In this document: piece after piece, positions 1 through 44,555 of the stretch
Layout of the letters: each line of letters starts with the position of its first letter
Position numbering within the stretch: the stretch's first letter is position 1
NCBI GenBank assembly: GCA_035524455.1
Contig: DATKOU010000107.1
Coordinates: 1-44,555, forward strand
Source of the DNA: Thermodesulfovibrionales bacterium
Lineage (GTDB): Bacteria > Nitrospirota > Thermodesulfovibrionia > Thermodesulfovibrionales > UBA9159
Direction of reading: 5' to 3'
Length of the DNA: 44,555 bases
Translations under genes and position numbers: made by a program
Notes under the pieces: generated by a model
The model's input: only the letters and a program-made list of their open reading frames with translations
Database searches by the model: none
Told to the model about the DNA's origin: nothing

Positions 1-66
1 TAAGGCTAAGGTTCAGACAAAACAATACCCTACATTCCTCAACCTATATTTTTTCTTACTAACTAT

Positions 67-1503
67 TTACCGAAAAATGAGTTCCATCTGCTCCAGGTGT
101 TCCCCCGGGAAACTGATGGGATATTCATTATCGAAACATGCTCTGCAGAAATCTCCTGAATCAGGCACTATCTTTTTGAGGCCTTCGAGGGTCAGGTACG
201 CAAGGGAATCAGCGGTGATATATCTTCTTGTCTCTTCTATCTGATGGGTATAGGCGATGAGCTCCTGCCGCGTGGGCGTATCGATACCGTAGAAACAGGG
301 TCCGATAGTGGGTGGTGAACTTATCCTCATATGGACCTCCTTCGCGCCTCCCACCTCCCTGATCATCTTAATGATCTTCTTGCTTGTGGTGCCCCTCACA
401 ATGGAATCATCCACCACCACCACCCTCTTCCCTTCTAAAAGTTGTTTCACAGGATTGAGCTTTATCTTCACCCCGAAATGGCGTATGCTCTGTTTCGGCT
501 CGATGAAGGTCCGGCCCACGTAGTGGTTTCGTATAAGGCCGAAATCAAAATGGATGCCGCTTTCCTCAGAGTATCCTATGGCGGCCGGAACCCCGGAATC
601 AGGAACAGGGATCACAATGTCGGCATCCACAGGAAGCTCCCTCGCAAGCTGCCGCCCGAATTCCTTCCTCACCTCATTCACGTTCTGATACCCGAAGATG
701 TAACTGTCCGGGCGGGAGAAATAAATGAATTCAAATACGCAGTGCGCCTTTCTGGTGCCCGGGAGCGCCCTCACAGACCTCAGACCATTCTCATCTATGA
801 TGAGCATTTCTCCCGGCTCCACATCCCTTATATATGAGGCATTAATCAGGTCCAGGGCACAGGTCTCCGAGGCAACCACGTATGCGCCATCCACCTGTCC
901 GAGACAGAGAGGCCTTACACCGTACTGGTCCCTCACGGCAATGAGCTCCTTTTCCCTGAGGATGAGGAGACTGAAAGCGCCGCTCACCCTGCTCAGTGCC
1001 TGAATAATCCGGTCGTAGGGGTTGTCTCCCTTGGCATGGGCGATGAGGTGGACGATCACCTCGCTGTCTGATGTTGACTGAAAGATTGCTCCCTCATCCT
1101 CCAGCTCTTTCCTCAGTTCCGCGGCGTTCACGAGATTGCCGTTATGCGCAAGGGCAAGGGGGCCGAGGGCAAAATTCGCCATGATGGGCTGCACATTCTT
1201 CAGTACGCTGCTTCCTGCAGTGGAATAACGGTTGTGTCCAATGGCCAGATAGCCGGGGAGTCTCTTAAGTCTCTTCTCGCTAAAGATATCCGCAACAAGG
1301 CCCATGGACTTTTCGAGATAGAGTTGCTTGCCGTCAGAAGAACAGATGCCCGCTCCTTCCTGTCCCCGGTGCTGGAGGGCGTAAAGGCCGAGGTAGGTGA
1401 GGTTAGAGGCCTCGGGATGGTTAAACACGCCGAATACCCCGCATTCCTCATGGATATCGTGGAACATATGCCGTAACAAAGCGTTCACCTGCACATCCCT
1501 CAC
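67..1503 (-). CDS. purF: Amidophosphoribosyltransferase (glutamine PRPP amidotransferase)
   Basis: N-terminus has ...[10 protein letters not shown], an Ntn catalytic Cys after a short propeptide as in B. subtilis-type PurF. PRPP loop [14 protein letters not shown]-terminal Cys residues ([18 protein letters not shown]) fit the 4Fe-4S type. GTG start preceded by AGGAG. Confidence 0.95.
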
Positions 1504-1509
1504 AGTCTC

Positions 1510-2193
1510 CTAGGATTTCTCGGATGGAAAACGAATGTACTTCTCCCAGTATGCCAAAAGTTCCCTTGTGGCCCTGAGATCGCCAAAACAGTATTTCGCG
1601 ATTTCGAGATATTTGCCCGATGAATAGAGATCCTTCACCTCATATCCGGTGATGCCCTCGGATTTGGGGCTCTTGATACCAAAGGTCCTGCACCACATGT
1701 CCAGGCTGAACTTTCTTCTGGATGCGCCGTAAAAGGTGAGCTGGTCAAAGAGATCAATATGCGGACCACTATACCTATTCGGCATGAGGTCCCTGGACGG
1801 CTTTATCTTGTGCACTGCGGACCGTATCATGATAAAGGGACAGTCAAAGGACCTCCCGTTAAAGGTAATGATCTGGTCATACCCTTTTATGAGCTCCCAG
1901 AATTTCTGGATGATCCCCGGCTCAGTGCCGGTCTCGAAGTGTATTGCGTCCTCTTCAAAGGGTAAAAGGGGATTTTGAGGTGCCTGAAAATATACCGCGC
2001 CCTTCATGGTATCGGGATTGAGCATCCCGATGGCCACGATCTCACCCGTGAGGGGATAAAAGGAGAGGCTGTCCTTCACCTCCTGAATATCCTCCTCTGT
2101 CTCTGCCCACTTGAGGAGATAGTCCTGTGTGGTCTTGTCAAAAGACCCGAAATCCCTCCCCACGGTCTCTATATCAACGATAATCCTTGACAT
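1510..2193 (-). CDS. Predicted DEDDy-type 3'-5' exonuclease (RNase H-like fold, PolB-exonuclease-like)
   Basis: ExoI-like IVDIETVG, ExoII-like ITFNGRSFDCPF and ExoIII-like YCFGDLRATRELL motifs occur in the right order. GAGGA Shine-Dalgarno (SD) before the ATG. Confidence 0.6.
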   Translation of the reverse strand: MSRIIVDIETVGRDFGSFDKTTQDYLLKWAETEEDIQEVKDSLSFYPLTGEIVAIGMLNPDTMKGAVYFQAPQNPLLPFEEDAIHFETGTEPGIIQKFWELIKGYDQIITFNGRSFDCPFIMIRSAVHKIKPSRDLMPNRYSGPHIDLFDQLTFYGASRRKFSLDMWCRTFGIKSPKSEGITGYEVKDLYSSGKYLEIAKYCFGDLRATRELLAYWEKYIRFPSEKS

Positions 2194-2285
2194 TTCCTCA
2201 TTTGCCAGCAGGCAGTAGTCAGGAAAATATCCTCAATTCACTACTTACGACTTACTCCTCTCGATTTCCTGTTTCCTGTTCGTTC

Positions 2286-3590
2286 TTATGATGCCTTAGG
2301 CAGCTCCTTGAATACCTTCCATGTCTTAAGCAGGTCTATCGCCCTCTGCAACTGGACATCATCCTTTTCAGATACCTCCAGGGGAGCCATCTCCTGCTCA
2401 GTCTTGCTTTTTTCTTCCTCTTTCTCATTCTTGAGATGTCTCTCCAGATCTTTTTCCCTCACCACGGTATGTTCCTTTATCCCATTCTTTGCTTCGATCT
2501 TCACGACAATATCGGGCGTGATACCGGTTGACTGTATGGAAGTGCCACTGGGCGTGTAGTAGCGCGCTGTGGTCAGCCTGAGACCGGAACCATCGCTAAG
2601 GGGTATCACGCTCTGGACAGAACCCTTGCCAAAGGTCTGGGCTCCCAGTATCACGGCCCTGCGCCAATCTTTGAGTGCCCCTGCCACGATCTCCGACGCA
2701 CTGGCACTGCCCTGATTCACGAGCACCACCATACTCGGTTTGTCATAATAGGTATAATTCCCCCCTGTACGGTATTCGTTCTTCTCTCCTGCCCTGTCTT
2801 TTATATACACCACGAGCTTCCCTGGGGGAAGGAACTGGCTTGTCACATCAACCGCACTATTGAGAAGCCCGCCGGGATCGTTCCTGAGATCGAGAACAAG
2901 GGAATTGACATTTTCTGAGGTGAGCTGTGAAAGGGCTTTTGAAAGGTCAGAAGCGGTCTGTTCCTGAAACTGGGTAAGCTTAATATACCCTATCCCTTCC
3001 TCCAGTACCTTGTACTTTACGCTCTTTATCTTGATAATTTCCCTTATGAGAGTGAACTCCTTGGGCTCATTCCATCCCTCTCTCATAATGGTAATCTTCA
3101 CTGATGTCCCCTTGGGTCCCCTCATCTTGTTCACTGCATCCAGCAGTCCCATATCCCTTGTGATTTCGTCATTAATCTTGACTATCCTGTCACCCGCCTT
3201 TATCCCTGCCTTGTATGCAGGGGTGTCCTCAATGGGAGCTATTACGGTGAGGACATTGTCCTTAATGCCTATCTGTATGCCGAGACCGCCAAACTCGCCC
3301 TTGGTGTCGACCTGCATCTCCTTGTACGCCTCAGGGTTCATGAAGCCCGAATGGGGATCGAGGGCATTGACCATTCCCTTGATTGCGCCATACACAAGGT
3401 CCTTGGTTTTTGTTTCCTCCACGTAATTTTTTTTCACTATGGAAAGCGCCTCGGTGAATATCTTGATGCTCTCGTATCCTTCAACCTCGGCGTTTACAAG
3501 CCCCACTGACCACCTTCCCACCGCAATACCCGATACGGCAATGGTAAAGACCAAAGCCAAGGTAATCAGCATCTTCCTTTTCGTAATCAT
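2286..3590 (-). CDS. ctpA: Carboxy-terminal processing peptidase, family S41, with PDZ domain
   Basis: N-terminal membrane anchor, a PDZ-like GLGIQIG...GDRIVKIN segment, and S41 motifs VLVNQGSASASEI and TFGKGSVQ. Sits directly downstream of envC-ftsEX, a common arrangement. Confidence 0.9.
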   Translation of the reverse strand: MITKRKMLITLALVFTIAVSGIAVGRWSVGLVNAEVEGYESIKIFTEALSIVKKNYVEETKTKDLVYGAIKGMVNALDPHSGFMNPEAYKEMQVDTKGEFGGLGIQIGIKDNVLTVIAPIEDTPAYKAGIKAGDRIVKINDEITRDMGLLDAVNKMRGPKGTSVKITIMREGWNEPKEFTLIREIIKIKSVKYKVLEEGIGYIKLTQFQEQTASDLSKALSQLTSENVNSLVLDLRNDPGGLLNSAVDVTSQFLPPGKLVVYIKDRAGEKNEYRTGGNYTYYDKPSMVVLVNQGSASASEIVAGALKDWRRAVILGAQTFGKGSVQSVIPLSDGSGLRLTTARYYTPSGTSIQSTGITPDIVVKIEAKNGIKEHTVVREKDLERHLKNEKEEEKSKTEQEMAPLEVSEKDDVQLQRAIDLLKTWKVFKELPKAS

Positions 3591-3607
3591 CCTTCTTTAT
3601 CCTCCGT

Positions 3608-4804
3608 CTATTTTCTCTTCAGCCACTGCATGGGATCGAGGGGTTTCCCTTTATAGCGCACCTCAAAATACAGAGAAGGGGCATTCACAATTCCTGATTC
3701 CCCCACTTTGCCCACTGCATCCTTAATCTTTATTATATCTCCAACTTTCAAAAAAGTCTCTGAGAGATTTCCATAGAGTGTGTGATACCCCTCCCCATGG
3801 TTAATGATCACAAGATTGCCATACCCCTTAAACCAGTCCGCAAAGACCACCTTGCCGGCATACACTGCCTTCACTGAATCCTCATCACTCTTGATATAGA
3901 TACCGTTTCTGAAGACCGGGGTGTTGAATTTGGGATCCCTCTGGCTCCCGTAGGGAATGGCCACTTTTCCGTTCACAGGCCAGATGAGGTTCCCCCTCAG
4001 CCCTGAAAAGCCCTTTGCCTCATAGGTATCCTTTTCTTCAAGCTTCCTCAGCACATCAAGGAGCCGTTTGGAAGCCTCCTGAAGCTCCTTGAGCAATTTT
4101 TCTTGTGATGCCTTTTCCTTCCTCACCGATGCGAGGATGATTTCCTTGTCCTTTTTTGTTTCCGAGAGCGACGCCTCTATGGGCTTGAGCCTTTCCTGAC
4201 CTTTCTTCAGCTCTGCACGGAGACCCTGCAGCTGTTTTTCCTTTCTGTCCAGTGACCTGAGGTTCTCCGCAAATTGCTCAATGATCTTCCGATCCTTCAT
4301 GGCAATGCGTTCGAGATACTTCCACCTTCTTACAAGGGCTGCCAGGTCATCCGTTGCAGCGAGAAGAAAGAGGATATCCCCCGATTGCCCATACCGCTGC
4401 ATGGCCTGGAGTCTTCTTTTGAGCCATGCCCTCTCTTTCTCCAGTTCTCCCTCAATCACGGATATCTCGTGCTCAACCCTTCCGATCTCTGACTCGGTCT
4501 CCCTTATGCGCTGCTGCTGCTTTTTTAACTCCGCCTCAATGGTACTGAGACTCCTGCTCACATGGTCAAGGTCTTCAAGGACCGAACGCTCACGCTTTTT
4601 TGCGTGCTCGAGTCTCTGTTTTCGGGTCTCCATTTCTTTTTGGAGTTTCTGGTATTGTTCTTTCGCATCTTCAGCAGAAACAATGTCCGGGAAGAGAAGG
4701 CCTGAAAAGAAGGACCAGGGAAAAAAGAACAGGAGAAATGCAGCATACCACATCAGGTGCTTGAAGTAACGGACTCCTACAATGTTGCTCTGCGCATTGT
4801 GCAT
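3608..4804 (-). CDS. envC: EnvC-like murein hydrolase activator (coiled coil plus M23/LytM domain)
   Basis: A long heptad-rich coiled coil is followed by an M23-type C-terminus (GIYIKS..., INHGEGYHTLYGNL). I chose the start at M24 of the track ORF (4804) so that the gene does not overlap ftsX. Confidence 0.85.
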   Translation of the reverse strand: MHNAQSNIVGVRYFKHLMWYAAFLLFFFPWSFFSGLLFPDIVSAEDAKEQYQKLQKEMETRKQRLEHAKKRERSVLEDLDHVSRSLSTIEAELKKQQQRIRETESEIGRVEHEISVIEGELEKERAWLKRRLQAMQRYGQSGDILFLLAATDDLAALVRRWKYLERIAMKDRKIIEQFAENLRSLDRKEKQLQGLRAELKKGQERLKPIEASLSETKKDKEIILASVRKEKASQEKLLKELQEASKRLLDVLRKLEEKDTYEAKGFSGLRGNLIWPVNGKVAIPYGSQRDPKFNTPVFRNGIYIKSDEDSVKAVYAGKVVFADWFKGYGNLVIINHGEGYHTLYGNLSETFLKVGDIIKIKDAVGKVGESGIVNAPSLYFEVRYKGKPLDPMQWLKRK

Positions 4805-4814
4805 TGTTACCTTA

Positions 4815-5684
4815 CTAAAATTTAATCCTCCCCATGGCGATAAAGGAACCGGTAATCCCGAGGAACAGACCAATGAGGGGAAGAGGCAGGAACAGCTCTG
4901 CGGGGAATACCACAGTCCTCACTATGGGCAGGGTAGCACTCAATTGGCGGAACACACTAAGGTAAAATGTGATAACGACAATCATACTGAGCACTCCCCC
5001 CACGACCCCGATGACGGCCCCTTCTATCACAAACGGGGTTCTGATAAACGCCCTGGTTGCTCCAAGCAGTTTGAGTGTCTCGATCTCTTCCTTTCTACGG
5101 TAAAAGAGTATCTTCACCGTGCTATAACAGATGAAAATGATCCCGGAAGTCGTTACCAAAGTAAGAATGAGACCGATGGTTTCCATCGCGGTCTTAAGGG
5201 AATGAATGGAGAGGAGAAATTTCTCCCCATACTGCACATCCTCGATACCCTCTATCTTTTTCATGGAATTCACGAACGTCTTTACCGACTCGGGTCCCAT
5301 CGCTTCTTTCTTGAACCGTATTTCTATGGATGCGGGTAATGGGTTCTCATTCAACCCCTCGAGGACATATTCGGCATCCTTAAGGGATGTTCTTAGCTCC
5401 TTCAATGCTTCGGCCTTTGATATGTATTTCACCTTCTCTATTCCGTTCCGTTCCTTGAGGGAGGCAATGATGTCCTGGGCCTGCTGCTCATTTACCCGGT
5501 CACCGAGATAGGCCACAATGAAAAACCGCTCGGGAAGTTTTCTTGCAAAGAGGTTGATATTATAGATGGTCGATACCATAAGGGTGATCACCAGTAATCC
5601 CATGGCGATAGTGAGCATGGAAAGGAAGTTGATCCACTTTTCGTGCCACAGGCTCTGGAGCGCAATTCTCAGTGAATAGGGCAT
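4815..5684 (-). CDS. ftsX: Cell division ABC transporter permease FtsX
   Basis: TM1, a large periplasmic loop and three C-terminal TM helices. Immediately downstream of ftsE. Confidence 0.9.
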   Translation of the reverse strand: MPYSLRIALQSLWHEKWINFLSMLTIAMGLLVITLMVSTIYNINLFARKLPERFFIVAYLGDRVNEQQAQDIIASLKERNGIEKVKYISKAEALKELRTSLKDAEYVLEGLNENPLPASIEIRFKKEAMGPESVKTFVNSMKKIEGIEDVQYGEKFLLSIHSLKTAMETIGLILTLVTTSGIIFICYSTVKILFYRRKEEIETLKLLGATRAFIRTPFVIEGAVIGVVGGVLSMIVVITFYLSVFRQLSATLPIVRTVVFPAELFLPLPLIGLFLGITGSFIAMGRIKF

Positions 5685-5687
5685 TGG

Positions 5688-6350
5688 CTACCCCTTCTCC
5701 TCCCGCACCAGGGAGGCGTTATCAAGCCTGAGGATCCTCAAACCCGTGTCTTTGAACAGATTGGGATTGTGGGTTGCGATAAGGATCGTGGTGCCCTTTG
5801 CGTTGATCTCCCTGAATATCCTCATGATTCCCGCGGCAGTGTCGGGATCGAGGTTCCCTGTGGGTTCATCAGCAAGCAGAATAGTGGGGTTGCCCACAAT
5901 GGCCCTCGCAATGACTACTCTCTGCTGCTCTCCCCCTGAAAGGGCAGAAGGAAGATTGTCCGCCTTATGCCGGAGATTCACCATCTTGAGGGCATCAAGC
6001 ACCTGGGCTTTCACCTCTCTCTCGGGGACCCGCCTTACCCTGAGGGTCAACGCGATATTATCAAAGACATTTCTATTAAGCAAAAGCCTGAAGTCCTGAA
6101 AGACGATCCCGATGGTCCTCCTCAACTTCGGAATTGTCGAACCGTTCAGCCTCGCAGTATCCCATGTCGCAACTGATATTCTGCCGCTATCAGGCATCTC
6201 TGCAGCATAAATGAGTTTGAGAAGGGTGCTCTTGCCTGCACCGCTCGGGCCGGTAAGGAAGAGCATCTCGCCTTTCTCGATGAGAAGATTAATGTTTCTG
6301 AGGGCAGTGACCGTATCGTAAAATTTTGATACCTCCTGAAACTCTATCAT
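5688..6350 (-). CDS. ftsE: Cell division ATP-binding protein FtsE
   Basis: Walker A GPSGAGKST, ABC signature LSGGEQQR, Walker B ILLADEPTGNLD. Confidence 0.95.
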   Translation of the reverse strand: MIEFQEVSKFYDTVTALRNINLLIEKGEMLFLTGPSGAGKSTLLKLIYAAEMPDSGRISVATWDTARLNGSTIPKLRRTIGIVFQDFRLLLNRNVFDNIALTLRVRRVPEREVKAQVLDALKMVNLRHKADNLPSALSGGEQQRVVIARAIVGNPTILLADEPTGNLDPDTAAGIMRIFREINAKGTTILIATHNPNLFKDTGLRILRLDNASLVREEKG

Positions 6351-7312
6351 AAGGATGTCTTGATCGTGTTCACAATAGCGTCCGGGGTGAGCCCGTAGAA
6401 CTCCAGCAATTCCTCAGGTTTGCCCGAACGGCCAAAGGTGTCCCCCACCCCAATGCGCCTCACTTTCACCGGGTGTTTTTCTGAAAGGATCTCACTCACC
6501 GCGCTTCCCAGCCCTCCTATTACCGAATGTTCCTCCACAGTAACGATAAGCCCGGATGATTCTGCCGCCCTGAGTACCGCCTCTGCATCGAGGGGTTTAA
6601 TTGTGGAGATATTGATGACCCCCACATCAAGCCCCTCTGATTTCAGTATCTGTCGTGCCTCAAGGGATGCGGAGACCATGATCCCTGTGGCAATGATAGT
6701 TGCGTCCTTTCCCAGGTGAAATATATGTGCCTTGCCCAGCTGAAACCGGTAACTCTCAGGCGTCACCAGGGGCACCTTCATCCTCCCCAGCCTCACATAT
6801 ACAGGCCCTTCATAGTCGGCGATGGAATAGATCACCTGCTCGGTTTCCCTTCCGTCCGCAGGTACGATTACAGTCATATTGGGCAGTACCCTCATGAGGG
6901 CAATATCCATCAGTGCCTGATGGGATGCCCCATCCTCACCCACCGTAATCCCCGCATGTGTGGCAACAAGCTTTACATTGAGATTTGAGTAGCAGATGGT
7001 CTGTCGTATCTGTTCCCATGCCCTTCCTGTCTCAAATACGGCAAACGTGGACGCAAAGGGAAGTTTCCCGGCCAGGGAGAATCCCCCGGCAGTTCCTATC
7101 ATATCCTGCTCTGATATTCCCAGATTGAAGAATCGCTCAGGAAAGGCTTTGGCAAACTTCGCGGTCTTTGTGGAGCCCGAAAGATCTGCATCCAGTACCA
7201 CCACATCGCCCCTCTTTTTCCCGAGCTCCAGAAGGGCAGCGCCATAAGCATCCCGCGTAGCCAATGCCTGGGACGTTCCTCCCGGTGAGGGAGAACCTTT
7301 TCTCTCGCCCAT
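6347..7312 (-). CDS. Transketolase, C-terminal (pyrimidine-binding) subunit
   Basis: Half-size transketolase with the Pyr-binding and C-terminal domains (GISEQDMIGTAGG, HAGITVGEDGASHQ). Overlaps the stop of the N-terminal subunit gene. Confidence 0.9.
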   Translation of the reverse strand: MGERKGSPSPGGTSQALATRDAYGAALLELGKKRGDVVVLDADLSGSTKTAKFAKAFPERFFNLGISEQDMIGTAGGFSLAGKLPFASTFAVFETGRAWEQIRQTICYSNLNVKLVATHAGITVGEDGASHQALMDIALMRVLPNMTVIVPADGRETEQVIYSIADYEGPVYVRLGRMKVPLVTPESYRFQLGKAHIFHLGKDATIIATGIMVSASLEARQILKSEGLDVGVINISTIKPLDAEAVLRAAESSGLIVTVEEHSVIGGLGSAVSEILSEKHPVKVRRIGVGDTFGRSGKPEELLEFYGLTPDAIVNTIKTSL

Positions 7313-8142
7313 TATTTCAGCTCCTCCAATGCTCTGTCCCGCTCTTCCCTTGTGGGTGCAATACCATGATACTCTGCCTTGCCCTCGAAGAAGGACACCC
7401 CCTTCCCCTTCACCGTTCTTGCCACAATCACGCTGGGTCTGCCCTTTACCCTTTCTGCCTCATCCAGGGCATCAACAATCTGCTCCATCGCATGTCCATC
7501 AATGTCCATGACATGCCATCCAAAGGCCTTCCATTTCTCGGTGATGGGCTCGATCTTCATCACATCGCAGCAAAAACCGTCTATCTGTAAACCGTTGTTG
7601 TCCACTATGGCACAAAGATTGTCAATCCCGTAATGGACAGCAGTCATGGCAGCCTCCCATACCTGGCCCTCCTGGAGCTCACCGTCACCCAAAAGACAAT
7701 ATACCCTTGACCCGAGGCCGTCCATCCTCAGGCCCATGGCCATCCCATTGGCAATGGATAACCCTTGTCCAAGGGAGCCTGTGGATATCTCCACCCCTTT
7801 GAGCATCTTCGAACTGGGATGTCCCTGGAGCGGACTGTCAATCCTCCGGAGCGTCTTGAGAAGTTCCCTGTCAAAATATCCGCTAAGGGCGAGGGCCGCA
7901 TAGAGAACCGGAGCTGCATGGCCTTTGGAGAGAACAAACCTGTCCCTCTCTCTCCATTCAGGCTCCTCCGGCCTGTGCCTCATCTTATAAAAGTAGAGCG
8001 CTGCCACAATATCAGCAGCAGAAAGGGAGCCGCCCGTGTGGCCTGATCCCGCCTCGGTGAGCATCTTCACGATCTCTCTCCTCACCTCCTTTGCGCGCTC
8101 GCGCAAAAGACCGACATCCCTTGTAGCTGTGATCCGGCTCAC
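7312..8142 (-). CDS. Transketolase, N-terminal (TPP-binding) subunit
   Basis: GHTGGSLSAADI, SKGHAAP and the TPP motif LLGDGELQEGQVWEA. Confidence 0.9.
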   Translation of the reverse strand: MSRITATRDVGLLRERAKEVRREIVKMLTEAGSGHTGGSLSAADIVAALYFYKMRHRPEEPEWRERDRFVLSKGHAAPVLYAALALSGYFDRELLKTLRRIDSPLQGHPSSKMLKGVEISTGSLGQGLSIANGMAMGLRMDGLGSRVYCLLGDGELQEGQVWEAAMTAVHYGIDNLCAIVDNNGLQIDGFCCDVMKIEPITEKWKAFGWHVMDIDGHAMEQIVDALDEAERVKGRPSVIVARTVKGKGVSFFEGKAEYHGIAPTREERDRALEELK

Positions 8143-8540
8143 CCGTTCTTTACCTTCTTTGAAATATGTTCAAGGAGAATCTCATCAAGGCTCTTGGGAG
8201 CCTTATTCTTGCTCTCGCTCTTCTCCGGCATCACCGCACTCTTCTCCCCAGGCTGGGGAATGGGTTCCTGCTTATCTCCGGGCAGCTTCGCCTCGCCCTT
8301 CCCTGTGAGCAGTTCCTTTATCGCTTCCCTGTGCTGGAGCTTCATAAGGTTCTTGAGCTGTTTTTCGAAATCAGGACTCCCGATAATATGGGCATAACTT
8401 GTCTTGACCGAGCGAAGGATCGCACCCTGGTGATAGAGGAGTGTCACAATGGAATGGCTCTTCAGACCGCTGTCCTCTGTCTGGACATGGTATTGCCTCC
8501 CCTTATGGGAAATATTCGTATTGTAACCGATAAGCATCAA
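8139..8540 (-). CDS. Hypothetical protein with a small N-terminal domain (YHVQTEDSG) and a Lys/Pro/Glu-rich tail
   Basis: The ORF overlaps the transketolase start by 4 nt, so it is probably co-translated. I recognise no catalytic motif. Confidence 0.5.
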   Translation of the reverse strand: MMLIGYNTNISHKGRQYHVQTEDSGLKSHSIVTLLYHQGAILRSVKTSYAHIIGSPDFEKQLKNLMKLQHREAIKELLTGKGEAKLPGDKQEPIPQPGEKSAVMPEKSESKNKAPKSLDEILLEHISKKVKNG

Positions 8541-8658
8541 AACTCTCGCTGCTCAGGGTTATGCAACGCACTGAACCATTACGAGAGATATTATATACTT
8601 CATTCCCCGGGAGATACAAGTGAGAGGAGAATAAGGCCGGAAAGCGTGAAAAACTCCG

Positions 8659-9225
8659 CTACCTCTTTCTTTCGTACCGTTCCATCACATAGAACATGCC
8701 CCCTGCCATGAGATAGACAAAGGCCATCACCACCCAGTGGCTGATGCCCAGGACCGAGGGAATGGTAGCTCCTTCCATGGGTGACGAGAAGTAGAACCCT
8801 TCAATCGCGGGATACACAACCGCAAACACCAGAGATCCTGCCCCTATCCCGCCCATGGTCACCAGGGCGTCCAACCTCCCTGTGGCAAAACCAGCTACCG
8901 CTGTTCCTGGGCAGTACCCGCTGAACAGGAATCCTATGCCGAAGAGCGCCCCTCCCACCAGCTGGGGCCAGAAGAAGGCGGGGACAATCCATATCCTGTT
9001 CATGTCAAGAACCTTGAGGTCCGAAAGGAGATAAAGCCCTGTAGCGGCAACCAGCATTCCGGTAAACATGACCTTGGGGACACTGAAGTCAGTAAGGTAA
9101 AAAACCCCTGTAAGCTTGTGGGGGTCACCCAGACCTCCCCTCTCCAGAAAAAGACCGAAGAAAAAACCGAGGATCACCGCCAGCACAAGGCCTGCGGTAT
9201 GGCTTACCATAAAGGGTGCGCTCAT
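8659..9225 (-). CDS. YeeE/YedE-family sulfur-compound transport protein, second half-size subunit
   Basis: Multi-TM protein with the family Cys motif SGYCPGTAVAG. The start chosen at 9225 forms an ATGA overlap with the upstream gene's stop and has AGGAGG 8 nt upstream. The longer track ORF would overlap the upstream gene by 124 nt. Confidence 0.8.
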   Translation of the reverse strand: MSAPFMVSHTAGLVLAVILGFFFGLFLERGGLGDPHKLTGVFYLTDFSVPKVMFTGMLVAATGLYLLSDLKVLDMNRIWIVPAFFWPQLVGGALFGIGFLFSGYCPGTAVAGFATGRLDALVTMGGIGAGSLVFAVVYPAIEGFYFSSPMEGATIPSVLGISHWVVMAFVYLMAGGMFYVMERYERKR

Positions 9226-9731
9226 GACCATAACCTCCTGAACAATGCCGCGGCAGCAAAGCCGCCCACAAACATTGCGATTACAAAAACCCAGCCAGCT
9301 ATTGCGAGCTGAGCCCCTCCTGACAGTGCCACCCCGCTGGTGCATCCCCTTGCAAGCCTGCTCGCAAAGCCTATAAGGATACCCCCTCCAAACGCGCTCA
9401 TCAGCCTTGTTCCAGTACTCATATGCTCAGCCTTATCGAATCTCACCCTGAAGTTTCCGCCTGCAACGGATCCCACAAGGGCACCCACGAAAAGTCCCAT
9501 GATCTCAAAAAGCACCCAGTTCAGTAGCGGTGCTTCAACATTCAGATATTGAGAAAAATAGGTTATTTTGTGGGCGTATGCCGGACTGAGTTTGTCCAGA
9601 CCGACCCCTGTTAGGAGAGAAAAGGCACTGGAAGCGCCCAGACCCCATCCCACGATAACAAAGGTTGCGAGGAGCGTTAAGCCGAGACCTGCCCCTGCTA
9701 TATAAGGTGACCAGAAATTATCATTTTTCAT
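9222..9731 (-). CDS. YeeE/YedE-family sulfur-compound transport protein, first half-size subunit
   Basis: Multi-TM protein with the family Cys motif LARGCTSGVALSGG. I chose the start at the third in-frame ATG (9731), which has GGAGG 5 nt upstream. Confidence 0.8.
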   Translation of the reverse strand: MKNDNFWSPYIAGAGLGLTLLATFVIVGWGLGASSAFSLLTGVGLDKLSPAYAHKITYFSQYLNVEAPLLNWVLFEIMGLFVGALVGSVAGGNFRVRFDKAEHMSTGTRLMSAFGGGILIGFASRLARGCTSGVALSGGAQLAIAGWVFVIAMFVGGFAAAALFRRLWS

Positions 9732-9949
9732 ACCAACCTCCATAGAGTCCACTGACCCCTCTTATGCTGTATCTCTTCTTTGCTACCACCTTAGTATCCT
9801 CACACAGCCTCAGAGTTGCTTTGTTGCTAAACTTACTAACCATTTTACAATTATATCACTGAAAAATCGACAACACAACACCAAGATAATATCAGGAGAG
9901 GGGATGATAGGAAAAGGACAAGTTATGGCTTTCGGGAAGGGAGACAAGT

Positions 9950-9973
9950 GAGAGGGGACATTGTCCCCCTCTC
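9950..9973 (-). terminator. GC-rich stem-loop 4 nt after the outer-membrane-protein stop codon (possible terminator or mRNA stabilizer)
   Basis: GAGAGGGGAC / GTCCCCCTCTC gives a 10-bp stem with one bulged C and a 3-nt loop. No clear U-tract follows, so intrinsic termination is uncertain. Confidence 0.4.
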
Positions 9974-9977
9974 ATCC

Positions 9978-11243
9978 TTAGAATCTCCAGGTGAATCCGA
10001 ATTCGAGGCTGTCCTCATAGAGACTAGATTTAAGGGTCACCGGCTGTCCCGCAAAATTCGTACCGCTTTCACTGATGTCCTCTTTGAAGGCATGGGTGTA
10101 CCCGGCATTCACCGCAAACCGCTTTGAGATTTCATATCCGGCTCCAAAGGTGATATGCTGCTTGACGATGGCAGGGAATCCTATTATTCTGAAGGTTTCA
10201 TAATAGTAGGTCGGCATGTTATTTCCCTGAACGGAAATCATGTTAGGACCTGCTGGGGTGAGGCCCACGAAATTGCTATGTTCCCTCACAGGGTTGTTCG
10301 CATAGTTATATCCGATGCGCAGGGCAAGTGGCTTGATGGGTTTGTACTGTGCGCCGATTCCAAACACCCACTGGTCCTTCCAGTCGAAATCGTCATAGCC
10401 CTTGGCGTTTGCCCAGTTTATCCACTTTCCATTGACCTCCACCAGCAGCGTGTCCTTAATAGGCTCAACAGCTATTCCAAGCCCTATCTGCTGAGGGGAT
10501 GCAAGCTTCAGGCTCCCCACAGTACCGCCAAGATTAAGGACATTCTTATAATTGACCTCCTGTGGTGTCACATAGGTAAGGCCGAGGGAGAGCATATCCA
10601 AGGGCTTGTACAATGCCCCCAGTTGGACCCCAACACCGTAATTAAAGGAAGTGCCGCTTCCCAGGTCGAGGCTAGAATAGTCGATTTGAAGGTTAAGGCC
10701 GAAAGAGAGGTTTGGATTGACCGCATAGGCAATAGACGGGGCAAATTTCATTGCCTGGAGCTGGGTATATGAGCCCGCAATAAGGGGAGTTCCCGCAGGA
10801 AATGGCGGTGCGGGAAATGTGCCGGCGAGACCCGTGTTCCTGTAGTCAACGCCAAGGCCTGATACGCCGTAGGCTGAAAGTCCGAATCTCCAGTCAGTCG
10901 TGATCGGGACTGACAGACCGATGGCAGGTATCGCATAAACCTTCTTGTCACTGTCCGCGTTTACGGTCTGGCCGGAGGTCGTCACCGAACCGGTCACATT
11001 GGGCATGAACAGAGTTCCCGCAAAATTCACTTCGCTCCCCGGACAGTAAGGGCCAAAACACATGGCAGCAGGATTGGCAAAGACTGCGCTGATTGCATCC
11101 TGAGGAGCGGCGATACCCACCCCTCCCATGCCCCTCGAAATGGGACCGATACCGATAAGATTGTCACCGTTTGTCGCCATGGCCGGAGGCGTCACGACTG
11201 CGACCATCACTAATACCAGAAGCAACAAAAACAATTTTCGCAT
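9978..11243 (-). CDS. FadL/TodX-family outer-membrane channel for hydrophobic compounds
   Basis: Signal peptide ending AMA. N-terminal hatch-like segment GIGPISRGMGGVGIAAPQDAISAVFANPAAM. Alternating beta-strand pattern and a terminal ...FGFTWRF aromatic residue. GGAGGGAG SD. Confidence 0.8.
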   Translation of the reverse strand: MRKLFLLLLVLVMVAVVTPPAMATNGDNLIGIGPISRGMGGVGIAAPQDAISAVFANPAAMCFGPYCPGSEVNFAGTLFMPNVTGSVTTSGQTVNADSDKKVYAIPAIGLSVPITTDWRFGLSAYGVSGLGVDYRNTGLAGTFPAPPFPAGTPLIAGSYTQLQAMKFAPSIAYAVNPNLSFGLNLQIDYSSLDLGSGTSFNYGVGVQLGALYKPLDMLSLGLTYVTPQEVNYKNVLNLGGTVGSLKLASPQQIGLGIAVEPIKDTLLVEVNGKWINWANAKGYDDFDWKDQWVFGIGAQYKPIKPLALRIGYNYANNPVREHSNFVGLTPAGPNMISVQGNNMPTYYYETFRIIGFPAIVKQHITFGAGYEISKRFAVNAGYTHAFKEDISESGTNFAGQPVTLKSSLYEDSLEFGFTWRF

Positions 11244-11411
11244 TACTCCCTCCTTTTCATCCTTGATTTCTTGCCGCTTACTCCCTCAGCTTCCTTCTTC
11301 TCGATCGATTCTCCCCCCACCTCCTCTCCGCGAATAGCCACCCTATTTGAGATTGGCATTCACCATATCAACGATTTCATCCTGAATCTGACCAGGCATT
11401 GCTCCTTTTGA

Positions 11412-11651
11412 CTATTTCACTTTCTTAATCAGAAAGCTGAAGACATTATCTTTTTCATCCATCTCAACAAGTTCATTTCCCGTCCTTCTAAGCATGGCGG
11501 GGATGTCTGCCTTCGACCCTTTGTCCGTCACCTCAACAAGAAGGACCTGCCCTGGCTGCAGGGAATCCAGCGCCTTCTTTGTCTTTAGCACAGGCATCGG
11601 ACACGCGAGCCCTTTCAGGTCGACGGCTAAGTTCGCTTTTGACTTATCCAC
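11412..11651 (-). CDS. tusA: TusA/SirA-family sulfurtransferase
   Basis: 79 aa with the diagnostic LKGLACPMPVLKTKKAL (CPxP) active-site motif. GTG start with AGAGGTGAG upstream. Confidence 0.85.
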   Translation of the reverse strand: MDKSKANLAVDLKGLACPMPVLKTKKALDSLQPGQVLLVEVTDKGSKADIPAMLRRTGNELVEMDEKDNVFSFLIKKVK

Positions 11652-11700
11652 AGTATCTCACCTCTCTTTTCCTCCTTAATTTTTCCTGAGTTTCGGCGAA

Positions 11701-12180
11701 TCAAATAAACAGGCTTATATTTGCATCAAGTGCAAAATCCAGGAACTCAGCAGCCCCCGCCACCTCAACCCCCTCAACGAGGTCCTCCTTGGACAGCCCT
11801 GTCATCTCCAGGGTTGGAGTACACGCGATCATCTTCACCCCGGACTCTAAACAGACATGCAGGAGCTCGGGGATCGTAGGCCAGTTGATTTTCTTGATCA
11901 TGCCCTTCATCATCATCGTGGCCATGCCGGTCATTCCAGGCAGCACGCCAAGGATGTTCGGGAATGGAACAGGGGAAGGCATTGCAGGGTTTGCGATGGG
12001 GGCAACCTGAAGAGAATGGTATTTTTTCTTGTTCACGATGTCCACACCATAGAGGGTAAAAAATATCTCCACCTCCACATCCATGGCCACTGCAGTAGAT
12101 GCAAGGATTAACGGGGGATATGCCATGTCAAGAGTTCCTTTTGATGCAATAAGTGCCATTCGCTTTTTCTTCTCTTCCAT
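11701..12180 (-). CDS. DsrE/DsrF-like sulfur-relay family protein (DsrE2/DsrE3-like)
   Basis: 159 aa. N-terminal MALIASKGTLDMAYPPLILASTA... and a conserved Cys in MIACTPT. First gene of the operon, directly upstream of tusA. Confidence 0.75.
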   Translation of the reverse strand: MEEKKKRMALIASKGTLDMAYPPLILASTAVAMDVEVEIFFTLYGVDIVNKKKYHSLQVAPIANPAMPSPVPFPNILGVLPGMTGMATMMMKGMIKKINWPTIPELLHVCLESGVKMIACTPTLEMTGLSKEDLVEGVEVAGAAEFLDFALDANISLFI

Positions 12181-12213
12181 ATTTTCACCTCCGATAGTTA
12201 CACGTTATCGTAA

Positions 12214-12242
12214 AGTATAGTGAAGTCAGAGGGGCTTGTCAA
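12214..12242 (-). promoter_or_regulatory. Near-consensus sigma70 promoter for the dsrE-like/tusA/OMP/yeeE operon
   Basis: The minus strand reads TTGACA, a 17-nt spacer, then TATACT. A GGAGGT SD and the dsrE-like ATG follow about 30 nt downstream. Confidence 0.55.
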
Positions 12243-12329
12243 CAATATTCGAATAAACTAAACTATAGGCATAAAAATACTTTGACTGAGGTTTCTTGAG
12301 AGATTTCTCATGAATTTTCCTGTAGATTC

Positions 12330-13073
12330 CTATATGCGAGGCTGCAGGAGGGGGTCCTTCATCCCCGCCTCTGCAAAACCTTTTGCTCTAAAGATGCAGC
12401 TGTCGCATTTTTCACAGGGAACATAGATAGTGCAGAAGTTTGAAAGTCTGAAATCTTCACTTTGAGTTTTTCTTGGCTGCGGATCATAGCAGCTCCATGT
12501 GAGAGAATAATCCAGCCCCAGATCCTTTCCTTTTCTTATTATCTCCTTTTTTGTCAGAAAAAGGAGCGGGGCTTTTATCCTGAACCTGAGTTTCCCTTCA
12601 ACGGATGCCTTAGTGGCAAGATTTGCCATATCTTCAAAGGCTTTCAGATAAGCAGGACGGCAGTCCGGATAGCCGCTGTAGTCAACCGTATTCGCACCAA
12701 TAACTATGTCCTCTGCCTCCAAAACCTCTGCCCATGCCAAGCCAAAGGAAAGAAAGATGGTGTTACGTGCAGGAACATAGGTTACAGGGACCGGGGATGG
12801 GATATCTGCTTTCTTGCCAATCCCTGACTTCGGTACTTCCATCTCCGATGTGAGGGCAGACCCGCCTATTTCCCTGAGGTCAACCTTTATGATGAGATGC
12901 CTTGCGACACCTAAACTTTGTGCCACCCTCTTCGCTGACTCCAACTCCCTGTTATGCCTCTGACCATAGTCGAAACTGAGAGCGTAGACGTCGTGACCCT
13001 CTGCCAGGAAAATCGCAAGCGCGGTTGACGAGTCAATACCCCCGCTTAACAAGGCTACCGCTTTATTACCCAT
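12330..13073 (-). CDS. queC: 7-cyano-7-deazaguanine synthase
   Basis: PP-loop [10 protein letters not shown] and a C-terminal zinc-binding Cys cluster (C..C..C..C). Confidence 0.95.
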
Positions 13074-13142
13074 TTTCTTCCAAACAAAAGCTCAGCCTCC
13101 AAAAAAAGTCCACGTTTTGAGAGGAAAGCCTGAGGTTAAGCA

Positions 13143-14231
13143 TCAATACAGGTCATCTGCAGTACCCGCTTTCCCGTCAGGACCTGTGCTCAAAATCATC
13201 ACATTTCCGCTCTCGACGCTATATATAAAGGGTCTTCCCCAGGAATCCCTGGCATCGCCGATCTGATTTATCTGCGAAGGGTACGAACCATTCCTGTATC
13301 TATAGACCTCTGCCATGAATCTCAGCTCTTCGATAGTACTCACAGTTCTTAGCCTGGCAAATGAATCACCATTCCAGGAAAGGGAAAACCCCCTCTGAGT
13401 TCCCGTCCCCTGGAAGACCGCTGCAATCAATGAGATGATAAGGGTGAGGCATAATGCGGCAGGGACAAAGAACCTTGCCAATGGTCTTTCCCGGTGGACA
13501 ACCGGGATGGCCACCCGTTCTGCTTTCACAGGAGCGGCTTTCACCGGTTCAATAATTTCCCTTTCCAGGAGAGAAAGGAATATCCTGGATGCCTGAAAAT
13601 CTTCCATACCGCAGAGATCAATGATAATGCTCACATCATTTTCCCCATCAACAAAATTGAGTATGGTTTCTTCCTCGGTGGTCAATGCGGGACCTGTCTT
13701 TCCCGTGATGGTGAACACTGTTTCCGGAAGGATCTTCCCTTCTGCGAGGGACCATTCGTCCATAATGCGTAAGCCTTCCATGAGGAGGTGCTGCGTGTCC
13801 AGTGTGAGCGCAAGATCCTTGCTCACCGAAACTTCCTGGGACTGAAACTCGTACGTACCTTCTTTCCAAGAAAACAGCTGCACTACCGTCTCGGTCATCT
13901 GCGAGATGAGTGTTTCCTTGATATCTTCCTTGGTGACCAGTCCTTTTCTGAGAAACACATCTCCAATCCTTGCACCTGTTCTTTTCTGTTCCTCAAGGGT
14001 AGACCTAAGGTCTTCTCCTTTTATAAGCCCCTTCTTCAGCAGAATCTTGCCCAGCCTGTTATCCTCCATCCGCTTTCGTGACTCTGCCGATACCACATTG
14101 CCTTCGGAAAAGATCAGTTGAACCTTGTCCCTGTGCCCGCTCAGGGAAAGAATGCCGCTCTTTTTCTGGAAATAGATCAGTTGCAGGATGTCCGCAAGAC
14201 CAAAATCCGTCAGAGATCCTTCTAAAGCCAT
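13143..14231 (-). CDS. DUF4388 (PatA-N-like) domain protein with one TM helix and a type II secretion protein G-like C-terminal domain
   Basis: N-terminal GSLTDFGLADILQLIYFQKKSGILSL is typical of DUF4388. A TM helix lies near residue 250. The C-terminus YPSQINQIGD..DSWGRPFIYS....STGPDGKAGTADDLY resembles the globular domain of GspG-type pseudopilins. Confidence 0.6.
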   Translation of the reverse strand: MALEGSLTDFGLADILQLIYFQKKSGILSLSGHRDKVQLIFSEGNVVSAESRKRMEDNRLGKILLKKGLIKGEDLRSTLEEQKRTGARIGDVFLRKGLVTKEDIKETLISQMTETVVQLFSWKEGTYEFQSQEVSVSKDLALTLDTQHLLMEGLRIMDEWSLAEGKILPETVFTITGKTGPALTTEEETILNFVDGENDVSIIIDLCGMEDFQASRIFLSLLEREIIEPVKAAPVKAERVAIPVVHRERPLARFFVPAALCLTLIISLIAAVFQGTGTQRGFSLSWNGDSFARLRTVSTIEELRFMAEVYRYRNGSYPSQINQIGDARDSWGRPFIYSVESGNVMILSTGPDGKAGTADDLY

Positions 14232-15919
14232 CCCTTACGTATCCCCCTCCCTATATGCAAAATGGAGAACAGATAAGTGAATGCCATGAGCATCACTGCG
14301 AGCGGTGTTATCCAGGCATGGCTGAATGGCCAGATCCCCACGGTGGGAAGGTTGTTCAATAGAAACAAAACAAGGGAGAAAGAAAACGGCCACAACAATA
14401 AGAGACCGAGCAGTATCTTGCCCGAGTATATCTGGCCTGCCCCCGGGAGCACACAAGAGAGTATTTTTGCTCTTTTCCTCCGTCTTGTTTTGCTCTCGTA
14501 TACGGAGAGCAACCTCGCGATTCTCTCTTTGGAATCCACCTCATCCATCTTTGTGAGCGAAGTGTAACACTGGGGACACATCTCTCCCCACGTAATAACC
14601 CTTGAACACCTGCTACAGAATACTGCGCTGCACCTCTTGCACCTTTGCGCCCTATGCCCCGTCCCTTTATTGAGGAGATAAAAGCCAGGGATCATCAGAA
14701 ACGCCATGAGAGTAATGAGGAGAGGAAACCTGTAAAGAGAACCGTTCCCCATCCCTAACGCGTACTCCCAGAGCGCAGAGGGGGGGAGCATCTCGTCCAC
14801 TACAAAACGGTTCGGACCAGTGCCTGAACGGGAAGTGAATTTGGATACGGCCTCAGGATTAAGCTTGGCAGCCTCGAGGAAATATTCGTCTCCCTTCGCA
14901 AAGTCAAGCATCTCCCTGTGAAGCTGGCTTAGATTGTAATACGCAGAGGGGAGGGGCGAACGCTGGAGGGCCTTCTGATAGGAATCTTCTGCTGCTGCCC
15001 TGTTTTGAACCGCATAGTATGCATTCCCGAGGTTCACGAAGAGACGGGGGCCTGACCTGCTTGAGTCTCCCATAAGACTCAAGTACGACTCTATCGCTTC
15101 ATTAAAGTTACCCTCCCTCTTAAGCGCCAGGGTATGGGAGAATCGGGAGGCGAAGTCTTCTCTCCCTTTAATGGCCCATAACGCATACCTGTTGTTCTTC
15201 CCTTCGTTCACTTCCACTATTGCCCTCAGCCTAGGTGAGGGCGCCGAAAAGAATTTACCTTCCACATTCAGAAGGGTTGGCGCAAAAAGAAAGAACAAGA
15301 GGGCTGCATACACCACCACCTTATTCTCTTTCTTGAAATAACCCCCGATAAGAAAAAATATCCCCGCGATGAGCGCAATGGGCCCGAACAGGGAAAGGAT
15401 GACAGGGACGAGCAGGAGAACCAGTCGCCTTTGGTCCTCCATCCCGTCGTGTGAAACAAGACCAGCGTCCATGAAGATCCTGATAATCAGAATCAGAACA
15501 AGGGAGAACACAAGAGAGATGAGAATGCTCGAATAGAGCAATCCCAAAAGGGTAAATGCCCACCAAAAATTCCTCCCGTAAGCCTTAATTCCTTCCCTGA
15601 AAGAATCAATTGCCTGGAATATATCACCCATGAAAAGACGCTCACTGGCAAGTGCAAAGTACACTGCCGGCAGGTCAGGGGAATACTGTTTTGCCATTTT
15701 CAGAAAATCCCTTGCATTTGCCGGTTCTTGGTGGGCCTTTGCGATGAAAAGATACGAGTACGGCTCTGTGGTGGAGAGTCCGCGGTCCAGCCTCGACTGA
15801 TAGAGATCCTCGACTCCTTCACAAGGCCCGGCTCCATGAACAAAGCCCCATATGCCGAGCAGCACAATCCAGACCGTAAAGGTTTTGGACTTAGAATGTG
15901 CGACTGTAAACTTTGCCAT
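14222..15919 (-). CDS. Polytopic membrane protein with TPR repeats and a double zinc-ribbon
   Basis: Several TM helices, TPR-like AYYNLSQLH/GNAYYAVQN repeats, a CKRCSAVFCSRCS....CPQC zinc ribbon and a C-terminal LPGAGQIYSGK membrane module. Overlaps the downstream gene by 10 nt. Confidence 0.6.
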   Translation of the reverse strand: MAKFTVAHSKSKTFTVWIVLLGIWGFVHGAGPCEGVEDLYQSRLDRGLSTTEPYSYLFIAKAHQEPANARDFLKMAKQYSPDLPAVYFALASERLFMGDIFQAIDSFREGIKAYGRNFWWAFTLLGLLYSSILISLVFSLVLILIIRIFMDAGLVSHDGMEDQRRLVLLLVPVILSLFGPIALIAGIFFLIGGYFKKENKVVVYAALLFFLFAPTLLNVEGKFFSAPSPRLRAIVEVNEGKNNRYALWAIKGREDFASRFSHTLALKREGNFNEAIESYLSLMGDSSRSGPRLFVNLGNAYYAVQNRAAAEDSYQKALQRSPLPSAYYNLSQLHREMLDFAKGDEYFLEAAKLNPEAVSKFTSRSGTGPNRFVVDEMLPPSALWEYALGMGNGSLYRFPLLITLMAFLMIPGFYLLNKGTGHRAQRCKRCSAVFCSRCSRVITWGEMCPQCYTSLTKMDEVDSKERIARLLSVYESKTRRRKRAKILSCVLPGAGQIYSGKILLGLLLLWPFSFSLVLFLLNNLPTVGIWPFSHAWITPLAVMLMAFTYLFSILHIGRGIRKGWL

Positions 15920-16506
15920 TAAACCCTCTTTCCTATTTTGGGTTCTGTCCCCTGTAGTAATCTCTTTATATTATCAGTATGCCGTAAGACAAGCAAAGAC
16001 GCGATCAGGATTGATACGATCAGTTTTTCCTGTGTATAGTCTAGTACATATACGCCTAGAGGTAAAACCCCAAAAGAGACTAGGGCTCCAAGAGAAGAAT
16101 AGCGCGTGACCAGTATTACAATAAGCCAGAGAATGACGGTAAGCACCCCCACCTTGGGAGAATAGATCAGCAGGACGCCAATGCTTGTGGCAACTCCTTT
16201 GCCTCCCCTAAACCTGAGAAACAAAGAGAAATTATGTCCCACTATTGCGGATAATCCCATGATACCTTCCAGGGACGGACTCTGGAAAAAGTATTTTCCC
16301 ACGACAACCGCGAGGGAGCCCTTCAATACATCTCCGACCAGGGTGAGGAGTGCAGGACCTTTCCCCATCGCTCTTAACACATTAGTAGCACCTATGTTTC
16401 CGCTGCCCACCTTTTTCAGGTTCACCCCGTATACTCTTGCAACCACGACCCCGAAGGGGATTGAACCCAGGAGAAACGCAAAGAGTATCAGGGAAAAAAC
16501 GTTCAT
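15919..16506 (-). CDS. plsY: Glycerol-3-phosphate acyltransferase PlsY
   Basis: LLGSIPFGVVVARVYGVNLKKVGSGNIGATNVLRAMG. The start at 16506 gives an ATGA overlap with the pgsA stop. The N-terminal 88 codons of the track ORF are not PlsY-like. Confidence 0.9.
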   Translation of the reverse strand: MNVFSLILFAFLLGSIPFGVVVARVYGVNLKKVGSGNIGATNVLRAMGKGPALLTLVGDVLKGSLAVVVGKYFFQSPSLEGIMGLSAIVGHNFSLFLRFRGGKGVATSIGVLLIYSPKVGVLTVILWLIVILVTRYSSLGALVSFGVLPLGVYVLDYTQEKLIVSILIASLLVLRHTDNIKRLLQGTEPKIGKRV

Positions 16507-17027
16507 ATCTTTTTCCAGAATGAAACAGTGTACTGAACACCTGACACGATCGAAAGTATCAGGGCTATCCATATGGAAAGTATTCCCACATCGTAAAGGT
16601 CGATACCAAAGATATCCGTACTGATGATTAGGCAGAGGATTGCGGTGATCTGGAAGGCTGTCTTGAGTTTTCCCCCCATCTCCGCGGGTATCACGATATC
16701 CTTTGAAAGTGCTACTGCCCTGAGCCCTGTGACGAGAAATTCTCTCACAATGATGGTGATGGCAATCCATGCAGAAAGCCTCGCCATGTCTACAAGGAGG
16801 ATGAGGGCGGATATTACAAGAAATTTGTCAGCGATGGGGTCAAGGATAATCCCAAACTTTGTAATTTGTCCGGTCCTTCTCGCAAGGTAGCCGTCAAGGA
16901 AATCAGTAATTGACGCAACACCGAAAATCAGGGCGCCCAGGAACGGTCTGTCGGGTGCAACGAGGACAAAAAAAGGGATGAGCACAATTCTGCTGAGGGT
17001 TATGAGTGTGGGAAGGTTAAGCCTCAA
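16503..17027 (-). CDS. pgsA: CDP-diacylglycerol--glycerol-3-phosphate 3-phosphatidyltransferase
   Basis: CDP-alcohol phosphatidyltransferase motif DFLDGYLARR....G..LDP.ADK. Confidence 0.9.
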   Translation of the reverse strand: MRLNLPTLITLSRIVLIPFFVLVAPDRPFLGALIFGVASITDFLDGYLARRTGQITKFGIILDPIADKFLVISALILLVDMARLSAWIAITIIVREFLVTGLRAVALSKDIVIPAEMGGKLKTAFQITAILCLIISTDIFGIDLYDVGILSIWIALILSIVSGVQYTVSFWKKI

Positions 17028-17556
17028 AATACTCCTTCGTCACGGATTCCCAGAGCCCTTTTGCCTTAAGGAGAAAATCACAGACTTCGCGCACCGCACC
17101 TCTCCCCCCGCGGTGTCGTGTGACCACTGCTGCGTGATCCCTTGCTTCGTCCGCTGCATCACTCACTGCAATGGGGACTCCAACTCTCTTAAAAATGGGA
17201 ATATCTACTATGTCATCTCCCACGTACGCAACTTCTTTCTCTGTGAGGCCGTATTTTTCGATGATGTGATCAAATGCCACAGTCTTAATGTGACACCGCT
17301 GATAGACCTCTGTGATCCCCAGTTCACGGGCCCTTCGCTCCACAACCTTTGAATGCCTCCCGGTAATAAGGGCAACCCAAATGCCTGCCTTGACAAGCAT
17401 CTTTATGCCATGGCCATCCCTCACATTGAATATCTTGAATTCGTTCCCCTCGTTGTCCAGGATGATACTTCCGTCGGTGAGGACCCCATCCACATCAAGG
17501 ATGAGAAGTTTGACGTCCTTTGCGATCCCCTGAAGTTCTTTCTCACCCCTTTTCAT
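17017..17556 (-). CDS. kdsC: 3-deoxy-D-manno-octulosonate 8-phosphate phosphatase (HAD family)
   Basis: HAD motif I LLILDVDGVLTDG, GDDIVD motif, and its position next to kdsD. Confidence 0.85.
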   Translation of the reverse strand: MKRGEKELQGIAKDVKLLILDVDGVLTDGSIILDNEGNEFKIFNVRDGHGIKMLVKAGIWVALITGRHSKVVERRARELGITEVYQRCHIKTVAFDHIIEKYGLTEKEVAYVGDDIVDIPIFKRVGVPIAVSDAADEARDHAAVVTRHRGGRGAVREVCDFLLKAKGLWESVTKEYFEA

Positions 17557-18522
17557 TTACACAATCCCCTGTTTCAGAATATCATGGAGGTGGATGACAC
17601 CCTTTGCCCTTCCCTCTCCGTCCGGCACCACAAGGGAGGTAATGGAGTAGTTCTCCATCAGAGACAACGCCCTTGCAGCGAGCTCGTCCTCAGAAATCAT
17701 CCTGGGATGCGGTATCATGGCCTCCCCTACCTTCAAGTCAAAAAACGCCGCACCCTTTTTCTCGATCCCCCGTCTCAGATCGCCGTCAGTGATAATACCG
17801 AGAATTTTTTTCTCGGCGTCAGCAACAATGGTGACGCCGAGGCGTTTAGATGATATCTCCATAACGGCGCGTAACATCGGGGTTTCAGGAGAAACGACGG
17901 GAAGGGCATCTCCTGTGTGCATAAGGTCTTTCACCTTTATGAAGAGCTTTTTCCCAAGGCTGCCGTGGGGATGGAAGAAAGCAAAATCCTCCTCTTTAAA
18001 TCCCCGCTTGATCAGGAGGGCCACCGCAATCGCATCCCCCATGGCCATTGCTGCGGTAGTGGATGCGGTGGGAACAATCCCAAGGGGACATGCCTCTTCC
18101 TGTACCGAGACATCAAGGTTCACATCCGCCGTCTTTGCCAGGGTAGAATCGTTCTTTCCGGTCACAGAGATAAGACCAACATCGAACCTCTTCAGAAAAG
18201 GGAGCAGACACACCAGTTCTTCGGTTTCACCGCTGTTTGATATGGCAATGACTACGTCATCGGATGTGACCATGCCGAGGTCTCCGTGCGTTGCCTCTGC
18301 AGGGTGCAGAAAAAAAGCGGGCGTGCCTGTTGATGCCAGGGTAGCCGCAATCTTCTTTCCCACAAGACCTGACTTGCCCATGCCGGTGACCACGACCCTG
18401 CCCCTGCTCCGGTAGATGAGATCGACCGCCCCTTCGAAACTACTATCAATCTTTTCGATAAGGGCAAAGACCGCATCCGCTTCGGTCTTGAGCACTTTTC
18501 TTGCGATATCAAGAATATTCAT
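17557..18522 (-). CDS. kdsD: Arabinose-5-phosphate isomerase (SIS domain plus tandem CBS domains)
   Basis: SIS motif VVVTGMGKSGLVGKKIAATLASTG, followed by two CBS repeats. Confidence 0.9.
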   Translation of the reverse strand: MNILDIARKVLKTEADAVFALIEKIDSSFEGAVDLIYRSRGRVVVTGMGKSGLVGKKIAATLASTGTPAFFLHPAEATHGDLGMVTSDDVVIAISNSGETEELVCLLPFLKRFDVGLISVTGKNDSTLAKTADVNLDVSVQEEACPLGIVPTASTTAAMAMGDAIAVALLIKRGFKEEDFAFFHPHGSLGKKLFIKVKDLMHTGDALPVVSPETPMLRAVMEISSKRLGVTIVADAEKKILGIITDGDLRRGIEKKGAAFFDLKVGEAMIPHPRMISEDELAARALSLMENYSITSLVVPDGEGRAKGVIHLHDILKQGIV

Positions 18523-18541
18523 CTCTCACACTGCACTTCTT

Positions 18542-19075
18542 TCACCATTTACCAATCAAACTGGCAGCGTAGCCATCCTGGAGGGATAGCCCTCCGGTGG
18601 GCATCATCTTCCAGGTCCGCAAGGTCTCGTTCTGACTCTTTGAGTTGCCTTCTCGATTTCTCGAGCTTCTCCTCGGCACTCTTTTTTTCTTTCCGCCACT
18701 TTCCTTCAGGTCAGTGAGGACCTTTTCTTTGTTGAGAACTTCTTCTTGGTTCTTTTCAATCTTCCTTCTGTAAGAAGTGGCCTTCTTGCACCAGTATTCT
18801 TGCTCCTTCTGGCTTTCTCCTTTCTTTGCCGTTTCTCCCTTGTCTCCAGCTTTGTCGTGCTTCACTGCCGAATTCCCGTCATCTGCAGGTTGCCTGTATT
18901 TCTTGACGTCCTCATTTGTAAAGTAAGGTGCATCGTCTGCTGGCTTGCTCTCTGCTCCCATGACAGAAAGAAAGAAAAAAACATTGAGAAGGATTGTCCA
19001 TGAGATTATCAAAAACGTATGAATATTTTGTCCTTTTTCTCTACCGTACTCAACCTTAGTGACTGACCCTCTCAT
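18542..19075 (-). CDS. Hypothetical secreted or membrane-anchored Lys/Glu-rich coiled-coil protein; reading frame probably disrupted at an A7 run
   Basis: N-terminal hydrophobic segment, then a charged coiled coil. After the homopolymer at 18682-18688, the -1 frame stays open to 18549 and looks more protein-like than the track frame (see findings). Confidence 0.45.
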   Translation of the reverse strand: MRGSVTKVEYGREKGQNIHTFLIISWTILLNVFFFLSVMGAESKPADDAPYFTNEDVKKYRQPADDGNSAVKHDKAGDKGETAKKGESQKEQEYWCKKATSYRRKIEKNQEEVLNKEKVLTDLKESGGKKKRVPRRSSRNREGNSKSQNETLRTWKMMPTGGLSLQDGYAASLIGKW

Positions 19076-19078
19076 TTT

Positions 19079-19897
19079 CTACTTCACTAATGCATCAATC
19101 GCTTTAAGAGTGGCGAGCATCCTCGGGAGATCATCCAGCTTCATCATATTCGGACCATCGCACAATGCCCTCTCAGGCTCAGGGTGAACTTCCATGAACA
19201 AGCCATCAACACCGATGGCAACTGCGGCCCTTGCAAGAGGCTCTGCAAATTCTCCCTGGCCCCCTGAGCTGCTCCCCTGGCCCCCTGGAAGCTGGAGGCT
19301 ATGGGTTACATCAAATATCACGGGATACCCGTAGGAACGCATGATGGGCAATCCCCTGAAGTCCACCACGAGATTATTATATCCAAAGGTTGTACCTCTT
19401 TCACTTATTAAGAGATTATGGTTGCCGGTAGAGGTGAATTTTTCTATGATATTTCTTACATCCCAAGGGGCGAGAAACTGACCTTTCTTAATGTTCACAG
19501 GTTTCCCTGTCTCTGAAGCGGCAAGGATCAAATCTGTCTGCCTGCAAAGAAACGCAGGTATCTGCAAAGCATCAAGCACTTCTGAGGCAGACTTTATCTC
19601 ATGTACTGAGTGGACGTCAGAGATTACTGGAATGTCAAGCTTGGCCTTCACGTTAGCGAGTATTCTTAGCCCCCTTTCCATTCCGGGGCCCCTAAAAGAT
19701 TCCAAGGATGTCCTGTTTGCCTTGTCGTAAGAACTCTTAAAGATGAGGTGAAGACTAGCTGCTGAACATATCTCTTTGAGTCTCTTTGCGGATTCGAAGG
19801 CTATTTCTTCGGACTCAATAACGCATGGACCAGCGATAATAAGGGGTGGGGCACCGCCTCCCACAACCGCACCGGCAATAGTGATTTTTCGTACCAC
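19079..19897 (-). CDS. kdsA: 3-deoxy-8-phosphooctulonate (Kdo8P) synthase
   Basis: Typical KdsA length and motifs (FKSSYDKANR, VISDVH, DVTHSLQ). Confidence 0.95.
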   Translation of the reverse strand: MVRKITIAGAVVGGGAPPLIIAGPCVIESEEIAFESAKRLKEICSAASLHLIFKSSYDKANRTSLESFRGPGMERGLRILANVKAKLDIPVISDVHSVHEIKSASEVLDALQIPAFLCRQTDLILAASETGKPVNIKKGQFLAPWDVRNIIEKFTSTGNHNLLISERGTTFGYNNLVVDFRGLPIMRSYGYPVIFDVTHSLQLPGGQGSSSGGQGEFAEPLARAAVAIGVDGLFMEVHPEPERALCDGPNMMKLDDLPRMLATLKAIDALVK

Positions 19898-19900
19898 TTC

Positions 19901-21559
19901 TCAGCCTCTCTCCTCCGCAACATAGGGGAATAGAGACCTTTTCTCTTTCAGTGCTGCTCCTATGAATGCCTTAAAAAGAGGGTGGGGTTCTGTGGGTCTT
20001 GATTTAAATTCAGGGTGGAACTGGCACCCTAAAAACCATGGGTGGTCTTCTATCTCCACGATCTCTACAAGCTCTCCGTCAGGGCTTGTACCGCTTATCT
20101 TCATACCGTTCCGCGTACAGATACCTTTATATGCATTATTGAACTCATACCGGTGTCTGTGGCGCTCTGAAATTTCCTTCACCTCGTACGCCCTGTACGC
20201 ATGGGTGTTCTGCTCAAGGACGCAGGGGTATGCCCCGAGCCTCATCGTCCCCCCTTTTTCACATCCCTCGGACCTTTCTTCAATCTTCCCCCTCCTGAAG
20301 TCATACCACCGTTCCATAAGGTATATCACAGGGTCTTTGATCTTCATGTTGAACTCGGTGCTATTGGCGTCGAGACCACATACATTCCTCGCAAATTCAA
20401 TAACCGCACACTGCATCCCGAGACAAATACCGAAGTAGGGTATCCTCTTTTCCCTCGCGTACTTCACCGCCTCAATTTTCCCTTCTATCCCCCGATACCC
20501 AAACCCCCCGGGGACCAGTATGCCGTCTACCTCGGACAAAAACTTGTCCGGTCCGTGAACCTCTATCTCCTCTGAATCCACCCACAGAAGGTCAACCTTC
20601 GCATCATTGGCTATCCCTCCGTGAACGAGGGCCTCCATGAGACTCTTATAGGAATCCTTAAGACCCACGTACTTTCCCACTATGGCGATGCTCACCTCAT
20701 TCCTAGGCTCCTTGAGCTTCCTCACAATGTCCTTCCACAATTCGAGGTTTCTCTCCCGGGAAGGCAACTTCAGCTTGCTGATGATCTGCTGGTCCAGTCC
20801 CTCTTCGCTGAGGGCAAGGGGCACTTCGTAAATGGTCTCCACGTCCAAGGCATTGATTACCGTGTCACCATCAAGATTACAGTGGATTGCGATCTTCTTC
20901 TTTGCCTCCGGAGGTATGGGTCTATCGGTTCTGCAAAGCAGGATGTCCGGCTGAATTCCGATGGCTCGCAGCTCCCTTACACTGTGCTGGGTTGGCTTTG
21001 TCTTGAGCTCACCAGCGGCCTTTATGTAGGGCACAAGGGTAAGATGGACGTACATTACGTTTTCCCTGCCCACATCGTAGCGCATCTGCCGTATCGCCTC
21101 GAGAAAGGGGAGACTTTCGATATCGCCGATGGTACCTCCGATCTCCACGATCACCACATCATTGCTGCCACTCACCGACTTGATGGCCTGCTTGATCTCG
21201 TCTGTGAGATGGGGTACGACCTGTACAGTGTCTCCGAGGTAATCTCCTTTCCTTTCCTTCGTAATGACATTGTAATAGATTTTTCCGGTAGTGTAATTGT
21301 TTGCCTGGGACGTTCTCATACGAGTAAATCTCTCATAATGGCCAAGATCAAGGTCTGTCTCGGCGCCATCATCGGTCACAAAGACCTCTCCGTGCTGAAA
21401 GGGACTCAATGTGCCGGGGTCAACATTTATGTAAGGATCCAATTTCTGGATTGTCACCTTGAGCCCCCTCGCTTCAAGAAGGGCGCCGATTGCCGCTGCT
21501 GCAATTCCCTTTCCCAAGGATGACACCACGCCACCCGTTATGAAGATAAACTTAGCCAT
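19901..21559 (-). CDS. pyrG: CTP synthase
   Basis: N-terminal [17 protein letters not shown] and a glutamine amidotransferase domain GICLGMQ...HRHRYE. Confidence 0.97.
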
Positions 21560-22296
21560 CTCTCCACCCTTTCCAGGTCCAAGGGAGTATCAATCCCCAT
21601 GGTTTCCCATGATGTTCCTTTCACTTTGATCTTAAGCCCATTTTCGAGGGCACGAAGCTGCTCAAGCTTTTCTATCTCCTCGAGAACCGAAGGCTTCATG
21701 CCGGTAAGTCTTAAAAGGATATCCCGCCGATAGCTGTAAATACCGATGTGCTTGTAAACTTTAAAAGGTGAACCCTGCATGCCGGAAGCGCTCAGGTCTT
21801 TCCATGCATCCCTGTGATAGGGGATGGGTGCCCTCGAAAAATAGAGGGCAAAACCGTCACGGTCGAACACAGCCTTCACCACATTGGAATCCACAACTTC
21901 CTCCGGCCTCTCTATTTCCTTTACCAGTGTGCCGATATCAGCCCTGGAATCGGAAAGGAGACCTATTGCATCATCAATCATTTCAGACCTTATGAGAGGC
22001 TCATCGCCCTGGACATTCACAATTATATCACAGCTTAATGAGCGGGCAATCTCCGCAACCCTGTCCGTCCCTGACACATGCCCCGCAGAGGTCATCACCA
22101 CCCTTCCCCCAAAGGAGAGAACCTTCTCGAATACGGTCTCACTGTCAGTGGCTACAATAACCTCCTCGGCAGTCGCTGCACCCTTCGAGTTCTCGTACAC
22201 GTGCTGGATAACAGGAATTCCCTTGAGGAGGGCAAGGGGCTTTCCCGGAAAGCGGGTTGATTCATAACGGGCAGGTATCACAATAACCGCAGACAT
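21538..22296 (-). CDS. kdsB: 3-deoxy-manno-octulosonate cytidylyltransferase (CMP-Kdo synthetase)
   Basis: [26 protein letters not shown]. Confidence 0.93.
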
Positions 22297-22581
22297 GACT
22301 TAGAACTAATTATATATGATAATTGACAAATTTTGAATCCCTATTTACCTTTTCTCACTCAATCTGACATAATAAGCCCTAATTTGTCCCTTGGGAGAGG
22401 AGGGATTGATGGCAACTGTTCTCAGGCTTCCAGGCTCATCCTGGAGGCGAAGACCGAACGCTCATTCTCTGCCATTCATTCCTTCTTTGATTCTCGTGCA
22501 GTGTTAAGGAACGTGATCGACATGAGAGCAAATCCGGTCTGATGGTGAGACTCCGAAGGAATCCTTATCAAGGTACCTTAT

Positions 22582-23277
22582 TTGGATTTTGAAAGTTTAA
22601 TAAGCCGTCTCCTCCTGGCAGCCTTGCCGATTCTCGTGGCAATAACCTTTCATGAGGCTGCTCATGGGTTTGTCGCGAATAAATTCGGTGATCCAACGGC
22701 AAAGATGATGGGCAGACTCACCCTTAATCCCCTGGCTCATATCGATCCCTTCGGCACCATTATTATCCCCGTAATGCTTTTCATTCTCTCGAAAGGGACT
22801 TTCATGTTCGGTTCTGCGAAACCTGTTCCTGTCAACTTCAACAATCTGGGGCATCCAAGAAGGGATTCTGCCCTTGTGTCTGCGGCCGGTCCGGCCACCA
22901 ACGTGATCATTGCCTTTCTGAGTGTATTGTTGCTCATACTAAGTTATAAATTGTTCCCCCAAACCGCACCTCAGGAATTATTGAGCGAAAGGGTAATCGG
23001 TCCTGTCCAGGCGATGCTCCAATACAGCATAGTTTTCAATATATTTATCGCAGCCTTCAACCTCATTCCCATTCCTCCTCTCGACGGAGGGAGAATCGCG
23101 GTAAGCCTTCTTCCGCTCAGGCACGCGTATCAGTTCAGCAGACTTGAGCCCTATGGAATTTTCATTGTAATTATCCTCTGGGTGACGGGTATCGCACAGA
23201 TCATTATCAGACCCCTGCAACTGCTCATTGAGTTCATCCTCCAGGTGTTCCTTATCCCATTCGGCGGGTTCATGTGA
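22582..23277 (+). CDS. Site-2 protease family (M50) membrane metalloprotease
   Basis: HEAAHG (HExxH) in the first TM region, LNPLAHIDP, and a second motif NLIPIPPLDGGR. TTG start. Confidence 0.8.
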   Translation: MDFESLISRLLLAALPILVAITFHEAAHGFVANKFGDPTAKMMGRLTLNPLAHIDPFGTIIIPVMLFILSKGTFMFGSAKPVPVNFNNLGHPRRDSALVSAAGPATNVIIAFLSVLLLILSYKLFPQTAPQELLSERVIGPVQAMLQYSIVFNIFIAAFNLIPIPPLDGGRIAVSLLPLRHAYQFSRLEPYGIFIVIILWVTGIAQIIIRPLQLLIEFILQVFLIPFGGFM

Positions 23278-24263
23278 AAGATCGGGTCTTAAGCGGAATG
23301 CAGGCCAGCGGGAAGCTCCATCTCGGAAATCTCGTGGGGGCTCTCCAAAACTGGGTCAGGCTCCAAAACGAGTATGACTGCTACTATTTTATTGCCGACT
23401 GGCACGCCCTTACAACGGGGTATGCCAACCCCCAAGCGATAAGGGAGTCTACGCATGATATCATTCTGAATTTCCTTGCGGCCGGTCTCGACCCCGAAAA
23501 GTGCACCATCTTCATCCAATCCAGAATCCCTGAACACGCGGAACTTCATCTTCTCCTCTCCATGATCACGCCCCTTGGATGGCTCGAACGCGTTCCCACC
23601 TATAAGGAGAAGATTCAGGAGCTCAAGGATCGGGATCTGTCCACCTACGGTTTTCTCGGGTATCCCCTGTTGCAGACAGCGGATATTATTATTTACCGGG
23701 CCAGATATGTCCCGGTGGGGGTCGACCAGGTCCCCCATCTCGAAATCTCCAGGGAAATCGCGAGAAGGTTCAATTACCTTTACAAGGAGGTCTTCCCTGA
23801 GCCTGAGGCGCTTTTGACAGAGTTTCCAAAAGTCCCGGGTGTCGATGGAAGGAAGATGAGCAAGAGCTATGACAATGCGGTGTATCTTTCTGATCCTCCC
23901 GATGTCGTGGAACAGAAACTAAGGACAATGATCACGGATCCCGCGCGCAAAAGGAGGACGGACAAGGGAGATCCTGAACTCTCCCCTGTGTATCACCTCC
24001 ATCAAATATTTTCTTCAAAGGAGGAACAGGAACACGTTGCCCACGGATGCCGGACCGCAGGCATAGGCTGTATCGACTGCAAGAAGATTCTCATAAAAAA
24101 TGTGTTTGCGGTTATGGAGCCCATTTGGGAAAGACGCAACAAACTCCTCCACAATCCGGAAATCGTCTATGAGATCCTGAGAAAAGGGACTGAAAAGGCA
24201 AGTAGGGTTGTTCAGGAAACCATGGAGCTTGTGAGAGAAGCCATGGGACTGGGAAAGTGGTAG
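23274..24263 (+). CDS. trpS: Tryptophan--tRNA ligase
   Basis: Class I motifs GKLHLGN (HIGH-like) and KMSKS. GTG start overlapping the upstream stop. Confidence 0.95.
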   Translation: MKDRVLSGMQASGKLHLGNLVGALQNWVRLQNEYDCYYFIADWHALTTGYANPQAIRESTHDIILNFLAAGLDPEKCTIFIQSRIPEHAELHLLLSMITPLGWLERVPTYKEKIQELKDRDLSTYGFLGYPLLQTADIIIYRARYVPVGVDQVPHLEISREIARRFNYLYKEVFPEPEALLTEFPKVPGVDGRKMSKSYDNAVYLSDPPDVVEQKLRTMITDPARKRRTDKGDPELSPVYHLHQIFSSKEEQEHVAHGCRTAGIGCIDCKKILIKNVFAVMEPIWERRNKLLHNPEIVYEILRKGTEKASRVVQETMELVREAMGLGKW

Positions 24264-24424
24264 CCACGCAGGAGAATCCGTCAAGGCAGATTGCGCACTG
24301 GCTGGTTTGTCCCTAAAAAAAATTTTTCACTGGGAAGTCCTCATACGCCATGCGTAGATTTTTTCATGGGGTAATTCGTATAATTTATCCATAACGTAAT
24401 TCTTATGTAGTACGGACGAAATGA

Positions 24425-24458
24425 GGAAAATGGAGTCTTAGCGTATTCTCCATTTTCC
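24425..24458 (+). promoter_or_regulatory. Perfect 11-bp inverted repeat (stem-loop or operator) in the pckG leader
   Basis: GGAAAATGGAG, a 12-nt loop, then CTCCATTTTCC. It ends 62 nt before the pckG ATG and no U-tract follows. Confidence 0.35.
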
Positions 24459-24520
24459 CGGATTTAACTTCGTGAGTTTGCCACCTTGAAGCAAATAACT
24501 CTTGTAAGGGAGAAGGGTAC

Positions 24521-26308
24521 ATGGATACCACGGTAGGGAACAAGAAACTCAACAGCTGGATCACTGAAGCAGCGGCAATGTGTCAGCCTGACGCAATCTA
24601 CGTGTGCAACGGATCCACAGAAGAATACACCCTCATGATGGAAAAATTGATAGCCAGCGGCAGTGCCACCCCCCTTAAGAAACGTCCCAAAAGCTATCTT
24701 TTTCGGTCTGACCCGAGCGATGTGGCGCGCGTGGAGGACCGCACCTTTATCTCCACTTCATTACAGGATGAGGCAGGGCCTACGAACAACTGGATCGATC
24801 CGGTGGTGCTCAGGGAGACTATGAAGGGGCTCTACAAGGGTTGCATGAAGGGACGTACCATGTACGTGATTCCTTTTTCCATGGGTCCCATAGGTTCTCC
24901 TATCTCAAAAATAGGCGTCGAGATCACTGACAGCCCCTATGTGGTCGTCAATATGCATATGATGACCCGTGTCAGTTCAAGGGTTTTGGAACTTATGGGC
25001 ACTGACGGAGACTTCATCCCCTGTCTCCATTCAGTCGGTGCGCCTTTGGAGAAAGGCCAGAAAGATGTGCAATGGCCTTGCGCGCCCATTGAGAAAAAGT
25101 ACATAAGCCATTTCCCCGAGGAGAATCTGATCTGGTCCTATGGATCCGGATATGGCGGCAATGCGCTCCTCGGCAAGAAGTGTTTGGCCCTTCGTATTGC
25201 CTCTGCCATGGCAAGGAGAGAAGGCTGGATGGCAGAGCATATGCTCATCCTGCGCCTCACGAATCCCGGAGGAAAGCAGTATCATATCGCAGCAGCCTTT
25301 CCGTCAGCGTGCGGGAAGACCAACCTTGCCATGATGCGGCCGTCTCTCAAAGGCTGGAAATGTGAATGCATCGGCGACGACATTGCATGGATGAAGATCG
25401 GGACAGACGGACGCCTGCACGCCATCAATCCTGAAAGCGGATTCTTCGGCGTCGCCCCCGGAACGTCTTATGACACAAATCCCGTGGCAATGGATACGGT
25501 CAGGGAAAACGTTATCTTTACGAACTGCGCCCTCACTGATGACGGAGACATCTGGTGGGAGGGGATGAGTGACGAGTTGCCTTCGCACCTGATCGACTGG
25601 AAGGGCCGGGACTGGACCCCTGCGAGCAAAACAGACGCGGCCCATCCCAATGCACGCTTCACCGCACCTGCTTCCCAATGCCCTGTTATCTGCAAGGATT
25701 GGGAGAACCCCGAAGGTGTCCCCATTGATATCTTCATTTTCGGTGGTCGGCGCGGCAGCGTTGTGCCACTGGTCCACGAGGCTTTCTCTTGGGAACACGG
25801 GGTCTTTCTCGGCGCCATCGCGGCCTCTGAAACTACTTCTGCCATCATTGGCGCTGTGGGCAACCTGAGAAGGGACCCCTTTGCCATGAAACCATTCTGC
25901 GGATATCACATGGGCGACTATTTCCAGCACTGGCTCACCATGGGCGAAAAGCTCGGCAGCAAGGCCCCGAGGATCTTTTATGTGAACTGGTTCAGAAAGA
26001 ATGAGGACGGGAAGTTCCTCTGGCCCGGCTTCAGCGACAACAGCAGGGTATTGAAATGGATGTGTGAGCGCGTTGACGGAAAAGTGGGAGCCAAGACTTC
26101 CGCCATCGGTTTGCTGCCCCAGGAAGGAGACCTTGACCTCTCAGGTCTTACCATATCCCCCGAGAATATGAAAGAGCTGATGAGTGTCAACACTTCTGAG
26201 TGGAAAAATGAGATACCGGACGTGGAGGCGCATTTCGCATCCTTAGGCGGCCGTGTTCCGGAAAGGCTGAAGACCCACCTCAAGGGTCTCAAGGAGCGTC
26301 TTGGATAA
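24521..26308 (+). CDS. pckG: Phosphoenolpyruvate carboxykinase (GTP)
   Basis: GTP-PEPCK length and the kinase-1a P-loop FPSACGKTN, plus the GDDIAWM and WEGM motifs. Confidence 0.95.
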
Positions 26309-26346
26309 ACCCGCACTGATCGGATTGTCTCTACAGCTTTAACCGC

Positions 26347-28062
26347 GTGGAAACGACCACATCGAAAAAAACACTGGTCAATGTATTGGGCGTCGTGTAT
26401 GTCCATACAAAGACCAGTGACGGTGGAGATCTTTATCTCACGCGCCATGCCGAACCCTTCCATGAGCATTTTCAAATAGAGAACTGGTACGAAAGAGACT
26501 GGTTCAATGCCAATAAGATACGCCTTATCGGTACCAGTTCGGTCTATAAAGTACCCACAAAAGAGGTTGCTGGCAAGAGCCTTGAGCTGGTCGTAAAGAA
26601 CTGCCGTGTGGGCGAAGATGTGCCTATCGATACCCATACCCTGCAGGAATTTTGCGATGCCGAGTTCAACAGCCCCTGGGAGGAGTTCTCCCTGGTTACG
26701 GAACTGTTGGATAACCTCTACGGGCCAAGGGAAACGAAGATGAATACCCAGCTGCCCATGGCAATCTATGTGCCCCCTGAGAAGATGCAGGCCTGGCAGA
26801 GCGGGAGGTCACGGTCGAGGATCAACCGTATCAGGGCCAAGCACCCGGGCATTGATATTGATATCCTGAAACAATATAAGCTCATCTATGAATGGATAAA
26901 AGGTCATAATCTCATGGAAGTGTTTGCACACATAGATATCAACCATGATGAACTGGTCACTCACCTTAAGAAAATTAATTATAAGGCCCTTGCGGATATG
27001 CAGAGGAAGGGTTACCTGATGGCTGACATGAAACCTGAACATATTATCATCAGCGAAGCTGACACTGAGCACATCGTAGCAATAGGCATGACTCAGGAGA
27101 GAAACGCCGCTGATAAGCAGGTCGATATAGTGTATCAGTGCATTCACGAGGGAAGCTACTCAATCATTGATTACGAATTGCTGCTCCGCACCCCTGAACA
27201 TGATGAAGCAGTAAAGTCTTCCAGGAGACATTCCTATCTGGATGACCAGCGCCACCGCTTTGACCCGACTCCTCTCCCTGCCCACCTGTCCCACATGGAA
27301 ATCTTTGGAGTGCCCTACCTGTACGGACATGCGGAGAGCACCGGCGGCAGCCTCTGGGTGGTGGGAAGAAACGCACATCTGTTCGATTATTTTCTCCCTG
27401 AACGTTGGAGAAAGACCCCGGCCCTCAGATTATCCCACACCAAAGAAGTCTTCTATACGATCACAAAGGACAACATTCACCTCGTATGGGAGACATCACG
27501 GGTTGGTGAAATGCCCATGGGAGATGAAGAGGGGTCCCGGGATCCCAAGGTTCGTCACTACGGCATCAATAGTCCCTTTGAGGAATTTGCCATCGCCCAT
27601 ACCCTTACCCAACTCGGTATTCCCACTGTCTATGCAAGGGCAATCTACATGACCGGAACCACAAAGGTGGAGGCATCCACTGATCTCAGGAAGTACGAAT
27701 CCCACAGGGATATCCTTGATCCAGAAGGCAACCCCGTGCTTCAGGAGAACCACAACTATATCACCATTCGTGGTTATTACAACGGGCCTGATCAGTGGGT
27801 TGCAGAGCATGAAGAGGCGCTCTACACCCCGGTCGATCTCTCAAAGGCCGTTTACATCAACATCATCAGTGAGGAACAATGCCAGGACTTTCTCGATGCG
27901 GTAAAAAGAAAATTAAAGCTGCACGGTTTTGACGGAACATCATTGAAAGTGAACGATCTCCTTCTGGCAATTGATGATAAGCAGCAGATCATGGAAAATA
28001 GTTCAGGCGATCCGGTGGTGATTATCTGTAATTTCGAACTCATATGGAAAATGTCTGAGTAG
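26347..28062 (+). CDS. Uncharacterized protein with two tandem Kdo/WaaP (lipopolysaccharide-kinase/RIO-like) kinase-fold domains
   Basis: Internal duplication: EFNSPWEEFSLVTELL vs GINSPFEEFAIAHTLTQLGIPT; ADMKPEHIIIS vs TSLKVNDLLLA; SIIDYELL vs VIICNFELI. The first copy keeps a catalytic-loop-like D-x-K-P-E-H and a D-Y-E. The start codon is uncertain: GTG at 26347 has no obvious SD, and in-frame TTG and GTG codons lie just downstream. Confidence 0.5.
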   Translation: METTTSKKTLVNVLGVVYVHTKTSDGGDLYLTRHAEPFHEHFQIENWYERDWFNANKIRLIGTSSVYKVPTKEVAGKSLELVVKNCRVGEDVPIDTHTLQEFCDAEFNSPWEEFSLVTELLDNLYGPRETKMNTQLPMAIYVPPEKMQAWQSGRSRSRINRIRAKHPGIDIDILKQYKLIYEWIKGHNLMEVFAHIDINHDELVTHLKKINYKALADMQRKGYLMADMKPEHIIISEADTEHIVAIGMTQERNAADKQVDIVYQCIHEGSYSIIDYELLLRTPEHDEAVKSSRRHSYLDDQRHRFDPTPLPAHLSHMEIFGVPYLYGHAESTGGSLWVVGRNAHLFDYFLPERWRKTPALRLSHTKEVFYTITKDNIHLVWETSRVGEMPMGDEEGSRDPKVRHYGINSPFEEFAIAHTLTQLGIPTVYARAIYMTGTTKVEASTDLRKYESHRDILDPEGNPVLQENHNYITIRGYYNGPDQWVAEHEEALYTPVDLSKAVYINIISEEQCQDFLDAVKRKLKLHGFDGTSLKVNDLLLAIDDKQQIMENSSGDPVVIICNFELIWKMSE

Positions 28063-28206
28063 CATTGAGTCAGTACAATTGACCCATATCCATACCCCTG
28101 AGTATTCATAAAACTAACCCATTAAGGGGCCCTCCCAGTTTAAGGCAAGACACTCTGCCAAAAACAGGGTGGACCCCAAAATCTAAAGAGTGTATGACTA
28201 ATCAAA

Positions 28207-29655
28207 CTAAAACCTCATCCTCACCCTGTAAGTAAGCTTTGCTTCCTTGTCCTTCTCTACAGGAACGTTAAATTCTGCGGTAGAAGCCTCTGTTTTCTTA
28301 TGCTCATGCGATGAACTGAGCATCACCCAGTCTCCAGGGATCGGCTCGATCACTTTCACGACAACGTTCTCTTTCTTGTGGTTCCTGAGCGATATCTCAA
28401 AGCCAGCTTCGTACGTATCTGAAGCGATCTTCTTCCAATCTGTCTGTTTTCTTGCGCCCACAACGTCAAACGCATCGCCGAGTTTTATCCTGATCTTTTC
28501 ATCCTTCGGTGTATGGTCGATGGAGTCCTCACCGACGAACTGGAGGCTTCCTTCATTGTCCTTCTTGTATACTCTCACCGTACCTTTGGGCAAAGGAATT
28601 CCGAGGTTATGGTCCTTCGTGTTCGCTATCTCTGCGAAAACGCCGACCTTCTGGTTCGAGATCTTTTCCCCGTAACTTGACCGGTAGTAGTACTGGGCGC
28701 CGTAGTAAACGAGTTCTTTCTTCACCCCAATATTATCAGCGTTCACAAGGCTGATCTGTTTGGTCTGGTTGTCTTTGATTGTTGCCAGTCTCTGTAAAGT
28801 GTAGATGTGGTATTCGAAGAACTCCTCTTCCTTGAACTGAGGCGCAGGTTTTGCCGCCGCCTCCGCAGCCCTCATCATTCCCTTCTTGTACTCCATCTCA
28901 TCCTTCGCCCTGTTTACATCGCCAGCAACAAGCTTGATCTTTGCGTCCTTGTAAGTTGTGCCGCTTCTGTTGTCAATGGTGACCCATCCGGAAAGGTCCG
29001 CCCTGTCATCCTTGTCATTCAATGTCACCACATAGTCGGACCTCCAGTTAATGCCGTTTGTGAGGTATGAAGCCTCAACCTTTTGGAGCGAAGCAAGGCT
29101 GTTCTCGATGAGCCAGACCAGTGTCGGTTTTGAAATAAGACTCTCGGGGACCCCCGGAAATATTATCCTCCCGGGATGGCCGAAGGTGATCTCATCGCCG
29201 ATCCTGAATATCGGTCCTCCATTGTTCGAAAGTAGGGTAGCGGTCACGATCTCTTCTCTTTCGGTATATGGGTTTTTGTAATAGAGCTTCACTTCCTTGC
29301 CTACGTACTTGTCCATGAGCTTCTGGGGATTCAGTAAATCATATTCATAATTCTGCTCAAGGATCTGCAGGCTGTCGGCATTCACAAGGGATTTGATATG
29401 GACACTCGTGGGAATTATCTGCGACGCCACATCCATAAACTTCAGCTCGCCCATTCCTTTCGAAAGCTTCAGGCTTCTTTGGTCCTTCACAAGGCCGAGA
29501 TTCACATTATAGATCGTGACGGCAACGCCTGTCTGATCTTCGAGCCCTGTCGAAAAAGCAGCTGGTCTACTGTCCTTTTCCGGAGCAGCCACAGAAACAA
29601 GACCGAAGCATAAGTACAGAACTGCGAGTACTGCGGAAAAATACTTTGCTTTCAT
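28207..29655 (-). CDS. DUF4139-family secreted protein (MuiA-like)
   Basis: Signal peptide. N-terminal VTIYNVNLGLVKDQRSLKL.KG...L.F.DV...I.PTSVHI pattern typical of DUF4140/DUF4139 proteins. Beta-rich. AAGGAGGG SD. Confidence 0.65.
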   Translation of the reverse strand: MKAKYFSAVLAVLYLCFGLVSVAAPEKDSRPAAFSTGLEDQTGVAVTIYNVNLGLVKDQRSLKLSKGMGELKFMDVASQIIPTSVHIKSLVNADSLQILEQNYEYDLLNPQKLMDKYVGKEVKLYYKNPYTEREEIVTATLLSNNGGPIFRIGDEITFGHPGRIIFPGVPESLISKPTLVWLIENSLASLQKVEASYLTNGINWRSDYVVTLNDKDDRADLSGWVTIDNRSGTTYKDAKIKLVAGDVNRAKDEMEYKKGMMRAAEAAAKPAPQFKEEEFFEYHIYTLQRLATIKDNQTKQISLVNADNIGVKKELVYYGAQYYYRSSYGEKISNQKVGVFAEIANTKDHNLGIPLPKGTVRVYKKDNEGSLQFVGEDSIDHTPKDEKIRIKLGDAFDVVGARKQTDWKKIASDTYEAGFEISLRNHKKENVVVKVIEPIPGDWVMLSSSHEHKKTEASTAEFNVPVEKDKEAKLTYRVRMRF

Positions 29656-29686
29656 GGTAACCCTCCTTTGATGTTTTCTTGGTTAC

Positions 29687-29818
29687 TTAGACAAAGGAGG
29701 CGAGAGCAAAGTTCCCGGGTCTCGAACAAGGATCATTTGGGCAGGAGTTGAATGCACCGACGAGGGCGATAGTAATCACGACAGCTAATGCCAACAGAAC
29801 TGGGACCTTGAAACTCAT
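29687..29818 (-). CDS. 43-aa hydrophobic/Cys-containing small protein (MSFKVPVLLALAVVITIALVGAFNSCPNDPCSRPGNFALASFV)
   Basis: The internal ATG of the track ORF has AAGGAGAG 7 nt upstream. The gene ends 31 nt before the DUF4139 start on the same strand. Confidence 0.45.
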   Translation of the reverse strand: MSFKVPVLLALAVVITIALVGAFNSCPNDPCSRPGNFALASFV

Positions 29819-30071
29819 AATTGTCTCTCCTTTCTGATTTGAGGTGACTGGCGAAAAATCCCCCAGGAGCATGCGGATATCTAAGAGATAATAAGATGAG
29901 GCCCTGCACCCGATCGAATTTTCCTCATTTTCCTTTAACCATAAAATATGCGGCCTGTCAATTGCATTGCAGTGCGTTAATCAACGCAGATAAGGCCTAG
30001 AAGTGGGTCAATTTGACGAGCCGGTTAACACCGAATATGTTCAAATGCAAAAAAAAACCACTGCACTCATC

Positions 30072-30099
30072 TTGACAACGATGAGCGAGGTGTTATTAT
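30072..30099 (+). promoter_or_regulatory. Candidate sigma70 promoter for the acetyltransferase gene
   Basis: TTGACA, a 16-nt spacer, then TATTAT, about 75 nt upstream of the ATG at 30175. Confidence 0.45.
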
Positions 30100-30174
30100 C
30101 TGATTGAAGGACTATGAAATGATCGGAGGCAGCTCTTTTCCATAACATCAAGCCTGTAATAATGAGGTAAAGGT

Positions 30175-32853
30175 ATGTCGATTAAGAATCTCGACGTTTT
30201 TTTCAATCCCCACCGGATAGCGGTCATCGAGGCGAGCGACGACAAGCGGTCTCTGGGGTACTATGCCTTCAGGAATCTCGTGGGAAAAGGGTTTAACGGG
30301 GTTGTTTACCCTGTGAATCAACGCCGTGAGGCAGTGCAGGGTGTAGAGGCACACAAGACGATCCTCGCCATCCCGCATCAGATTGACTTGGCCATAGTCG
30401 CTTCTCCTGCCGCTGAACTCTACACCGCTCTGGATGAATGCGGGCAGAAGGACGTCAAAGGTGTCATCATCCTTGCCCCGCACTTTGAGTCCCCCGGCGT
30501 CAATGCTGAAGAGCTTGAAAACCAGATCAGGAGGCTCTCGAACATCTACGGCTTCAGGGTCATGGGTCCCAACTCCTTCGGCTTCCTGCGGCCAAGCAAA
30601 AACCTTAATGCGAGCCTTTTCCCCCATATTCCCCGGAAGGGCAACATCGCCTTCATCTCCCAAAGCGGCATCTTCTCCTCTGTCTTCCTGGAGAGGGCCA
30701 TAAGCAAACAGATGGGGTTCAGCCATTTCATCTCGGTGGGAGAAAAGATGGATATAGACTTTCCCGATCTGATCGACTACCTTGGGATCGACCCTGAAAC
30801 ACGCGCGATCATCCTCTATGTCCAGAATATCAGGAGCGGAAGGAGGTTTATGACCGCGGTGAGAAGCTTTGCAAGCAGCAAGCCGATCGTGGTGGTAAGG
30901 TCAGGGCGGGCGGAGGTTTCAAGTCGGATATTCCTGACCCATTCCGGGGCGCTCGCAGGGGAAGACAAGGTCTATGAGGCGGCCTTCAGGAGGGCCGGCG
31001 CCGTACGGGTATATGAGATGCTTGATCTCTTCTACATGACCGAGACGCTCGGAAAACAGCAACGGCCGCGGGGAAAGCGACTGGCGATTATCGCCAATTG
31101 CCAGGGTCCGGCCTCTATGGCGGTGGACGCCCTTATTCCCTTGGAGGGGGAACTGGCAGCGCTAGGGAAGGAAGTAATGGATGAAATTGAAGAACACCAG
31201 ACCCTCAGAAAGAGGATAAACAACCCTGTCTATCTTCTGCCGGATGTTTCACCCGAAGACTTCGAACTGGCGGTGAGAAGCTGTTTGAAGGACAGCGGGG
31301 TCGACGGCATTTTGGTGATCTATATCCCCTTTCCCTGTTTTGATCCAAGGGACATAGCCGCCGCCGTGGTAAAGGCCGCGAAGTCAGCTCCCCACATCCC
31401 CCTGTTTACGGCATGGTTGGGAGACGAACAGGTGCTCCGGGCCCGCGAGTTCCTCAGCAGCAACGAGATACCCACCTTTGTAACTCCCGAGCAAGCGGTG
31501 AAGAGCTTCTTGTATATGTACCGGTATGACTTTAACCTCAAACTGTTGCACGAAACTCCCGAGGTGATCCTCAAGGACTTTGTCCCCAATATCGACAAGG
31601 TGGGGGAGATCATCAGGAATGCCGCAGAGGGCGGCAGGCGCATCCTCCGCCTGGACGAGGCAAAGGAAATCTTCGAGACATACGGCATTCCCATGGTAGA
31701 GACGGTGAGGGCGGTCAATGAAGATGAAGCTGTTCGGCTGTCAGAAAAGATAGGTTATCCGGTGGTCCTGAAGATCGATTCCGAAAGGCTCTTTCACAAG
31801 CTCGAAAAAGGAGGTGTCGTTCTGAACCTCGGGCATGAGAAGGCGGTCAGGGAGGCGTACCGGTCACTGAAGATTATAGCGTCTCAGGTGGGTGATACTG
31901 AGGCAGACGTGATCATTCAGCCGATGGTAATAAAGAAGGGATACGAACTGGTCATCGGCACAAAAAAGGACCCTAGTTTCGGCGCTGTCATTGTCTTCGG
32001 AACCGGAGGTGAACTCCTCGATGCGATAAAGGATTATTCGATCGGTCTTCCTCCCCTTAATCAGGCCCTGGCGCGACAGATGATGGAAGAGACGAAGATA
32101 TGCCAGTATCTGCAAAGTCTCCCTGCCTGTCAGGGGATTCTGCGGTTTCTTGAAGAGATACTAGTCAGGTTTTCCCAGCTGATCATCGATTTTCATCACA
32201 TCCGAGAGATTGAGATCAACCCCTTTCTCCTTTCCGACGAATACGGTATTGCCCTGGATGGCGGCATCCTCCTTGAAGAGGAGGCCCTGACGAACCATCG
32301 CAGAGTCACGGGCGACCTCTGCCCTCCGCATCTGTCGATCTGCCCGTATCCCTTCAAATATGTCATGGAAAGAACGCTTCGTGGCGGGACCTCCTGTCAC
32401 GTGCGGCCGATCTGCGGAGAGGACGAGCCGCAGATCTACAAGTTTTTCAAGAACCTCGCGGACGAGACTATTATCTACCGGTTTGGCCACCAACTTACTC
32501 ATATACCCCATGAGACGCTTGTCAGATACTGCCAGGTGGACTATGATCGCGAACTCGCCTTTGTGGCCGAGAGCGGAGACGGAAAGGACATTATCGGCGA
32601 TGTCAGAATCAGCAAGCTCCCAGACCTCGAAAATGCGGAAGTGTCAATTCTGATTGCCGACGAGTGGCAGGGAAAGGGGGTGGGAAGTATGCTGATGGAT
32701 TACTGTATAGATATCGCGAGGCAGACTGGCCTGACGACACTCTGGATGGAGATCCTGAAGAACAACTCACGTATGCTGGCCCTTTCCCGAAAATACGACT
32801 TCAAACAGGCGTATGACGACGAAGACATGGTGCGGGTGGTCCTTAAGCTATAG
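30175..32853 (+). CDS. Bifunctional acetate--CoA ligase (ADP-forming)-like / GNAT protein, i.e. Pat/PatZ-type protein lysine acetyltransferase
   Basis: N-terminal CoA-binding domain (PHRIAVIEASDD...VYPVN), a succinyl-CoA-ligase-like domain, an ATP-grasp domain (GYPVVLKI) and a C-terminal GNAT domain (ADEWQGKGVGSMLMDY). Confidence 0.9.
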   Translation: MSIKNLDVFFNPHRIAVIEASDDKRSLGYYAFRNLVGKGFNGVVYPVNQRREAVQGVEAHKTILAIPHQIDLAIVASPAAELYTALDECGQKDVKGVIILAPHFESPGVNAEELENQIRRLSNIYGFRVMGPNSFGFLRPSKNLNASLFPHIPRKGNIAFISQSGIFSSVFLERAISKQMGFSHFISVGEKMDIDFPDLIDYLGIDPETRAIILYVQNIRSGRRFMTAVRSFASSKPIVVVRSGRAEVSSRIFLTHSGALAGEDKVYEAAFRRAGAVRVYEMLDLFYMTETLGKQQRPRGKRLAIIANCQGPASMAVDALIPLEGELAALGKEVMDEIEEHQTLRKRINNPVYLLPDVSPEDFELAVRSCLKDSGVDGILVIYIPFPCFDPRDIAAAVVKAAKSAPHIPLFTAWLGDEQVLRAREFLSSNEIPTFVTPEQAVKSFLYMYRYDFNLKLLHETPEVILKDFVPNIDKVGEIIRNAAEGGRRILRLDEAKEIFETYGIPMVETVRAVNEDEAVRLSEKIGYPVVLKIDSERLFHKLEKGGVVLNLGHEKAVREAYRSLKIIASQVGDTEADVIIQPMVIKKGYELVIGTKKDPSFGAVIVFGTGGELLDAIKDYSIGLPPLNQALARQMMEETKICQYLQSLPACQGILRFLEEILVRFSQLIIDFHHIREIEINPFLLSDEYGIALDGGILLEEEALTNHRRVTGDLCPPHLSICPYPFKYVMERTLRGGTSCHVRPICGEDEPQIYKFFKNLADETIIYRFGHQLTHIPHETLVRYCQVDYDRELAFVAESGDGKDIIGDVRISKLPDLENAEVSILIADEWQGKGVGSMLMDYCIDIARQTGLTTLWMEILKNNSRMLALSRKYDFKQAYDDEDMVRVVLKL

Positions 32854-32857
32854 AGCT

Positions 32858-32902
32858 TGGTAGCGGGGAGAGAATTTGAACCTCTGACCTTCGGGTTATG
32901 AG
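32858..32902 (-). pseudogene. 3' fragment (anticodon loop to CCA) of an initiator-type tRNA-Met(CAU)
   Basis: The minus strand reads CTCATAA-CCCGA-AGGTC-AGAGG-TTCAAAT-TCTCT-CCCCGCT-A-CCA. That is anticodon loop CAU, a CCC-ending anticodon stem as in initiator tRNA, a T-arm, the acceptor 3' strand and CCA. The upstream sequence cannot form the 5' anticodon stem, D-arm or acceptor. Confidence 0.7.
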
Positions 32903-33391
32903 ATGAGTTTGAATTATATATCAGTCTGTGATAGGCTGGATAATCCTTTAAATGACAGTCCCTTAACCCTTGCCAATAAACTACCATTTGTAACATTTTC
33001 AAGGTTAGTATAATCTGTTTTGGTAGAACTATGGTTGAAGAAAAAGGGGGTTGGTTATCCAGGCCCCTTCTGTTTGTTTCACGGACAATTCCGTATTTCA
33101 AAATATTGCAGCTCCGTGAAGAGTAAGCCAGGGAATTGGCACCTTTTGACAGACCTGTGAGGCATATGCTACAGCCACAAACAAACATTTCAATGTTCAG
33201 AACTTTCCTCACATCTCCTCTTAGTAACAGATATGTGCCGCGATCCTGATCACTCTTCGGGTTACGGGCGGTAATAATTACATCTGATGGCCTGCTGCGT
33301 TCTCAGGAAAGAAAAGCTGTTAAACTGCTGCAATCTGCCATGTCTCCATGAGCAAGGCCTGGGAAAAAACTTAAGGAATAAAATGGGGGGT

Positions 33392-34975
33392 CTATGAGGA
33401 AGGAAGGGGATATTTGGATAACTCTTGCTTCTCTTTCCATCGCACGGGGAACATAATGGTAACTGTCGTGCCTTTGCCTTCTTCGCTTTCGAGCACCATT
33501 TCACCGAGATGCTCGGAGACAATCTGCTTTACCAAGGGCAGCCCCATTCCGAATTTATGCAGTTTTGTAGTAAAAAAAGGATCAAAGACTTTTTCACGAA
33601 TTTCTTTTGGAATCCCTGAACCGGTATCCGAGACGATGACCGAATTTTTGTCGCCGTCCCCGGTGCTGTCAACTGATATCTCGCCTCCCGCTGATGTTGC
33701 ATCTATCGCATTTCTCATGATGTGAAAGAGTGCCGCACGTAAAAGGTTTTTCTCGAGGTTCATTTTCAGAGGCTGGGGTGAGAGATTGATGTTGAGACGT
33801 AATCGCTTCTGGGATGCCTCTTTTTCTACGAGAGAGACGACACTCCTTATCACCTCGTTAATATCCTCGTGTTTAAATATGCTCTGTCTGCTTCTCAGGA
33901 GACATTCAAAGTTCTCCACAACGTTCTCGAGTCTTCGGCATTCCTCAATGATCTCTTTCAGTTTATCTTCCATTTCCGGCGTGAGCTCCCCTTTAGCGAG
34001 GACCCTTTTGCAGGTACAGCCAATTATCATTGCTGGATTTCGCACCTGATCAGCAACCGTCAATCCCATCATCGCCATCGTCCGCTCAGCCACAAGTGTC
34101 TCTAATTCCTGGTTCATCTCGGTCAATTCAGCATTGATCTTTTCGATTTCCTGCTCATCTCTTGACATCTTCAGATAAAGGTTATAAATGACGATGAAGA
34201 AAAGGCTCACAGAACCGACCAGGAAAAAAGTAAGGTTATTGAAACTTCCGCTGACCGGCTCGACGTACCTCCAGATATGCAGGTTTCCAGTAGAGACAAG
34301 AAGAGGTTTTGCGATATGACCGACGGCTCTGGAAATGGAATACATGACGTAGGACGACGAAACCCATACCGTATAATACCACAGCGCATTCTCTCTGTTG
34401 CGCCTGTAAAGCTTCAAGCTGACATTGAGACAGGAGAGCGAGAGCGCTATCATGACGAGAGCTCCGGCAACATCAGAAATGATAATTGGCAGGAAAGGCA
34501 AAAGGGCCGTTACAGAAAAAGGAGTCTTTGATTCCTCTTCTTTTTCCAGGAATTTCCGGAGACCGAGGTAAAAGAAAAACATCCCGAGATCAAGGAGCAC
34601 ATAGTCGCATCGGCCCACATATAACAGGTAGTATTTGCCCTCAACAACCACAAATTGCTTTAAATAGTTCCAACCGTCCGTATCCCCTACAATCCAGAGT
34701 TCTGCAAAATGGCTGAGAGCAACATCTAAGTCCCAGACCATATACGTTATCACTGCTGCAAGGATATATCGCCAGCCCTGCTCCCTGTGTAAACGGTTAC
34801 GAACTATGGCATAAAGGACGAAAATGCACGCGATCAGGAAAAAGATCCGACCCAGTTCGTGAGTATAAATTGCAGGATATTCATGCGAAACAAATGCCGC
34901 AGCCTTTGAAGGAACAATCAAGAAAAGAATAAATGAGATTAACCAGTTCATGCTCATTATTATCATACTATACAT
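33392..34975 (-). CDS. Membrane histidine-kinase-like protein with an intact HATPase_c domain but a degenerate H-box (no His)
   Basis: About 6-7 N-terminal TM helices, then a coiled coil. The DHp-like segment reads GLTVADQVRNPAMIIG where AHE(I/L)RNP is expected. N-box HIMRNAIDAT, G1 VSDTGSGI, F-box FDPFFTTK and G2 GMGLPL are present. Confidence 0.8.
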   Translation of the reverse strand: MYSMIIMSMNWLISFILFLIVPSKAAAFVSHEYPAIYTHELGRIFFLIACIFVLYAIVRNRLHREQGWRYILAAVITYMVWDLDVALSHFAELWIVGDTDGWNYLKQFVVVEGKYYLLYVGRCDYVLLDLGMFFFYLGLRKFLEKEEESKTPFSVTALLPFLPIIISDVAGALVMIALSLSCLNVSLKLYRRNRENALWYYTVWVSSSYVMYSISRAVGHIAKPLLVSTGNLHIWRYVEPVSGSFNNLTFFLVGSVSLFFIVIYNLYLKMSRDEQEIEKINAELTEMNQELETLVAERTMAMMGLTVADQVRNPAMIIGCTCKRVLAKGELTPEMEDKLKEIIEECRRLENVVENFECLLRSRQSIFKHEDINEVIRSVVSLVEKEASQKRLRLNINLSPQPLKMNLEKNLLRAALFHIMRNAIDATSAGGEISVDSTGDGDKNSVIVSDTGSGIPKEIREKVFDPFFTTKLHKFGMGLPLVKQIVSEHLGEMVLESEEGKGTTVTIMFPVRWKEKQELSKYPLPSS

Positions 34976-35054
34976 TTTCTATTTGTCTGATACAATAGTA
35001 ATAGCTTCAGAGTGACTCTTGAAGTCATTCAGATGGTAAATTAGGGGTGGAGTA

Positions 35055-35719
35055 GTGCAAACTCTGAATATCGGAAGAAAGCTCGTACTTGGTTTCGGAG
35101 CGATCCTGGTAGTGATGGCCATGCTGGTCATGGCTGCGCTTATGAACATGAGCGCCCTTCATGAAGACCTCGTCAGGATCGTGCTCGTAAACAACAAGCG
35201 AGTGACCATTGCCACCGGCATGGCCACGATTGTCCGCGAAGAGGCAATTGCCGTTCGCAACTGTTTCCTCCAGAGGGAACGGACTGAGGAAATGATAAAA
35301 CGGATCAATGATTACAATGCAAAATTCGATGAAGCATTTACGCAGGTCGAACAGATGACTTCGAGCGATGACGCGAAAGAGCGCGAGCTCCTGGTATTGG
35401 TCAAGGAAAGCTGGACCGCATCAAGGGCGTTGAACGAGCGCACTCTGGCGCTCTTGACCGCAGGTAGGCAGCACGAGGCGTTTGCGCTGTATGAAAAGGA
35501 ATCACGGGCCGCCGTGCGACAGGCTATCCAGGCTACCGAGGATTTGGTGAAACATCAGCAGACGCGGAGCGAAATGCGGTACGATGCGGCAACGCGGCAT
35601 TACCGGGATACACAGCTCTTCATGATTTCCATTGGAATTGCCACTTTTCTCCTTGTCATTATTATAGCTATACGATTCTGACACGAAACATTGTCCGGCC
35701 TCTGCAATTAGCACACTAG
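35055..35719 (+). pseudogene. Remnant of a methyl-accepting chemotaxis protein (TM1, 4-helix-bundle sensor, TM2, first residues of HAMP); frameshifted and 3'-truncated
   Basis: The track ORF (GTG start) ends right after TM2 (..LLVIIIAIRF*). The -1 frame continues TILTRNIVRPLQLAH*, a typical HAMP beginning, and stops at 35717-35719. No HAMP or signalling domain follows. Confidence 0.6.
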
Positions 35720-35721
35720 AG

Positions 35722-35762
35722 AGCCGGGAAAGGGACTCGAACCCTCGACCTGCTATTACGAA
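35722..35762 (-). pseudogene. 3' fragment (anticodon loop to acceptor end) of a tRNA-Thr(CGU)-like gene
   Basis: The minus strand reads TTCGTAA-TAGCA-GGTC-GAGGG-TTCGAGT-CCCTT-TCCCGGC-T. The loop is canonical (U33, CGU, A37), followed by a T-arm and the acceptor 3' strand. The upstream sequence lacks the complementary 5' anticodon stem, D-arm and GCCGGGA acceptor. Confidence 0.5.
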
Positions 35763-36199
35763 GTATTTTTAGACCTTTCGTAACTCGCCAATCTTTACCT
35801 ATAAAATTAATTTTTAAGCATTTCCCCCAAAACTGCTCTCGGACTTTACCGGACCTTATTTATACAATGAGCACAGGGCAAGAGAGTTAGTAGGGGCCAG
35901 TTATCTAGGCCGTTTCTGTTCGGTACACCGACCACGTCACACCGGCACTATTTTCATGGGGGTGGGATTACCGATCAAACCTCGCATTCTTCCGAGAGAA
36001 CTGAGTTTGCGGTGTACATGTCGTTATCGGCACATGGGATAGATCAGGTAGGTCGAACTCACTTGCATCCTGAAAGGCGCACCTTACCAGATGGTCAAAA
36101 AAATGAAGACAATAAGTGTTAATCAATGCAGATAGTGATCCTTATAGTGTCAGTCCTAAAATTATAATTAATAGACTTCACTATAATTAAAACATCAAG

Positions 36200-36229
36200 T
36201 TGACAAGGCGACTTTTTTCCTGCTACATA
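36200..36229 (+). promoter_or_regulatory. Candidate sigma70 promoter for dsrC
   Basis: TTGACA, an 18-nt spacer, then TACATA, 30 nt before the dsrC ATG. An AT-rich tract upstream carries a repeated TATAATTAA motif. Confidence 0.35.
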
Positions 36230-36259
36230 TCAAATAAAAGGGAAAGGAGAAGTTTAAGT

Positions 36260-36595
36260 ATGCCTACGATGGATTTTCGGGGAAAGCAGATCGAGATAGA
36301 TGGGGAAGGTTACATCGCCAATCCCGATGAATGGAGCAAGGAACTCGCTGAGCACATAGCGAAGATAGAAGGCATCGAAATGACTTTTGATCACTGGGAC
36401 GTTGTCAATTTCCTCAGAGACTATTACCGGAAATATCAGATCGCTCCTATGATAAAGATGCTGGTAAAGGAGATCGGAAAGGTCAAGGGGTCGGAGAAGG
36501 GGAATACGAGGTATCTTTATCAACTCTATCCGGGGGGTCCTGCAAAGCAGGCATGTAAGATTGCCGGACTTCCAACGCCGACGGGATGTGTATAA
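36260..36595 (+). CDS. dsrC: DsrC (TusE/DsrC/DsvC family), canonical two-cysteine type
   Basis: 111 aa from the internal ATG, which has an AAAGGAGAAG SD. The C-terminal arm ...ACKIAGLPTPTGCV has both the penultimate Cys and the Cys 11 residues upstream. Confidence 0.9.
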   Translation: MPTMDFRGKQIEIDGEGYIANPDEWSKELAEHIAKIEGIEMTFDHWDVVNFLRDYYRKYQIAPMIKMLVKEIGKVKGSEKGNTRYLYQLYPGGPAKQACKIAGLPTPTGCV

Positions 36596-36625
36596 TGGTA
36601 ATTAATCAACAAGAAGAATGAAGTT

Positions 36626-36970
36626 ATGCGGTTTGCATGGTTTTGTATAATCTTGTTTGGAATTTTCATAATCGGAGGCTTAGCGACACCGAAACCGGAT
36701 TTGCCCTTTATCATAATGGGATTCGGCGGTCTAGTGATAATTGCCTATGCTGTGGCAAAAAATCGTTATTGGGGCAAGCCCATAGACTTTAAGGAACTAC
36801 CTGTGGGTGAGATATTCTATGTAGAAAAAATTTTGCGTGACGGCTATGTCATTATCAGTCAACCAAAAAAACTTCCCTTAATGATAACGGGGTTTCCTAC
36901 AGAACTGATGAAAGAAGGACGAAGCTTTAAAAAAACGAAAGAAATGTCATATGAGGTCATTGCCTGGTAA
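36626..36970 (+). CDS. Hypothetical small membrane protein (2 TM helices plus a roughly 60-aa soluble domain)
   Basis: The ORF starts 30 nt after dsrC on the same strand. It has two hydrophobic helices and no recognizable motif, and looks AT-richer than its surroundings by eye. Confidence 0.5.
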   Translation: MRFAWFCIILFGIFIIGGLATPKPDLPFIIMGFGGLVIIAYAVAKNRYWGKPIDFKELPVGEIFYVEKILRDGYVIISQPKKLPLMITGFPTELMKEGRSFKKTKEMSYEVIAW

Positions 36971-37198
36971 AACCAGTCTGACCCTTATCTTGCGGACTCG
37001 GGAGGGGTAACAGTAGCCCAAACCATCCCTAAGCTAAACACTCTTCCCTGTTTCGTACCTCACTCATAAATATGTTGACTTCTAACACGTAACCTTGATC
37101 TGCTCCGTAGGCATCCAACATTTGTTCCCAAAAGAAACCTTTCGCTGTGGCAAAAAAGTTACAGTGTTGGCTTCAGGAGGAAGAAGTTTTTATCGATC

Positions 37199-38197
37199 TT
37201 AAGGAATCGATAGAATCTCTATCCTTATCCCAATCTCTCCCTTCGCACCTTGAAAATCGATATCCTTCTCTATCACCTGTCCCACAGACTTCAATCTTTC
37301 ATATAATTCCTTCAATTTTCCGGAGTCGATCTCCGCTGTAAGGATATCCTTATTCTCATAAGATTCTTTTTTGACAACCTTACCCCCAAGTTCTGAGATG
37401 TGCCTTTCAATCTCTTTTTGGGCAGACTCGACGTCTTTCACGTGAACAGTAACCCGAATACTCTCCTTTCTCTCCTCAGCCATTGCCTTCATCGTTGGTG
37501 CGGCAGGGGCAGCTTCACGCTTTGCCTCTTCCTTTGCGAGAGTGCCGACTGAAGATGGCGAGACATCCTTTCCTGAAGCGGGGGCAGCGGCTCTCCTCTG
37601 CTCCTGCGATAACTCAGCCTGTTTCATCGGTTCCGGGGCCTTAGGAACTTCCCTCACGGGCTCGGGTTTTTTTGATGGAACAGGTTGCTCAGCCGGCTTC
37701 GAAGATAACCCCTCCACACTTCCTCTCTTATCTAAGGGGAGGCCAGGTGGTGTTGCGCCTTTGTCCTCCTCATATTTTAGGGGCGGCAGCTGTTCTCTTG
37801 GAGAAACCTGAGGCGTAGCCTCTTCAGTAGGCGCCTTTGCAAGTTTGATCTCTGGCTCAATGGTCCTGAAGACATAAAGCGTTATCAGGGCTATCGCGAT
37901 GGTTGCGATGGCACCGACCGGCAGTTTAATGTGAAGAGGATAGAATAGTTTCTGGAATAGACCTTTCCTGGGTTTGGTCTCTGCGCGAACTCTCGCCATG
38001 ATTCTTTGAGTCATCCACGCAGGAGGTCCAACGGCTTCAAGGTTCTTTGCATGTTTAATCGTTTTTTTGATATCAGCCAGGGCGGTTGCACATTCCCCAC
38101 ATGACTTAAGATGCTCATCCATAGTCACCTTTTCCTGAGGTGAGAGGATGTCATCGATATACTCAGAAAGTTTTTCCTGGAAATTACGGCATTCCAT
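37199..38197 (-). CDS. Anti-sigma factor (zf-HC2 type), single TM helix, Pro/Ala/Lys-rich linker and a small C-terminal domain
   Basis: N-terminal C..F...L..Y.D......H L..C..C zinc-finger pattern (MECRNFQEKLSEYIDD...HLKSCGEC). Lies immediately downstream of the ECF sigma gene. Confidence 0.75.
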   Translation of the reverse strand: MECRNFQEKLSEYIDDILSPQEKVTMDEHLKSCGECATALADIKKTIKHAKNLEAVGPPAWMTQRIMARVRAETKPRKGLFQKLFYPLHIKLPVGAIATIAIALITLYVFRTIEPEIKLAKAPTEEATPQVSPREQLPPLKYEEDKGATPPGLPLDKRGSVEGLSSKPAEQPVPSKKPEPVREVPKAPEPMKQAELSQEQRRAAAPASGKDVSPSSVGTLAKEEAKREAAPAAPTMKAMAEERKESIRVTVHVKDVESAQKEIERHISELGGKVVKKESYENKDILTAEIDSGKLKELYERLKSVGQVIEKDIDFQGAKGEIGIRIEILSIP

Positions 38198-38806
38198 TTA
38201 CAGTTCCCCCAAGACTTTCTTCAGGCAGTCTTTCAATGCTTCTCTCGCCCTGGAAAGGCGCGATTTCACAGTACCTTCAGGAATCCTGAGCATATCTCGT
38301 ATCTCACTATAGGAAAAGCCATTGATATCCCTCAGGACAACCACCTCACGGTATTCTTCATCGAGAGCCCTCACACAATCCCGCACTTTTCGTTGCAGTT
38401 CTTCTTGCTCAAGTCGCTCATCGACAGGTGGATCGTCTGATGCAACCTCTACACTTAAACTACCTTCGTCGGTAAGAACGGGGTCATCCATGGAAAGTCC
38501 TTCATGATGGCCAAGGGTTCTGAGCTGTTTAAGCCTGTTTCTGGAGAGATTGACCACTATCGCATAAAGCCATGTAGAGAATCGCGATTTTCCTTCAAAC
38601 TCCCTAATGCCCTTATACGCGGAGACAAACGCATCCTGTACAATCTCACAGGCATCTTCATAGCTTCCGACAATCCTGTATGCGACATTCAGCATCTTTT
38701 TTTGGTATTTCTCCACCAATCCTTCGTAGGCATCGAGATCTCCTTGCTTACATCGGGAGACCGCTTCATCATCTTCATCCATCCCTGCATATTCATTTCT
38801 ATCCAT
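38198..38806 (-). CDS. ECF-type RNA polymerase sigma factor (sigma-70 group 4)
   Basis: Region 2 (DAFVSAYKGIREFEGKSRFSTWLYAIVVN) and region 4 (SYSEIRDMLRIPEGTVKSRLSRAREAL). Confidence 0.9.
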   Translation of the reverse strand: MDRNEYAGMDEDDEAVSRCKQGDLDAYEGLVEKYQKKMLNVAYRIVGSYEDACEIVQDAFVSAYKGIREFEGKSRFSTWLYAIVVNLSRNRLKQLRTLGHHEGLSMDDPVLTDEGSLSVEVASDDPPVDERLEQEELQRKVRDCVRALDEEYREVVVLRDINGFSYSEIRDMLRIPEGTVKSRLSRAREALKDCLKKVLGEL

Positions 38807-39045
38807 ATATTAGACAACTCTCAGGGTTCTTCTGTTCCCTGAGTCCCTTTCCGGTAATTTTAATGAGAGGGCGCTTTAAGTATCAAGGGAATAAAGCAGA
38901 CGTCCGTCACCAAGGGGTTTTGGTCTGCGAAGGATCTTGTCCGTCCACACGATGCGGGCATGGTATTTGTTGAAGAGGTTCAAGTCTCTTTCCAGAGCTA
39001 CCCGAAAGTGCTGGCAGGTTCAGTACGATCCATTGCCACACACTT

Positions 39046-41538
39046 TCATAGTATCCCAAACTCTGCCATTTTCAGCTTTATGCCGCTGTATTCACTGTCG
39101 TCCGCCTCAATAAAGCCGGTATAGTTCTTATCTATGGATTTCACTATTGCAGCGCCTTCAGGGGTAGAGTCATTGATTGCAACAAGAGCCTGTTGTATGG
39201 TGCGCACCTCTTTTCCATCCAGGGAGATGTTGCAGCACACCCCAAATTCGGGGATATCATCCGAGCGTTGGAGGATCCTGAGTCCCTGGTCTATGAACTT
39301 ATACGCAGTGGCTTCCATAACACTTCCCGCATCAAAGTCCCCCTTCAGCACTGCCCTTGCGGCGTCGTCGTGATTGCCGAGAAAGGAATAATACTTCAGA
39401 TCGTCAATCCCGACCCCCGCATCTTTCAGCATGGTCCTCGGGATGATATGTCCTGCAGTAGATATTATATTGGCAAAGGCAAAGGTTCTTCCTCTCATGT
39501 CTTTCAGCGACGCAATATCCGAGTCAGCACGTGTAATGATCGCGGCATGGTGATACGGCCTCCCTTTCCTTAGCGCCCTCGCAATCACTTTGACACTGCC
39601 GTATCGGCTGTTTGCCTTAAGATATGTGGGCGCGCCCATGAAACAGAGTTGTGTGACATTTTGCCCTATATCATTAATAGCGCCCTCGAAATCAACTCCC
39701 ACCTTGAGCTCCACCCTTTTCCCCATCCTCTTGCCGAGATAATTCACAAGCGGGCCAAACCTTCTGAACATTTCTGCGGGAGACTCCAGCGGAATGACCC
39801 CGAATTTCAAGGCCGCTCCCTTTTTCTCGTGAAACCTGAACCGTTCCATCTCTGTTCTCAGGAGTTCGGAATCCTTCTGCAGGTCCCTAAGGGTATTGCT
39901 CACTCTGAAAATGAGCCTGCGATTCTCCATGGGTATGTCCTTTACCCCTTCAACACTGCTGAGTATGCTTTTTGAGCCTTTTTTATGCTCCGACAATGAT
40001 CTCGAGATTTGTCGACTTCTGTCAGCCACAAGCTCAATGGCAGCAATAATCTGCTTACTGCTTTCTGCCTGTTCTCCGGTGGCCTTATTCACCTGATGGG
40101 ACGCGTCCCTCATCTTTTCTGCTGCATTCGTAATCATAAGCGCGCTCTTGGACTGCTCTGCGGTGGCCTTTGCAATATGCCCTGTCATGTCCCGTACGCC
40201 CTCCATAGCCTCCGTGACAAGACGGGCAGCCTTTGCCTGTTCTACGGTAGACCGCTCTATGGAAAGCGCCATTTCGGATGATATTCTTGAACTATCCAGT
40301 ATCTTTTTCAGGGCATCCCCCGCTTCCTGCGCAAGCATGAACCCCTCCTGGACGGACATTATTCCTTTTTCCATTGCCCCGGAAGCGTTAGTCACTCCCT
40401 CCTGCACGGATTCTATAAGCGAGACGATCTCCTTTGTGGAGAGTGAGGTCCTTTCTGCCAAATCCTTGATCTCGTCAGCTACTACGGAAAATCCCTTTCC
40501 ATGCTCACCTGCCTGAGCAGCCAAAATGGCCGCGTTCAGGGCAAGGAGAGTTGTCTGGTCAGTGATGTCATCAATGACGTTGAGTATTTTCCCGATCTCG
40601 TCAGACCTTTTTCCAAGCACCTCTATGAACTGCGCAGTATGCTCAACGGATGACTGGATGTTCTTCATACCCTGGATAGTCTTCTCTATAGACGCCATCC
40701 CGAACGTTGCGGCATCACTCGTGACTTTCTCCGACAGCCTTGCAGACTCTTTTATATTGTCTTCCACCTCCCTTATGCCAAATGTTATTTCGGAAATGGA
40801 AGAAAGGGTAGCCTCCGCTGCGGTTGCGAGGTCTACCGCATTCGACGCCACATCCTTTATCGTTGAAGAAAGTTCCTCAATGGAAGACGACGTGGACTCT
40901 ACCTCCCTGGACAGTCCCTGGATATTCCCGTTGATGCTGCTTATGCTCTGTACCATCTGCTCGACGGAGACAGAGGTTTCCCCTGTTGAGGCCGCAAGAC
41001 TTTCCGTGTTGTCCGCGATCTCTGTGGCAGTGGCATTCAGTTCCTCTATTGAGGTAGATATGTCCGTAATAGCTTCAGTTTCTTTCTCAGCGCCGTTCAA
41101 CACGTTCTTGGATTCCCTTTCTACTTCTTCAACCACCCTTGATATCCTTTCGGACAATTCCTTAATGCGCTGGAGGATCCCTCCCAGCTCCTCAAAGGAC
41201 TCCCTGAGGTGAAAGCTTAATCTCCCGATCTCATCCTTGTCGCTCACCTCCACATCGAAAGAGAGGTCACCTTCCGAGATTTTGCGGGCAGCGGTTTCCA
41301 TAGCCTTAAGGGGCGATATGATCCTTTTGTTCAAAATAAGGAAACTGACAAGAAGGGACAAGAATACCGATACTCCAAAGAGCGCTACAAGGAGATAAAG
41401 TACCGAATCGATTCCCCCCTTTTGCTGATAAAGCCCTATAAACGCTGCAACTGACGGTATCATCATGAATAGGATGATCACGATCGGGGTAAGGAGCAGT
41501 TTCCCTGATATCTTCAGATCACCAAAAATGTTTTTCAT
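39046..41538 (-). CDS. Methyl-accepting chemotaxis protein with a C-terminal PhnD-type (phosphonate/phosphite-family) substrate-binding domain
   Basis: Two TM helices separated by about 9 residues. HAMP (PLKAMETAARKISEGDLSFDV). Conserved signalling hairpin (TTLLALNAAILAAQAGEHGKGFSVVADEIKDLAERT). C-terminal roughly 270 aa are PhnD-like (KFGVIPLESPAEMFRRFGPLVNYL..., TFAFANIISTAGHIIP). The start is set at the second ATG, which has GGAGGG upstream. The track ORF start is 41571. Confidence 0.85.
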   Translation of the reverse strand: MKNIFGDLKISGKLLLTPIVIILFMMIPSVAAFIGLYQQKGGIDSVLYLLVALFGVSVFLSLLVSFLILNKRIISPLKAMETAARKISEGDLSFDVEVSDKDEIGRLSFHLRESFEELGGILQRIKELSERISRVVEEVERESKNVLNGAEKETEAITDISTSIEELNATATEIADNTESLAASTGETSVSVEQMVQSISSINGNIQGLSREVESTSSSIEELSSTIKDVASNAVDLATAAEATLSSISEITFGIREVEDNIKESARLSEKVTSDAATFGMASIEKTIQGMKNIQSSVEHTAQFIEVLGKRSDEIGKILNVIDDITDQTTLLALNAAILAAQAGEHGKGFSVVADEIKDLAERTSLSTKEIVSLIESVQEGVTNASGAMEKGIMSVQEGFMLAQEAGDALKKILDSSRISSEMALSIERSTVEQAKAARLVTEAMEGVRDMTGHIAKATAEQSKSALMITNAAEKMRDASHQVNKATGEQAESSKQIIAAIELVADRSRQISRSLSEHKKGSKSILSSVEGVKDIPMENRRLIFRVSNTLRDLQKDSELLRTEMERFRFHEKKGAALKFGVIPLESPAEMFRRFGPLVNYLGKRMGKRVELKVGVDFEGAINDIGQNVTQLCFMGAPTYLKANSRYGSVKVIARALRKGRPYHHAAIITRADSDIASLKDMRGRTFAFANIISTAGHIIPRTMLKDAGVGIDDLKYYSFLGNHDDAARAVLKGDFDAGSVMEATAYKFIDQGLRILQRSDDIPEFGVCCNISLDGKEVRTIQQALVAINDSTPEGAAIVKSIDKNYTGFIEADDSEYSGIKLKMAEFGIL

Positions 41539-41784
41539 CTTTTTGCTCCCTCCCCTCTTCCTCTCTTCCATCGAACATCTATTTCTCTTCTCAGTAAGAA
41601 GTTTGTCAATTTTGGCAGATGCCGGGAGTTTTTTCTATACATATCTTGCTTTTTTTTATGCATTTCTTGCAGACATGACTGAAGCTAATTTGAGATGAAA
41701 ACCTGGGTCAGGTAATTTTTTGAAAGTGGCCATTTCCTGCCGCCCTGGTTTCTGGCTTCAATGTAATCTTTTTGAACTATTGTC

Positions 41785-42453
41785 TTAATGCTCTAAAAGA
41801 AGGAGGGGACATTCCGCACAAAAAGGTTTAGGTTTACAAAAAAACTTTCCCGTCGCAACAAAAAGTGCGTGATACTCATTATAAAGCCTTACATCTCTTT
41901 TCAGGGACAAATGGAAGAGTTCCTGAAAATCTGAGTAGGGCTCATCGTGACCTATCATGCTGTGTCTTGAAAGGATCCTTTTTGTATAAGCGTCGATGAC
42001 AAAAATGGGTTTATCGAGAGCATAAAGCAGAATTGAGTCTGCTGTCTCGGGCCCGATGCCATGAACCGAGAGAAGTTGCTCCCTCAGAATACGAGCATCC
42101 TCCTTTCCCATGCTCTTCATGCTTCCTCCATACTGCTCACAAAAAAAATGTACGAAAGACTTTAGCCTCTTTGCCTTGATATTGAAATACCCCGCCGATC
42201 TAATGAATGCTGCGAGTGTATTCACCGGCATCTCATGTATCCTTTTTGCAGATAAGACATGTGCAGCCTTAAGATTGTGAATGGCCTTCTCCACATTGCC
42301 CCAGTTTGTGTTCTGGGTGAGGATTGCGCCCACTGCAATCTCAAAGGGACTATCCCCGGGCCACCAGTGCTGGGGACCGAAGGCCTTGTACAATGTCCTG
42401 TAAATTGTTCTTATTTTGTCCCTATTCTTGCTGGTCATATGCTTGACTTCCAT
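41785..42453 (-). CDS. Endonuclease III-related HhH-GPD DNA glycosylase family protein
   Basis: ILTQNTNW, the HhH motif LLSVHGIGPETADSILLY, and a C-terminal Cys cluster C.P.P.C..CP. Confidence 0.8.
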   Translation of the reverse strand: MEVKHMTSKNRDKIRTIYRTLYKAFGPQHWWPGDSPFEIAVGAILTQNTNWGNVEKAIHNLKAAHVLSAKRIHEMPVNTLAAFIRSAGYFNIKAKRLKSFVHFFCEQYGGSMKSMGKEDARILREQLLSVHGIGPETADSILLYALDKPIFVIDAYTKRILSRHSMIGHDEPYSDFQELFHLSLKRDVRLYNEYHALFVATGKFFCKPKPFCAECPLLLLEH

Positions 42454-42468
42454 AAGTTTTAACAGTAG

Positions 42469-43800
<1,332 letters not shown>

Positions 43801-43916
43801 GCTTTTCAAACTGTGCCTTTTGCCAAAGAGCCGAGTTTCCTTCAGGTGTATCCTCTTAAACCTTTTTCTCTTTGCCTTGTCTAACCAGTTGAGAAGAAAA
43901 CAGAAGGAGGATGTTC

Positions 43917-44462
43917 ATGAAAAAACATATGGCGAAGATTTTGGTGTCTGTCATTATGCTGTTTGGTTTTGCGGCGCAGGGTCTGGCTGAACCACCGGAT
44001 TTTGAAAAGCCGCCCACCAGAGAACAGAAGGAAAGAGTAAGGCAAAGGATAGAGACCTTGAGAATGTGGAAACTTACCAAGGATCTTGACCTCGACGAAA
44101 AGACATCTGCCCAGTTGTTTCCATTACTCAACAGGTATGACAAAAAAAGGGCAGAGATAGAACATGCCATGCAGGAAAGCATGAAAGAGTTGGGGGAATC
44201 CCTCAGGGAAAAACGCGAAGGTCAATTAAGGGGTATCCTTGACAGACTTGAGCAGAACCACAAAGGCATGCAAAGTCTCAAAGACGCGGAATGGGAGGAA
44301 ATGAAAAAAATCCTCACCATCGAACAACAGGCCAAGTATGTTATTTTCCTCCAGGAGTTTGACAGGGAAATGAGGAGAATCATTGAAGAGGCCAGGGGAA
44401 GGCGGCACGAAGGGCTAAGAAAAGACCTACCAGAAAAACAACCTGCCCAAGAAAGGAAATAG
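43917..44462 (+). CDS. Periplasmic helical protein, Spy/CpxP-like (LTxxQ-type) family candidate
   Basis: Signal peptide MKKHMAKILVSVIMLFGFAAQGLA and repeated helical L(T/D)xxQ-like segments. I chose the start at 43917 because the AAGGAGG SD abuts the first ATG at 43911. Confidence 0.5.
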   Translation: MKKHMAKILVSVIMLFGFAAQGLAEPPDFEKPPTREQKERVRQRIETLRMWKLTKDLDLDEKTSAQLFPLLNRYDKKRAEIEHAMQESMKELGESLREKREGQLRGILDRLEQNHKGMQSLKDAEWEEMKKILTIEQQAKYVIFLQEFDREMRRIIEEARGRRHEGLRKDLPEKQPAQERK

Positions 44463-44555
44463 ACTGGGGCAAGAACATAGACGGTCAGAGCGAAATGACA
44501 TGCCTCTTCTAAACTATATTTAATAATCAATGTGTTATTACCACTCATAGCTTAC

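Follow-up and report, generated by a model that had tools for sequence, protein, structure and literature searches.

A FadL/TodX-family outer-membrane channel, of the type that normally admits oily molecules, is encoded next to sulfur-carrier genes in dozens of anaerobic species, making it a testable candidate for the route by which cells take in poorly soluble sulfur. The substrate, probably S8 or polysulfanes, is inferred and not shown. In 63 of 80 species-level genomes of Nitrospirota and Desulfobacterota, the barrel orthologue is within 6 kb of DsrE2, TusA, YeeE, or DsrMK-like genes, in at least five arrangements, and in the reciprocal direction 22 of 26 close DsrE2 orthologues are followed by a FadL-family barrel. 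The locus was examined in a window of 44,555 nucleotides, the whole stretch of DNA analyzed, from a Thermodesulfovibrionales bacterium (GCA_035524455.1, contig DATKOU010000107.1).

Gene content and organization of the locus

The initial annotation described five co-directional genes, encoding a DsrE-like protein, TusA, a FadL-type barrel, and two half-size YeeE/YedE proteins, behind a near-consensus promoter, and this observation is confirmed. All five genes are on the minus strand at 8659-12180. The features of the locus, all on the minus strand, are as follows.

12214..12242 (-), sigma-70-type promoter TTGACA-17-TATACT upstream of dsrE2, with an inner TTGAC direct repeat
11701..12180 (-), DsrE2-family sulfur-carrier protein, 159 aa, cytoplasmic with no signal peptide, active-site Cys120 in IACTP
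11412..11651 (-), TusA-family sulfurtransferase, 79 aa, Cys17 in the CPMP motif
11343..11399 (-), 18-codon remnant (MPGQIQDEIVDMVNANLK, then a stop codon) of a deleted gene for a secreted 322-aa DUF302 protein
9978..11243 (-), FadL/TodX-family outer-membrane channel (OMP), 421 aa, with a signal peptide (1-23), a hatch (about 24-70) with the NPA motif followed by the C62/C67 pair, and a predicted 14-strand barrel (71-420)
11034..11174 (-), region encoding the hatch domain (aa 24-70) with the motif NPAAMCFGPYCP, Cys codons at 11060-11058 and 11045-11043
9950..9973 (-), GC-rich hairpin immediately after the OMP stop codon, with no T-run, a possible terminator or transcript-stabilizing element
9850..9858 (-), extended -10 element TGATATAAT upstream of the yeeE pair, followed by a conserved GCAAC-repeat motif at 9828..9813
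9222..9731 (-), YeeE/YedE half A, 169 aa from the ATG at 9731 (a GTG at 9752 is an alternative start), single Cys130 in RGCTSG
8659..9225 (-), YeeE/YedE half B, 188 aa, single Cys105 in GYCPGT, its start overlapping the stop of half A in ATGA

Profile searches support the family membership of each protein. The DsrE2-like protein matches Pfam DrsE_2 (PF13686, E 3e-45) but scores 174 bits against the NCBIfam DsrE2 model, below its cutoff of 210. TusA matches PF01206 (E 4e-26), but scores about equally against the NCBIfam TusA and selenium-linked YedF models (48.5 versus 43.7 bits, both below cutoff). The barrel matches PF03349 with 86.7 bits against a cutoff of 29.7. YeeE half A matches the C-terminal half of the PF04143 profile (E 1.3e-20), whereas half B matches the N-terminal half (E 6.6e-14) as well as DUF6691, and scores of the halves against the NCBIfam TsuA and YedE models are far below cutoffs. 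Gene callers also predict the same 188-aa product of half B in L085 (L numbers denote loci compared with that of the window).

The promoter matches 11 of 12 consensus positions and both hexamers are conserved in orthologous loci L005, L006, L028, L094, and L095. Nevertheless, a single transcript of five genes from one promoter, as the initial annotation proposed, is unproven. The gap between tusA and the OMP gene is 168 bp and holds the gene remnant, whereas the gap between the OMP gene and the yeeE pair is about 245 bp and holds the hairpin and the extended -10 element, which argue against one transcript. The hairpin is at the same position in L005, L006, L007, and L012, but its fold energy of -19.1 kcal/mol is not exceptional (z = -0.86). 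A -10-like TATAAT/TATAGT element and the GCAAC-like motif also align in these four loci. The extended -10 element was read directly from the sequence; a consensus scan did not report this site because its -35 hexamer is weak.

The remnant downstream of tusA, one of two new findings at the locus, matches the C-terminus of the L006 protein encoded at 8468-9436 in that locus (ending in MRMPGQIQDEIVEMVTANLK and a stop codon). In L006, L028, L097, L098, L100, and L102, that gene is between tusA and the OMP gene.

Predicted structure and hatch motif of the channel

The barrel is predicted with high confidence to have a FadL-type fold. A profile search of PDB identifies TodX (1.6e-16), and an AF2 model (pLDDT 93.3, pTM 0.88) shows a 14-strand barrel with an N-terminal hatch and NPA motif. 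In a Foldseek search, FadL is the top structural match (7e-24, TM 0.69-0.71) and TodX follows with a TM of 0.67. The other new finding is that the hatch carries a near-invariant NPAAMCFGPYCP motif, present in 82 of 85 loci and 119 of 120 database homologues, but absent from aligned TodX and from relatives below about 47% identity. The two nearest Cys-free relatives examined are located beside benzoyl-CoA-reductase-like genes and a phenol-degradation OMP rather than sulfur genes. However, a second FadL lineage found in the same position has no cysteines, hence the hatch Cys pair is not required for the association and may be a structural disulfide.

Conserved coupling of FadL-family barrels to sulfur-carrier genes

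In 80 species-representative genomes holding an orthologue of the barrel (54-74% identity), 63 have DsrE2, TusA, YeeE, or a DsrMK-like pair within 6 kb, and in 57 of these the neighbor is DsrE2, TusA, or YeeE itself. Arrangements differ between clades and include DsrE2-TusA-OMP-YeeEab, DsrE2-OMP, MarR-OMP-DsrE2, divergent DsrE2/TusA next to the OMP, and MarR-DsrE2-TusA-DsrM-like-DsrK-like-OMP. Partner DsrE2 proteins are only 28-36% identical between types while the OMPs are 55-62% identical, and the link is therefore not one inherited operon. Because arrangement tracks phylogeny, the 63 linked loci are not 63 independent events. Many linked clusters, those designated types B and C, lack any YeeE, and a full path from OMP to YeeE is therefore not general. 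The remaining 17 orthologues have no sulfur genes nearby, including those of the Ca. Sulfobium clade, in which the barrel gene is between rplI/dnaB and a peptidase M50 gene. The barrel can therefore function, or at least persist, uncoupled.

Conversely, of 26 metagenomic DsrE2 orthologues with at least 71% identity and enough downstream DNA, 22 are followed by a FadL-family barrel, whereas none of the DsrE2 homologues with 55-62% identity are. Some of these barrels belong to the second lineage. L097, L099, L126, and related loci carry, in the same position, a PF03349 barrel only 24% identical to that of the window, alongside a MarR gene, a divergently transcribed split YeeE, and a DUF302-like secreted protein.

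Clustering of neighbors found only DsrE2, TusA, MarR, the DsrMK-like pair, and YeeE as recurrent families, plus conserved housekeeping flanks in Nitrospirota; a later targeted search added the DUF302-like protein. The active-site Cys of DsrE2 is invariant in 50 of 50 neighbors of the OMP and that of TusA in 42 of 42. MarR regulators in related clusters carry an invariant Cys-Cys pair (40 of 40), as expected of thiol-based sensing.

A candidate route for poorly soluble sulfur

We suggest, with moderate confidence, that the locus is a compact module for handling a poorly soluble, uncharged sulfur species across the cell envelope, most likely zero-valent sulfur as S8 or short polysulfanes. In this view, the FadL-family barrel would let the hydrophobic species pass the lipopolysaccharide barrier, the role that FadL, TodX, and CymD have for fatty acids and aromatics. 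Ancestrally, the secreted DUF302 protein, encoded between tusA and the barrel gene and lost from this genome, may have acted in the periplasm. The two half-size YeeE/YedE proteins would form one inner-membrane transporter to which each half contributes one conserved Cys, and in the cytoplasm the sulfur would be captured as a persulfide on TusA and DsrE2 and passed into dissimilatory or biosynthetic sulfur metabolism. Our analyses establish the family of every protein, the barrel-plus-hatch fold (from a model), and the conserved genomic coupling of FadL-type barrels to DsrE2/TusA. In contrast, the substrate, the direction of transport (uptake versus export), any chemical role for the hatch Cys pair, and the link to DsrC are inferred from sequence alone, without experimental or expression evidence for any member. 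Outer-membrane entry of sulfur species in disproportionators is stated as "yet to be identified" (PMC13490349) and thiol-bearing outer-membrane components have been invoked for S0 mobilization (PMC8780430).

The interpretation in the initial annotation, that the barrel could be the outer-membrane entry route in a path from OMP to YeeE to TusA to DsrE to DsrC, is partly supported. Its central inference, that the barrel belongs functionally with the sulfur-relay genes, is supported by conserved synteny and the predicted 14-strand barrel and hatch, both of which had been set as tests beforehand. Results that would have counted against it were not found: the closest characterized relatives (TodX, CymD, TbuX, and FadL) are remote, at 14-20% identity, and only Cys-free paralogues are in aromatic contexts. 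Other parts are overstated. The cluster does not fit the YTD label that was invoked for it. The hand-off to DsrC rests only on a genuine dsrC gene at 36260-36595 (TIGR03342, 154 bits against a cutoff of 53.5), which is 24 kb away and unlinked. The proposed substrates (S8, polysulfane, or organosulfur) and direction remain inference. Nor is the idea wholly new, as a FadL homologue of Chlorobaculum tepidum, CT2230, was proposed in 2017 to move hydrophobic sulfur chains (bioRxiv 10.1101/172254), a proposal that is also unproven.

Alternative explanations are considered less likely. It is possible, though unlikely, that the module handles a hydrophobic organosulfur compound, such as organic polysulfanes, thiols, or thiophene-like compounds, or is a stress or detoxification response, with the barrel admitting the compound, TusA/DsrE2 stripping or buffering reactive sulfane sulfur, and, in related clusters, a Cys-containing MarR repressor in control. 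MarR-family regulators typically respond to aromatic or thiol-reactive compounds, and here they head the majority architecture with their invariant CC motif. Moreover, characterized FadL-family members carry organic hydrophobics and close Cys-free paralogues are in aromatic-degradation contexts. However, no catabolic enzymes for an organic skeleton recur near the barrel in the clustering of neighbors, and the DsrK/TmcB-like and membrane-anchor pair in type B points to respiratory-type sulfur redox chemistry. More doubtful is that the channel works outward, releasing zero-valent sulfur formed inside the envelope, for example during sulfide oxidation or disproportionation, so that hydrophobic S0 leaves the cell instead of accumulating. 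Lateral diffusion through FadL-type channels is passive and its direction follows the concentration gradient, the carriers are Dsr-type anaerobes (dsrC is in the window), and relatives of these lineages are discussed as reversible sulfur oxidizers (PMC13293266). However, the cluster of the window pairs the barrel with YeeE/YedE-type proteins, whose characterized members import thiosulfate, and nothing in the sequence indicates direction.

Two further readings are very unlikely. That the barrel is a general hydrophobic-nutrient channel, for fatty acids or hydrocarbons, and its position next to sulfur genes has no functional meaning, is consistent with the 17 of 80 orthologues without sulfur genes and the fixed housekeeping neighborhood in some Nitrospirota. 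It is disfavored because the adjacency recurs in at least five arrangements across two phyla, holds in the reciprocal direction, and is kept even when a different FadL lineage fills the slot, and because no fad or aromatic-catabolic genes recur beside the barrel. The least likely is a role in selenium or tellurium handling. YedE/YedF-type proteins are associated with selenium metabolism, the TusA of the window scores nearly as high against YedF, and the YeeE halves score 43 and 27 bits against the YedE/FdhT model, but these scores are below curated cutoffs. In addition, DsrE2 and the DsrK-like and membrane-anchor partners are sulfur-metabolism families, and no selD, selA, or selB genes recur beside the barrel; the single selB seen in L004 is isolated.

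Comparison with known systems

The canonical YTD cluster, YedE-TusA-DsrEFH type II (PMC13293266), likewise contains YeeE/YedE-type, TusA, and DsrE-superfamily genes and is found in the same phyla. The cluster in the window differs in having a single DsrE2-family (PF13686) protein, no DsrEFH type II and no DsrF/H-like conserved hypothetical genes, a YeeE split into two genes, and a FadL-type barrel with, ancestrally, a DUF302 protein. The papers on the YTD cluster that we read mention no such barrel. In the rhd-tusA-dsrE2 sulfur-relay cluster of Allochromatium vinosum, reportedly described by Stockdreher et al. 2014, and in DsrE/TusA sets of sHdr systems (PMC4175335; PMC11094781), TusA and a DsrE2-family protein are also encoded side by side with both active-site cysteines conserved. 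The window, however, has no rhodanese, sHdr, Lbp, or DsrEFH genes, its DsrE2 falls below the NCBIfam equivalog cutoff, and an outer-membrane component is present.

Like TsuA/TsuB (YeeE/YeeD) thiosulfate uptake systems, the locus encodes a YeeE-family membrane protein with a conserved Cys in each pseudo-repeat and a TusA-like partner. Here, YeeE is split into two polypeptides, NCBIfam TsuA scores (45-47 bits) are far below the cutoffs (400-645), and TusA scores 16 bits against the YeeD/TsuB model, which has a cutoff of 147.5. CT2230 of C. tepidum is a FadL-family protein of a different phylum in a sulfide-repressed regulon; its only co-transcribed partner is a hypothetical gene, no sulfur-carrier neighbors are reported, and its role was argued from regulation rather than synteny (bioRxiv 10.1101/172254). 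Relative to the FadL/TodX/TbuX/CymD channels for hydrophobic molecules (PF03349), the barrel shares a Pfam match above the gathering score, a predicted 14-strand barrel, the N-terminal hatch, and the NPA motif, but is only 14-20% identical to solved members and carries a near-invariant C-x4-C pair directly after NPA that TodX lacks. Its gene neighbors are sulfur carriers and not fad or aromatic-catabolic genes.

Organization of the locus

The five genes of the cluster are real, lie on the minus strand of a contig of a Thermodesulfovibrionales (Nitrospirota) metagenome-assembled genome, and confirm the observation made in the initial annotation. The features are as follows:

12242..12214 (minus), promoter TTGACA-17-TATACT, matching 11 of 12 consensus positions
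12180..11701 (minus), DsrE2-family gene, 159 aa; Pfam PF13686, E 3e-45; NCBIfam DsrE2 174 bits, below the 210 cutoff
11651..11412 (minus), TusA, 79 aa; PF01206, E 4e-26; Cys17 in CPMP
11399..11343 (minus), 18-codon remnant of a gene for a secreted DUF302 protein
11243..9978 (minus), FadL/TodX-family barrel (OMP), 421 aa; PF03349, 86.7 bits against a 29.7 cutoff
9973..9950 (minus), GC-rich hairpin
9858..9850 (minus), extended -10 element
9828..9813 (minus), GCAAC-repeat motif
9731..9222 (minus), YeeE/YedE half A, 169 aa; PF04143; one Cys in GCTSG
9225..8659 (minus), YeeE/YedE half B, 188 aa; PF04143 plus DUF6691; one Cys in YCPG; overlaps half A in ATGA
8540..8139 (minus), 133-aa gene with no Pfam match
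36260-36595 (plus), dsrC; C-terminal CKIAGLPTPTGCV; TIGR03342, 154 bits

Between the promoter and the end of yeeE there are only dsrE2, tusA, the remnant, the OMP gene, and the two yeeE halves. The flanking genes are housekeeping, with queC upstream and the 133-aa gene of unknown function plus transketolase downstream. The 133-aa gene encodes a conserved 129-133-aa protein (MLIGYNTN...YHVQTEDSG...) that is also present in the orthologous locus L006 (12370-12759), and because its stop overlaps the start of the transketolase N-terminal subunit gene, it belongs to the downstream unit rather than to the sulfur cluster. The dsrC gene is genuine but is a solitary gene that lies 24 kb away among unrelated genes.

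The upstream promoter is conserved in orthologous loci from other samples (L005, L006, L028, L094, and L095) and contains a direct repeat of TTGAC (TTGACA...TTGACTTC) spanning the spacer, which may be a regulator binding site overlapping the promoter. However, a single five-gene transcript, as proposed in the initial annotation, is not established. The hairpin directly follows the stop codon of the barrel gene and occurs at the same place in the orthologous loci L005, L006, L007, and L012. Its fold energy is unremarkable (z = -0.86), and we rely only on its conserved position. About 90 bp further on is the extended -10 (TGATATAAT), which aligns across the same loci. It is followed by a GCAAC-N-GCAAC-like motif that is partly conserved across them and may be an operator or a 5'-UTR element. 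A scan of the whole window against Rfam at gathering thresholds found nothing, so no riboswitch or known RNA explains the two long intergenic gaps.

The 168-bp gap between tusA and the barrel gene holds the remnant of a gene. An 18-codon open reading frame (MPGQIQDEIVDMVNANLK followed by a stop codon), with a good ribosome-binding site just after tusA, matches the C-terminal end of a 322-aa secreted DUF302 protein. In L006, L028, L097, L098, L100, and L102, which are related loci, the intact gene lies between tusA and the barrel gene. This lineage has therefore deleted it.

Predicted structure and sequence signature of the barrel

The protein belongs to the FadL/TodX/OMPP1 family by sequence, and a profile of close homologues searched against the PDB hits TodX (1.6e-16), CymD (1e-12), and TbuX (6e-10). 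A first AlphaFold model (AF2), built from 27 close homologues, left the hatch at pLDDT below 50 and was not used for statements on the hatch. It was superseded by a second model built from 130 diverse sequences, down to about 27% identity, which has a pLDDT of 93.3 and a pTM of 0.88. In the second model, 14 transmembrane strands are predicted between residues 71 and 420, the N-terminal hatch (31-70) is well defined at pLDDT 85-96, and a long extracellular loop contains a helix. The model, read without inspection of its coordinates, also shows a five-residue break in the second strand (98-102) followed by the conserved IPAIG, and any lateral opening in the barrel wall is putative. Foldseek places the predicted structure with Escherichia coli FadL (E 7e-24, TM 0.69-0.71) and TodX (TM 0.67).

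The NPA motif of the family is present at N57-P58-A59, is conserved in at least 90% of 130 family members, and aligns with the NPA of TodX. Directly after it is a C-x4-C pair, in NPAAMCFGPYCP. The motif is present in 82 of 85 loci and 119 of 120 database homologues, and many of the mature proteins contain no other cysteines. TodX lacks the pair. Among cluster representatives, the pair persists with variant spacers to about 50% identity (one outlier at 44%), and it is absent from most relatives below that and from some nearer ones, such as relative P0124, in which both Cys are replaced by Ser. In the short contig L091 (1434-1790), a Cys-variant barrel (hatch motif CISPAC) is followed by a lipoprotein with a thioredoxin-like CHKC motif, a single case that hints that the hatch cysteines may be redox-serviced in the periplasm.

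Association of barrel genes with sulfur-carrier genes

Barrel orthologues are generally located near sulfur-carrier genes. A scan of one genome per species returned 80 loci with an orthologue at 54-74% identity, nearly all in MAGs labelled Nitrospirota or Thermodesulfobacteriota (formerly delta-proteobacteria). Six-frame ORFs and raw DNA of these loci were searched with the window proteins and with proteins from a first related locus. In 63 of 80 loci, DsrE2, TusA, YeeE, or an associated membrane-anchor/DsrK-like pair is within 6 kb of the barrel gene, and in 57 of those the neighbor is DsrE2, TusA, or YeeE itself. Of the 17 loci without, four are cut within about 400 bp of the barrel gene. 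Among Nitrospirota, in Ca. Sulfobium and relatives (loci L002, L003, L014, L016, L018, and L022), the Cys-hatch barrel stands alone in a fixed housekeeping neighborhood, with rplI-dnaB upstream and peptidase M50 and a radical-SAM gene downstream. The sister clade has DsrE2 inserted directly upstream at what appears to be the same site.

Arrangements differ by clade of the barrel tree:

Arrangements of barrel genes and sulfur-carrier genes (type; order; where found)
A; DsrE2-TusA-(DUF302)-OMP-YeeEa-YeeEb; window, L005-L007, L012, L028
A'; DsrE2-OMP; several Nitrospirota
B; MarR-DsrE2-TusA-membrane anchor-DsrK-like-OMP; about 40 Desulfobacterota (dominant type)
C; MarR-OMP-DsrE2; seven or eight loci
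D; DsrE2 and TusA divergent from the OMP; L047, L064

In type B (L001 5937-7904 and about 40 other loci, including L020, L023, and L026), one of the two additional genes encodes a TmcC/NarI-like membrane anchor and the other a DsrK/TmcB/HmcF-like Fe-S/CCG protein (NCBIfam DsrK 261 bits, below the 400 cutoff), together forming a DsrMK-like module whose role can only be conjectured. The MarR-family regulator that heads related clusters (L001 4521-5000, L126 5470-5952, and 38 other loci) has an invariant adjacent Cys-Cys pair (40 of 40) and a third Cys (36 of 40), which suggests thiol- or persulfide-based sensing. The window itself has no MarR gene at the cluster. The DsrE2 partners of types B and C are only 28-36% identical to that of the window, while the barrels are 55-62% identical. 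The association has therefore been kept or re-made across divergent partners. An unsupervised clustering of all neighbors within 5 kb found no recurrent family beyond these, apart from conserved housekeeping flanks in Nitrospirota.

The association was also observed in the reverse direction. In a scan of metagenome contigs with the window DsrE2, 26 orthologues had at least 71% identity and enough downstream DNA, and 22 of these are followed by a FadL-family barrel. None of the 55-62% identical homologues is. Many of those form DsrE2-TusA-DsrE2-TusA arrays, as in contigs L160, L164, L167, and L171-L173, which carry tandem DsrE2-TusA-DsrE2(-TusA) arrays with a first DsrE2 60-61% identical to that of the window and no barrel gene nearby.

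In many of the loci recovered with DsrE2, the barrel belongs to a second lineage (L126, with the barrel and the DUF302-like protein at 6894-8192 and 8327-9265; also L127, L131, L133, L134, L137, L097, L099, and others). This barrel is a full-length PF03349 match (94 bits), is only 24% identical to that of the window, has no cysteines, and sits in the same slot after tusA. It is accompanied by a Cys-containing MarR, a divergently transcribed split YeeE pair, and a secreted protein homologous to the DUF302 protein (23% identity, E 5e-9). In marine-sediment contigs, the DUF302-like protein follows the barrel, and MarR and the YeeE pair precede it. Two FadL lineages filling one slot is strong evidence that a FadL-type channel as such is wanted there, and it also shows that the hatch cysteines are not a precondition for the association.

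The two nearest Cys-free relatives that could be placed in context lie elsewhere, although the sample is only two. One sits beside benzoyl-CoA-reductase/2-hydroxyglutaryl-CoA-dehydratase-type genes (locus L087) and the other beside a phenol-degradation outer-membrane protein (locus L088), which is the conventional setting for the family. Three Cys-variant relatives (P0122, P0123, and P0135) showed no sulfur genes, but on contigs too short to be informative.

Proposed function

FadL-type channels pass hydrophobic molecules through the outer membrane, YeeE/TsuA imports thiosulfate with a TusA-like partner, and TusA and DsrE-type proteins carry sulfane sulfur on cysteines. The analyses here show the family membership of the proteins and, by modeling, the fold of the barrel, the invariance of the catalytic cysteines (DsrE2 in 50 of 50 and TusA in 42 of 42), and the conserved coupling of the genes. 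The remainder is inferred, including transport of any hydrophobic substrate by the barrel. In this view, the barrel would admit an uncharged, poorly soluble sulfur species (S8, polysulfane, or an organic polysulfane), the DUF302 protein, where present, would act in the periplasm, the split YeeE would move the sulfur across the inner membrane, and TusA and DsrE2 would trap it as persulfide. In type B clusters, the DsrMK-like module could connect protein-bound sulfur to the quinone pool, and the MarR is a plausible thiol-based sensor.

The interpretation offered in the initial annotation is partly supported. The genomic link between a FadL-type channel and the sulfur relay is real and broad, whereas the designation as a YTD cluster and the connection to DsrC are not supported, the single operon is not established, and the substrate is unproven. 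We have considerable confidence in the weaker statement that the barrel is functionally coupled to the sulfur carriers, but only moderate confidence that the substrate is of the S0 type. Alternatives are that the module has an organosulfur or detoxification role, that the channel exports rather than imports, that the neighborhood is without meaning, and that the module handles selenium.

A more far-reaching possibility, which we regard as doubtful on present evidence, is that FadL-family barrels are the long-sought outer-membrane gate for elemental sulfur in Dsr-type anaerobes (Nitrospirota and Desulfobacterota). In the Cys-hatch lineage, the C-x4-C pair next to the NPA motif would open the S8 ring, or carry the sulfur as a protein-bound polysulfane, and hand it to periplasmic and inner-membrane components. 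The barrel would then be the "thiol-bearing outer-membrane protein" postulated for S0 mobilization.

How cells get at elemental sulfur is an old open question in sulfur microbiology. S8 is almost insoluble in water, and the lipopolysaccharide layer excludes hydrophobic molecules. A 2026 proteomic study of disproportionators still lists the outer-membrane step as unidentified (PMC13490349). The analysis provides a concrete gene family as a candidate, a recognizable sequence signature in one lineage (NPAAMCFGPYCP), a set of conserved partner genes (DsrE2, TusA, a DUF302 secreted protein, split YeeE, a Cys-containing MarR, and a DsrMK-like pair), and dozens of genomes that carry the module, which makes the question amenable to experiment, although the evidence is not functional. 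It also warns against annotating these barrels as "long-chain fatty acid transport proteins".

Comparison with known systems

Papers discussing the YTD cluster that were read mention no FadL-type component, and full-text searches of open-access literature linking FadL to TusA, DsrE, polysulfide, elemental sulfur, or sulfur disproportionation returned a single relevant item, a preprint on Chlorobaculum tepidum (bioRxiv 10.1101/172254), with the caveat that absence from open-access papers is not proof.

The module is separated from the YTD/DsrEFH type II cluster, which is now used as a marker in metagenomic surveys. A YedE-related gene and tusA are both present, although they are separated by the barrel gene and YeeE is split. 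In contrast, the DsrE-like gene plus two conserved hypothetical genes that together form DsrEFH type II are not found, as the cluster has one DsrE2-family gene and no DsrF/H-like genes. We considered whether the additional genes of type B are the conserved hypothetical proteins of the YTD cluster and rejected this, because the former are a TmcC/NarI-like membrane anchor and a DsrK/TmcB/HmcF-like iron-sulfur CCG protein, whereas the YTD proteins are read as DsrF/H-like (PMC13293266).

Relative to the DsrE2 sulfur carrier (NCBIfam NF047629), the window protein scores 174.2 bits and falls below the equivalog cutoff of 210, but it is a member of the broader PF13686 family and its active-site Cys is conserved. 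Relative to the TsuA/YeeE thiosulfate transporter, the two halves score 21-47 bits against cutoffs of 400-645 and are separate genes rather than a single polypeptide with both pseudo-repeats, but both match PF04143 and each keeps one conserved Cys. The barrel is a FadL-family channel by sequence and predicted fold, and differs in having been recruited, in two lineages and in one of them with a distinctive Cys-bearing hatch, into a conserved module centered on DsrE2 and TusA.
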